A stretch of DNA of 64,000 bases, from the NCBI GenBank assembly GCA_023920165.1, contig CP089278.1, positions 620,001 to 684,000 of the forward strand. Reading direction: 5' to 3'. Made by a program: the position numbers and the translations under genes. The notes under the pieces are model-generated. The model was given only the letters and a program-made list of their open reading frames with translations. It made no database searches and had not been told where the DNA came from. Source of the DNA: Curvularia clavata. Taxonomy: Eukaryota. Below are positions 1 to 64,000 of the stretch, piece by piece; position 1 is the first letter of the stretch; each line of letters starts with the position of its first letter.

Positions 1-1
1 T

Positions 2-3000
2 GTTGACAAACTGGACTCAACCATCGCGGGAACTAATTCAATTGCTGCGCCTGGGAACTCCAACGTATTAGCATGGTTCGAGACACCAGAATCCATGGGC
101 TTCAAAGACCCATTTGACACTGCGCAAGAGTGGTTTCTGGGAAAGCCGGATCGCGATAAAATTCTTGAGGCGCGAAGAAAAGCAAAGAAAGCTGAAGAGG
201 ATGCTGCCCGTCGGAAAGAGGAACATCCAAGCCTGCATCCATCTTCGCCGCTCAACGCTCGTGGTGCCTATGGTGATCTGCAAGCAGTCAGTGGTGTATA
301 CCCTACACCTCCGGATGGGGTTGCTCCTGGTACTGGGGTTTCTTACAGCGATACGCCTCATACATCCGGCCCACCTTCAAATGTCATCTTGGCCCCTGGA
401 GGGAATAATCCCGCAATCAACCTTTCTGCTCCGTCAGACAACATCAAGACAGAAGATCATCAAATGACCTCTACATCTCCAGCTGGTCCTTCTGCACCCG
501 ACAACTTCAACACATCTACCGGTAACGATGACCTTTTTGAGGATATGGAGGAGGATGGCTTCGGTGGTGAACGTATTGAGGAAACAGATTTCGACTTCTT
601 CGATGGCCCAGACAATGACGTTGACATGCTAGATGCGCCTGCTCTACCCGACCATAATGCACCGCCTACCCATGCCACGCAACGCCCGGACCCCAAACCG
701 GCTGCTGAAACCCACGCCCAGGATGACATGTCTGACCCTTTCGCAGCCCTTGAGAATGCTCTTGCTACAGCTTCCGAACCTACGGTGGATCAAGACCATG
801 TCAAGGGTAAAGAACCTGCGCATGTGGAAGCACCTGATGTTGAGGCACCCGAAGCTTCCGCGAACAAGTCATCGCCGATGCGCAGGAATGTGTCGTTCTC
901 CAGAGCACCTACGCCACCTCTTAGTCCGAGCAAAATCCTCAAAGCGCTCGAACCATCTCCACCTCGCAAAACGGCATCACGTACTCGATCAGAGGGGAAC
1001 CTCGACAGCTACCATGATGCTCATTTCAATCCAATCACGTTCAATCGCAAAATGAGCCTCTCTGATGCAAAGTATCAGGACGGCCGCTTTAGTGCCCATC
1101 ATTCTACGGCTCAGGTCGGCCAAAAGGATTCGGCTCCTAGTCTAGGCATTAACCCTACGCCATCGAAGAGCTTGAGAGAATTCCCTCTGTTGTCCAAGCT
1201 CCGCTTAGCTGCAGGGATTGCATCTGCAAACCGAATACCAGAAATAGCGTCTCTGGCTCGAGCCGCTAGTGACGACTCGGACTCTTACAGCGAGGCGTCT
1301 GATGCGTCAGACGACGAATCTGAAGATGAAGAGGTGGAAGTGACACCTGCAGCCATCATGAGCACCCTCACTATGCCTGTCAAAAGGAAGTTGCAGAGTG
1401 AGGGCAATGCAACTCCTCTATCTGTGACTTCGTTCGCTGACTCATTAGGAGGCGACTGGCTGGAGTTATATGGCTTACACCTAGACGAAACATATCTCAA
1501 CAGTTTTGAGCCAAGTTTATGGGATTGGTCTTTGGTTAATGTTCCCTCTCCAGCCGAACGCCCTGTGGCTGGAGCGCGATACAATTTGCCCGCCTTGCTA
1601 CCCAGTCCTGCGCAGATGCCCGACACCCCTACTTCTCAGCCTGATCCTGCATACGAGGCACCAGACGAGAAGCCTCCGAGTGGAAAAGACAGCATCTCCA
1701 TCACGCAGATCGTAACTGACCAGCTTGTTTCCACGACACTCGATATGCTCGGCGAGGATCCGCCCAACAAAAGCGAATTCAATAAGGATGTTGTGGTGGA
1801 AACGCCTTGGCAAAACACCATCAAGACTATCTTCCCAGCGGCTGCAGATTGTGATCTGCCTACGTTGGTTAGTGTTAACGAAGTGTTCCAGGATTATGCC
1901 GCTCTAGCCAAAGCACAGCAGAGACCTCCTGCACGAAAGAATGACGGCCCAGCAGTCACGGGTAGTCATATGTATCAGATTCAGGCGCCGTTTTTGAGAG
2001 TGCGCCGAGCAGAAACACACTGGGACTTATTGCCACCTGCGGTCGCGTTCTGGGAACCTCTGGGATTGTCACCTATCAGTCAGCCGAAGAATATTGTCGC
2101 ATTTTGTGTATATCCGCACAGTGATGCTATCAGGCCGTGTTTGGAGAGCTTTCTCCTCAACCTTCAGCTGGCCTACGACGGCTGCAAACTCGGTAACCAT
2201 AGCCGCGTCGAGACAGTAGCAGAGTTTGAAGGCGGTCTTGTACCCGTCCGGGCAACGTCGTCCATTACACCGCGAGAGACATTCAAACTGCTTAGAGAAA
2301 CATGTATCCAGCTTGGCAAACTCCTCGCTCTTCAGCACGGCAAGATACGGGAGCAACAAGATTCCAAAATTGATGCCTTTGTCATCTACATGATTGATCC
2401 TTTTGGTGGGTCGCCAGCAGTCTGGGAACTGTGCTCAGCATTCTGGGCGCTTTTCCAAGCGTATACTCAAGGCCACCCTGGGCGCTCAGATCAGGCGCAG
2501 AAGCCAGACGTTGTGTTGCAGATCATCCCTATCAAGTATGTGGCTTCGTTCGACGTGCCCGTTGTCCTCGACCCATCTACCTACTTGAGTCTTGCGCGAG
2601 AGGTGTACGATCGATGCCCTCCCAGCGCACCTAGTAGTGACAAGACATCTCTCAGCATATACAAAGCACCTGCTTTCCATCTGGAAGAGACACTACCACG
2701 CAATATTCCTTTCAAGCTCATATCCGAGCCAGCTCAAGATTTGCTGCGGGAAAACACGTACATGCATCTCGGCTATGCCATCAGTCTTGATGGTTCTTGG
2801 GTCACTGCCGCATGGACCGACAGCTGTGGCAAGTCTCAAGCGGTCGTCTCATATTATCTGGGTACAAGAATGTTCAGAGAGATTGCAAAGGAAATTTGGC
2901 AAACAACCATCGAAATACTTCAGTCTCGAAGAGTCAACTGGCGTGTCTGCATCGCCAAAGCCGGTGTGCTTGAAAGAGAAGAGCTCGAGACATGGGTCTT

Positions 3001-3883
3001 CCTTATCTCGTGTCCTACACAGATCAATGTTTTTGTGACATTGCTCACGGCAGTTGATGCAGATCCCCCGTATCAATTCATGCCAACGACACCTACTCCA
3101 AGCACAGCAACTGGTGCTGGAGCAATCAGCCCGGGTTCTACACCCCAAGCCGGCGTGTCGCCCTCGGATCCAGGGCCAGGTCTTACTCCCGCCGCAACTC
3201 CTGCTGCTGACCCAACTGCTGCAGACCCAGCAGCCGATCCTGAAGCACGCCTTGTGGACATCACCGACGACACATGGGGTATAATCCTCGCTCACCGTCT
3301 ACACAATTCCTACTCCACGACCCAATTCAGCCCAGCACTCATCTCTGGCCTACTCGTGAAGCGCGGCGAAACGCTCCAAACATCAAACAGCATTTCGCAT
3401 CCCATTCCAGACCCAGAACAAGGACCCATTGTTGTAGCCGTAAACTTTCTCTGGATCGGCGCCGTAGGCTCATCCCGTAACGCAGCTACCAACCTGCCCT
3501 TTCCGCCCAGCACATCGTCCTCAACCGCGACATCGTCCTCCTCATCATCGACACAGCCCTCCGACCTACCCAGCCCTGGAGGCTCTAATCTCCCCAACCC
3601 ATATCCCAGTAACCCAGGTACGCCACAGAGTCCTGGCCCGGGTCAGGAGGGCCAGAGAAGCACAACGAGCCTCATGTGGACGCCTACACCGCAGACAAGA
3701 ACAACGGCAGAGGGCTTGTTGAAAGAGGTGCTGGGACAATTTAGAGCACTGGGACTGTTGGCTAAGTTGAGGGGTATGAGGGGAACGAGGAATGGGGCGG
3801 TGCCTTGGCATGTTGCTGCTGCTAAGAGAGGAGTGGAGGGTTTGAGTCGGATTAGTAGTGCGACTGGTGGTACGACGGTGTGA
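2..3883 (+). CDS. MED13: Mediator kinase-module subunit Med13 (Ssn2/Srb9), 5' truncated by the window
   Basis: Frame is open from base 2 through the 1262-aa ORF. Med13 MID/C-terminal motifs: FWEPLGLSP, YDGCKLGNH, LAREVYDRCP, MHLGYAISLDGSWVTAAWTD, VPWHVAAA. Confidence 0.9.
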   Translation, partial: VDKLDSTIAGTNSIAAPGNSNVLAWFETPESMGFKDPFDTAQEWFLGKPDRDKILEARRKAKKAEEDAARRKEEHPSLHPSSPLNARGAYGDLQAVSGVYPTPPDGVAPGTGVSYSDTPHTSGPPSNVILAPGGNNPAINLSAPSDNIKTEDHQMTSTSPAGPSAPDNFNTSTGNDDLFEDMEEDGFGGERIEETDFDFFDGPDNDVDMLDAPALPDHNAPPTHATQRPDPKPAAETHAQDDMSDPFAALENALATASEPTVDQDHVKGKEPAHVEAPDVEAPEASANKSSPMRRNVSFSRAPTPPLSPSKILKALEPSPPRKTASRTRSEGNLDSYHDAHFNPITFNRKMSLSDAKYQDGRFSAHHSTAQVGQKDSAPSLGINPTPSKSLREFPLLSKLRLAAGIASANRIPEIASLARAASDDSDSYSEASDASDDESEDEEVEVTPAAIMSTLTMPVKRKLQSEGNATPLSVTSFADSLGGDWLELYGLHLDETYLNSFEPSLWDWSLVNVPSPAERPVAGARYNLPALLPSPAQMPDTPTSQPDPAYEAPDEKPPSGKDSISITQIVTDQLVSTTLDMLGEDPPNKSEFNKDVVVETPWQNTIKTIFPAAADCDLPTLVSVNEVFQDYAALAKAQQRPPARKNDGPAVTGSHMYQIQAPFLRVRRAETHWDLLPPAVAFWEPLGLSPISQPKNIVAFCVYPHSDAIRPCLESFLLNLQLAYDGCKLGNHSRVETVAEFEGGLVPVRATSSITPRETFKLLRETCIQLGKLLALQHGKIREQQDSKIDAFVIYMIDPFGGSPAVWELCSAFWALFQAYTQGHPGRSDQAQKPDVVLQIIPIKYVASFDVPVVLDPSTYLSLAREVYDRCPPSAPSSDKTSLSIYKAPAFHLEETLPRNIPFKLISEPAQDLLRENTYMHLGYAISLDGSWVTAAWTDSCGKSQAVVSYYLGTRMFREIAKEIWQTTIEILQSRRVNWRVCIAKAGVLEREELETWVFLISCPTQINVFVTLLTAVDADPPYQFMPTTPTPSTATGAGAISPGSTPQAGVSPSDPGPGLTPAATPAADPTAADPAADPEARLVDITDDTWGIILAHRLHNSYSTTQFSPALISGLLVKRGETLQTSNSISHPIPDPEQGPIVVAVNFLWIGAVGSSRNAATNLPFPPSTSSSTATSSSSSSTQPSDLPSPGGSNLPNPYPSNPGTPQSPGPGQEGQRSTTSLMWTPTPQTRTTAEGLLKEVLGQFRALGLLAKLRGMRGTRNGAVPWHVAAAKRGVEGLSRISSATGGTTV

Positions 3884-4124
3884 CGAAAGAGTGGTCACAG
3901 AGTAATCTTTGTTTGTTTTTTCTTGTTTTTTTCCAGGCGTTTAGGAATAGGAATTGGAAAGCAAGGAGAGGGATATACCAGTTTTATTTTTACTTCTTGG
4001 TTTAAGGGTCTGTTTAGTTATCTCTCGCTGGCTCAAGCTCAAGCTTGAATACTCGATAATATCTCGTTAGTCAATTAGAATACATGATCAGTCATTCAAG
4101 GTCGTTATTGGTCCGTCTTTACGT

Positions 4125-4678
4125 TCAGCCTTCAATCCCCAAATGATCCACCCGCTTCTTCGCGGCCTTGACTTCACGCTGCGAAGCATCTGCTTTTGCG
4201 AAGGCGCGGCCCTGTCCCTGGGCTATGGCTTTTGCGGCGCCTGGGGGGTTTGTGTTAGTCTCCTTATCTGCCGAGCACATGGTTCTATGCACAAGGGCGG
4301 TTGTTCGGGGTTGGAAAGGGATCAGGGTGGAAAGCAGAAGAAGGGATTAGGATGAAGGCGGAGCAGGAAAAAGACAGAATACATACCCTGATCCAACCTC
4401 TCCTCATCAGTAACAATATCTCCATTTGCGCTCTGGCGTGTGGTTTTCTTCGACTTGGAGCTAAAAGCGCCTGAGAGAGCGGCGAAGAGATTGAGGTTTA
4501 GACCGGCCTTTGGTACGGGTTAGTGCTTTACTAGGGAGAGAGGGCTAGCAGGTGGGAGGGTGGAGAGTGATAGACTCACAGATGCGCTTGCGCTGGCACT
4601 TTGCTCGTGGATCTGATCCGCAGCAGCGTGCTGCTGGACTTGCTGCTGGTTGTTTTGCTTGGCTACGGCTTGTGTCAT
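4125..4678 (-). CDS. Small 3-exon hypothetical protein (~111 aa, Q/A/S-rich)
   Basis: Exons 4678-4580, 4507-4387, 4240-4125, joined by GTGAGT..CTAAC..AAG and GTATGT..CTAAC..CAG introns, give one frame of 112 codons: MTQAVAKQNNQQQVQQH...AGLNLNLFAALSGAFSSKSKK...KRVDHLGIEG*. Confidence 0.75.
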
Positions 4679-4987
4679 GATTTACACTGGAATCTCAATA
4701 TACTTAGAGTAGGGAGTCAACAAGACTAGCACTTTATGTGTAGGTTAGTGTTAGTGTATGTCACGTAGTCAGTCTACCTTTGTACATGTTATCTTGATGG
4801 GTGAGGATAAGATGCCTGGTAGCATGACGTCATCCATCCCCAAGGTGTACCAGCAGGTTTTCATGCATGAACGCGTAAAGGGTCTGGGGTTAGCGACAGG
4901 GATCGGCGGGGGAGGAGAGCCTCATGATATCAATGGCAGAGATAGGTACACGGCAGATGGCTGTAGGTTTCATTAGATTAGCCTAGA

Positions 4988-6323
4988 CTAGTTGACTAGT
5001 ACTTCTACTATGTTATCCCAAAACCCTAAATCGTATACGTTTTCGACTGCAGCCAGGTTCCATACACGCTCAAAGCTATCTTCTTTAGCTACGGATTGAA
5101 TGCGGCTGGGAAGCGATTTCGGTGGTTGTCCGGATTCAGTTCGAATAAGGATGTGTCTGCTCTCCAGGGGCCAGGTAGTGGGTGGCTCCTCATCTTCTGA
5201 TGGGCTTCCGGGGAAAGTTGAAGTAGGCCCAGTTGATGAAAATGGGTGTACTGAACCACCTTGCTGCATTGTTTCCTCGCGTCTTTGACCAAGGAACACG
5301 ACGCCTTCCGCCATGTCGTCACGCCAATCTGCCCATTTTGAGCTCTCGTTCGTTGTCATACCAGCCCAGATGAGATATATGTGATATGTGAGTAAGCCTA
5401 GAGGAAGCGGCCAGGTTAAGAGTGCGAGTAAACCAACTCCAGAACCGCGAATACCACCTGTGTCCAGGTATATGCTCGTATACACGAGGAAGTAATGCAA
5501 CTTCCGGTCAAAGTACCCACTCCAGGTCTTGGGGTCAACACCAATTTTAGGCCTGTATTTGTAAAAGCTCTCATACTTCGAGTACTGCTTTAGAACCATG
5601 GGTGATAGTGCATAGTAGGCTAGGTACGCCCCATATGCGAGTAGAATGCTTGTGGACAATAGAAGAGCCAAGAACCACTTGTAGTTACCCCGCCCGAGGC
5701 AGTTGTTCACCCATATACAATGGTGGTCCATTCTCGAGACGCAGGTTTTGCATATACTGCAATGCTTGCTCCGCGCAGGCTTCAAAAACTTGCATGTCCG
5801 ACACGCAGTCCCGGGGTAGTATAGCACCCTGTCATACGGATAGTGTCGCATCTGCTCGGCATGATTGGCTGCATTGATATATGTTTGGTCGTTTCTCTTT
5901 GCGCTCAAGTACAGAAAAACGTATGGTTGTGGCAGCAGGATGAAGACCAGGAGCTTGTGGTACAGCCGAAGGACATGCCACACAGCAGGCAGAAACATGA
6001 TTGCGCAAGCCGTCACAAGTCCGAGAAAGAAGATGATAACAAGCGGGTGCTTGTCATTCATGAGGTAGTAGCCCAGGCGGGAGCCATCGTTGGTGATGCG
6101 GCCATTGGTGAGAGCAATGTCGAGCCTTCGAAATGTCGAGGGGATGTGAATGAGAAGGAGGCGGTTGAGGAAGCCGATGGGTGTGTTCCTAGTCTTGTTA
6201 GAGCAAGTGAGTTGAGCGAATGAACAGAAGGTACCTCAATGCCGGTAGTCGTCCGAAGAAGGCTATAAACGTCACTAGGGATACTGTGACAGTGAAAATG
6301 ATTATGGTGCGAGCGATAGTCAT
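4988..6323 (-). CDS. SWF1: DHHC palmitoyltransferase Swf1
   Basis: Exon 1 MTIARTIII...FFGRLPALR, intron 6234-6189, then RNTPIG. DHHC cysteine-rich domain CRTCKFLKPARSKHCSICKTCVSRMDHHCIWVNNCLG; TTNE motif; C-terminal NVYDLGFWDN. Confidence 0.92.
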
Positions 6324-6503
6324 GGTGAGCGAAGATTGAATTATGGCCGACGTCGCATGGCGGAGTAAAGGCGGAAAGGGAGCAATGCGAAATGTTATTA
6401 TCGCACCATGGCGCTGATGTGGTGTAGTTGTACAGTGCGTAGTAGGGCCTTGTGATTGATACCTAGGCAAGTGCCCCGCGTGAATCCGCCATTGCATGTG
6501 AGC

Positions 6504-6526
6504 ACGCGTCGCACCCCATAACGCGT
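6504..6526. promoter_or_regulatory. Two ACGCGT (MCB-like) elements in the divergent SWF1/RAP1 promoter
   Basis: ACGCGT at 6504-6509 and 6521-6526, within 60 bp of the RAP1 ATG. Confidence 0.45.
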
Positions 6527-6563
6527 CACCTCACCACCGCCCAGCGAGGCAGCATAATCAGCC

Positions 6564-9059
6564 ATGGCTGCGCCCGTCGTATACAAGGATGTCGCCGATG
6601 CCTCAAAATTAGGATTTAGCGGAAAATTATTCTCAGGCAAGAAATTCTGGGTGGCGCAGCGTGTCCCGGCGCGCAACCAGCTGCTGGAGGATATCAAAGC
6701 CAATGGCGGCGAGGTCGTGCCACTGGAGAAGAAAGCCGATTACCTGATCGCGGATCATTTTCGACGGGATGCTCCGCCTGGCTCAGTCTCGTACGAGTTT
6801 GTCGAAAAGTCAATCAAGCAAGGAGAACTCCGCGACCCGCAAGACCATCCAGCCGGCCCGCCTCTGGGTGAGGCGCGTGAACCAGGAGCTACCCATCAGC
6901 CTACGAAAAGCGGAAGGGCAGCATACACGGCAGAAGAGGACAGGATCCTTTACAATTGGACGCGGGACGCTGAGGCAAGAGGCGATAGTGTGAGCGGAAA
7001 CGAAATATATAAGAAGTTGGGGGAGAAGGTAAGCACGAACAAACCATTCTGTCACAAACACTCATGCTAAATGAAGACAGTATCCACGGCATACGTGGCA
7101 ATCATGGCGCGACCGCTACCTCAAGCAACTCAGACATCGTCCTCCATCTGCCTTCAAGAAACCCGACAATGCTCCCCCATCCCCTCCTTCCGATCAACCC
7201 AATGAACGTATGCCTCCAGCTCCGTCGTCTTTTAAACCTTTGGAACAACAGACATCTAAAAAAGGACAGACAACGACTGCTATCAAACATGACTACAGTG
7301 TTCATGACCTAGAGATAACGTTCGATGAAGAGGATTGGCAGGAACTCTATGCCTTTGCAGATCTGATTGATAGTCACCGTGGGACAGAACGATACGATTC
7401 GGCGTGGGAAGAATGGGCAAAGAGTCAGGGAAAAACTGCTGAGCAATGGCGGCAATATTTCGAGAAGGTGGTTCACCCACAGTGGTTACGCGATACCGAG
7501 TATAAAAGAGAGAGGATCAAAAGGCGGGTCGAGAAGAAGCATGAGGTCGAGGAAGATGTCACTCCGAGTCAGCCCATAGATGAAGTGTTTTCGCAAATAA
7601 GCCAGCCAGAAGAAGAAGAAGAAGCAGACTCAGACTTCGACGAACGTTTCGAAGCCCTGATCAGCGACAACTCAAATAGAGGGATTCCAGCAGGTTATAG
7701 GTTTTATGCTCTCGAAAAGAAGCAGCAAACGTTGGATGCTCAACCTGGCAGGGGTGCTAGTAAGTGTTAATAAGTTCAGTGTTATGGCAACAGTTACTGA
7801 CATACGGAACAGCTGCGCTTCATATCCACCTGTTGAGACAATGGAATTCTCTTTCAGAAGAAGAACAGGCACCTTATATTGCTATGGGTAAAAGAACAGC
7901 AACAATTGCTTTGGAACAGGCGAAGAATTCTGCTCGAACAGCATCATTACCCAGAGCAGTGTCACCTCCAGCAGCTCAGCCCGAATCTCCCGAATCCTCT
8001 GTCGAAGTACAGGGGAAATCCATAAAGCGTTCGCGGGAAGCGGAAGAAGCAGAGGAACAGGATGAAGACATAGCAGCATCTCGGTCCATTAAACGACGGA
8101 AAAGCGGGAGTGCAACGCCTACCAACGATGGCACGCTGGAGACGTCGACTGAAATGTTTGGCACACAAGAGCAGCCACTGGAGATTTCATCGCCCGAAAG
8201 CTCTCAGGACATGATTCAGCCAGAGGCGGCCCCAGGGCAGACTGGCCAAGACATGTCCGACATCGCAGAGGACGATGAGGCCACTATGGTAGAGCTAGAT
8301 GAGCAGAGTGCAGACAAGGAGGTGGAGAGCATTGAGTCCGATGTGTTCCCAGACATAGATGGATCCCCTCAGCCACCTGCAGGTTACGAAACAAATCTCG
8401 AGGACGAGCTCCCTTCAAATACACCAACGCCACGGGCCACGCATCAGAAAGAGTTAAATTTCGACATTGAAGCAATCCTAGCCTCACCCACTAAGGATAA
8501 GTTTCCCCAGTCATTCGACCTTGCCGACGACGCAAAGTTCCGACAGGAATTGTTGTTTCCGACATCGCAGATACCAGGATCCGATGCTTCTACCCAACAG
8601 TCTATGGAAGAATATCGTCGCTCCCTCCAGGAAGAAGACTTGGCTCAACCCGGATATTCCCAATATCAGCCAGCACCTCTCCGCCTGTCCTCTTCTCCAG
8701 CACCTTCCATAGCCTCTTCAAACTCGACTAACTCAGGTGATCCTGATCCACCCCTCAACGCCAAAGAAATTATCGAATTTTACGACGAGCAAAACGCTCA
8801 GGGATACCCGAACGATTTTATCAGTGCTGCTCTTAAGCGTACGGGTCTGCGCCCCGAGCTTGCTGTCAAGGTGCTCGATGCATGGAAGGAGGGAAAGCCG
8901 CTGCCGAACGAAAGGGGTATATGGAGTAAAGAGGATGACGCAGATGTAGAAAGTGGAGACGGGCTTGCATTGGCCAAGTTGTATAGGAAACACACCACGG
9001 ACGGTTGGGGTGGGGTCACAGAGCGAATGGTATTTTTGGAGGGCTATCGGAATCGATGA
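6564..9059 (+). CDS. RAP1: Telomere protein Rap1 (BRCT, Myb, Rap1 C-terminal domain)
   Basis: N-terminal BRCT (LFSGKKFWV...IKANGGEVV..EKKADYLIADH). Myb domain GRAAYTAEED...GNEIYKKL|YPRHTWQSWRDRYLK across intron 7029-7080. Second intron 7760-7812. RCT domain LPNERGIWSKEDD...RMVFL. Confidence 0.88.
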
Positions 9060-9424
9060 GCGAAAATCGAGAGTACAAACTGGGTCGGATTTCATATGCG
9101 GTTTGGAAGGATTTGGTCACTACAACCGGACTCTCACGAGTGTTTTCTTTTGCAAGAATTCTGCTCAAGTGCTTGATGAAGCACTGGATTCTTTATTGGT
9201 TTGAGGGATGGTCCATTTTGGTTTTAAGACGATGGGTCGAAATCTCTCTGAGCTTTTCAATGAACAATTGCAATGAAGATTTTCACTCTTTTAAAGTTTT
9301 TAATTGATAGTTGTGTCTACAGCAAGCCTATTACAACTATATTCTCACTTGCGCTGCTGCAGTCCAAGGTAAAATATACAGTCATGTGATTTGGCGAAGC
9401 CGCTAGTGTGGGACTAAATTGCGA

Positions 9425-9439
9425 ACGCGTCCCCCGCGT
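9425..9439. promoter_or_regulatory. MCB-like elements upstream of NSE2
   Basis: ACGCGT at 9425-9430 and CCGCGT at 9434-9439, ~60-70 bp upstream of the ATG. Confidence 0.4.
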
Positions 9440-9497
9440 TTACGTTACCTTTCAACGCATACCATTTCAGGTGCTTTTCTGATCCGAGCATATCCAC

Positions 9498-10844
9498 ATG
9501 TCTTCACGAACCAGACTATCGACGGCCCGATCAACTGCTCCTCGCCGGTCGGTTGGGTCTACTCCAAGCCGCAATGCTGATGCAGACACGCTCCCACCGT
9601 ACAAAAAACCATCGCACCCTCTCGACGCAGAGGCAACTCGCGCTCTACGTGACCTGCAGGGTCGCAGTGTAAACGACGTCAAGAAGCACAGCAAGCAGGC
9701 TGTTACCGAAATTATTGCTGCCGCCGAGAATGTCAACGATAAGCTGCGCGACCATGCCGAATACATCGCACGACGGAAGAAGAAATGGGACGCTGGCAAA
9801 AACGTTGAAGGCAGGGATTTGGAAGAGCGCACTATGGAAGAACTACAACTGAAGGTTGACGAGGCTACTGCGAAGCTGGAGGAGAGTATGCGTGCTGTTA
9901 TTGACTCAGGCATAGCAGCACAGAGGATTGACGAGACGCTTGAGTGGCTCAAAACCAATGCGCCCACAACGCTGGATCAGGAATATCGTACCCAAATGAC
10001 TCAGCGAGAAATGCTGAGACAATCGCAAAGTCAGGTAGACAGTCAGCGACGGCGCACCCAAAATGTAGACGGTGACGGCGACACTGAAATGGACAACGGT
10101 CCCACGCCCGGTCCAACACCCCTCGACGGATCTCGTATAGCCCTTACTGGCGCCAGCGAGCTGTTTGCGTCACGTATGCAGCGCCAAAAAGACGTATACA
10201 CATCACTTTCTCTCACAGCACGCTATGCTCGTAACAATGACTACCGGGACTTTAAGCGTATAGTACATGACGCAAAGTACGGAGACGATGGCCCTGTCTT
10301 AGGCCATGAAGACGCTTGGTTTACCGAGAGTGGATCGCCAGCGCCAGGAATCACCGATAGTACTCAGCGCGGTGAATTCGATGACGACGATATCGTCGTG
10401 GACAGGGCCAACATTAGCACGCGATGCCCAATTACTTACCAGCAGTTTAAAGAGCCTTACTCGAGCAGCAAGTGTCCGCACACATTTGAAAAGAACGCAA
10501 TTCTCGAGATGATTCGGCGAGGTCCTCACAGGATCGGTCAACAAAAGGCAGTGGATTGTCCGGTTACCGGATGTAACCAAGTAAGCATAGCCTCTGTTGC
10601 TCGTTCTATAGATACGGGTGCTGACAATTTTGGTTAGATGCTTACGGAAAACGATGTATCTTCCAATAAAGTACTAATCCGGAAGATCAGACGCATGCAA
10701 GAGGCTGAACTTGCAGAAGCCGAAGAGAGTTCGGACGATGAAATACAAGCCTCTCGTTCGGACATGCCAACTCAGCTAGCCCCATCAAGCAATGCCGGGA
10801 ATGAAGCAGAAGCAAGCGACAGCGACGGAGAAATTTCAGCTTGA
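9498..10844 (+). CDS. NSE2: Smc5/6 complex SUMO ligase Nse2/Mms21 (SP-RING, zf-Nse)
   Basis: DDDIVV..ISTRCPIT..FKEP..SSKCPHTFEK..I....CPVTGC SP-RING motif. Intron 10581-10637 (GTAAGC..CTGAC..TAG) joins the 10638-10844 exon. Confidence 0.88.
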
Positions 10845-12767
10845 GGCTCAACCATAGTTTCGGCGCGGGAGGGAGCACTGATAGCTGCGGGTCGGTGATG
10901 GATAGTCCGTCAGTGCATGAGGCGTTGAGGCTATGATATCGGTGCGCAAGTGCAGCGCCATATACGCTTTCAGGTAATTGACAACATGTCGTTTTTCTCG
11001 CGCAGCAATACTGTCCCAACAAAGCCATCGTAAATCTCCGCGAAGGCTTTTTACTTCTGCAAGGAAGCAGATGGAGATGCTCCCTCAGTCTGTCCGAGCT
11101 ATATCCGGATCAACAATATGTCTTTTGCTTTTTTCTACGGGCCTAACTTCGGAAAAGCGTGGACAAGCGACCCACCATGGGTTTCCATCGGATATCAGGA
11201 TTTTGGTGCTTATCGTCAGAAGTAGTAGTCTACGGCCGCGGATACCACTCGGGAATGCTAGACTAAGCGCGGATCTACAGCCGCGCAGGAAACGAAACCG
11301 TTACGAAAGCTTCAGCGAGCACCGGGAACAAGTCGCATATAGCCAAAACTGACGCGACCCTTTGACTGGTACCCGAAATGGCGGTATATGACAATAATGA
11401 ATCAGTCAAAAAGCATTGTACATGGCATGCGCGCCTCGCAGGAACGACGCACGGTTGTCGTTCACGATTGTGGAAGCTGAGCGATTTTGGCTTGGAAAAG
11501 CACCCCGAGGTCACCTTGTCACCTTGTCTCGGGCCGGCATCAACGCCATGTACAGTGATGTACGTTGTACTACAACCATGGCATGTGGCTGGCTCCTTTA
11601 CATGTGACAGCATGTGCTGGGATGGTTCGATTGGTCCAGGCTGGGCGCTGCGCGAGACGTCATTGTTCGTGATTGTGTACAGCATTAGCAGCGGTTCCGC
11701 ACACGGGGCAACGGAGACGCGATGGAGGAAACGCGTGCCTGAAGATCGCGCTGAACCCCTTCTATCCGGAGCCATGACTTGTTGCCGAGAAACAAACGGC
11801 ACAGGACCGCCAACAAAGCCCCAGATGGGACACGCGACACGAGCGTCTTGCTGGGAGGCGTGCGAAATGACAATGGCATCAGAGCCCAGGTAAGCCGTCC
11901 GACTTGATTGGCCGGGCGGCGATGGCAATACGCATAACATAGCAACACTCCATCTCAGTGGCTCCCTGGGGCAGCACTGTGATGCGGGGAAGGCCATTCA
12001 ACCCCTCAATCCATGGCACCGGTGGACTGACTTGTTGACAACGGACGATCATGCTACTGCCGACTTCTGTACTTCTTCACTGAACCTCCAGCCTCGTTTG
12101 CTTTCTTCCCTCGTCCTCAGCACCGCGCCGTTGCAACGTTGTTTGAAGCGTCCAAGTCGGCAGTCGAGCGTACGTCCGACATAGCACGCACCCACTAAGC
12201 CCGCCAGACCCACACCCCACTCGTCTGCTTCCTACGCGGATCGGGACCTCCGCACAGACTCCCACGCACGAGGTACGCCCCAACAACCCTCCTTTTCTCT
12301 TCACCGACACCCTAGACCCCTATGTGATGGCGCGGGTATGATCGGAAAGAGGAGGGCCATTGCACACGGAGACGTTTTCCGCTACACGCGCAGCCCAGCC
12401 CAGTGTTTTTTGTGCATCGGGCGCAAACCGTACATCTATGTCATAGCCGGCTAGTCTTGCGAATGTCCACGGCCGCGGTGCACGTTGTCTGGAACCTGTG
12501 TCGCAGGCTGAGGCTCTTGCACAGGCTCTGAACCACAGTCGTGCATCAATGTCGTAGTTTCATACTCCGCTGGGCATATAGACCCAAGATGGCGGCCTCT
12601 TTTTGTCCACCTTCTCACTTCACCCTCTTCCATTCTGCTTTCTCGTTTGATCATTCCAGCATAGCGCGGCGTTATACACTCTCCAGCACACTGCTCCTTC
12701 TATCATTGTCCCATTCACAAGAGTCCTTGTTTGGAATCAGGATTGAGTGCTGTCACTGACGCTTGCC

Positions 12768-13894
12768 ATGTCGACTACAACAGCTACCACAAATACCTTT
12801 AAGATGCCTGCTGCACGCGCCCTCGAAAACGCAAAGCAATCTTCAGAATCTGTTCTCAGCGACGCATCCTCCGCCATGTCCAAAGCAGCAGAGAACCCCA
12901 GGAAGGCAACTTCAGACTTTCTCCACACACCCTTTATGCGTGCGGCGCTACCCTTCATCAATGGCGGCATCGCAGGCATGACTGCTACAACTGTCATCCA
13001 GCCCGTCGACATGGTCAAGGTGCGTCTGCAACTCGCAGGCGAAGGTGTTAAAACCGGACCCAAACCCACTCCGATTACTGTTTTCCGAGACATTGTTGCA
13101 CAGGGCAAGGTGTTGGACCTCTACACGGGACTCAGCGCCGGTCTCTTGCGCCAAGCTGTGTACACCACTGCACGGCTCGGCTTTTTTGATACCTTCATGA
13201 AGACACTGAGTGCGCGTGCAAAAGAAAACGGTACTTCAATCGGTTTCAAAGAGCGTGCTGGCGCTGGCCTGGCCGCAGGTGGTCTTGCAGCCATAGTGGG
13301 TAACCCGGCTGACCTCGCCTTGATCCGTATGCAATCCGACGGCCTGAAACCCGTCGCGCAGCGCGCAAACTACACATCGGTAATCGACGCCTTGGTGCGA
13401 ATAAGCAAGACCGAAGGCGTAACCCGACTTTGGGCCGGCAGCTACCCGACCGTCGTGCGCGCCATGGCCCTCAACTTCGGACAGCTAGCCTTCTTCTCCG
13501 AAGCAAAGCAACAACTGAAAAACACTAGTTTGTCGTCCCGCTCACAGACACTGACGGCTAGCGCCATTGCGGGCTTCTTTGCCAGTTTCCTCTCGCTGCC
13601 ATTCGACTTTATGAAGACGAGGCTGCAGAAGCAAACCAGACGGCCCGACGGTACCTTGCCATACAAGGGAATGTTTGACTGCTTCAAGAAGGTGGCCAAG
13701 GATGAGGGCCTTCTGAGATTCTACCGTGGCTTTGGCACGTACTATGTGCGCATTGCACCACATGCGTAAGTTCCACTTCCTTTCACTTTCACACCCCTCC
13801 CTCCATGGTAACACTCGAGAAATCTTTTATACTGACTCTGCACAGAATGGTAACCCTCATTGTGGCTGATTACCTTGGCTTCATCACTAAATAA
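12768..13894 (+). CDS. Mitochondrial carrier, 2-oxoglutarate/malate (dicarboxylate) type
   Basis: Three PxD/ExxK/R signatures (PVDMVKVR, PADLALIR, PFDFMKTR); GLSAGLLRQAVYTTARLG; YYVRIAPH. Intron 13766-13845, then MVTLIVADYLGFITK*. Confidence 0.92.
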
Positions 13895-14030
13895 ACCTTT
13901 CTCTCCACATGTGCACATGAACGTGTTCTTGTAGAAGCAAGCAAGTTTCTGTTCTGCACCTACTGCCCTCACCTCGCAAACAGCAACATGGCTTCCGTTT
14001 CTTATTTTGGCGGGTCGGGTTAGCTGAGGC

Positions 14031-14044
14031 AGAGAGAGAGAGAG
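14031..14044. repeat. (AG)7 microsatellite in the 3' region of the carrier gene
   Basis: agagagagagagag seen directly. Confidence 0.7.
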
Positions 14045-14630
14045 CAGTTTTTCATTTCCTTGGGCTCTTATGTAAAACCCCCTTTGGAACCTTTTTTGTC
14101 ATGGGTCTGAATGTCTGTACGTTTTTATCTATTACTACCTTAATATGTCCCACACGAAGCTTCCCCAGTTCAGTCCCAATTGTATGCACACAGGGAGAGA
14201 AAGAACCTAGAATTTGGTTCGTTTGGCGTTAAAATTTGTCGGTAGAGAGAATCCCTTGGTCTCTCGATTTGTTGGCAGGCAGGCGTATCGTTGGTTTTTT
14301 ATATTGCTACAGACTTCTTGTCTCTCCTTGTTGAGATTATATAGCTATACGAATACGTTTTCAGGGGTCCATCTATGTTTCTTGCTGGACGTGATTTGGA
14401 ATTCGTGCTACGTTATTCAAAGTTTCTGACTTCCATTTCCTGCAACATGGCATCACTCATCACACCCTATGCCCAAAGTACACAAGCGAATTGGCCCAAG
14501 GAATGCTTGACATTTGAAGGGATCCAGTCACTTCACTCCTAGCAGGTAGGTATATCACTACTGATCGTTGTCTCAACCTCGCTCACAGATGCTCCCTACA
14601 GAGTACCATCAACTTCGCAAGACCACCACC

Positions 14631-15568
14631 TCACCTCCTTCCACCGCCAATGTCCTGACCCAACCTATACCCACTAATCTTCTCCCACTCAATCTTCTGT
14701 CTCGTAATCGGTAGCTGTCTCCTGAGCGACTTGAACGCGCCCTCACTCAGACTACCGAACGCCTTGTTCAAGTCTTCTTGGTACTTCTTCTCCTCTGCTG
14801 CAATCTTTCTGACGACATCCGCGCCGCTGCCCCCACTAGCACTAATACTCACCTGCTTGGTAGTAAGCAGCCGCACATTTCCGTCCTCATAGTAGTGCAC
14901 GTCGACTTTTATAGTGCCCGTGACGCTGCCTGAAGACGAGTCGTAAACGTATGAGCTGCGCCAGCGGCCGTTCCAGTAGTTTGTAGGCGAGTACTTGTTT
15001 GCGACGGTGAGAATGGCGAAGGAAGAGGGAGACGACGGCACGGGGTACACGCCGTGCGAGGACTTGGGGTAGTGTTCTGCAGCGTGCGTGCTTAGGGCTT
15101 TGTTGAGGCTCTTGCTGTTGCATATTAGCATACTGCTATTACTGGGGTGCTGGAGGCTGTGGGAACCGGACATACAGCAAATCGTCGTTTGAGCTTTCGA
15201 CTACGTGGGATTGTACCGCGCTGGCCTTGCCAGTGACATGGTCGAAATCAAACGAGCTTTGTGTGTCGATGTCGTAGTACCGGCCGTCGCCCAGCGAGTT
15301 GTACTGGCTAACCAGGACCTCGGTGCTGCCGCCGGGGAGCTTGGTTGTAGTGAATTGCTCTTCATTGTACTTTTGGAATGCGGGAGAGAGCTCGTTCTGG
15401 ACTGAGTCGTCGCCGAGAATGGACTTGATTGCTTTGGTGACATCGGCGAGCTGTGTTGCTGGTCAGTCGGTGCTGTGACGAGAGCTATGTGTGGGGCGCC
15501 AGGGAGCAATGTACCTCACCCGGCGGTGCGCTGTCGATGAAGGAGGAGAGGGCTGCGGTTCGTGACAT
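14631..15568 (-). CDS. CAP1: F-actin capping protein alpha subunit
   Basis: MSRTAALSSFIDSAPPGE (exon 1); NKYSPTNYWNGRWRS, KVDVHYYEDGNVRL, FKSLRRQLPITRQKIEWEK. Two introns. Confidence 0.93.
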
Positions 15569-15902
15569 TTCGGCGGTTGGTTGGTATAGCAACTGCTCGT
15601 TGTGTTGGCCAAGTTGCGGGCGCACGTCGAGGGCGGAGGAGCGAAGTGGGGTCCAGCGGAAGTGCAGGGGCCACTCTTCTCCGCATACACGCAGACACAG
15701 AACCAAAGGGACGATAGGTGATTAATGACTGTAAACATAGTGGAAGGGTATCTATCTCAATCAAAAGCCTGTATAGGCGAGAAATAATAACGGCCATACT
15801 TGCCGTGTTCCTTCCGTATACCCTGCCTTCAACGCCACGCTCGAAGAAAAATTACCACAACACGTACTCCAAGGACCCCGTAAAGCGTCGTTTTCTGAGC
15901 AA

Positions 15903-17850
15903 TTATTCGATGCTCATCTTCATCAGACCATCATTCGTATCGGTCATGCCTTGTAAACCTATCCTCTTCGGACCCAATATAGGCGTCATGCTCATACTGC
16001 CTCCGCTGTTTGAGCGTTCGCCATGCGAGTGACCACTGATGGATGTTTCTCTGCTTGCTTTGGCGCTTGTTCCCCACACACCTCCATCTCTTTGGGCAGG
16101 CGACTGCGAGATGACGGGACTGTTGTGAACGCTGACACCTGGTGAGACTGCACGGCGCTTGATTGAGGCTTCATCAAAGTCGTCGTCTCGTCGGCGTTTG
16201 TTCGATTTCTTCAGTGCTTCAGCTGCCGTGGGAGGTAGCATAGGACCAGGCGTAGATGCCCGAGATGCTCCACCGTTAGGACCGATGATGGGCGAATCCA
16301 TGCTCATGTCTTCACTCATTGCTGAAGACTCGGCTCGTGGGAAAGCTGGTGGAGGAGGAGTGTGTGCTACGCGTTGGTTCCAGAACCCACTGCTAATCGA
16401 ATTGCGGCCAGCGTTATGCAGATTTCCGAACGCACCAAACAATCCCTTAGTGCTTGAGTTGTCCAGACTCATGGTACTTTCGTCGCCTTCTTCCGGTACT
16501 CCTTCTAGTGGACCGTCCAATCCAGGCACAGCAGGGAGGAGGCTAGGGGAGGACTGCGCAGTGACTGAAATCCGTTCATGGTCCACGTCGCTTTCTCTTA
16601 CTTGCCGTATGATCTCGGCTTCGCGTCGGAACTCACTATCCACGGGAGCCGACTCTTCAAACAACTCGGCTTTGATGCGACCAAACTGTCTCGATTTTGG
16701 CTGTTGGAGTTAGCATGTTTATACAGGATGATGATAGAAAGAAGCATACAAGCAGGTTGCCTCTTCGTGTGACCGCCCGCCTCACCACGCCTGGAGTCTG
16801 AGGCAGATTCGCGGCTTCGTCGCCACTATCGTTACCAGAAGAAATGTGGAGATCGTTGGCAAAAATCGATAGGCTCTCTCTGCGGGAGCCTGCCTTGCGT
16901 ATTGCAGCTTCGCGCGCAAAGTACCCACCATCCTTGCCGTTCGGCGGCGATGCAGGGCCAGGACTGGCCATGGAGCTATGCCCGCTGGCTGAACTTGAAC
17001 TCTTACGGCTGCGACCCTTGCGCAATCTAGCCCGGTGCATACTTGCAAAGTTGGGTTGTGCGCCTGGTGAGAATAGATTGGCCCAGAGTCCATTGTTGCC
17101 TGCGCTGAGGCCCGGGAACAAGACATTAGTCTTAGCTTGTGGTGTCGTGAGCATGGGGTCATCGTGGTCGTCAGGGTCCAAGGGATCCACTTCATCCGAA
17201 GAGCTGCTCGAATCATCTGATCCCATCATGTTAATACTGCCCACCGAGCTCGAAGGCGCCGTCCTATCACCATGGCTCCATCCGCTTCCATGCATGCTCA
17301 CGTTGGGCGATTCCATGAGCATCGAGTTGGAGCGAGGCTTCCTTGTCGGTATCTTAATCCCCTTTTGCGTGATAGTAGGCGACGAGTCGGGAGACGACTG
17401 GTCAGGGAGTGTTGAGTGATGGAGATTGGTGCAGGCCCTCGAGAACTCGGCACCGCGGGAACGGCGAGGCAGTACAGACCCGGGCGAGGCATACGTGTTG
17501 CGCGAATCTAATTGCGGTGAGAGAGGTACACGCGCAGCAAAGTGGGCGGGGCTAGGCATATGCGACTCTCGAGGGGGCATGTGCAGAGAAAGGCCTCTGG
17601 AGAGGAAGTCCGGCCTGCGAGGCGTGCTGGGACTGGCATCGATGGTGTGGTCGTCCTTGGACATTCGTGCGGATTCGTGAATTTTGGGCGAAGGCTCAAG
17701 ACGGGGTGTGCTGTCCGAGAGAGACCGTGCTTTGGGCGACTGCGTCTTTGGTGGTGTTGTCACTCCTCGAGGCGGCTTCGCGGCGGCTTCGCGGTCGTCG
17801 ATGGATTCGCGTCTACCACCGCCATCTGGCGTCATGGAGGCCGTCAACAT
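15903..17850 (-). CDS. Ser/Pro-rich hypothetical protein, probably conserved in filamentous ascomycetes (2 exons)
   Basis: ORFs 17850-16657 and 16664-15903 are joined by intron 16749-16701, giving RRAVTRRGNLL|PKSRQFGRIKAELFEE. C-terminus GLQGMTDTNDGLMKMSIE. Confidence 0.8.
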
Positions 17851-18202
17851 TGTGTTTGGTGAATGAGAATGGTACTGCAGGGTGACTGGCGAAACTCATG
17901 ATACTAGCGACGCGCTCAACAGGAATGAAGCTGTGCTATTGAAGCACAGGGCCCGCCCGCTCGACGTCAATGTCACGAAAGCGGGGCGGCTAATCAGGGC
18001 CTATCGTCACGTGAAAGCCACAGCCGTGAACGTACTATCGCGTTATTGCATGTCTCTTGATATTGCTCTGTTCAACATCTGACTGCAGCCTTTATTTGTG
18101 CAAAAGGATTGGTGGACCTGGGCATTTCGCTATGCCTGCACTTCAACAAGTTCACGATGACGCTTAGATCGCTAGCAGATCATCCCACCCACCATCCCCT
18201 CC

Positions 18203-19642
18203 CTAAGAGCACACAATACCCTCTACCCACTGGATGTCATCCCATGTTGCCTCCCATATGTTATGGATAGTCATGATCCGCTCCTTGGTGCTGTGCTTCA
18301 TCACTCCAACACACCGGCAGATTCGCCCTTGCTGCAAAAGGCGCCGGCTGTCATACTCGAATAGCGGCACCGCCTTCCAGATGGCTGCATCGTAGGCACC
18401 TTTGATGTAGGGGGGTCTGATGTGGAACAGGTCACAAAAAGTAAAATATTGATGCGTTTCCGTCCGCTCCGAAGCAAGCACTCTGGCATACAGCTCGATT
18501 ATCATCTGCTGGCCTGACTTGAATGCTTGGAGGCTCTGATTTATTGCTTCGCCAATTCGAAAGCATGTCCTGAGTACCACGTTGGATGAAAGGCCTATGA
18601 TGGGCGAGCGATCGCGAACTGATTCGGGAAACAGAGGTCTGACAATCGGTTTCCGAGTCTGTGCAATTTCCTTCTCACGGCTTGCGGACAGCACCCGTGT
18701 GGTAGAAGTGACTGGAGAGACGAATTTCTTTCGAGCGGGTTGGGAGCTGCTCACAGGAGGCGCTTCTTGGATGGCGTTTACACGGTCATCATCGACGGAA
18801 TGTTCCTTGTCATTGTTGCTGTCTTGGAACCCTGCTAGTGAGTTTGAAACATTTGAGGATATGTCAAAACACGAACCCAAGGTCAAAACGAGTAGTTCAT
18901 CGTCAGGAATGTCAAAGTCATAGTCATCGCCATTGGTAGCTGTATCATTGTTGTTTCGACAAAGTAGCTCTCCATTATCATCTGGAAATGCGCCCAGCAC
19001 GGTATCATCTCCGAGGCTAAGCAATACAGGATGGAGATCCTCAGCATGGTGTGTTTCTACAGTATCTTGGCTGATTGATGGGGCAGTCTCTAGACCGAAA
19101 ATGCTCTTAGGGGTCACGTAGGAGAAATCTTCAGGATGAACAGCGTGGGACATGGGGAGATCATCCATGATTGGTGAATTTGTGTTAGAGTCGTCAGTGG
19201 CCCGAGGATACTGAGGATTGCATTGCGTGAGTGAGGCTGGACTACGGTGCCCATTCCGGCCACCAGCCCGCCTTGGTCGAGGTGCATATTTCTCGAGATG
19301 AGCAGGTTCAGTCGTGCTGCCCAAGCCTAGGTACCGAGCCACGTCCGGGTTATGCCGTCGTCGCGAGTTGCCGATCGCTCTTGATGAGGTTTGGCCCGGC
19401 CGAGCAACTGCGACTGCCGAGGATTCGGGCGTCAACAGCTGTGTCTGTGAACGATTAATGGCCGTGAAGCCGGTCGAGTCTGGAAACGGATACGCATTGC
19501 TGCAAGCTTCATGTCAGTCCAAACAGGCTTGAGGCAGAGGCAGGAGCAGAAGCAGTATGAAGTGAAGGGTGAACAGGTGTTGGGCCGCTCACGCATCACC
19601 TTCATTCTCCGTCGCCGCCTCGGTGGTCTGCCCACCATACAT
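18203..19642 (-). CDS. Hypothetical protein: disordered N-terminus, globular C-terminal domain (possible OB fold)
   Basis: Exon 1 19642-19593 (MYGGQTTEAATENEGDA), intron 19592-19500 (GTGAGC..CTGAC..CAG), then in frame into the 410-aa ORF. Confidence 0.78.
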
Positions 19643-20154
19643 GGTTGGAATATTGTATATAGGCGTGCAATGACAGAAAACAGGCTGCGAGGTTTGAGGC
19701 CCGAAAGTTTAGCGGGACAGCCACAGATACGTGGGTGTGACTTCCTTACTCAGCCCCCCACTGCGGGGTGACTGCATCCCATGTCAAGGCAGCGATAGCG
19801 TCATCTGCGTATCGCATGTACACTCATCCAACTTCTTTGCACCGCAGAACCCCAGCCACTCGAGCCAACAGCAGCTCTCGTTTCCATACATCCCGCCCCA
19901 ATCTACCGCCACACGTTCTCCCAACTCCGGGTGGGTGTTGTTCTATTCTTATCTGTAACACCGGATCTCTAACCGCCCGAACTGCTTCTCTCCTCCCTTC
20001 AAACCGTAGTGAGAACACCCAACACCAGTCTGTGCCGATCGACAGTGCCGTGTTGCAGCAGAAAGAATACCTCATTCACGAACTTTTTGCTTTTTGCTTC
20101 CAAATTTAGCAAACATTTGTCTCCAAACTTCCTCGAGGAGGCGATAGTCGCAGA

Positions 20155-21881
20155 ATGCCGGTAAGTCATGTTTACATTCAGCCGCATACAAAACCATTAA
20201 ACCCCCATGAAAAATACCTTTGTCAAAACGCATCTTCCCTCCCCTGCAGCACTGTTCATACTTCTCCTCTACTCAGTCATGGTTCCAAACGTCCAGCGCA
20301 CTGACGCTGAGCCGCTTGTTGGCGCCGAATCACCCCCTTCTGTCACTTACCGCTATTATTCCTGTGACCCTGAATCCCTCTCCTCCCCGAAACAAAGTTT
20401 GCCTAAACAGGGCAAATTCAACGTCCTTTCCACACTCAAAGGGCTACATAATCACAAGGAGCCCGAAATATACGCAGACTTGCCCATATCTGAGAATCCT
20501 TGTCCTCTATGCTTTTTTGAACACTGTCACAAATCGCTAAAATCCTGGCTTCGACAATAGAAACACGCATACTCGGCCGTAACGGTCCAGATTGATCGGC
20601 TGACAAGCGAGCAATACGAAGAAAATGTAAGATTCACCGTACGACCACAATTTCCGTGCTAAGTATTCCAGGATGTTGGTGGAATCGTCGACCTTATTGA
20701 AGTCATCCGTATCCAAGCATCTGGGCCGACCGAAGCAGCTCGCGCTCTTCGCAAGAAGCTGTAAGTCAACAGTCACCTGATCGGTAGTACGTTCTAAACT
20801 TGTCACAGAAAATATGGAAATGCACATCGCCAGATACGTGCCCTTGTCATCCTGGATGCATTGATCCAGAATGCCGGCTCAAGATTCCAGAAGACTTTTG
20901 CCGATGAGCCACTCTTGGAGCGACTTCGTATTCTGGCCAGAGACGATACAGTAGATGTTGATGTGAGACAGAAAGCCAATGTTCTATTCCGCGGATGGGC
21001 AGTAGAATATAAAGGAAAGCCTGGTCTCGAAAGGATCGCTGCACTTCACAAGGAACTGCCGCGCACCAAACGTCCACAACCACAGCAATCCCGCATAGTG
21101 CGACAGCAAGACGCTGAAGCGGCCCGTGAGCGTGAGGAGCACTCACCATCCCCTCCCAGGAACAGCAGGCCCGAGCCACCTCATACATCTTCTTCAAGAA
21201 TGAGTACTCCTGTTGTGCCCGGCCCTGGTGCCCCCTTTCCAAGCTCTTCACTGTTTAAGAGGGATAAGAAGGACAAGAAGACGAAGCGACAGCCTTTTAA
21301 TCTCGAAAAAGAGAAGGGACAGATGCTTGAAACTATCGCGTCAGCCAACGTCGCTAGCACAAACCTACTGAACGGGCTGCAACTTATCAATTGCGAGCAG
21401 CAGCGGGTCAGTGAGAATCCGGAAGTCATGCGTCGGTTCGAGACGTGTAAGCAACTCCGCCGCCAGATTCTGCGCTACATTCATCTAGTTGAATCGGAAC
21501 AATATATCGGTGGTCTGCTCAACGCCAATGACGAGCTAGTCAAGGGGCTTATGGCATTCGAGATTATGGACAAGAGCATCGACGACGACAGCGACAGCGA
21601 CAACGAGGAGGGTAATGTCTCCGCGGCCATGTCCAGCATGGATATGAACGAGGCTCCGCCGCCGAAGCCACCGCGACCTACGAGCATCCCTATGCCTGCG
21701 CCCATGGCTAGCAAGCAGCGTGTCGAATCGGACAGTGAGCCAGAGGAAGATGAGAATGATCCATTCGGCGACAGCAATGGTAAGCTTACAGCGACTCAGG
21801 ACTCCAGACAAAGGCTAATTTTCTGAAGCTATCAAGACTCCTTTTGCAGAGAAAGGCCAACCAACGTGGAGGGATGTGTAG
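20155..21881 (+). CDS. LSB5: VHS/GAT-domain endocytic protein Lsb5
   Basis: MP|KHAYSAVTVQIDRLTSEQYEEN|DVGGIVDLIEVIRIQASGPTEAARALRKKL|KYGNAHRQIRAL..LDALIQNAG (VHS). GAT region CKQLRRQILRYI..LLNANDELV; DPFGD. Introns ~20161-20560, 20627-20671, 20761-20808, 21780-21828. The 6-nt first exon is tentative. Confidence 0.85.
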
Positions 21882-22433
21882 TGAGGTTGGCAATGCAATG
21901 TGCAGGTCATGTTTGTGTCGAGGCACGGCGTTAGGCTCTCAATTATACATGTTTTACGATACCCTTTCCTATGGGTTCATCGATTAGATAAATGCGACAA
22001 GGCACAATATATTTGGAAACCTCCACTTCATGTTTTCATCTCCTGTTTGGACGCGTTGCCTCCGCCACGTTCACAGCCACAGGCGACGTCATGCGGCGCT
22101 AGCGTCGGCGTGTCATTGGCCTGGCGCCTTGCGCAGTGGCATTGAAGCAGGGCGCTGGAAACCGTTGGACATCCGTCTTAATCTCCCTCTGCTCCCCCTC
22201 AGAGACGACTGTACATACCGCAAACTACCATTCCCTATTTCGTCACCGACACAGTAAGTCCCCTGGCTGCACTATGGCGCATACAAAAGGCGAACAAGCA
22301 TACTGACAACGTCATAGCGCAACGTTCATCATCGAACTTCGGTATCCCTAGGCGCATTCACCTTCAGCTCTCCGCCACCCGTACAATCATCGCATACGCT
22401 TAACAAAGTCGCGAACCGCCCACCTCCATTACA

Positions 22434-22562
22434 ATGCCTGCCTCGACCACTTCCTCCATCTCGTCCGCCGCCGGATCCATCGTCAAGCCCCAGGGCGGCA
22501 AGTGCAGCTGCATCAGCACCGACGACTGCAGTTGCTGCTGCATCCCCTGCACCGTCATGTAA
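22434..22562 (+). CDS. 42-aa Cys-rich peptide with C-terminal CaaX (CTVM); candidate prenylated, a-factor-like precursor
   Basis: ACAATGCC start context. MPASTTSSISSAAGSIVKPQGGKCSCISTDDCSCCCIPCTVM*. Nearly all codons end in C/G. Canonical upstream intron signals at 22254-22317 (GTAAGT..CTGAC..TAG). Confidence 0.75.
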   Translation: MPASTTSSISSAAGSIVKPQGGKCSCISTDDCSCCCIPCTVM

Positions 22563-25036
22563 ACAAAACGTATGTCGCATACCGTCAGATTTTCTGTTTC
22601 AAAGCCGCGCACAAGGGACGACTGGCAGGACGAAAGAGCACACTGTCTTCAACATGAGGTGTTTAGGGGTTTGGGTTTGAGTGAAGATACACATCATAGC
22701 GATTCCGTGGTTTTCAGGAGTTTAGAATGCAGGGTTAGTGTCTATGGCATGCCTTGTTGGAGTTTATAGTAATGTGATGTTGATGTATTGATTATATCTG
22801 CGCCTCTTGTTGGTAGTGAGATCACCACCCGTATGGTTTGTGCATCCGTGCTGTCCTGATAATTGATCATACTTTGCGTCGGGCTCGAATTCAGGTCATG
22901 CAAGAAAGTTCTGATCACATACCCGATGCGCAGTAATATACACAACTTCGATGGGTTATGATCACGGGTTAGCACAGTCGGAGCAGCACACACTTCAGCC
23001 CAGCTCGACATTGATACAGTCTTTTATCCCGACAAAGACGCTTTCAAAAATGCCATGTAGTGAGCTTTTCACCTGGCGTCCTAGAATTACTTTGAGCGCC
23101 TCTCAACCCAGCATTGTGGCTTCCAGGGTGTCTGCTTTGTTGTGTTAGCAGCATGAGCTTCTCAGTCACTGATATCCCTTCCCTGCGCTGAGAGCTCCTC
23201 AAATCAACGCTCGCTTCCCATCTACAGCTTGAAATACGAGGACCCGAGTTCGTTACGAGAGTACAAGATATAGGAAATATATATGAGTAGTACGATAAGA
23301 GTGTATTTTAGAAGCATCAGGTGGATGATTCTACTGGATTATTGCTGTTCTTGAATGCGCGGTCTAGCTGGATAGTCTGAGGCTCGATGTGATTCATGGA
23401 ATGCTGCTTTGGTGGCCTTGTCATATAAATAGTTTTACAGACATTTTATGTAGTACAGTAGCGACTTTCTCAACATATCGCCTTGTATGCTGTGTCCTGA
23501 TCTCCTTTGCGATATTTCTCCACGCCATCTGGTCTGATAGTTATTGTTCTACTAAAGGCAATGACCGGTTATAGAGCGTAGGCTATGATAAAATGTACTC
23601 CATAGAGTGTATTTTATGCAGCACAGCTATCCAAGCCCTCGTAAATAGAACATGCTGCTGAACCTGTTTCAGAAACAGTCATGCATTCTGTGAGTGTGGT
23701 TAAATATTGGTTGCATGTGTTGGACCAGGTCCAAGGCGACTCCATGAGTTACGAATTGTGGATCAGCCAGGTAGTCTATGAGATGAGGCGGAGACACCAG
23801 CCTTGCCACTTGTATAAATTTCGCGCTGAAGTCTAATCTGATACTGTGATCCTCCCCTGCATGTCCTTAGTACACAACCCCTCTGCTCAATCCTTGAGCT
23901 TGAGAACGCTAGACGTTATCTGGGAGGAAGAAAGTCCTTGTGATATTTGGGATTGATAGACAGCGGGAACAAGGTACGGGTGATTCATGGAGTGAATGCA
24001 AGAAGTGGAGTTTCTAGGATCATGACGAAAAGAGGGTGGAAATCTTTTTAAAAAAAACGAAAATAACAGAGACTATTTCAAGCTCTCTGCACTTCATCCC
24101 AGCAAATCACCAATAACACACCAAACCCATCCTCTCAACACATGTAGCCAAGATCCCACATGGGAAACCCAAGCCAACCAATGGAATTCCCCGCTCAATC
24201 TCATTGACTATGTGGCCCCCTCACGCCATACACCGCGTCTCTAATCTCCGAAGCCTACCAAAAATAAAGTCGGCAATACAGCGCAAAGGACCATCTTCTT
24301 TCGTAAAGACATACCATTTCTCCATAAGGTAAACGCTCTTGCAGCAGTCCTAGCACGGGCGCGTACCGAAACAGCGGAAAAGCAACGTGACAAGCGCATC
24401 AGGCCATGGCTGCAGATGACCAAGAGATTTAGGGCGAGTGAACAGGAAAGGTTGGATGGGGCTATTTCCGGGGGTTTTACCCATATGGCGTTTGTGGGGC
24501 AGTCGTTACACCCGGCCGTTGTGCTGAAAGATACTGACGCAGAGAAAAGAGGAGATTTTTGCGTACGTAAGTTATGGTATTATATCGATTTTTTTTTAAT
24601 GAGAATCTATGGTATATGCCAGATTTGGGGATGCAAACTAAAGTGGTGGTATACTCTATCTCTCTCCCCTGGGCTGGCAGACTTGGAACTGAAATAATAA
24701 ATGTGGTGTGGTATCATAGAAGACATGCTGTAAGAAGAGAAATATAAAAATGAGCAGTATAACGTCAGTATGCAAAGTTTCACTCCCATGAATAACGTCG
24801 CGCTTCGTTCTCCAGATGGTATCGTTACGATCGTGTCCTCAGAGATATCGCCGTGGTTGAGATTGCTCTTCAAGCCTCATCAGCAAGCCATTTTGGTAAT
24901 GCTCGGGTCTTGAGACATCGCCATGGTACTGTAGGCTTCTCCGTGTCTGCACCGGGTGTATCGTCGTCTCCCGAGTCGACGTGCCCTGCGGCGCTCTTGA
25001 TTCTTTTGAGTGAGCCTAGGTATTGGCTCAAGCTCT

Positions 25037-25564
25037 TCATTTGCTGACACTGGTAATAACCGTGGTAGTTTGCGGTGTCTTGATAGAGAGAGGCAGACCC
25101 TTTTCGATGTCGCGCATCTTGTTGGCGTTCTTTCCTGGGGGTGGAGAGTCAAGACGGATACCGGTGCGCCTGTTTGAACGGTTTTGCTTGTTGTCGACAG
25201 TTGAGCGGCCGGTAAAGCGACGAGAAGCGCGGCGAATAGAGGCTCGAACGTCCCACTGACGCTTCTTTGCGAGCCACCAGAGCACTCCGGATGCGACTAA
25301 ATGCTTGTTAGCTTCAGTATATCTGAGTGGCGAGGTAATGGACGTACTGGAACCGAGTACAACGACAACGGCTACGACAATGATGGCAGCAATAGCACCA
25401 CCCGACAGAGAGAAAGCACCCTTTTGCGCTCCCGCAGCCCCAGCATCACTAGGATCTTGTGGGTTGTCGCTGCCTCCATTATAGCCTGGAGGAGGGAGAG
25501 AACTACCAGAATCCTGCGCAAGGGCTAGGATAGGTAAAAAGAACAAGAGGAGAGACCCGCTCAT
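25037..25564 (-). CDS. Small single-pass membrane protein with signal peptide
   Basis: Signal MSGSLLLFFLPILALAQ; TM GGAIAAIIVVAVVVVLGS|IASGVLWWL; basic stop-transfer AKKRQW. 51-nt intron 25347-25297. Confidence 0.8.
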   Translation of the reverse strand: MSGSLLLFFLPILALAQDSGSSLPPPGYNGGSDNPQDPSDAGAAGAQKGAFSLSGGAIAAIIVVAVVVVLGSSTSITSPLRYTEANKHLVASGVLWWLAKKRQWDVRASIRRASRRFTGRSTVDNKQNRSNRRTGIRLDSPPPGKNANKMRDIEKGLPLSIKTPQTTTVITSVSK

Positions 25565-27101
25565 GATGTCGATGGGAATGTCGAAATGCGGCACAAAACG
25601 GAGAATTGATTGAGTTTTGGTGACACCAGGATGGCGTGAAGGACGTTCGATCAACTGGATAGATACCAACAACTCGCTACCAGCACGGAGGGCAGGTCCC
25701 TATATTTGCATGGCCGCGTGCGCATCTCTTTTACCCAAACCAATCCCTTCTCCATCGCTCATCCAATACCCCGCCAGTCTCAGGGCGTCCCGGCGGTTAG
25801 CATCGTGCGCTTGGACGGTAGACAAGGTTGGCTATCGGGAGGGTCCATCAGGCCATCTTCTTAATATAGCGGCATTGGCGTCGAGTTTGGACAGCTTGGA
25901 AGCCGTAAGCTGCGCGGATTGGCAGGGCGTAATGGGTCGTGGGCGCGTAACGTGGTGGATGGAGGTGACGGTGCAGCGAAGCTAGGGCAAACTCGTGTGT
26001 GATTGGCCAGAACCCTGGCCTCAACCGCCCGGCTAGCAATGTCGCCGCCCTCTCTTGTTTCAGGGATGCCAGCCAGCAGCAACTCTCCATTCTCAACGAT
26101 AGGGCCAAAGTGTGACGACGGTCCTCGAGTGCAGTCGGTGAAGCCGTAGCATGGGAAAGGTATTTTTGCCCTATGTCCTGACTTGAGTCGCCCTCAGCTT
26201 GCCATGATCGTAGGACGCGCCATTACTTGGACAATGCTGTGGAGACGACTCATGCAAATATCCGAACGTCTTGTGGTTTGCTATAGACAAGGTTACTATC
26301 CGCCCTGCTAAGAGCCGCTGATTGACAACGAGAAGTCCATAGTCGACGAGGCCATGGTGCACAGGTATTTTCGGTCACCCGCTATTCGCGCCCTAGAGCG
26401 ACGATCTTTTCAATGACAACAGAGGAAAATGAAAAGTAGACATTTCGGGGTCGTCCAGACAAACGCAACCTGATGGGTGGCTGGAGTATTAGGGTCTTTG
26501 CGTTGATTGGTGGCCCGAATCAAAGGTTGTCTGAGGTCACGTGCCTTCCATCCAACCTACCTCAAACCTAACACTGGAGATAACAAAGGCAGAAAAGGCA
26601 TTTCAGTTAAAACAAATCTTGGAGATCAGTTTCGCAAAGCCCGGAGCTATATGGCGCTTGGATTCGCATTGATTAGGTCTTGAATCTACTTGTATACGGT
26701 TGTGTTCTCTGGAATGGTGTTGAGATAATACATGAAATACGTTCTTCAGCCGACTGTAGGCTTGAACTTGTGTGAATGAGAGACATTAATATCAAATGAG
26801 ACTGGCAAGGAATCTATGGTAGAGGAGTTGGATATAGGTAGATTACTAGCGAAGGTAGGGTGTTGGTCGAAGAGGTCCTTGAGGGTGATCGTGACTTCCT
26901 CGCATCCCTCGCGGAAAGCGCAAAAAGAATAGCAAATCTGTAAGCTTCCACACCTCTTGACTCTGTCACTCAACCTCTACCCCATATATAGGGCCTCGTC
27001 CTTTGCGTCTCGAGATCTTTGTTGCCAGGATACCCTCACTAGCCGCCGCACCCACTCGTCTCTTACTTGCATGACGCCTGGTGTTCGCCCGTTTCATAAA
27101 C

Positions 27102-30100
27102 ATGACCGACCAAGCTACCAGCGAGAAACCGCCTGCAAAGGAGAGGAAGCCTTCGCGTCTTCGTTACGAGATTCGACTGGACTCAACAAATGACGATAGA
27201 GACAGCCAGGGGAATGTCGTCCAAGCGCCTCACAGTGATACGATTGTGTTTGACACGCAGCTTGACATCAGCGGACATGCCACTGAACACATGGAACGCA
27301 AAGACCCTGAACCAGAATTTACTGAGCCGCCCTTGAGTCCAAAGTCTCGAGTCACTCTGGAACGCTTTGCAGCAACTAAGAAGACCACCATACCTGAAAC
27401 TGATACGATCCTATTCAAGACTTTCAGCAAAGAGCTTGTCGAACCAGGTAGCAAATTAGCTTTGCTTTCGCAAACTTTCTCTTATGGACGAGCTATACGA
27501 ACAACCAACCCGACAAATACAAAGATAGGACCTGTTGAGCCTCAGCCTACAGCCCATACTGCTTCGCCATCGTCAACAAACGAAGAGATGAGCAATCGAA
27601 AAGCACATGGTAGGGCAAACACAATTGTTTTATACATTGACTAAAGATTGAACAGAGAGCATTGCGCCTGGCGCAACGGCAAACCGTGAATCGCAGGAAA
27701 CCCCAGCCGACACACGAGATGGACTGAACATCACAAGCGACGGAGATCTGACTTCCTCAATGCCGCTACCACAGACTCTCACTACTGACGACCATTTGAA
27801 GCAGCCTATTCATCCTAGGTAAGAATTCCTGGCATACAATAAAGTATTTTACTAACGACGATAGCTTCACACACTCCAAGAACACAACTCCCTTTCCGCT
27901 TCCGGCACAAACTTCTTTCAAAGGCAAAAGCGAGAAAAAGAAGAGTGACATTTCTTGAAAGCACAGGAAGAATACGAAAACTCTGCCAACCCAACGGAAT
28001 GCCGGGCCATGGCCCCCCCCCGATGGAATGATGCTCTTGACGATGCCCAAACCCTCACCGACGTCAGCGGGACCTTACTTAGCGATTCCATTGATGTCTT
28101 TCATCCTATAAAACCTGAGAAACGTGATGATCAGCCCAAAGATCTTGCTAGGAATGATACGATGTTGTCAGTGGGTAGTCATGACTCTAGCAAACCCGCG
28201 AGAGGCTATCAAGTTCACAAACTCGGCAGCCAGAAAAACATCAAAGCAGAGCATGAGGCAGACGCATACAGCACAGCGGAAGAAACCCCACGGAAAATAT
28301 CTACGGATTTCCTACATACCTTAGGACTGCCATTGGCCACCACGTCTTCCTTGCCACCTGCGCCTGTTGTCACTAAACAGGGTTCCGCTACCAACTTGGC
28401 TCAACAAACATTGCAAGAAGGTCAAGATGGGACCAGTAAATATCATCACGAGAGGACCGCATCCAGTCAAAAAACCCGGAGTCCATCTCTCGAGTCTCAT
28501 AATGACACTTTGCCATGTTCTGGTAGATCTGGACACAACCTGCATAAATCTCAGCCCTTATCGTGCATGGATGAAACAACACAACCGCTTAATACTGTAG
28601 AACCGGTCACGTCTCAAGAGGCACTGCATCGAACTTCTAATCGAGGAGCCCCAAGCCGCATAGTCAAGCCGCGAATGAAGTCGCGCACGGAAAGCAAGCC
28701 TACATCACATGGAGCTCAAGAAGCATCCATACCACCTGTTGTAGGCCGCGCGCTGAAGAGCCTGGAAACGGCGTTCTTGGCGGAGAGCTTTCGAAAGACC
28801 CATGAGCATACCACCGAATTGGAGCATGCTGCGGAGAAAGTAACTCTACATCTCCAGACAATCGATTCCCAGAAAGAGGTCATTGCAGACTTAAGGAAGC
28901 AGCGAGATGAACTGAAAGTCGCCTTCGAAAGCCTCACCAGAAAAGCCAAGACCAATCAAAAGTTCCTTGAGGGATTCCAAAAAGACTACGAAAAACTGAA
29001 GAAGTTGACCACAACTGCTCAAGAAGACAACAGAAAGACCTTGGAAGCAAAAATAGCTGAAATTGAAGAGGAAAAGCATATTCTCGGACGCGAACTTGAG
29101 ATCACCGCCTGCAAACTTGCCGAGAGCCAGAGAAAAATTAGGGCAGTGGCTGACGAGCTCTATGTGAAGTTGGCGATAACCCTTTCAGCGAATGAAAGTT
29201 TGACCAAGCGACGGGATGAGCTGGAAGAAGCGTACAAAAGCGAGAAGAAAAAGTGCGAAGATGCTGAAAGTGAACTGTTGAATGGAATTCAGAATCTTCA
29301 ATTCCAGCTCAGCAACACTACCAATGCTCTTGTCAACAAACTAGATCAGTTCCAAACTTCAGTGGAGAAAACCGCTATATGCGATCACCAAGACACCAAG
29401 ATTAAAGATTGCCTTGAGATACTGAACAGCTTGAAAACAGAACCTCGCTTGAAGGTTCATGATGTTCGCAAGGCAGAGGGGATGTTGTGCTTTATGCGAA
29501 CACGGTACGTGATGATTCAGAGCAGAACGCAACAAAGTACTAACAGATCAAACAGCATTGAATCGGGCCTAGAAGAACTTCACAAAGCAATCACACGTAA
29601 TGGTCCTCATAATGCGGAGGATCATGCATCAATCAACGAACAGCTACAAGATTTGCGTACCAACATGATGAAGTACGAAGAGCTTGCTACAGAGAACTGC
29701 AAGATAAAAGAGTCAAATACAGCTCTCACGAAGCAATTGGAAGCTCAAAGGCAGCAATATGCTCACCTCAATGAGAAGGTAGAGCATCTGAAAAAGGTCG
29801 AGATCGATCTGAAGCACCGATCTAGCAAACTAGAGCACGATTTGGGTAGCATGAGAAATGCAGCCCAATCTTCTAGATTAGAGATGTCGGCAATTGAGCA
29901 GACGAACCGTGAACTAACCCAAAGGTTTAAAGAAGTGGAAAGCGAGTTGGTGGCAGCCAAGGCGAAGGCTAACGATGCAGAGGAATCACGAAAAAATCTG
30001 GAAAAGCAAGCAGCCGAGTACAAGGTAACGCCGATGGTTCTCGGATGGAAGCACTATTTTGACAAACTATAGAAGCGTTATGAGACTATGGCGAAAGAGA

Positions 30101-32092
30101 AAATGGTCGAGGTGAGAAAATCACGTCCATGATATCAACACGTCTGATCTATTCCATAGATGCAAAATGCTGCGACAGCCCGCGAGAAACTTTCCGGAGA
30201 GTTCGAGCTTAAGTTGAGCGAAAAACAGCAGGAATTGCAAAGCGAAATCAATCGACTCAGGGCTGCCCTCCAGGCAGAAGAAGCAGCACACCAAAAGTCG
30301 AACAAAGACCTACGCATAGCGAACGCACATATCGAAGAGCTTAGGAAGAATGCCAATGGCCAAGAAGCTGCAAACAACAAATTGAAAGCCCAGATATCTC
30401 AGCAGCAGTCTCTTATGAAAGTCATGAGCCAGGAGGCAGATGAGAGAGCCTCTCGAAAGCAACAAGAGGCTCGGAGCATCGCTGAGTTGGCTCGAGATAA
30501 GGTCTCATTACTAGAGAACGAAACGCAGACCCTCCTCTCTGAGCTTTCTAAAGCTCGTGAGAACGAACACAGGATGAAACGAGTTGAGGAGGCTTTATCT
30601 GCAGAGAAAGACCGGCTGCATCAAGAAGTTCGGGACATGCATTCGGCAATCGACACAAAGGACATGGAGATAGCCCAAATACGCACCGAATTTGTCAATG
30701 AGCACCAAAAGGCCATAGAGCAATATCGCAATGACGTTGAAGAGTGCAAGCGTCGCTTAGCTGAGACAACCACTTCATTAAAAGAAGCTGAAGCGAATAC
30801 CAAGCTATTGGAAGACCACTATCAAGCCAAAATCTCAGCGGACCAACAACTTGCTGAGTCCAAGTTGCTCGAACTCGAAACAGAATACCACAATGTACTT
30901 CAGTTGGTGAAAGAACAGAGCAGTCCGCTCGAATGGCACGGCCCTCATAACAAAGCTTCGAACCCGTGCTTATCACATACCGGCCAGAAGCTTTCTTCAA
31001 CCAAAGGGCAAAAGAGGGTGGAGCGGGATAATCGATCGATCATTGAAACTTCCCAAGAGCAAGATCACAGGCGGGAGCTTTCGATTCTCTCACATACTGA
31101 AGGTTCGCAGGCCCAGTCCGAGGACCAGGATTTGTTTGCGCTCTTTATTGGTGATATCGACAGTTCCATACAAGGTCAAGCAAATGGCGACTTGACGGCC
31201 AATCATGGATGTAACTCGATTCCCACAAGTCAGAATCTAGGGGCCTCACCGTTCGCGCAAGCTTCTTTGAAGGAGAGGCTAGTAAGAACTGCAACAATAG
31301 AACCCCAACGTCAAATTCGGAGCTCTTCTGGATTTAGTAGCATGGCATCAGATGAGCTGGCGCGTATTCAGAAAGAACTGGAGCCTGACATGACATCCAG
31401 GCTTCACAGCCGAAATGCAGGCTCCCAAAGGCTTGAGAAACCTTTCGATGACAACAAGCCAGAATTTTCTCATACGGATAACGCCTCCGTGATGAGTTCC
31501 CAATCATACCAATCACAGGAAAGGCCCAAGTCGCAAGCTAATACATCATCTCGGATGTTTCCCCCTCATGGAAGTGCCCCTAAACAAAACCAATCACCAT
31601 CTCAGTCTCAGGTCATTCAAACCAAGCTTCCTAGTAAGCACGAAAAGCTTGATAGTATGATTCATAATCTTGGTCATAGCGTCTCTTCAGGCAAACGGAA
31701 GCTTTCCATTACTCAGACCGACAGTGATTTGGTCCTGAAAAGGCAGCATGGAACGCCGTCTACGCAACCTGCATTTTCTTCCTCTGGCCCTCGGAGGCGA
31801 TCCCCACGTTTGTCCAGAGCATCTGGTGACAGCTCAGGAAGTCAATCCGGCAGGTCCAACTACACTTCTTCGGATAAGGCGCATCTCTCCCGTCACCAAC
31901 TTTTACAGACATACGCCACACCCCCCAAGCGCCACTCTTCTCGGGTTAAACGTAATCAGAGTGAGTACATACTATAATGACAGACACCGCTCGCGCGATA
32001 TATACTAACTCTAGAGCATAGGCAGAAACGGCACCGCGTCTGAAGATGAGTTCAACGACCGGTTCGACGAGGAGCTAGCAGGATTGCATTAA
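27102..32092 (+). CDS. Large multi-exon coiled-coil protein (~1,500 aa); 5' exon structure unresolved
   Basis: ORFs 27081-27644, 27955-30072 and 30160-31977, linked by introns 27610-27655, 27819-27864, 29505-29555, 30024-30071, ~30112-30159, ~31961-32021. Heptad-rich E/K/L/Q core ~28750-30910. Ends EDEFNDRFDEELAGLH*. Confidence 0.72.
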
Positions 32093-35000
32093 ATGCTCGA
32101 GATACCGTCTTCTGGAGCTCGCAAGCGATACAAAAACTATTGTGCTCTTCACCAGGCCTCCAAGAGCACCCAAAATAGCCATTAGAGCTCATCGCACGTA
32201 CAAGCCAGTCGAGCGAAATCAATAACGACGGCACCAAGAACCTGAGTGAACGTATTCTGATGTCATGCCATTCCTACAAAATATATAGGAAATCGAATAT
32301 TAACCTGGGAGCTGCCCTCTTCACACTATGGAGTGCTGGAGGAATAACAATCTCGAAAAGCCAACGTCAAAAAATTAGCGACATATATGTAGTATCAACA
32401 GATGGACGAAGGAAAATATGTTCCAAGCAAAGTTCAGCATCAAAAGTAATAAAAAGTACGGACAAGGCTAGTATACTCAGCGAAATTTCAGTATCAAAAG
32501 ATATGTAGCGTAAATATCTCGAGAAACGGGGTTTTCCGCAAATATAAACTGTCCTAGGCACTTGTAGTGAGGTCTTTCTTCCCGACTCATAGAATCCGAC
32601 AGCATAAAGCAATCGCGATTCATCAAGACAATGTCACTGGTGGTGTGAATGAACTCATACAATAGAGCTTTGGCACATATTGTACTGAGAGTCGCAGAAA
32701 GTGAGGGCTTGGTCAATGTCGTGAGTGGAGGCGCGGCGATAGAGACCTCAATGAACGCTCATTGGCTGAGAAGGATGACGCCGCAGAACTTCGGCCTCAC
32801 AACGCCAAACGATCTATCTTGGACACCACCACCATTGACGCCGACACGACACATATTTGCGCGTCGCCATGGCGAAAAAAGGTACGTGTAGTGCTTGCGC
32901 ATTCAGTTCAGGCTTGTTGCGGCCGTCCTACAGCCTCGAAAACCCGTCGACATCCCTCGCGGCTCTCCCATGTTCGCTCAATATATGCTGACAGCAGTAC
33001 TCTACAGCAAAGTCCCGTACCATCATGGTGCGCCTCATATCAATGGCCATGACAGGCTACTACCGAACCATGCAAAGACCGCGGGCACACCAGCCTTTGA
33101 GCATGCTCAAATACGATCCCATCGGTACAACTCCCTCTTTTGTCGCCGTACTTATCACACGATTGCGGTTTCGCCTTCCCCTGGAAAATGCGAATGTTCA
33201 GTTATGAAGGAATATTCTGAAATTTTATGAAGGCTGCTTTCGTGGCAGCGCAATTTGTGGACAATGGCTGATTAGCTGGCAGTGCGAAAACAAGTACTTT
33301 TCCTCGAAGCGAAACGCGGCAAGAAATAACGTACACACAAGAACCGCGACACGAGAGCATGTAATACTACTACCTACGACTTTTGAGGCAAGGGCATGGA
33401 CTGGTCTCACGCATGAGATGGTGAGAGGTGGGCATGGCGGATTACCGCCTGCACCAGATGCACGACTCGGCAACCGCAATATCTGTTGGGTTGTCCAACC
33501 CTACAAAACGCCGGACACAGATTTGTGCATGTACATTCTAGAAATTCGCACGGATTGGCGTTATATGAAGTACAAAAATATATCAAAACGATATGTCGGA
33601 AATAAGATTCACAACCATTCCCCATAAAATCTACATGCGGATATCCCAGCGACTCTCGCGTGCTGACACCTCATCCTGTATTCATTTCCTCACTGCTACG
33701 AACCTCATAACAACGCGATTTCTAGCTATACCAAAATGAGGGTTTCTGAAAAGGCCTAGGCTCTATTTGGTCGTCTCTCGTTTTGTGCTAGAATGAGCGA
33801 CGAGCTTCAGAATTAGAAACGGCATGCATGACTGTCATCTTGAAGTTGGCAAACTTCCCATGTGTTGTGATGTTGTGTTTATCGATTTTGAGGAATTGGG
33901 CATACAGTTCGTGAAAATGATTGATGTGCCTCATTCGATCGGAGTACGGAGCAAACATGGCTGTTCGTGTTGAACAGACTCATACACCGTGGCCCAGGCC
34001 AGAACCTTTAGCGCAGAACACACCTTGCTGTATCACGTTTCTTTTAAACAATAGCAATGTATCATCCGCCTTATTATTCGATACTCAGGGCTGTTCAACC
34101 CAAGGCTAACCATCATGCTGCTTTGCTGGACCCACTATGCCATTTTGCAAACAGCCCTAGTTTCGGCGCCTTAGTCTCGTGGCCGCGATATGACTTTACT
34201 GCTGTTGTACTCAACGCCTCTTTCTTTACTCGTTGGCATGAGATGTTCAGGTTGCACTCCACCGAAAGCCGTAATGTGTGCATTCATACCCAAAGGAATA
34301 CACTATTTCCATCTTCACATCAATTCTCAAACCAATCAGTACGGTGATGCTGTATGCTTCTAGGGGTTTGTCGTGTCATGAAAACGTAGTTGGGACCTTG
34401 TTCAAAGCTGTCTCCATTCCAAGTGCTTATGTCTCTCTTTCTAAATCAAAGCTACGGAGTCTTGAAGTTGAATGTAACCTTTGCTGCTGTGGAGTAGATG
34501 GCCGTCGGTTCTGTTTGGAAGGTGAAGAAGCCGAAAGAATTGGTACATAAAAGAAGAGGAAGAGAGCTAATGGAGGGGCTGGTAAGCCCTTTAGAGGCGA
34601 TAAGGCGAAACTCAAAAAGGAGAACAGGGCTTGTGTTGCGTCAATGGACAACAAGTTGTTAGAGTACAGAAACTGCCCAAAAGCGTGCTAGACTCATGCA
34701 GACCCAACTGTGCCACCGAAACAGCCAGCCTCGTCGCGATAATGAATACATGGCCGACCTGCCGGTTGCAGCTAGCCCCTCGCACAGGGCTCGCGGCATC
34801 TTCTCCTCTTGCACAACCGCCCGGTTCTTACAGCTCTATCCGAACTTCCAAGACAACGCCAATAAGCATGACGTCTACAAGCTTCGCATCCGCGGTATCA
34901 AGTCTTGGCAAGAGGCCTTGTTCCACTGCCATGCATACCGAGCTGCTTAATTGGGTAAGGCGCCTGAATGATGTGCGCAGTGTACTCGGTGCTCGCATGC

Positions 35001-35537
35001 TCACCACGTTGAATTGTAATCGTAGGCTGCCAATGCTTGATGCTGACAACAAGAAATGTCTTAAGCTGAGGACGCTGACGACTGGAAAACCAATGAATAA
35101 GGAGCTGTGTCGAAATGAGTCTTGGTATTATCAAATCTTGCGCACTACCCCGGTTGTTGCATTCATCCGCTGTCGACGGATCGGCAGCTACAACCGAAAG
35201 CTCCCAGCATTCTTCCCCTAACGCAGAAAGCCTAGGATCTCCAGAAACATGTTATCCGACCAATTGGAGCCTTTTATCTCATCCTTCAGTTGCCTGATTC
35301 AGGTTAATCTACTGTACGATCGCACACAGGTCGCTGCAGGCTCCCGTGTAGCCTGGCCTTGATCAAATGTTAGAGCATGCAAGGCGGACGAACACTTGCA
35401 CCTAAGAAGAACTTCTCATGTAATATTGCTTGGCTTTCTACGAAATCAAGATATTTAAGGAGGCCGAGAGAACCGGTCATCTCGGCAAGCCCGTTGTTGA
35501 AGCCTTGGTTCTTCTTCTTCTTGACAAGCTTTTTACC

Positions 35538-37276
35538 ATGGCGCGCTTCACTCAAATTGCTGCTGTCTTGGCGGCTGCGACACTTAGCCATGCTCGTGCG
35601 CCCTTCGTCGTGGAGCGTCAGGTCCCTGCTGACCCAACTGGTGTCACGACGATCAAGTCTGCACAGGGTGCTGAGATTCGGTACAAGCAACCTGGTAAGG
35701 CTGGTGTTTGCGAGACTACTGAGGGTGTCGACGACTATGCCGGCTACATCAGTCTCAACCCTACGACCAATATGTTCTTTTGGTTCTTCGAAGCGCGTGA
35801 AAACCCGACTGAGAAGCCATTGGTGAGCAAGAACCATGTCTCCATCGCTGAACATGTGGTCGATCCTAACTAAGTTGTTAGACTCTTTGGTTGAACGGTG
35901 GGCCAGGAAGTGACTCTCTCATTGGTCTTTTCCAAGAACACGGTCCATGCAATGTCACTGAGGAATTGAAGACTCAGTTGAACCCTTACTCATGGAACGA
36001 GCGCAGCAACATGCTCTACCTCTCGCAACCTGTTGGTGTCGGCTTTTCGTATGAGACTACAGAGACGGACAGCGACGGCCGATACTCACTCGTTGATCCG
36101 GACACAACAAACACCACTGATGCTGCAGCCATTGGTGCGTGGCACATTCTCCAGGCCTTCCTGGATCTTAGCCCACAGCTCGACCCAGACATCACCAACT
36201 TCACATTCAATCTGTGGACTGAGAGGTAAGCTATTCAACAAAAATCTCAATCAGCACCAAGTTAAAACGTATCTAGCTACGGAGGTCATTACGGCCCGGC
36301 TTTCTACAACTACTTCTACAAGCAGAATGAGCTGATCAAAAACGGCTCTGCCCCTGGTGTAGAAGTCCAGATGGATACTCTTGGCATAATCAACGGAATC
36401 GTCGATGAGCAGATCCAGGCTCCGTACTACCCAGAGTTTGCTGTCAACAACACCTATGGCATCAAAGCGGTCAACGACACAGTCTACACCTTCATGAAGA
36501 ACGCTTATTATATGCCTGAAGGTTGCCATGACCAGATTGAGTACTGCAAGCAGTCCGATCGAACCACTGAGGACGGCTATTTGACCTGCTCATCCGCCAC
36601 CAACCTTTGCCGATCGCTGGTGGAGGAGCCATACTATGCGTTTGGAGGCCGAGGTGTATACGACATCCGTCACCCATACGATGACCCCACCCCACCTGAC
36701 TACTTCCAAGACTTCTTGAACCTCGCATCCACTCAGGAAGCCCTTGGTGTCAATATCAACTACACTAGCACTAACGCTCGCAACGTCTCGCGCGGATTTC
36801 AGCAAACGGGTGACTTCGTCTTCCCCAACTTCATTGGAGACCTTGAGGAGATTCTCTCATACGGTGTCCGTGTTGCTCTCCTGTACGGGGACGCCGACTA
36901 CATCTGCAACTGGTTCGGCGGTGAAGCCGTCTCCCTGGCCGTCAACTTCACTGACGCCGAAGCTTTCCGCGCTGCTGGCTACACACCCTTCCTCGTCGAT
37001 GGTGTCGAGTACGGTGAGGTGCGTGAATACGGCAACTTCTCCTTCACCAGGATCTACGAGGCCGGCCACGAGGTTCCTTACTACCAGCCTGTAGCCAGTC
37101 TGGAGCACTTCAAACGTGTGTTGGATCATGTTATCATCGCCGATGGCAGCAAGGTCGTTACCGATGACTATGGCACGAACGGTACAGCTAAGGCGACTCA
37201 TACTGAACCGTATGTCCCACTACCGCCTACAAGCACCCCAAGTGCTGCAAGCAGGGTCAAGAGAGCATATATGTAA
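35538..37276 (+). CDS. Secreted serine carboxypeptidase (peptidase S10, carboxypeptidase S1-like)
   Basis: Signal peptide MARFTQIAAVLAAATLSHA; FFWFFEAR, WLNGGPGSDS, SQPVGVGFSY. Catalytic TESYGGHY is split by intron 36226-36276; GDADYICN; AGHEVP. Confidence 0.93.
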
Positions 37277-37853
37277 TTGAAGGTGTATATAGAGTGTGAA
37301 CTACTTAGCGGTCGGTTCCAGTACTATTGGAAAGTGATAAACATAATACTCTACCGCCTTGTCTGATTCAAATGAATGAAATATCAAATACGTCTGAACA
37401 GGATCCTGCTCAGCTATTGTGAGTTACATGTGAAAATTTTAGGAAATGCTGAAGTGCCAAGATGCGCCTTTTGCTGCGGATCTGTGGAGGTGCTTGTGTG
37501 GCTTGGAGTTATTCTACATCAGGCTGGAGGGTTATGCCTTATGACGCTGTACATATCGACTTTACCCGCTCCGCCATGGAGGCCTCGCCAAGAGTATCGA
37601 ATACAAGGCGCAGTCACTCCTCCATTTTTAGAAGTCTTTTAAATTACTGGCCACTGGGAAGTTGGGGGGCTTTCATAAGGCGCACAGTGTACTCTAGCCT
37701 CGGCCCATGGGCGGCCTAATTGGTATGAGATGGACATTAACACAACTGGTTTTCGCCCGGATATTGAGTCGGCATTAGTGAATTTTGGTGTAGCAAAAGA
37801 CTCACCTTTTAATGCAACATATTTCGGCGACGCATAGTTGTTATGTACAATCC

Positions 37854-40431
37854 ATGGCGCCGTACGACAGGCCGCGATCGCAGTACAGAAGGTGTCGAGC
37901 TAATTCAGCCTTATGGGTATCGGTAAGATTCCTCGTAATGCCTCATACTCAGGATGTTATACAAACGTTGATTCAGTCAAGCATCACCTAACGGTCCAGA
38001 GAGCGGTAGAGGTAGTACTGACACTGGACGCAATCTATCATCCTCGAAGTTACTTCCCTTTCTGAATATTAGGCCAAAACCGTCAGAAGACAGGGGCAAT
38101 CCCTTTCCTTTGCTTAAGCGAAATTTCTATGACCGACTCTCCACAAGTAGCTTTCTGCCCTCAGGATGGCGTGCCGGCGCACTCGGTGCGTTGACCGGAA
38201 CAATCATTGTATTGATTCTGAACCTCGCGATTACCATTTGGGTTGCGGCAAACCCCGACTTTGAAGTTGAGGATGCTGTCGGTACTATATACCGTGGAAA
38301 CTGTGCGGTCGTCAGAAATAGAAACGTTTGGATACACCTACTTGTCAACGTGAGTTAACAGTTCTTAGTGGCATACCATCATGCTGACGACTTGCTAAGG
38401 TCTTGAGCACGCTGCTCCTGTGTGGAAGTAACTACGTCATGCAAGTTCTCGCAGCGCCAAACAGAGAAGACGTCGATCGCGCTCACGCCCAACGTCGTTG
38501 GCTGCACATTGGCGTTCCGAACCTTCGCAACCTGAGGTATATCCGGAGAGATCGAGTCGTCATCTACGCCTTACTGTTTCTGTCATCGGTACCTCTACAT
38601 CTATTTTTCAACTCTGTGGTCTTCACACGTCTTCAATCAAACATGTACTTCGCATTGCCCACCACAGCCGACTGGATTGAGGGAGACAAATATAATTATG
38701 CTAATTTTATCGACTACCAAGGTAACGAAAATAGAACCGTGGTGCAGGATTTCGAGAAGTATCGCATCAACCTAACCGATACCGTAACAACAGGCGACGG
38801 TAACGTGGTACCCAGATATCAGAACCTGAGCACTGAAGAATGTTTCAACGTGTACGACAAACATTACGTTTCTGATTTCGGTAACGTATACCTCGTGCAA
38901 ACCGAGCCAGTTGTTTGGAGAAATCCAGCTAAATGGGAACTGCGGCGCTTAAACTCAAACGAATTCGAATGGGCGCCGTATACCATTAATTCGACATCGG
39001 ATGATCAAAAAAACAATACTTATGAGCTACAGCAGTTCAACTACAGCCTTCCGTTTCAAAGCTCACCACGTATATACCCATCGAACATATGGCGATGTGA
39101 ATCTCATGTCAACACTGGGTGTAAGTTAATTCAAGAACACTCCTGTAAATTTAAGCTATGATGCTCATAAAATTGAACCAATAGGCGATCCCGATAACCC
39201 AATCGAAGTACCAAAGGATCGATCGCAATGGAGTCCCTATGGAAGTGAAGTGAAATACTGTCTAGCGGAGCGAGTCGGAGAGTTCTGCGAACTACAATTC
39301 AGCTTTGCCATTGCAATACTAGTCATTGTAGCAAACCTAGTCAAAGCTATCTGTATCGCTTTCACCCTGTTCAAATACAAAAACCACGAAGCTCTCGTCA
39401 CAATCGGAGACGCAATCGCCAGCTTTCTCGATAATCCAGATCCGACGACAACAGGACGGTGTTTGCAAACAAGGCGACATGTGGAGTTATGGTGGAATTG
39501 GAATGAATGGGCCATGGAAAACCCCGTCATGGCAAGAAAAAGGGATCGCAGAAGATTTAGATCTAGAAGACGAAGATGGGCAATGGCGCCCAGCGAGGCG
39601 AGGTGGGTGGCAACGTACTGGTCGTAAGTCGTTACGCTCTTGTCCAGAGATACCAGCTAACCCTGCTATAGATACGGCGCCTTAGTCATAGCAGGCATTG
39701 CCCTATCTGTTGCCTCAATGAAGAACATGCCTACAGACCCCAAAAAGCTCTGGGCAACGGGCTTCGGCGCCATCCAAGGCAACAATCTCCTCAAATTCGA
39801 AACCTCGCTTCTGGGTGGAGTGCTCCTAGCCAATACGCCCCAAGCACTCCTTTCATACATGTATCTTGCTTTCAACGCGCTTTACACAACGATGTTCATT
39901 TCCGCTGAATGGGCAAGTTACAGCGTTTACCGCAAGCCCCTCCGCGTCACAAAACCAGTGGGTCAACAACGCTCTACATACTGGCTTGGCGTGCCATACC
40001 GATACGCAATACCAGTGACCATAGTATCTGGCTTGTTCCACTGGCTCGCCTCCCAAAGCTTGTTTAAAGTCCAGATCTCTGTGACTGACATGCGCACACG
40101 AAAGGTCATAGATCAGATCTCGACGTGCGGCTACTCGCCCATGGCAATTATCCTGACTATGGTAGTTGCAGCTGTCCTCGCATTGGGCGGCATCGGCATC
40201 AGTGCAATTCGTTTCCCAACGGGAATGCCGCTTGTATCCAGTAACTCGGCAGCTATCAGTGCAGGATGCCATCCACTGCCAGAAGATAGTGATGCAAGTG
40301 TGCAGCCCGTGCAATGGGGCGCAGTCCACCATGGCAACGAGCCGGGAGCAATTCGATATGAGCCGGTTGGACATTGTTGTTTTTCGAGTTTCCCGGTTGA
40401 GCCGCCTATCGAAGGGAATTTGTATACATGA
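37854..40431 (+). CDS. DUF6536-type multi-pass membrane protein (multi-exon; start approximate)
   Basis: GWRAGA..VLILNLAITIW..IHLLVN|VLSTLLLCGSNYVMQVLAAPNREDVDRAH..WLHIGVPNLRNL; LVTIGDAIASFL; GQQRSTYWLGVPYRY; SNSAAISAGCHP. Confidence 0.82.
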
Positions 40432-40492
40432 GCTGTATTCTAGTTTATCTTTCCGTCTTACATATAGCTAGCCCTCTCTCGATAGTGATAAT

Positions 40493-41134
40493 TTATAATT
40501 CCCTCTTAACATGCCACATGTCTGCCGGCGCCGCCCACGCAATCACAATCCCCATTGCATCCTTGTACTCCTGTGACTTCAGCAAATCCTCAAAACACTG
40601 CATACTTTGCCACCCCCTCGCTACAACAAAACAGCGCGCCTTCTCTCCCTTTAAACTTTCATGCTCCTGCTCCTCCAGCACCCAGCCATACGCCATGCCA
40701 CCGTTGCCCTGTGCAGCAACCAAACACTTCTCATCAAACACATTGAAATCTTTCTCAATCTTAGCGCAGAACTCAGACGTGGCGCGCGAGGCTGGAAAGT
40801 ATATCTTGACGAATTCGATGATAGGTGAGACCATGGGGCCTGTTTCCCCGAATAAAGGAGTCTCGGATGTAAAATTTACGTGGAGCATTTTATCCGGAGA
40901 GCCTAGTGCGGAGAGCACTGTGCTGCGGTACTCGTTCGCGGCGGGCGTGGATTCGGCTTGTGGATCGTGCCATTCTGATGTCAGTTGGAGTTTACGTTCG
41001 TCCTGGATGTGGGTGCCTAGGAGGTAGTTCTCAGGGGCTTTAGTGTCTTTGAGTGCTTGGAGTGCTGCGTGAGCTTGGGTTTCGGCGGCTGAGGCTGAGG
41101 GTTGCTGGAATTGGATGATTTGAGTTATGGTCAT
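40493..41134 (-). CDS. Dimeric alpha-beta barrel (ABM-like) protein
   Basis: Intronless 213-aa ORF with fungal family-like motifs: LGTHIQD..LQLTSEW, SPIIEFVKIYFP, AYGWVLEE, GWQSMQCF, terminal MWHV. Confidence 0.7.
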   Translation of the reverse strand: MTITQIIQFQQPSASAAETQAHAALQALKDTKAPENYLLGTHIQDERKLQLTSEWHDPQAESTPAANEYRSTVLSALGSPDKMLHVNFTSETPLFGETGPMVSPIIEFVKIYFPASRATSEFCAKIEKDFNVFDEKCLVAAQGNGGMAYGWVLEEQEHESLKGEKARCFVVARGWQSMQCFEDLLKSQEYKDAMGIVIAWAAPADMWHVKREL

Positions 41135-41291
41135 TGTGGCAGCGGAGTAAACCCTTTAGTTCTTTTGAGTTTGGTGTATTGATTACAATTGGTTATATCG
41201 GTTTTGCCGTTTTATATGAGAATATGCTGATGAGGCTATGACAAACTCGTGGCTACGGAGAGAGCGAGCTTTTTAGTCCATGGTAACCAGC

Positions 41292-41563
41292 CACCCGGTG
41301 GACAAAATAACGCGGACTCTCAACATGGCTTGGCCCATCAAAATCACTGCAAGCTACCAAGAACATCAAAACTTCTTCACTTTATAAGCCTAGAAAGCTT
41401 CTATAGAGTAAAAAATATACATTAAAAACTATAGGGATATTTTCTTTGTATCTTGATGTATAGTATGCGTTTTGAAAATCATTGAAAGAACTAAAGAGGT
41501 CGGATATTTATTGATGTGAAGCGCAAGCTATCTAGGAGTCCGCGTTATTATGTCCACCGGGTG
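41292..41563. mobile_element. MITE-like non-autonomous element with 28-bp inverted repeats
   Basis: CACCCGGTGGACAAAATAACGCGGACTC (41292-41319) matches the reverse complement of 41536-41563 at 27/28 positions. AT-rich non-coding interior. Confidence 0.6.
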
Positions 41564-42544
41564 TCAGCTACCAGTACTTTCGGCCGACTGGTAAGGTCGG
41601 ATTTAAAATTCCCCAATACCGACAGTGGAAAAGCCGCTTAGAAATGTCCACTCTGCTACAGCCTTGCAGAGTAGTATTTTGCTTGAATCTACTTAGATAT
41701 AGTAAATCTAGAGGATGTACTTTTATTCTATCTAATTTCCATAAAAGATTTAGTCGCCCTGGTGTTGATTATTCAAAGTAAGGATAACAAGTCTAAGTGG
41801 GCGAGCCTGGTTGTTCTGATATATCCGGGTTTACTGATCGGCCGAGAGATGGTACTTACTATGGCTTGGCTGCTCCTGTCCTCGCCTTCACAGCTCTGAT
41901 GGAATTCTGTACCATAGCAAGATGCACCAGCCACACAGTATACGCCTCAGCATCATTGATTTCGCTATGCGTCTTTCCCTGAATCAGTTTGCCAATCACT
42001 GAGTCATGAATTGCCCACATGCACCTTTCCCCCAGCGGCAACTCGCTATAAGCGACACTGTGCGATGTCCCACTTATGACACGTCGCGCACTGCACTTCC
42101 CCATCCCGCTGTTGCATATTTTCTTTGTGGAGACACGGGAATCTCGCCATGGCGCACGTCCAAGTGCGCGAGAGCCGCCGAGCAACTAACCCCCAACTAG
42201 AAGCGCATCCTCTTCTCCTAAAAGCGAAGGTCATGTCTGGTGATGTCACCACCACAGTGGCGAAATGCACGCTTGAAAGATGTCAAAAATGCGGTGAGCA
42301 AACTGTTGTCTAGAAGAGACGCAGCGATTATTCTAGAGTATTGTATGTATACGTCGTATTATCTAAGTCCATGTTTCGTAGCGTCGTCGTAAGATGATAG
42401 AGGAAAAAAAAATACAAACTCCATACTCCATGTAAATGCGTGACTCGCTTGCTATTTGAAAACAAAACAATGAAAATGTCAGCCGCGGCCACGAGGGCCG
42501 CTCTATGCGCGCAAAATATTCTATCAAAACCAACACGAAAGTGG

Positions 42545-45307
42545 CTAGAAGCTGAAGAGTCCTGATCTTCTCTTGCCAAGCGGGTACACAATAAGCGCAG
42601 CCAAGAACAGACCGACGGTGATACCGATGGCAATCTGCACAACGGAAAAGCCTACATCGAGTGCGATGGAATTGATGGAACTGCCAGAACCAACATCCGA
42701 CCCACTGATAGTCGTCGCATTTCCAGTGCTGTTGCGTACAATTTGATCAGCCGAGATGAGACCAGACACAAGTGACCCCTGAACGCTGAGGCCAGAAGGA
42801 ACCTGCACGAAGATCGCTGGCAACATAGCAGCAGCAGCCAAGCCGTAGCCGATTTTGCGAGTGTGAGGTACGAATTCGCTGATCGAGCTGGCCCTCGAGG
42901 TGTGGCCACTGCTGCTGCGTGTAGGATCGTAATCTGAACGCTCGACCTTGGGGGCGCGAAGCGGTCCCTGGCTCTTCCTGAAATACATCTTGCGCAACTT
43001 GACGAAGCGCGGGCGCAGCTTGTCCTCCCATGTGTCGAGACACCAGTTCTCAATGTGGCGACCAAAGCGAGCATGTACATTGGCAGCAATGCCGATGGCG
43101 AGGGCACCAAGGGTGTTGCTAACTTGGGCGTTGTTCTTGAAGTACTTGGAGCTCTGGAAATTGACTACCCAGCCGATGAATGCAATGACGGTCATTGAAG
43201 GCATCTGCTTGTACTTGGCTTGATTGACAATTTGAAGACAAATTGCGAATGCCGGAACAAAGAGATAGTAAAAGTTTGTCGACATGGGATCGTGACACGT
43301 TGTACGGGAGGTTGCGTTTTTATCCATCATGCCGTACAAGACTGTACCGATAGTGATGCCGAATCCTAGGAAAAGGGAGTAGATGATTGCGTATACCATG
43401 CGAACTGAGCCAGCGACGATATGCTTGCTTTGTAGTTCGAGCGAGGCACAGAGAACCATGAAACCTGGCAGGATGAGGGCGATACTGGACTGCGCCATAG
43501 CACTGAAGCAGAAAATCTCCTTGCCGTCGTGGCGGATGGATCCGAGTGCTCGTGCGGCGAAGCTGGTGATGACTGATGCGCCGATTTCGAAGACGTTGCT
43601 GATGAGATCATTGCCCGGAGCCACAACAAGCTGCAACCATCCTATGAGGCAGCCCAGCAAGAAGCAAAAGGGAAGATCGATAAATCGAGCCTGGAAGGCA
43701 AAAGGTCCGACGGTGGCGGATGCTAAGCCATACATTGGCACTCTCAGCCATTTATTGAACTTGGCTTTGCGAGTGATTATGGCATCAAGGCGTGGTATAG
43801 CTTCTTCAACACCAATGCGATCATGAACGACGTCTTTGTAGATCTCATGCACATCGCGCAACTTTCCAAGGTCGACACCTTGACTTGTACGAACGAGCTT
43901 GACCTCGCTAGTGTGAACTGAAGAGTCATCGAATGCAATGATCATGCAGCCCGGCATGTATAGAAACTGTGCCTCGATCTCCAGAACACGAGCAGACATG
44001 CTTAGATATTCCTCAAGACGATGTGTAGGTGCACCGTACATCATCAACGCCTTGCAGAGCTTGCGCAGGTAATTCTGACGCGCCAGGGTACCAGCCAGAT
44101 GGATCTTGATCCTAATCTCTTCCTCCTTTCTCCTGGCCTTCTTGAACCCCAGAATGGACTCGTCGGACTTGGTTCGCTTTCCCATCCCCGGGCGAACCTT
44201 CTTGTACTGTTCATCCAATTCATGAGCAATATCCTTATGTGCCGGAGTAGTAAAGCTGTGCGCTGATGACCCAACCAATTGTGAAACAGACGTCGCGGAT
44301 TGATTGTGGTGATGGCTTCGGAACCAAGAGCGACCCCCACGTGGGGTTGAGTATCCGGAGACAGGGGGCGATGGATTTGGTGAATTGGCTGCCGTCGATG
44401 CCCCGCTGAATGTGCCGGTGCTGAGACTTCGATGGAGAGTACCTTTGCGTGATGAAGGGGCTGGGGCGTTACTTGACATCTTCATAAGAGTACCAAGAAC
44501 TCCTGTTCGATATTTGGCAGGACGAGCGACACGCTGGTCCTCGATTTCCAGCGCATCTGGTGTAACCTGACCAGATTGAAGCGGTGTGTTGATGTGGTAA
44601 AGGTCTTCAGGAATAAGAGGAGGTTGGTTGTTGGCTTCTCGGATGGTATGTTGGCGGAGGATCATAGAAGCACGCTTCATGAATCGAGGATCGTCTTCAT
44701 CGTCATCGGTTGTTTCGCCCAGGGACTCGTGGTGCTGTGACAGGTTTTGAAGCTCAACCGGTGGGGAGATAAGCTCTTTGGAGTTACGTCGTGATGCAGG
44801 AGCAGAGTATGTACCGACTGATTTGGATAATCTTGCCGCACGGCGTTGAGCAGCGAGGCCAGAACGCTCTTTAAGGTCCTGTCCTATCGAAGGCCGTCTG
44901 GATGATGCATTGTCGTCAAAAGGATTAGGTTGGTCGTTGAGGTAGAACTCTGGTGGGGGTGTTCGGGGAGCAGGTTTTCGAATAGCTGGGCGTGGCTTCT
45001 GTACATCCTTGGATGCAACAGGTTCCTGGATGACTTCTTCGGGAAGGTTTGCGTTTCCAAGAGCTAACCGCAGTGAAGCCCGGATTTTCTGGAGATCATC
45101 GTGTGAAACATCTGAACGTTCGAGGGGTGTGTTGTGTCCTGCAGATCCAGTGTCTTCCGGCGAATGACCTGAGCGGCCGGCGGGTTCTGAGCGACCAGCA
45201 GGCTCTGAGCTCCAGCCAACACGCTTCCTGTTAGGAGTGGCAGACATTGGTTCCTCCGAGTCGAGATGGTTCTGACGAGAAGAGCCAGCATCTTGAAAGG
45301 GGTTCAT
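42545..45307 (-). CDS. PRM10: Pheromone-regulated membrane protein Prm10 (ThrE/DUF1212 family)
   Basis: KLCKALMMYGAPTHRLEEY, QGVDLGKL, QSSIALILPG, SKHIVAGSVRMVYAIIYSLFLGFGITIG, end GKRRSGLFSF. First ATG at 45307. Confidence 0.9.
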   Translation of the reverse strand: MNPFQDAGSSRQNHLDSEEPMSATPNRKRVGWSSEPAGRSEPAGRSGHSPEDTGSAGHNTPLERSDVSHDDLQKIRASLRLALGNANLPEEVIQEPVASKDVQKPRPAIRKPAPRTPPPEFYLNDQPNPFDDNASSRRPSIGQDLKERSGLAAQRRAARLSKSVGTYSAPASRRNSKELISPPVELQNLSQHHESLGETTDDDEDDPRFMKRASMILRQHTIREANNQPPLIPEDLYHINTPLQSGQVTPDALEIEDQRVARPAKYRTGVLGTLMKMSSNAPAPSSRKGTLHRSLSTGTFSGASTAANSPNPSPPVSGYSTPRGGRSWFRSHHHNQSATSVSQLVGSSAHSFTTPAHKDIAHELDEQYKKVRPGMGKRTKSDESILGFKKARRKEEEIRIKIHLAGTLARQNYLRKLCKALMMYGAPTHRLEEYLSMSARVLEIEAQFLYMPGCMIIAFDDSSVHTSEVKLVRTSQGVDLGKLRDVHEIYKDVVHDRIGVEEAIPRLDAIITRKAKFNKWLRVPMYGLASATVGPFAFQARFIDLPFCFLLGCLIGWLQLVVAPGNDLISNVFEIGASVITSFAARALGSIRHDGKEIFCFSAMAQSSIALILPGFMVLCASLELQSKHIVAGSVRMVYAIIYSLFLGFGITIGTVLYGMMDKNATSRTTCHDPMSTNFYYLFVPAFAICLQIVNQAKYKQMPSMTVIAFIGWVVNFQSSKYFKNNAQVSNTLGALAIGIAANVHARFGRHIENWCLDTWEDKLRPRFVKLRKMYFRKSQGPLRAPKVERSDYDPTRSSSGHTSRASSISEFVPHTRKIGYGLAAAAMLPAIFVQVPSGLSVQGSLVSGLISADQIVRNSTGNATTISGSDVGSGSSINSIALDVGFSVVQIAIGITVGLFLAALIVYPLGKRRSGLFSF

Positions 45308-47361
45308 CTTGTTTTGTATTGTTTGGGCACTATCGTGGGGACTAGTTGGGCTCGTCAGAACGGACCACTCGACTCGTAGCAATCTGTAACGCGCCGAGTT
45401 CCGTTATTAGACACAGATAACGTTGCACGTGGTGCCTTGTGCACGTACGATAGCCCTTCGGCGGTTCTTAATACGTAGCCAGTCTACGGTCCAGAACCGT
45501 TCACGCGCCTAATGGTGGAGCTTCAGTGAATGGTGCGTGATCCCGAAGAATCCGCAGGTATCGGTGGATAAATTAGCGGATAGGGACCGCCTCTTGTTAT
45601 TGGAGACACTAGTCGGGTGGTGTACTCTTTAGTGAACGATAGATAAAACACTTTGAGAAATGGTGATGTATAGGCTGGTGATGGGATTTTGCAAGGGAAG
45701 GCCACCCTTTGAGAATTGCATAGGATTGATAAGAGCCACTAGCGCGGGGGCGTGCTGCATGCGTAAGAACAAGAACGTCAAGCTGAAAGTTCTCAAACTC
45801 TGTAGTGGCGGAAATGACCCAATTTTTCTCACGGAAACCCTGCGGCCAGAATGTTCGGTGTTGGGTTCAGCAGGTTAGCTAAATCAGGGTGGAGCCAGTC
45901 CTACTAGCCAAAGGCCAAGATCCCTGAGCATTGCAGCGGGAGCGACTGCACTGGCGTTGAGTTTATTTTAGGGAAATCGGCGCGAGATGGGTGGTTTCCG
46001 GCTTTAAAGATTACGTGGTTCAAGGGCTGACCGAGTGCAAAGATTTTCCATGAAGGCCTGTTGAAAGCTGCTTACGAGTACTTCCACAAGCATACATATG
46101 CCTAGCACAAGACTGCATTACGCTCGCCAATACTTGGGATTGACGACACAAGACGGAGCGCAGATGCCGCAATGGCCAGGATTTGCAGTTGTCCACTCCA
46201 GGTCGGTAGCTGGCGCGGCAGAAAAGTGGACATTTTGTGCCATAGCTTGGCAGGAGTCTAATGAGGAAAACCGAGATAAGGAGACAGTGGGTATAACTGG
46301 GTCGCCCAAGCCTGGCTGTGCTCTTCCGCCCAATGATTACCACTCTAGGGGTGTCGTGGAAACGAGCTTTGAAGCACCGTGAGAGACCATCAGTGGAGCT
46401 ATAGTGCCGTCGCATCGATCGAGAACCTGCGGCTCTGTAATCCTATCTGGCACCTAAATTTTCATCGGCAAAAGCGAGGAGGACAGCAACATGTTGAGGG
46501 CTGGCGGTAGATAGCAGGAGGATGAATTGTTTGGCGCTGTGACGTTAATGGTGGTTCCCAGAGGTGGCAATTAAGAGGCTGAAAACCCTGGCAGGGCCGG
46601 TAAAGCTTGTTTGGGCGAAGCGGCGCCGGGAGCCCCTGCGTATCCCAACAACTACGACACACGCGAGAAGATCGGAGCGCGGATGTTTCGGCGGTGCCCC
46701 GAGCATCATCACATGCTGAAGAGAACCAGTAGTACGACGCGTCAGGTGGTAGGTGTAGCGTACGAATGAGAATGACGTCTACTGGATGATGGCGTGGGTG
46801 TTGAGTACTAGACACTGCGCCGGTCGTTGTCAGAGCCGTAGCTGTTGACGTCTCAAGCGCCTGTTGCTTGTTTTTGTTGACGCGTACATCACATGGTTTT
46901 GTACATGGTGGCAGCTGCAGAGTGGCTGTTAGTCGTGCTATGTCGTACTATGTACGAAGTAAAAGTCATTGTCATCTGAACACAGCCGCATCGTGGGAAA
47001 AAAGCATGCGTCATACGGAGTGTTGCAAAGGAAACAGTCACGTGAGGCTCATACGTCATATCCGACCATTGTCTCCAAACTCCTGACTCCACTATTGTGA
47101 TCTAACCTCGCTGCGCGACTCAGCTAGTCACGTGATCCAAAGCGCCTAATGCCGGCTACATGATGCTCCGCTCCGGGTTCTCATGTGGGGCCTGTCAAGA
47201 TCTTCCCCGCACTGTACGAAGAGACATCGATGAGATAGCCTTGGAGAAGGCTGGGGGCGGGGAATTGCTTGCCCCACCATGAGAGACATGTAATTAAAAT
47301 ATGCAGGTCTGCTTGCTTACATGGCTGCAGCCCTCACCGTTGCAAGAATACGACTACTACC

Positions 47362-48796
47362 ATGCCGAAACTTAATCACGTACGTTGTTTAGTCTCGACA
47401 TACTCGTGCTGTGCAGTAGTGACTTGTGTAGATTGTCATTGTTGGCGCTGGGCCTTCGGGTCTCTTGCTAGGCATTTTGCTGGCGAAGAACCTCGGTATC
47501 AAAGTTACCATCCTAGACGCCGATGCTAAGATCAATGGTAATCCCCGAGCCGCTCATTACGCGCCATCTGCAGTTTACGACTTTCATCGTGCTGGTATCA
47601 TCGACGATGTGCGCGCAAAAGGATTCTCGCCCAAAGGTGTATGTTGGCGACTCCAAGACGGGACCTTCTTGGGCGGTATGGGCCGTGAGCCAGAAGACAA
47701 CAAGTACGCCATGGTCGTTCTGCCACTGGATCGGCTTGGTCCATTGCTTGTAAAGCATTTTGAGAGTTATTCTGGCACCCAGATCCTGTGGGGACACAAG
47801 CTGGTAGGCGTAGAGCAGGACGAGAACGGTGCGACAGCAGTAATAGAGACAACGGAAGGAGAAAAGAAAAAGATATCCGGGGATTACCTAGTCGGTGCGG
47901 ATGGTGCTTCGAGTGGTGTCCGTACTGCCTTGTTCGGTAAAGAGTATCCCGGAGAGACGCTTTCGGCACAAATCGTAGCTACCAATGTATGTTCATTCAA
48001 ATTTAAGGAAACAGTCAACTGACACTCCAGGTTTACCTTCCATTTGACGAGCGTTTTGGATACTGGGATTCGAATTTCATCGTCCACCCAACTGACTGGT
48101 ATATGGCCGCCAAGATTACAACTGATGGACTTTGGCGGGTCACATATGGCGACTCAGAGGGCCTTTCGAAAGACGAACTGGTGAAGCGTCAGCCGCTCCG
48201 CTACGAGCAAATACTTCCTGGAAAGCCAAAACCTCATGAGTACAAACTCATCAGCATGAGCCCTTACAAGCTCCAGCAAAGATGCGCTCCGAGTTTCAGA
48301 GTCGGAAAGATCTTACTGGTAGCTGATGCGGCTCATCTATGCAATCCTTTGTAAGTGTTTTTAGCTTCGTATTTGCCATCTCTACTAACCTTACTTCTTC
48401 AGCGGCGGCCTGGGTTTGACCGGTGGCTTTGCTGACGTCGGTTCTCTTTATGACTGCTTCATGGGCATCCATCTTGACGAGCTCGACGAGTCTATCCTTG
48501 ATCGTTATTCAGAAATTCGCATCAAGATCTGGCGTGAGATGATCGATCCCATGTCGCGTGAGAATTTCCACCGCCTTTGGGACCCTGCCCACGAAGAGAA
48601 GCGGAAGGAGTTCTTTGCAATGTGTGAAAAGGCCAACAATGATCCCGTGTGGGGAAAGAGTATTGCCGAGAGCATTCATCAAGTGAGACATGATTTCACG
48701 CAGTATTTCAAGAGCAAGCAGAAAACAGAGGGGAAGGGTATGGAGGAGATGAGAGCTAGTAACGGGGTGGTGGCTGAGAATAGCGCGGCCGCATGA
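47362..48796 (+). CDS. FAD-dependent monooxygenase (FAD_binding_3, aromatic hydroxylase type)
   Basis: MPKLNH|IVIVGAGPSG Rossmann motif, YLVGADGASSGVR (DG motif), LLVADAAHLCNPF|GGLGLTGG (GD-type motif). Three introns (~47380-47431, 47987-48030, 48350-48402). Confidence 0.9.
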
Positions 48797-49757
48797 TGCA
48801 CTCCAATAAACCCAAATAATGTTGACCATTTTTCTAAATTTGAGCTTTGCCTCTCGGCGAGCTACTGTGTAAATAATGATGTGGGGGGAATGATATCGAC
48901 CTACTACTCTTCTCTACTGCATGAAGTAGATGAACGTATAGCTCTCTCGTGTTCACATGACTTTGACGCCCCACATGTTTCACACCCGCTGTGCTAGCTG
49001 TACTAAGATGTCATGGCGTCATATTCAAGCCACTAGAAGCGCCTCATACAAGAGCCGAATCTGGGGTATTGCTCGCATACACACGCAGATGGTTCTTGAG
49101 GTTCGCGGTGTGATTTGGCTGATTTCCCCAGCCTCTAGCTAATTTGAATTGACCGGGATATCGTTGCCGCTTCACGTACTTGGAGGTTGTTAAATTTTCT
49201 ATACATTACTTTGTTATCGGAACGGAGTCTATTACTTGGCGTACATGAGCTTTTACCTAGTCTTTCTTTTCTCAATTTCTTGCAATGACTTGTTCGCTAA
49301 TCTCATACTTGGACACAGCACGGTATTAATTCCAGCACTCACCAACACGTGTGGCTTGGAAGGTTAATGCAGCTATGCATTTTGAAGTCCATAGAGCAAT
49401 TGCGCATTCAGTGTACCAAGCTAATCTTAGATACTGACGCCATTCCAAAGAAAGCCATTTATGGACAGTTAGCATGTGATTTGTATAAAATGCGCCCAAG
49501 AAATCACCAGAGAAATGCCCGATTGGGTAATCGAGAGACTCAAATACTCATATCGCAGATAATGGGGTGTTTGAAACATTCCCAGAGTTGCCTTCAGGCA
49601 GCCACACGAGGCGTCCCACTAGTGTGGCCTAGTTACACCTAGCATAGCAACTTAAAGCCTCGCCCTCGCACTTTATGTTTATCTTTTGTGACTATTGTGC
49701 CACACTTCTTAACGTCGAAAACATTAACGCGCCTTGATAAAACCACAAGATATTGTC

Positions 49758-50746
49758 ATGGATACTCAAGCGCTGACAAACGGGCGCAACCCTGCAATCG
49801 AGGAGACCGTGAAACCGTGAGTAGTAACGAGCCGATGACCCGTGCGCAGGTTTCACTAACAAAACAAAGACTTTTGATTGACAGCCGAAAATTATACAAA
49901 GACTATCGCGACTTGCAAAGGGGTCGAATTAAGCGAGGATTCCTCTTAGGAGAGGAGTTGCTCAAAGCACGAAGAGACGTATGGGTGGCTGAGCAGAAGT
50001 TACTTGAGGCAATTCGCCCTGTCGCAAAGGCGTCATGTCTTCGCCTCTGCAAAGACGTATACCGAGCCTTACCCCGAGAGTTGAAAGACGTAATCTACAG
50101 CTACCTTCACGCGCACGACACCATCTACGTTGGACCCGAGTACTTTGAGAGAAAATCACGGCCATGCGAGTCGGACTCCAAAGCGCACTACTGGGATGTA
50201 GAGTACACGGGAGAGGAAATGCAAAAAGAGATAGTCGAGAGCTGGTACCGTACGACGTTATTCTATTTCTATGACAAAGCCAACAACGCCAAAGTCATTG
50301 AGCAGTTCCTGGTTACCGATAGATGGGGCCTCGACATTCAGCCGCGGAACTTCATCTGCCACTCTCGTATCGAACTGAGCATGGACGGTGTACTACATAA
50401 CCGATACGGCACTAGATCATGCTGCACTGTAGAAGACGCCGGCAAAAAGCTCGTCAAACCACTCAAGAACTTTGATTCCCTACCCAACCACGTTGAGTTC
50501 TTCATTCGCATTCACACCTATAATGCGCCGCATACTGGGTGTATGAGTATGGTGGAGCTGCGCGACGCAATCAGAGCCGTGGTCGACGAACTAGAAACTT
50601 TATTCAAGGCGGGACATCGTGTGGTTGTTCAGTGGCCCGACTTGGACAACATCGAGCTATCTTGGAAGAATGTGCGCTTTTTTAAGCATGAATGGGTCAA
50701 GCAGATGGAGTTGGCGGCACAGTTGACGCCCAGTGGTAGTGAATAG
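49758..50746 (+). CDS. Hypothetical protein with F-box-like motif
   Basis: Exon 1 49758-49816 (MDTQALTNGRNPAIEETVKP), intron 49817-49869 (GTGAGT..CTAAC..AAG), in frame with the long ORF. LPRELKDVIYSYL motif. Confidence 0.72.
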
Positions 50747-52706
50747 CTGGATACGCAAGTTGCAAAAAGTGGTTGAGAGGGAGAGTTGCGCGATCTTGAG
50801 AGCATGATCGGCTTTATATATCACGTCACTGTATCGACTAGAGACGGGTCTTGTAGAGCAGTTTTACTATTATCCTACTATTTGAGGACTATCATATTGT
50901 ATTGGCCTAAAACTTCAGACACAGAGGTCCTCACAATGCGTAACCAGCCTTGCGCGAGCAAAGCTTGTGGCGTCGATTTTGGTCAACCGATGCTGTTCAC
51001 ATACTCTGATGTTTGCAAGTCCCTTATCTCATCCTGAACGGTATGATCACATATCCATCTCCCAGAATTGCGCATTAGTGGTTGTCCTAAAAACAGTTGG
51101 TATGTTTGCCCGCCGTGTAAGGGGGTGGAGCTTCAGTGTATTCGCATACTCATGTATATCGGTGAGCTCAGCAACTTGCTTTCGAGACTGAATGAGGCCA
51201 TCTTGGCTTGCATCGACATGATTTTCAGAACACAAGACCGATACCGTGATACCGTTCTGGAAGCTTTCCCATCCGAACGTTATCAAATGGCCAAAGACAC
51301 CTAGCGAATCGAAGCTCTGCTTAGTGAGAGCGAGCTCGATCTATTACAACTAAACGCCTGTTCAATACGGCATTTCCATGCATATTGAAATTGACTCCGG
51401 CGAGAAGGCTTGCAAGCCTGTGTCCGGTAGTGGTTGATGTGTAATCTGGCATATTTCGGCCTCCAGCACTTCGTCAGGGCTATTCTTTTTACCGAGGTAC
51501 TGTCTCCTTTTTGGATATCTTAGCGGTAGCTCTGTTTCGTGGAGACTAAGGTAATGAGAAAACAAATAGAGTTTTTGGACAGTGTGTCCAAACAGTGAAG
51601 AGTTGTTGGAGGTAACAGGGTTGGCAGACTATAGGCTTTCACCTCCCCCTACCACGTGATGGATTCTTGTATCGAGGCTCTTCACTTCGGGAGGCCTCGA
51701 CTCCTCGAGTAGCTTGGCTGGTAGTCTCTCTAGATATGTATAAATTGACGTGGGGCAGCTTGTATAAAACAAGGCGGTAGTAACTAGATTTTGTGCCACA
51801 AAGACGATTTTTTGGGCGCATCGAGGTGATCAAAAATCTGTATATACAGCTCTGGAAAAAGATTAGGCATCTTCAAAAGCCGGTATAGCTGGCCGGGCGA
51901 TAGACTTGCGAGTTGGGGCGTTCCTCCAGTTTTCTGTCAGTACCCAGTGCATCCGGGGCGTTTGTGGTGACGAAGGTTTTGGTGGCGGGGAGCATCGGCT
52001 TCGTTAGGCGAGAGATGTGGAGGATGAAGATGGAGTGGTTATTGGTAAAAATGGTGAATGTGACCGAGATGTCCATAATCTTATATTCGCGCTCGAATTC
52101 GTCGTTTATAACGCGACCAAAGCCAACCCCACCCTCCAATTTGAAGATATTGCCAATGCCGATGGACCCTTTCTCCAAAAAAGACCTGGATATCAGCGAG
52201 GCAGCTACAAGAGCAGATCTATAAGCTCAGGACTGTGACCCCGGCGAGGAGCTCGTTCAAGATGGCAATGCCCCACACCCTGAATCCGATATACGTATGC
52301 CAGGAACTTCCCAGTGGTTCTCTTGCTGCTACGTCTATACCCTACCTTCATCCTGGTGCGAGAAGTACAGGACAGAGATTCCTTATTCATCTTGCGCGAT
52401 GATACTCTCGGCGTTCATTATTGCGGTAGTAAAGAATTGAAACAACAAAGATATAGTCGACTGCCTGGCTTCTCGAGGGAGGTGATCATGTTTATAATAG
52501 GGTTTTCGGCGGGTTGGGATATAGTAAAAAAAGCTGTCGACAAAAAAAGAGAACTGAGGGAGCAACGCTGTTAAATACTGCAAAGAGGGGGCGTTTGTCT
52601 ACAAATTCGGTGCTTGGTCTTGACGAGAGTAGAAAACACTACCTAATACTGGAAATCTGTAGAAAGAGGAGCGAATGCATGATACTAGATGCATTTGCAA
52701 TCGGAC

Positions 52707-52814
52707 GACGACAAGCTCATGACGGACGACAAGCTCATGACGGACGACAAACTCATGACGGACGACAAACTCATGACGGACGACAAACTCATGACGGACG
52801 ACAAACTCATGACG
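52707..52814. repeat. 18-bp minisatellite, 6 tandem copies
   Basis: GACGACAAGCTCATGACG x2 followed by GACGACAAACTCATGACG x4, no spacers. Confidence 0.95.
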
Positions 52815-53070
52815 GAATGAATACTTATGCACAACCAAGTAACACTTCAAACGTCAAAAGAAAGAATAAAGATGTTCGTGAACTCGAGAAAGATGTGACT
52901 ACCCTCTATGCGTGAGCATTGCAAATATCTAAAAAAGAAAACTCATGAGCAACCGTATGTCTATCTGTAAAAAGGAAACGCCTTGATATAATCCATTCTC
53001 TCTTAGTAAAACCACCATGACATCCATGGGTATCGATAAATGCAGGCTAACAGAAAAGCAACAATATCAT

Positions 53071-56022
53071 TCACAAATTCCCGATAACGACCATAAAACG
53101 CAATTTGCCATCTGTTTTCTTGCTTGCAGCTGGGTTTGTGCCACCCAGAACATCATCACCTTCACCACTGATTGTGATCTCGTCGAGCATCAGCGTGCTG
53201 CTCTTCCAGCCCCAGCTCTGGCTAAAGTTGAAGCGGTCAGGCGCGCTTTCGTAGATACTGAGCATTCTTCCGCCCTTGGAGGGACTGTAGATCTTGAAGT
53301 ACGTCTTGATCGTCGGTCGGGCGTCTACATAAGGCGGAAGCGCGGGTACTATAGACCTGGTTTTTCGTTGCGATCTTGAACCAAGCGAAGGATTTGCGTA
53401 AGCTGCAGTGTCTGAATCATCTCCTTCGTCAGAAGTATCCGATTCGTGCTCGGATGGTGAGTACTGGGTTTGAGAGTAGTCGGCTGCTTCTCCGCTCTGA
53501 GAAGGCCACGTTGACATGCGGGTTCCCCATCCGGGCGAAATGAGTCGGGAAGCGTTACTGCGTCGTGGTCCCATAGAGTTGCCTGAGAAAATGGAGCCAT
53601 GTAACCCTGGGGATCCGAGTGTTGGGTCAGGGTCCCCGCCGCTCCCAGAGGTGTCGTCCTCAACAGCAGGAGTCACAAAAGGAACACGAGTACCGCGTCT
53701 TCGATCCCGTGGATCGCTTCGCATAAGCATTTCTCTTTCCAAACGACCGATGCGTTCGTCCACTGTGCCGTCGTTTTGCTGGCTAAGAACACTAGCTTGT
53801 ATAGTCTCATCTACCTCACGCTCCTTTGCACGATGGAGGTAAACTCCGAGTTGGACATTCTTGGCGGAGCGTACTTTTTGGATATAAATGTTCCAAAGAG
53901 ACCCAGCATATGACACCGTGCGCGAGTACACGCGTTTTTTCTCTTTGAGGAAACGAGGATTGGGGAATTCGGCAGAGAAACGGAAAGGAGGGAATTCAGT
54001 GTAAGCAATTGGCTTGGGTTGGCCAGCATTGCCACCACCGGCGGATATCGGACGCCGTGGAAAGTCCATGCGCGTGTTGGGGTTCGTCAGCGTTGCTGGA
54101 GTAGATGCAAAGTCTGTTGCCCACTGAGCGTCCTCGGGTTGCAACGTGGCCGATAGGCGTGAGGCATGTCGCTGAAAGGAGCTTGAAGTTGTAACAACTG
54201 GTTCAGCACCATTACCGAGCACGATATTACAGTCCGAGCTTGGGATCCAGAACTTGCGTGGCTTGCCGTTACAATCCCAGCTGTCTGATTCCATGTCGCC
54301 GTCATCAATAGTCGTCTCGACTTGACCCTTTGATTTCAGCTCGCTTCCACTTTTGGTAGCCACATTGGCTGCTTCGGGCCCTGGTAAGGACTGAGACAGG
54401 CCGAGTTCTTGGGCATTCTCGTCCGTATTCAGTACTTTTTGGCGGAGAGCAAGCTGCTGCCAAAGCGAGCTTGAAATGACATTCTCAGGCATGACTGGGA
54501 GGCCGAAGACATCGCGAGCGTTCTTGATGAACTCAAGCTGCTCATATTCCATGTGGATGTAGTGAATACCTTCATCCAAAAGCACTAGTATGCGTTCGAT
54601 ATCGGGGAGTGTGTACAATGCTAGCCACTCGGCTTGGGTGTCGGATGATGCACGAGCGGTGGTTAGAGCATTTTGCCGATACACGCCGTCGAAACGAATA
54701 GCCATCAGGCGTAAAGAGTTGGGCGCTTGTGGTACAGGCTTTTGTCCTCGGTGCATCAAGCCAGCATCCACAGCCGCTAGACGTAGCCGTCGATCAAGAA
54801 GGCGCTTCGCGAGAACCCATCGATCCCACTCACTCTCGACAAAGAAGCCGTCGGAGCCAACAAGCTCGCGGATGATATCGCCCGGCATGTCATCCCAGTA
54901 CTTGAGCGGCATCTCCCAGCCGTTCCTACTTAGCATAGCCTTGGCCGACTCAAGGATGCGATCGCCAGAACGGCCATAGTAGTTGGACGTCACAAGTCGA
55001 ATGAGAAAGGCAAGGGTCTCTGGAGCCATCTGACGCAGAATGGACTCGATGGCGGAGTCTATGAGATCTTGCATTTCCAGCCAACATCCTGTCGCAAACA
55101 AGCCGACAGCTTCAGCATCTGTGTCCTTGGAGATGTCAACCCCGTAGAGCTTCCGTATGGCCAACTCAAACGCTGCTTGCGTGATGCTGGAGTCAATCTC
55201 TTCGGGGTGCAAGGTAACCTCTTTGGACTGGCTCTCCAGCCATGGCTCAGAAAGGGCAGTGGTGAAGAATGGCGCGCGATCAAGAATAAGACGGTGGAGT
55301 GAGTACCGCTGGCCAAATGCAATGACAGTGATGTCTGAATGCCGGCCTTCAAGTAGTCCACGCGAGTAAAGATGATCCGGAAGGGGTATCGCTTCGCATG
55401 AGGCTGTCGGAGTTAGTATCGCATCAGCGATTGGGGAAGGTAGACGATTACCTCTCATATATAGCGGCCCGGTCGCGTTGTTGTACGAGGGTGCACGGGA
55501 GCCCGATGGGACGGTACTTTCGCTGAACAGGGTACTGATCTCTGTGCGAAAGGCATGCTCTGCACGCATAAGATCCAGCGTGGTGCGCCTCTTGCCCGTG
55601 TCCTCGAGCGGAGTGTTTGGATCATCAGCGCTCTTTTGTGCCTGCTCAACCTGGGGCTGCAGCTGAACTATAGGAAGACGTTCCTCTGCGACCAGTGGCC
55701 GTAGCGGCCGGGCTGGCATGCTTTGGTGATTTGCGAGAGACGGCATGGAACTTGAGTGACTGAGGATTCTCCGATGGCCAGCCTGCGGCCTGGAGATTTC
55801 GCCAGCCGAGTCGGAAGGGGCAGCGGGCGGGACTGAGTATATATGGGGCGAGAAGAGGCTGGTGTGTGGAGTGCTACGTAAGCCCGTGCCATTCTCTGTA
55901 CCCTCAGTCTGGTCGGATGCGCGAATCTCGGTGCGAGTCAACCCCTCAGGCGGCGGCGTCTGAGCGTCATTGTTGGGGGCGCTGTTCCCTTGGCCAGCAG
56001 GCGGCTGGTGGGAGGTTTCCAT
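53071..56022 (-). CDS. BTB/POZ-domain protein with C-terminal MATH-like region (Cul3 adaptor type)
   Basis: HSDITVIAFGQRYSLHRLILDRAPFF (BTB); PPFRFSAEF, YAGSLWNIYIQK, QLGVYLHR, FNFSQSWGWKS, LRFMVVIG. 983-aa intronless ORF. Confidence 0.85.
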   Translation of the reverse strand: METSHQPPAGQGNSAPNNDAQTPPPEGLTRTEIRASDQTEGTENGTGLRSTPHTSLFSPHIYSVPPAAPSDSAGEISRPQAGHRRILSHSSSMPSLANHQSMPARPLRPLVAEERLPIVQLQPQVEQAQKSADDPNTPLEDTGKRRTTLDLMRAEHAFRTEISTLFSESTVPSGSRAPSYNNATGPLYMRGNRLPSPIADAILTPTASCEAIPLPDHLYSRGLLEGRHSDITVIAFGQRYSLHRLILDRAPFFTTALSEPWLESQSKEVTLHPEEIDSSITQAAFELAIRKLYGVDISKDTDAEAVGLFATGCWLEMQDLIDSAIESILRQMAPETLAFLIRLVTSNYYGRSGDRILESAKAMLSRNGWEMPLKYWDDMPGDIIRELVGSDGFFVESEWDRWVLAKRLLDRRLRLAAVDAGLMHRGQKPVPQAPNSLRLMAIRFDGVYRQNALTTARASSDTQAEWLALYTLPDIERILVLLDEGIHYIHMEYEQLEFIKNARDVFGLPVMPENVISSSLWQQLALRQKVLNTDENAQELGLSQSLPGPEAANVATKSGSELKSKGQVETTIDDGDMESDSWDCNGKPRKFWIPSSDCNIVLGNGAEPVVTTSSSFQRHASRLSATLQPEDAQWATDFASTPATLTNPNTRMDFPRRPISAGGGNAGQPKPIAYTEFPPFRFSAEFPNPRFLKEKKRVYSRTVSYAGSLWNIYIQKVRSAKNVQLGVYLHRAKEREVDETIQASVLSQQNDGTVDERIGRLEREMLMRSDPRDRRRGTRVPFVTPAVEDDTSGSGGDPDPTLGSPGLHGSIFSGNSMGPRRSNASRLISPGWGTRMSTWPSQSGEAADYSQTQYSPSEHESDTSDEGDDSDTAAYANPSLGSRSQRKTRSIVPALPPYVDARPTIKTYFKIYSPSKGGRMLSIYESAPDRFNFSQSWGWKSSTLMLDEITISGEGDDVLGGTNPAASKKTDGKLRFMVVIGNL

Positions 56023-56474
56023 TCTATGCTATCTGTTGCGTGTCGAGTACATCGGGCGACGTGACTGCTCTGGCGGCCGCGTTGGTGGAGTAGGACAAGC
56101 GGGGTAACAAAGCAGCGCACGACGAGTCTGAGACAGCGAAAAAGCCCTCTGCACGCTGAAGGCAGAGACGAGAGATTTACACAAACCGCCAGCGGTGAGG
56201 GCGGGGGAAAAGACAAAGAATCACGGGGTCGAGGCTGGGCACACGACGCATCACGCCGACAGTGCTGGCAAACGGCGATCTTCGCTGGCGAGGGTCCGGT
56301 GCAGTTGCGACGGTGCGGAGTGGGTCGCGGCTTCCGTCTGTCAACGCCTATGCAGGGATCAGGGCTTGGCGTCGCCGGACCCTCGAACCACCGAAAAGCC
56401 AAAGTCGATGACATGACGACCGAGCAGCTTTTCTCTCCTCTGCGCTGCAACCCCTCCAACCCAACGTCGCTCCA

Positions 56475-58030
56475 ATGGCTTCGGTATTCCAAGCCCTACC
56501 GCAGCTGCGCACGGCAGCCCCCCGTCTCTCGCGCCGCCTCTTCTCGTGCAGACAATGCCTCAACTCGCCCATGCGAACTGCCGTCCCCGCCTCCGCTCGC
56601 GCACCCCGGCCGTCCGTCTTAAACTCGGTACGATGGAAGTCGACGCAACCGCTTCGCAACAGTGTCACAGCGGACGCAGCCAATGCAGGCAGGGTGACGC
56701 TCGCCGAGGCTGAGGCTGCAGCAGAGGGCAAGTCGAGCAGTTTTCCCAAGACGACTTCCAAGAGCGTCGCATACTGGCTGTTGGGCAGTGCTGCCAGCGT
56801 TTTTGGCATAGTTGTGTTTGGTGGGTTGACCCGCCTCACAGAGTCTGGGTAGGCATGGTCGTCAATGCGCCAATTGCTTCCGCTAAATAGTGCAGGTTGA
56901 GTATAACCGAATGGCGCCCAGTCACAGGCTCGCTGTGGCCCATGAGCGAGGAAGAGTGGGCGAGCGAGTTCAACAAGTACAAGGCCTCGCCTGAGTTTGC
57001 TATGCTCAACTCAAGCATGGACCTCGCAGACTTCAAGAAGATCTACTTTATGGAATGGGCCCACCGTCTCTGGGGTCGCGTCATTGGCGTCACCATGCTC
57101 CTGCCGACCGCCTATTTTATCGCTCGCCGGAGAGTCACGCCTTCAATGGCTTGGAAACTGGTCGGAATCTGTGGCATGATTGGTTTCCAAGGTGTTATTG
57201 GCTGGTGGATGGTCAAGAGCGGCCTCAAAGATGACCTTTTCGAGCCTGGTAGCCACCCGCGCGTCTCCCAGTATCGCTTGACCGCGCATCTCGGTACTGC
57301 TTTTGCTGTCTATTGCTCAATGGTCATGACTGGACTTTCCATCCTCAAGGAACACCGAATGCTTGCAGACCCCGCAAAGGCTGCTGAAACCATCAAGGCG
57401 CTACAGCACCCTGTTCTACGTGTGTTTAGGGGTTCCGTAGTTGGCCTCACACTTCTCGTCTTCACTACGGCTATGTCTGGTGCACTGGTCGCTGGTCTCG
57501 ATGCAGGCCTGATCTACAACGAATTCCCTTGGATGGGACTTGGACTTACTCCACCCAGAAAGGAGCTCTTCGACCCCTTCTATAGCCACGTCCCCGATCA
57601 ATCGGATCTCTGGTGGCGCAACATGCTCGAGAACCCTTCCCTCGTTCAGCTCGACCACCGTATCCTCGCCACCACGACCTTCACCGCCGTCATGAGCCTC
57701 TTCGCCTACACTCGCTTTTCCAAGGGCGTCCGGACTACTTTGCCCAAAGATGCCCAGAAAGGCGTCCTAGGATTGGTCCATCTCGTCTCGCTGCAAGTCA
57801 CGCTTGGCATCAGCACTCTGATCTACATGGTACCCACTTGGCTGGCTTCTGCACATCAGGCTGGTGCACTTGCCTTGCTGACTGGTACCGTCGTGCTCTT
57901 CAACAGGATATCCATGCCTCGACGGGCTATCCTTCGCCAGGTCATGAAGCCCCAGGCTCCTAGGTCGACCACCGCACCACACCTCTCTTCCCGTCTAGAG
58001 ACCGCAAAGGTCGTCAATAAATCCTCATAA
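56475..58030 (+). CDS. COX15: Heme A synthase Cox15
   Basis: Arg/Ser-rich mitochondrial presequence; VVFGGLTRLTESG|LSITEWRPVTG (intron ~56849-56895); EWAHRLWGR; HPRVSQYRLTAHL; QLDHR; SAHQ. Confidence 0.95.
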
Positions 58031-58349
58031 GCCTCAGGCTCTCATTGATTGTATAGATTTCTTGTATTGTAGCCATGTACAGACCCTTCACTTAGACCAG
58101 CTTGTACGATATGTAGGTTGCATCACGCCATTACTCTCCTCATGTCACTTTCTTAGTTCATCACTACGTTTCAAATTCAATCTGCAGGTGGGCTTTCATG
58201 TCATCATGCAGCAAAACCTCTTTTTAGAGAAAGGTCCTCCATACGCTGATTATTAGATCACATCAACAAAATCCATTTTGAGCAGCTGCGGCTGAGGTTG
58301 TACAACTACACTCATGTCTCGTTTTGCCTCGTTTTCATCTTTCTCTTGC

Positions 58350-59405
58350 GTCCCAGTCTTTTCTAGTTTTATCACTTAAACCTAGCAGCTGCTGTATCAC
58401 ACAGCGGCAACTCCGATTCGCACGCGGTTTCCAAATCCCTTCGCAACGCCTCGTATACGACCCCTCATACTTGCGATATCCGAAATTTCTCCTAGAAAAA
58501 CTAGGCTTAAGTGAAGAAAAAGGGAAACCATCCAATGAATGTGACATTTCCTCGACTCAAGACGCTTGGAGAGTGTTGGTCGAATGCAGAGAAATTGCTT
58601 TCGATTGCCGACGCTGCTCGTATAACTGGCTCAGTGTTTTGGCTGAAAAATGAAAAGAGGCCGCAAATGCATCGCAGGTTTGGGAACGCTAGGTTGCGTG
58701 CAAAGGATGAAGTGAGGGTCTGGCGTCAGTGCGAAGTCTCATTGTTGCTCCTCTGAGTATGGGGGATCCGTTGCTACTGTGCAAGTCAAGTTTGCATGTG
58801 GATATGCTGAGTATGGCGTCTCTTGGGATATGTTGCCGAGGAAAGTCGGAGGGATGGCTAGGTCGGGTATCGCACCAGTAGTGTATGACTGGTCCATGGT
58901 CGAAAATTCCAGGTCTGATAGTAGCATGGAAAAACAGTCGTTTTGACAAGTATTGTCAAACAAGGTCTTCGCTTCAAACTGTTTGATGCTCAAGTCCAAC
59001 ATGCACATATCTGGCCCTCCTTTGTGTCACTTTAAACATTCTGATGATCGGACTTCACTTTTCGAACGAATTATCGAACCTGTCGTCTTGCGTTCAAGGC
59101 TTGCTCGCCTCGAAATTGCATTTTGCTTTCTTTGGAGTCATTGTATTGCTGTAAAAGGGCTCTCCTGCCTGTCCGCTGTGTGACGAGGTATTCACTTTTT
59201 GTTCCTCTCTTATACAGCGCGCGTATTGGGGCTTGTCTTTGAAGTATCTTGTATTGGATGCTGCACAAGCCTGAAATTTGCCTGCCAAGTCAGTTATACA
59301 GGTCGAATCTTCTTTCCATAATCGTAGGCAAGTAGGTGCCAAGACATAAACGTGGTTTTGTAAAAAATACTGTTACCCTTGCCTTCATCGTCCGGCTTCA
59401 AGCAT
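58350..59405 (-). pseudogene. Probable decayed Zn2Cys6 transcription factor gene
   Basis: FQACAASNTRYFKDKPQYARCIREEQK followed by AAGTGAATAC (a frameshifted KCEY) resembles an eroded zinc cluster. Upstream intron signals (GTAACA..ACTGAC..CAG); downstream frames broken by stops. 3' boundary approximate. Confidence 0.4.
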
Positions 59406-60015
59406 GCGGGAATGCCTGTTGCTAAAACATCGTAGGCCCCTAGCGTTTCTCTGGTCGGCCCATGCGAACTTCAGAAGTGGGTGCTCGTTGCGTGCATCGG
59501 AACGGCATCTGTGCATGTGAAATTGCATTGGTGTGGGGAGGTGTCTAGGGTTTTGGCTTGGCTCGATGTCAGCCATTTGCATTGCATGGAGAGAGGCTAC
59601 TCTAAGAAGATCACGTCATCTGTGTGCATAGAACACGTGACGTCTAGTGTGAAGAGAAGAATGCGGACCTGCGTCACCCACTTGCATACAAAAGGTCAGC
59701 CGCTTGCAGCTCTAGCGTCCCCTGCTGGTCCAATAGGAGAGCGTCATTCTTCAGCTCCGTCGCTCCCTCTAATGCTTCTTCATAACAACAACCTCTCTGT
59801 GGCGGCCAAATGATCTCAATTTGTCAGATTTCGAATCACAGTTCCATGCATGACAAGGCGCCGAGACCACACATACGAAAATCACCATGCCACCTGCTGA
59901 CCTAAACAGGGCGTACCTGTGGTTCAGAATAGATAAATTCACCGTCTTGAAGCTTCCCCGGCTTGCCATTCCACCTATTCAACTGTACTCTCAACCTTGA
60001 CCAAACAATCACAGC

Positions 60016-61094
60016 ATGTCAAAAAAACTCATCACGGTTCTGGGTATCACTGGAACGCAGGTATGTTGAAACATATGTGTCACATGCCAGACCCACACTG
60101 ATTCGAGCTCCAGGGCGGCTCTGTTGCCAGTCGATTTCTCTCTCACACCGAGTGGCATGTTCGCGGGCTTACACGCAATCCTGATTCTGTGAAAGCCAAA
60201 GACTGGGCAAGCAAAGGTGTTGAGATCGTCAAAGGCGACCACGACGATCTAGAATCGCTCAAGGCTGCCTTCCAAGGAACACACGCCATCTTCGCCGTCA
60301 CTGATTGGGCCGCATGCTTCTCACGTGTTTCGGAGAACGCCAGTCTGCAAAACGAAGCGAACAAGGCTGGTCTATCATATGAAGAATACGCTAGAGAGTT
60401 GGAAAAGCAGCAGGGCATCAATGTGGCAACGGCCGCCAATGACCCCAAAGTCCTCTCAACACTGGAAAAATTTGTTTTCTCAACGTTAGCCCCTGTCAAA
60501 CAGATCAGCGCCGGCAAGTACAAGAACTCGTATGAGTTTGACTCTAAGGCTGCCGTCGAGCAGTACATACGAGGGCGACTTCCAGAGCTACGGGACCGCC
60601 TTAGCACTGTTAACATGGGCATATTCCAAGAGACGTGGAGAGATATTCCCGCATTTCGGCCCCACAAACTCGCTGACGGAACCTTTGAATATGTCCGTCT
60701 CGACTGCCCCGGCTCGCACAAAGCAAACCCGGAAGTTGTAGCCACTCAGGACACTGGTGCATTTGTTGAAGCCCTCGTCCTTCACCACCCACCTGGCACT
60801 GACGTCCTGGGTGCCAGCGAGATCATCACCAAGCCAGACTATGCAGCGCTGTGGGGTCGGACCATGGGGGTCAAGGCCACTTGCAGAGATATCCCGGAGG
60901 AGGAATTCTTGAAGTATGTCCCGGCAGGCTTTGAGGCTACCCTGATCGATGACCTTCGATTCTTCTCAGAGTACGGCTACGCTGGCGGAAACCCCAAGGT
61001 CAAGACTCCGGCGGAGTTAGGTATCAAGACTACCTCTTTGGAGGATTTCTTCAGGAGCCAGGACTGGAGTGCCGTTTTGAAAGGAGAGATGTAA
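60016..61094 (+). CDS. NmrA-like NAD(P)-binding protein
   Basis: MSKKLITVLGITGTQ|GGSVA (intron 60061-60113); VRGLTRNPDS; GVEIVKGD; AFQGTHAIFAVTD; FDSKAAVE. Confidence 0.92.
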
Positions 61095-61304
61095 TTTTTA
61101 TTGCTCACAGATCCGCCACCCGTAGAATTTCCAGTTATCGCGACCATATTATCTTTACCACTTGTATGAATTCTTGTAATTAATCCGAATATTACTTGGT
61201 GCACAATTCAATAGCACTACCTGATCATTAACATGTCGAGAACAGAAGTGAAATTCTTTGCCTATCATGTATACATAAACATCTCTCAATATAGTCGATG
61301 ATAG

Positions 61305-62356
61305 TCACCAGCTACCTGCATCGTACTCACCCTCCTCTAGTATGAATCCTGGTGTTGGTATTAGCATCTCGCCTCTCAGACCTCGCCAATGATTCGTCGA
61401 CTCGATAATCTCTGGACAACCCTTTAAAAGCCAAGCCCATCTATCCAGAAAAGGCTTGCTAACCTCCCAATTTTTCGGATCCCACGGTTCTCCCCAAACA
61501 ACAAGCCCGGTCCATTCGCTCTTACCACCTCCCGACTCCATAATGTCTTCGAAAAGCTGCTGCTCTTCCTCTGGCGACAAAAGTTTCACCGCCGTCAACA
61601 AGTTATCGCGCATCCTAGGAAGCGGAAATAGATCGAGCCACGGGTGATGTCTCATCGTGAGCTGCAACTTTGTTGGCATGAGGTTGCTCGGTATCGAAGG
61701 TGCTACCGACTCCACGTACGCTTTGTAGGTCGCAGGGTCACAACCAAATGGCGACACAGCCGCGCAGATGAGCCAGTCAAACTGGTAACCGAGGACGGCA
61801 GCGTTTTTTGTGAAACCATTAATGATGTTGAACTGGATGAGTTTGAGATAATGATCGGCGCATGGATGGCCTCTCATGTAGCGCTCTAGTGCTTGGTCCG
61901 CAAAGCGTTGCAGCATGGCCCGTCCCCGTACCGCATCTTCTTCTGAACAATGGCTGAAGGTCGAGGGAATGATGACCCTGCTAGAGGCGGTGGCTGCACC
62001 CAATGAAACTGCAGCAGGAGAAGTAGCTGTGCGAGATACAGAGTCGGACGAGTCGTCGTCTTCAGATCTGAGTTTCCATTTCTTCCTCTGTCGTGCTAGA
62101 TTTATTAACGAAGAAAATACGTCAGACTCGCTGGATCAGAAGCAACATAGAAACAGGAGTCATTTGGGGTATCAGAATTCATTGCGTTTCACTTACAAAC
62201 TCGCTTGTTCAATCTATTCTGTAGCCTTTTCCGCTCCTTCGGGTTCGTTATACCAGCCCAGTCTTCACCCGGTTGTCGTATATAGGCCACATGTCGCATT
62301 CGCTGCAACTCAACGCAGGGGGCATAAGATACACCGGGAGTACTGTGATGATCCAT
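61305..62356 (-). CDS. bZIP-like / DUF3425 transcription factor
   Basis: EDWAGITNPKERKRLQNRLNKRV|SRQRKK (intron 62196-62096). DUF3425 motifs IPSNLMPTKLQ, HHPWLDLFPLPRMRDNL, GLVVWGEPWD, WEVS..F..RWAWLL, TNHWR..RGE. Confidence 0.88.
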
Positions 62357-63033
62357 AGTGATGATAATGTTGGTGATGCTAAGGGTTAAAGACAGTCGCA
62401 GAGTGGGAACATGGCTGTACCTTTCCCCCGCCCGGACCAATTCCTCTGTGGTTAGACTGCTTGGCTGACCTACACCGTGACAAGGGTAATGGTTCAACAG
62501 CGCGCTAGACTAGGGTTCCTGGAAACTCTAATTCAAAGAGAATAGAATCGTTCCAATATTTGGTTGAACTGTTGTTAGCCCCAATCCTTGAGAGTACCTT
62601 CTGGGATTAGAGTAGAGGCGAATGGTCCTGCATTGGACACCTGAGCATGAGTGCGAGCAAGTTTGTACGCGCGCAATCCATAGCTAAACCGGATAACAAA
62701 CTCTACTTCTACTTATTTGGAAAATGAAAGCACAGAAACGGCTATGCGAAACGAACTCGAAGATGAATTCAGCACCACAATGACGTCATTTTCAGCTGAC
62801 GGCCTTAAGTAATCCGATCACTGCCTGCTTGCCCAGCTCCTCCAATGTACCGAAGCCAAGAAGTTGCAGAGCACTGAAATCGAAGCTCTGCGAATGGAGA
62901 GTCACCTTCTAGAAAGTACAGTCACCCCAGTACAGCCGAGTCCATACCTCAAACTGGCCATTCCAATCTGGCTGTTGAATTGACTGCATTTTAGAGAGTG
63001 ACCTATGCTTTATGTGCATGTCGGTTTACCATC

Positions 63034-64000
63034 CTAAGCCATGGCAGCCACCTGTCCACCACCCACTTTACGGAACTGCATATGGATTAGCACAACATCG
63101 CAGATATGACAAGATTGGATTGCACTTACACCAAGGAAGGGTGAGAGAAGGGCTGTCACACCGCTAGCAACGATGGTCATGATGTAAACATTCTTCATGG
63201 CGTCGACAATGGCATCCACAAGCCGAGCCTGAACTTCTCCGGAGAAGCCCTTCCACGCTGCGCTACTTGCCCCAGCAAGAATCACGCGCGGGTTCCCAGA
63301 GAAGTCCGACGGCAAGAGCGGAGCAATATGCCGAGCACCAACATTCTGAAAGACATTGCCGCTGAGCGATGGAAATAGGGTGATGCCAATGCATTGTATG
63401 AGACTGACGACACCGATCGCGTTGAAAGTTTCCTTGGGCTCGACAACGTCTGAGACGCATCCGAAGGCAGTAATCATGAAACAGCCTCCGCCAATACCCA
63501 GCAGGATGCTGTAACCGTAGATGGCCGAAACGCGTGTGTCGACTCTGACCGTGTACATGAGTGCACCTCCGATGACGGCTAGAATTGAGCCGACCAGAAA
63601 CCATGGCATGTAGTAGCCCCATTTGGAGATGAGATAGCCGTTGAGAATGGCAAAGGTGCAGATCATGATGACGAACGGTAGAAGTTTAATGGCTGCGTCC
63701 ACAGGAGACTCACCCCTGGCGAACTGGAAATAAAGTGGGAGGTAGTAGATCGGAATGTAGACGGCTGATGCTGCAGAGAAGGTGGCGACTTGCAAGATTC
63801 CCAACTTGAAGTTCCGCAGCAAGTGGCTTGGATAGAGTCGGTTTTCCGTCCCAATGAATGGGTGGAACTTGTGCGTCAGGACAAAAGCAATAGCAAGAAC
63901 AACCACGAACACCCAGAGGATGATCATGCTGTAGGAGTCCCACTCGAATAGTGTTCCGCCATAGGTAACCGCCATGAAAAACGAGACGCACCAGCCAGTC
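63034..64000 (-). CDS. MFS drug:H+ antiporter (14-TM type), 5' part outside the window
   Basis: YYLPLYFQFARGESPVDAAIKLLP, GYYMPWF, IYGYSILLGIGGG. 54-nt intron 63129-63076 near the 3' end. Confidence 0.9.
   Translation of the reverse strand, partial: TGWCVSFFMAVTYGGTLFEWDSYSMIILWVFVVVLAIAFVLTHKFHPFIGTENRLYPSHLLRNFKLGILQVATFSAASAVYIPIYYLPLYFQFARGESPVDAAIKLLPFVIMICTFAILNGYLISKWGYYMPWFLVGSILAVIGGALMYTVRVDTRVSAIYGYSILLGIGGGCFMITAFGCVSDVVEPKETFNAIGVVSLIQCIGITLFPSLSGNVFQNVGARHIAPLLPSDFSGNPRVILAGASSAAWKGFSGEVQARLVDAIVDAMKNVYIMTIVASGVTALLSPFLGVSAIQSCHICDVVLIHMQFRKVGGGQVAAMA

Follow-up and report, generated by a model that had tools for sequence, protein, structure and literature searches.

A transcribed two-exon micro-gene for a 42-residue CaaX peptide of the Leotiomycete 'putative a-factor' type

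The 64,000-nt stretch of DNA that was analysed, referred to below as the window, carries at 22434-22562 of the plus strand (stop codon included, translation checked) the coding sequence of a 42-aa precursor, MPASTTSSISSAAGSIVKPQGGKCSCISTDDCSCCCIPCTVM*. The locus is a two-exon micro-gene that is transcribed independently, and it is almost certainly a real gene belonging to the family of small CaaX peptides that was described in Leotiomycetes as 'putative a-factor'. The gene is new; its family is known, with a function that is still debated, and it is not a new kind of gene.

The first-pass annotation had proposed at this place a 129-nt ORF for a 42-residue CaaX peptide, with a strong start context (ACAATG), a preference for codons ending in C or G and a canonical 64-nt intron upstream at 22254-22317, and each of these features was recovered. 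The start codon stands in the context ACAATGC, and a purine was present at position -3 in 18 of the 18 sequences examined, the window among them. The GC3 value of the ORF was 0.905, as compared with 0.63 for the exon of the neighbouring VHS/GAT gene and 0.61 for the neighbouring mitochondrial-carrier ORF. The peptide begins with MPAST, and Ser or Thr occupies eight of the 15 N-terminal positions. It contains SSAAGSIVKPQ, followed by GKCSC....CSCCCIPCTVM; the Cys cluster from C24 to C36 (CSCISTDDCSCCC) is encoded at 22503-22541 (plus strand), with the CCCIP block that is common to the Leotiomycete family, and the CaaX box C39-T-V-M at 22548-22559 (plus strand). A loosely defined CaaX end was found in two of the 597 ATG-initiated ORFs of 20-100 aa in the 64-kb window. 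Such an end, arising by chance at this rate, is weak when taken alone, so the case for the gene is carried by expression, splicing and conservation, all three of which were found.

The RNA evidence consists of Logan contigs from four runs (X1, X9, X11 and X19) among the 24 public runs listed; for X9 the recorded source is a root metatranscriptome. The contigs of all four runs skipped exactly 22254-22317, that is, the 64-nt intron of the 5'UTR (GTAAGT...CTGAC...AG, plus strand), and the GT..AG polarity places the RNA on the plus strand. Exon 1 (22194-22253, plus strand) is 5'UTR, with the 5' end of the transcript at about 22194-22219 (the contigs start at 22194 in X9, 22209 in X19, 22210 in X1 and 22219 in X11). 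On the outer side of 22210 the X1 contig consists of Illumina adapter, which marks the end of a molecule. Exon 2 (22318-23136, plus strand) was delimited by the RNA contigs and holds the remaining 5'UTR, the coding sequence and some 545-575 nt of 3'UTR; the deep contigs of X1 and X19 end at 23107 and 23136, respectively, and low-depth contigs at 22732 and 22794. Once the intron is removed, the 176-nt leader is free of ATG triplets, and the first one encountered is the start codon of the ORF. With a strict regular expression, a canonical intron of 50-64 nt was found at the equivalent place of the 5'UTR in 13 of 18 sequences.

The contig depth of the micro-gene and of its neighbour was 1060 vs 189.6 in X1, 485.6 vs 41.7 in X19 and 7.3 vs 4.3 in X9, values which do not permit an expression ranking. 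The mfa-1 gene of Neurospora has a long, functionally important 3'UTR, and high transcript abundance has been reported for it. Between X1, X19 and the window there were no differences in 22210-22648 and 10-12 in 22649-23051 (Fisher p about 0.002-0.003); the sources of these two runs seem to be closely related to the window organism. No RNA contig covered 22022-22193, reached past 23136 or joined the LSB5-like upstream gene to the micro-gene, which is not in itself evidence for separate transcripts; that the micro-gene has its own promoter is suggested by the adapter-marked end at 22210 together with the conserved promoter blocks.

These blocks lie in a conserved island at 22051-22190 (plus strand), which was aligned by blastn with 76-79% identity in six of the related loci (L013-L018). 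In most of the 15 sequences compared the following could be aligned: GCCACGTTCAC (22064-22074); GACGTCAT (22085-22092), a putative bZIP/CRE-like site; TGTCATTGGCC (22111-22121), with CCAAT on the minus strand; GCATTGAAGCAGGG (22139-22152); and the TATA-like CTTAATCTCCC (22177-22187). GCATTGAAGCAGGG contains TTCAATG (minus strand), presumably an HMG/Sox-type core, and the heptamer TGAAGCA, one mismatch away from the Ste12 element TGAAACA. The AACAAAG motif at 22402-22408 (plus strand), offered earlier as an HMG-box site, does stand 25 nt ahead of the start codon; it is, however, part of the transcribed sequence of exon 2, and most of the aligned relatives lack it. Being part of the 5'UTR and unconserved, it was rejected as a regulatory site, and the argument built on it fails. 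Mating-type or stress control should be sought in the blocks of 22051-22190 and not in this motif.

The word-indexed homologue search among proteins of 23-74 aa gave no match. When 1.84 billion representative proteins were searched with phmmer, just three matches, of the Pleosporales type, were obtained at E <= 0.001, and no known a-factor was retrieved at this threshold. The three are gene models of 106, 164 and 208 aa, of each of which this peptide forms the final 39 residues; their upstream parts are unrelated, and the similarity begins exactly at Met1. The homologue search among longer proteins returned the same three only, out of 255 candidates. One of them, the 'hypothetical protein' OSS47219.1 of Epicoccum nigrum (Didymellaceae, Pleosporales, Dothideomycetes), is the nearest named homologue. 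The models of OSS47219.1 and of the two others have been extended upstream by read-through of the 5'UTR, so that the true 39-aa product is hidden in 'hypothetical proteins'. The suspicion that annotation overlooks this gene was well founded: it is either absent from the annotation or over-extended to a 'hypothetical protein' of 106-208 aa.

Conservation of the ORF and of its CaaX end, on which the first-pass annotation had made the gene depend, was evident, since besides these three database proteins 26 metagenome loci carry the peptide. The loci were obtained by scanning metagenome contigs with alignment A2, and the ORF was present in every one; it was intact, with conserved start and stop, in 24, the remaining two being cut by the contig end. 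The peptides of the relatives are 39-42 aa long. In the alignment of four proteins and in 15 distinct peptide sequences C24, C26, C32, C34 and C35 were invariant, and C36 was replaced by Ile in some relatives; CTVM was invariant in all complete relatives. Among the 26 loci and the window there were 17 distinct coding sequences, and for the 15 distinct complete ones the mean pS was 0.43 and the mean pN 0.085. The mean pN/pS was 0.17-0.20 in the coding frame only: in a six-frame control over the last 29 codons, frame +1 gave 0.17 and zero stops, whereas the other five frames gave 0.45-2.9, with stops. In blastn comparisons the coding sequence (22430-22564) appeared as an isolated island of 79-87% identity between UTRs that no longer align. 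The ORF is under purifying selection of the coding type.

These data bear on the explanation that the transcript is non-coding or regulatory and that the ORF arose in it by chance. With 129 nt the ORF does occupy only a small part of the roughly 860 nt that are transcribed, and a CaaX end does arise by chance at the frequency counted above. However, the purifying selection is specific for the coding frame, start and stop are kept in all complete relatives, and the conservation is confined to the coding sequence, the UTRs having diverged. The first ATG is used, in a good context, and Rfam gave zero matches across 21900-23400. A chance frame is extremely improbable, and this reading is close to refuted.

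The upstream neighbour of the micro-gene is an LSB5-like gene with VHS and GAT domains at 20444-21882 (plus strand; Pfam VHS 5.4e-12, GAT 9e-5; the start is approximate and was taken from the extent of the blastn match), the last intron of which, 49 nt at 21779-21827, is spliced out in the X1 and X19 contigs. Blastn placed this gene upstream, with order and strand preserved, in 19 of the 26 loci, the other seven having too little upstream sequence; synteny with LSB5, as had been suggested, thus holds in every locus with sufficient flank. On the downstream side no synteny was detected between the window and the loci by tblastn or tblastx. In two relatives a gene with a HET (heterokaryon incompatibility) domain follows the micropeptide gene (L001 3947-4750 and L025 4264-5067, Pfam), and in the others there are ORFs of 535-624 aa without known identity, or nothing recognisable. 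In the window about 5 kb downstream (23200-27900) hold nothing recognisable and have no similarity to the loci. Beyond this, the ORFs at 27949-30072 (707 aa) and 30160-31977 (605 aa), both on the plus strand, have no Pfam domain, and when the 707-aa ORF was the query of the word-indexed search, none of the 8000 scored candidates matched it at E <= 1e-20. At 36266-37276 (plus strand), about 14 kb downstream of the micro-gene, an S10 serine carboxypeptidase is encoded (Pfam 3.5e-40); Kex1-type enzymes of the S10 family take part in alpha-factor processing.

As to the family, Wilson et al. (2023, PLoS One; PMC10569646) screened annotated Leotiomycete proteomes for proteins of at most 100 aa with a CaaX end and singled out BCIN_13g03330 of B. 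cinerea as a putative a-factor, with homologues in at least 111 Leotiomycete species. According to that study these homologues are 45-64 aa long and mostly unannotated ORFs, with a Ser/Thr-rich N-terminus and CTVM as the commonest ending; the pattern of the peptides in its supplement S10 is ...SAA.S.ISSIVKP...GK.KC..C....CCCIP(IP)CTVM, and a Gly-Tyr motif near the C-terminus occurs in 87 members and is not universal. By its account, all a-factor genes known from filamentous ascomycetes until this candidate were those of Sordariomycetes.

The peptide of the window was compared by eye with these published sequences. SAA, SIVKP, GK-C, CCCIP and CTVM stand in the same order in both, and some of the Leotiomycete members end in CCCIPCTVM, which are the last nine residues of the window peptide. 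Three features of the family were found, namely a very small ORF with CTVM, the K-C..C....CCCIP(IP)C block, and ..SAA..S[IV]VKP with a Ser/Thr-rich N-terminus. The best match of the Atlas feature search (0.87), an Ascomycota cluster with 91 members and a length of 56 aa, serves as a lead only. There are differences as well. The window peptide and its relatives, at 39-42 aa, are slightly shorter than the published range; they start with MPAST, whereas MCTS prevails in the published peptides; the LVNRNGPGS stretch is absent, and the second IP is usually missing. CSC.STDDCSCC replaces C[ILF]ECDG[YVF].CC, so that CxC stands against CxxC, and STDD takes the place of the Gly-Tyr motif, both in the window and in each of the 26 loci. 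That the motif reported for 87 Leotiomycete members is absent here speaks against the pheromone reading.

The view that the six extra Cys are unusual and the peptide undescribed had to be abandoned. The Cys cluster is a hallmark of the Leotiomycete family and, together with SIVKP, part of the signature already published for it in at least 111 species (PMC10569646), and for this reason the six extra Cys are no oddity. The window is tentatively assigned to Dothideomycetes because of the Epicoccum nigrum homologue, and the candidate family would seem, from the likeness of the sequences, to extend to this second class. Our literature search found no report of the family, or of any a-type pheromone gene, in Dothideomycetes; in PMC13037118 the 2023 study is named in the reference list only, with no further description of the family.

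By analogy with the established CaaX pathway, lipidation of C39 is probable. Cys39 would be farnesylated, Met at the X position directing farnesyltransferase; TVM would then be removed by proteases of the Ste24/Rce1 type, and the new C-terminus would be methyl-esterified by an enzyme of the Ste14 type. The further reading, that the peptide is an a-type pheromone, is a serious possibility that we hold with reserve. It supposes that the Ser/Thr-rich N-terminal portion, as far as the conserved [IV]VKPQ.GK, would be a pro-region which is cut off, and that a Ste6-type transporter would carry the lipidated Cys-rich C-terminal peptide out of the cell, where it would serve as ligand of a Ste3-type receptor.

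The proven a-factors, as given in supplement S2 of PMC10569646, were compared with the window peptide by eye. A short precursor with an N-terminal extension and a C-terminal CaaX is common to both, as are the Ser/Thr-rich stretch behind the N-terminus and a gene that is frequently missed by annotation. MPAST of the window corresponds to MPST in Neurospora, Podospora, Chaetomium and Gibberella and to MQPS or MQPT in yeasts; KPQ corresponds to KVPQ in Neurospora; and CTVM is also the ending of the G. zeae a-factor, CTVM or CVVM being found among the proven a-factors. In these sequences MPAST...VKPQ of the Pleosporales is closer to the proven a-factors than is the N-terminus of the Leotiomycete peptides. 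The proposal of an a-factor-like precursor stands as regards the layout (Ser/Thr-rich N-terminus, MPAST start, CTVM CaaX) and falls as regards novelty, the family having been published in 2023. Another a-factor-like pheromone has recently come from a class of Pezizomycotina outside Sordariomycetes, PpgB of A. fumigatus (Krappmann et al. 2025, Curr Biol 35:2414, as cited in PMC11787670 and PMC13712828).

Several points of the same comparison go against the pheromone. Among the a-factors compared (the relatives of S. cerevisiae MFA1/2, N. crassa mfa-1, S. macrospora ppg2 and G. zeae, as listed in PMC10569646), none carries extra Cys beside the Cys of the CaaX. The mature parts of proven a-factors diverge strongly between genera, whereas the Cys-rich C-terminus, judged by eye, is nearly fixed across two classes. 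For some proven a-factors receptor activation, secretion and mating-type control have been shown, and in the sources consulted for no member of the Cys-rich family. According to PMC10569646, the Leotiomycete family is well expressed, its expression is independent of mating type in three Leotiomycetes, and its authors hold that several lines of evidence 'strongly suggest' that it is not a classical mating pheromone; both the independence of mating type and these doubts argue against the pheromone.

It is also possible, with somewhat less weight, that the product is a micropeptide without a role in mating, held at the cytosolic face of a membrane by a farnesyl on C39 and a palmitate on an adjacent Cys, and/or binding Cu/Zn or sensing redox through its CxC...CxCC(C) thiols, in a housekeeping or stress function. 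A Cys that directly precedes a CaaX box is a classical site of palmitoylation, as in Ras2, Ste18 and Ykt6, and this modification would keep the peptide in membranes, which is a further point against an exported pheromone. The five to six extra Cys directly before the CaaX, most of them invariant as described above with Cys or Ile at position 36, are in keeping with such an anchor; Ras2, Ste18 and Ykt6 share the Cys immediately before the CaaX Cys, but they are folded proteins with a lipid tail and not peptides of 42 residues. Fungal copper metallothioneins share the thiol cluster of CxC type and a very small, highly expressed product, and are not known to carry a CaaX; in its very high GC3 and its tiny ORF the micro-gene resembles their genes. 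An ORF with a DHHC palmitoyltransferase domain is present at 4988-6235 (minus strand, Pfam 4.3e-31), about 16 kb from the gene of the poly-Cys peptide, whose tail looks like a palmitoylation substrate, and this proximity is probably a coincidence.

The expression data can be read in the same direction. The transcript in the root metatranscriptome X9 suggests expression in vegetative growth, and to the mating-type-independent expression of the Leotiomycete family is added its peak in B. cinerea, which the expression data of PMC10569646 place in sclerotia. The high conservation of the C-terminus from Pleosporales to Leotiomycetes, as far as the published peptides reach, would also suit a non-mating function. 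Against such a function stand the results of the motif searches: Pfam returned no family at E <= 1 for the peptide, metallothioneins and Cys-rich membrane modules included, and no metal-responsive element was recognised when the conserved promoter blocks were inspected by eye for known motifs. The number and spacing of the free Cys vary, too, the published Leotiomycete peptides having CxxC where the window has CxC, and some relatives CCI instead of CCC, and the conserved N-terminal MPAST and [IV]VKPQ look like the pro-region of a processed a-factor. The wider proposal that the whole family, from Leotiomycetes to Dothideomycetes, is an ancient farnesyl-anchored and probably palmitoylated poly-Cys micropeptide, metallothionein-like or redox-sensing, which has been mis-assigned as a-factor, is rather unlikely; if it were true, the Ste3 ligand of both classes would still have to be found.

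A short precursor with a leader-like conserved N-terminal part and a conserved Cys/Pro-rich core, seen also in the published members, could in principle give rise to some other product, such as a regulatory micropeptide that acts inside the cell or a natural product that is made on the ribosome, rich in Cys and Pro, and modified, the CaaX-like end being incidental. The invariance of CTVM, a canonical farnesylation signal, in all complete relatives is difficult to reconcile with an incidental end, and no tailoring enzyme adjoins the gene: a VHS/GAT trafficking gene lies upstream, and the downstream neighbour varies between relatives. We consider this origin very unlikely.

The results show the Leotiomycete candidate family in fungi of the Pleosporales type, where it is expressed, under purifying selection and nearer in its N-terminus to the proven a-factors. 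They are also a reminder that annotation may miss such a gene or over-extend it as a 'hypothetical protein'. A signal of species recognition would hardly be expected to be conserved across classes and to carry a poly-Cys lipidation or metal motif, and the peptide could alternatively reveal a new kind of lipidated micropeptide. If the a-type pheromone reading is true, the a-type pheromone so far missing from Dothideomycetes would have been found, and there would be a concrete peptide for the Ste3-type receptors of this class, which contains many plant-associated fungi.
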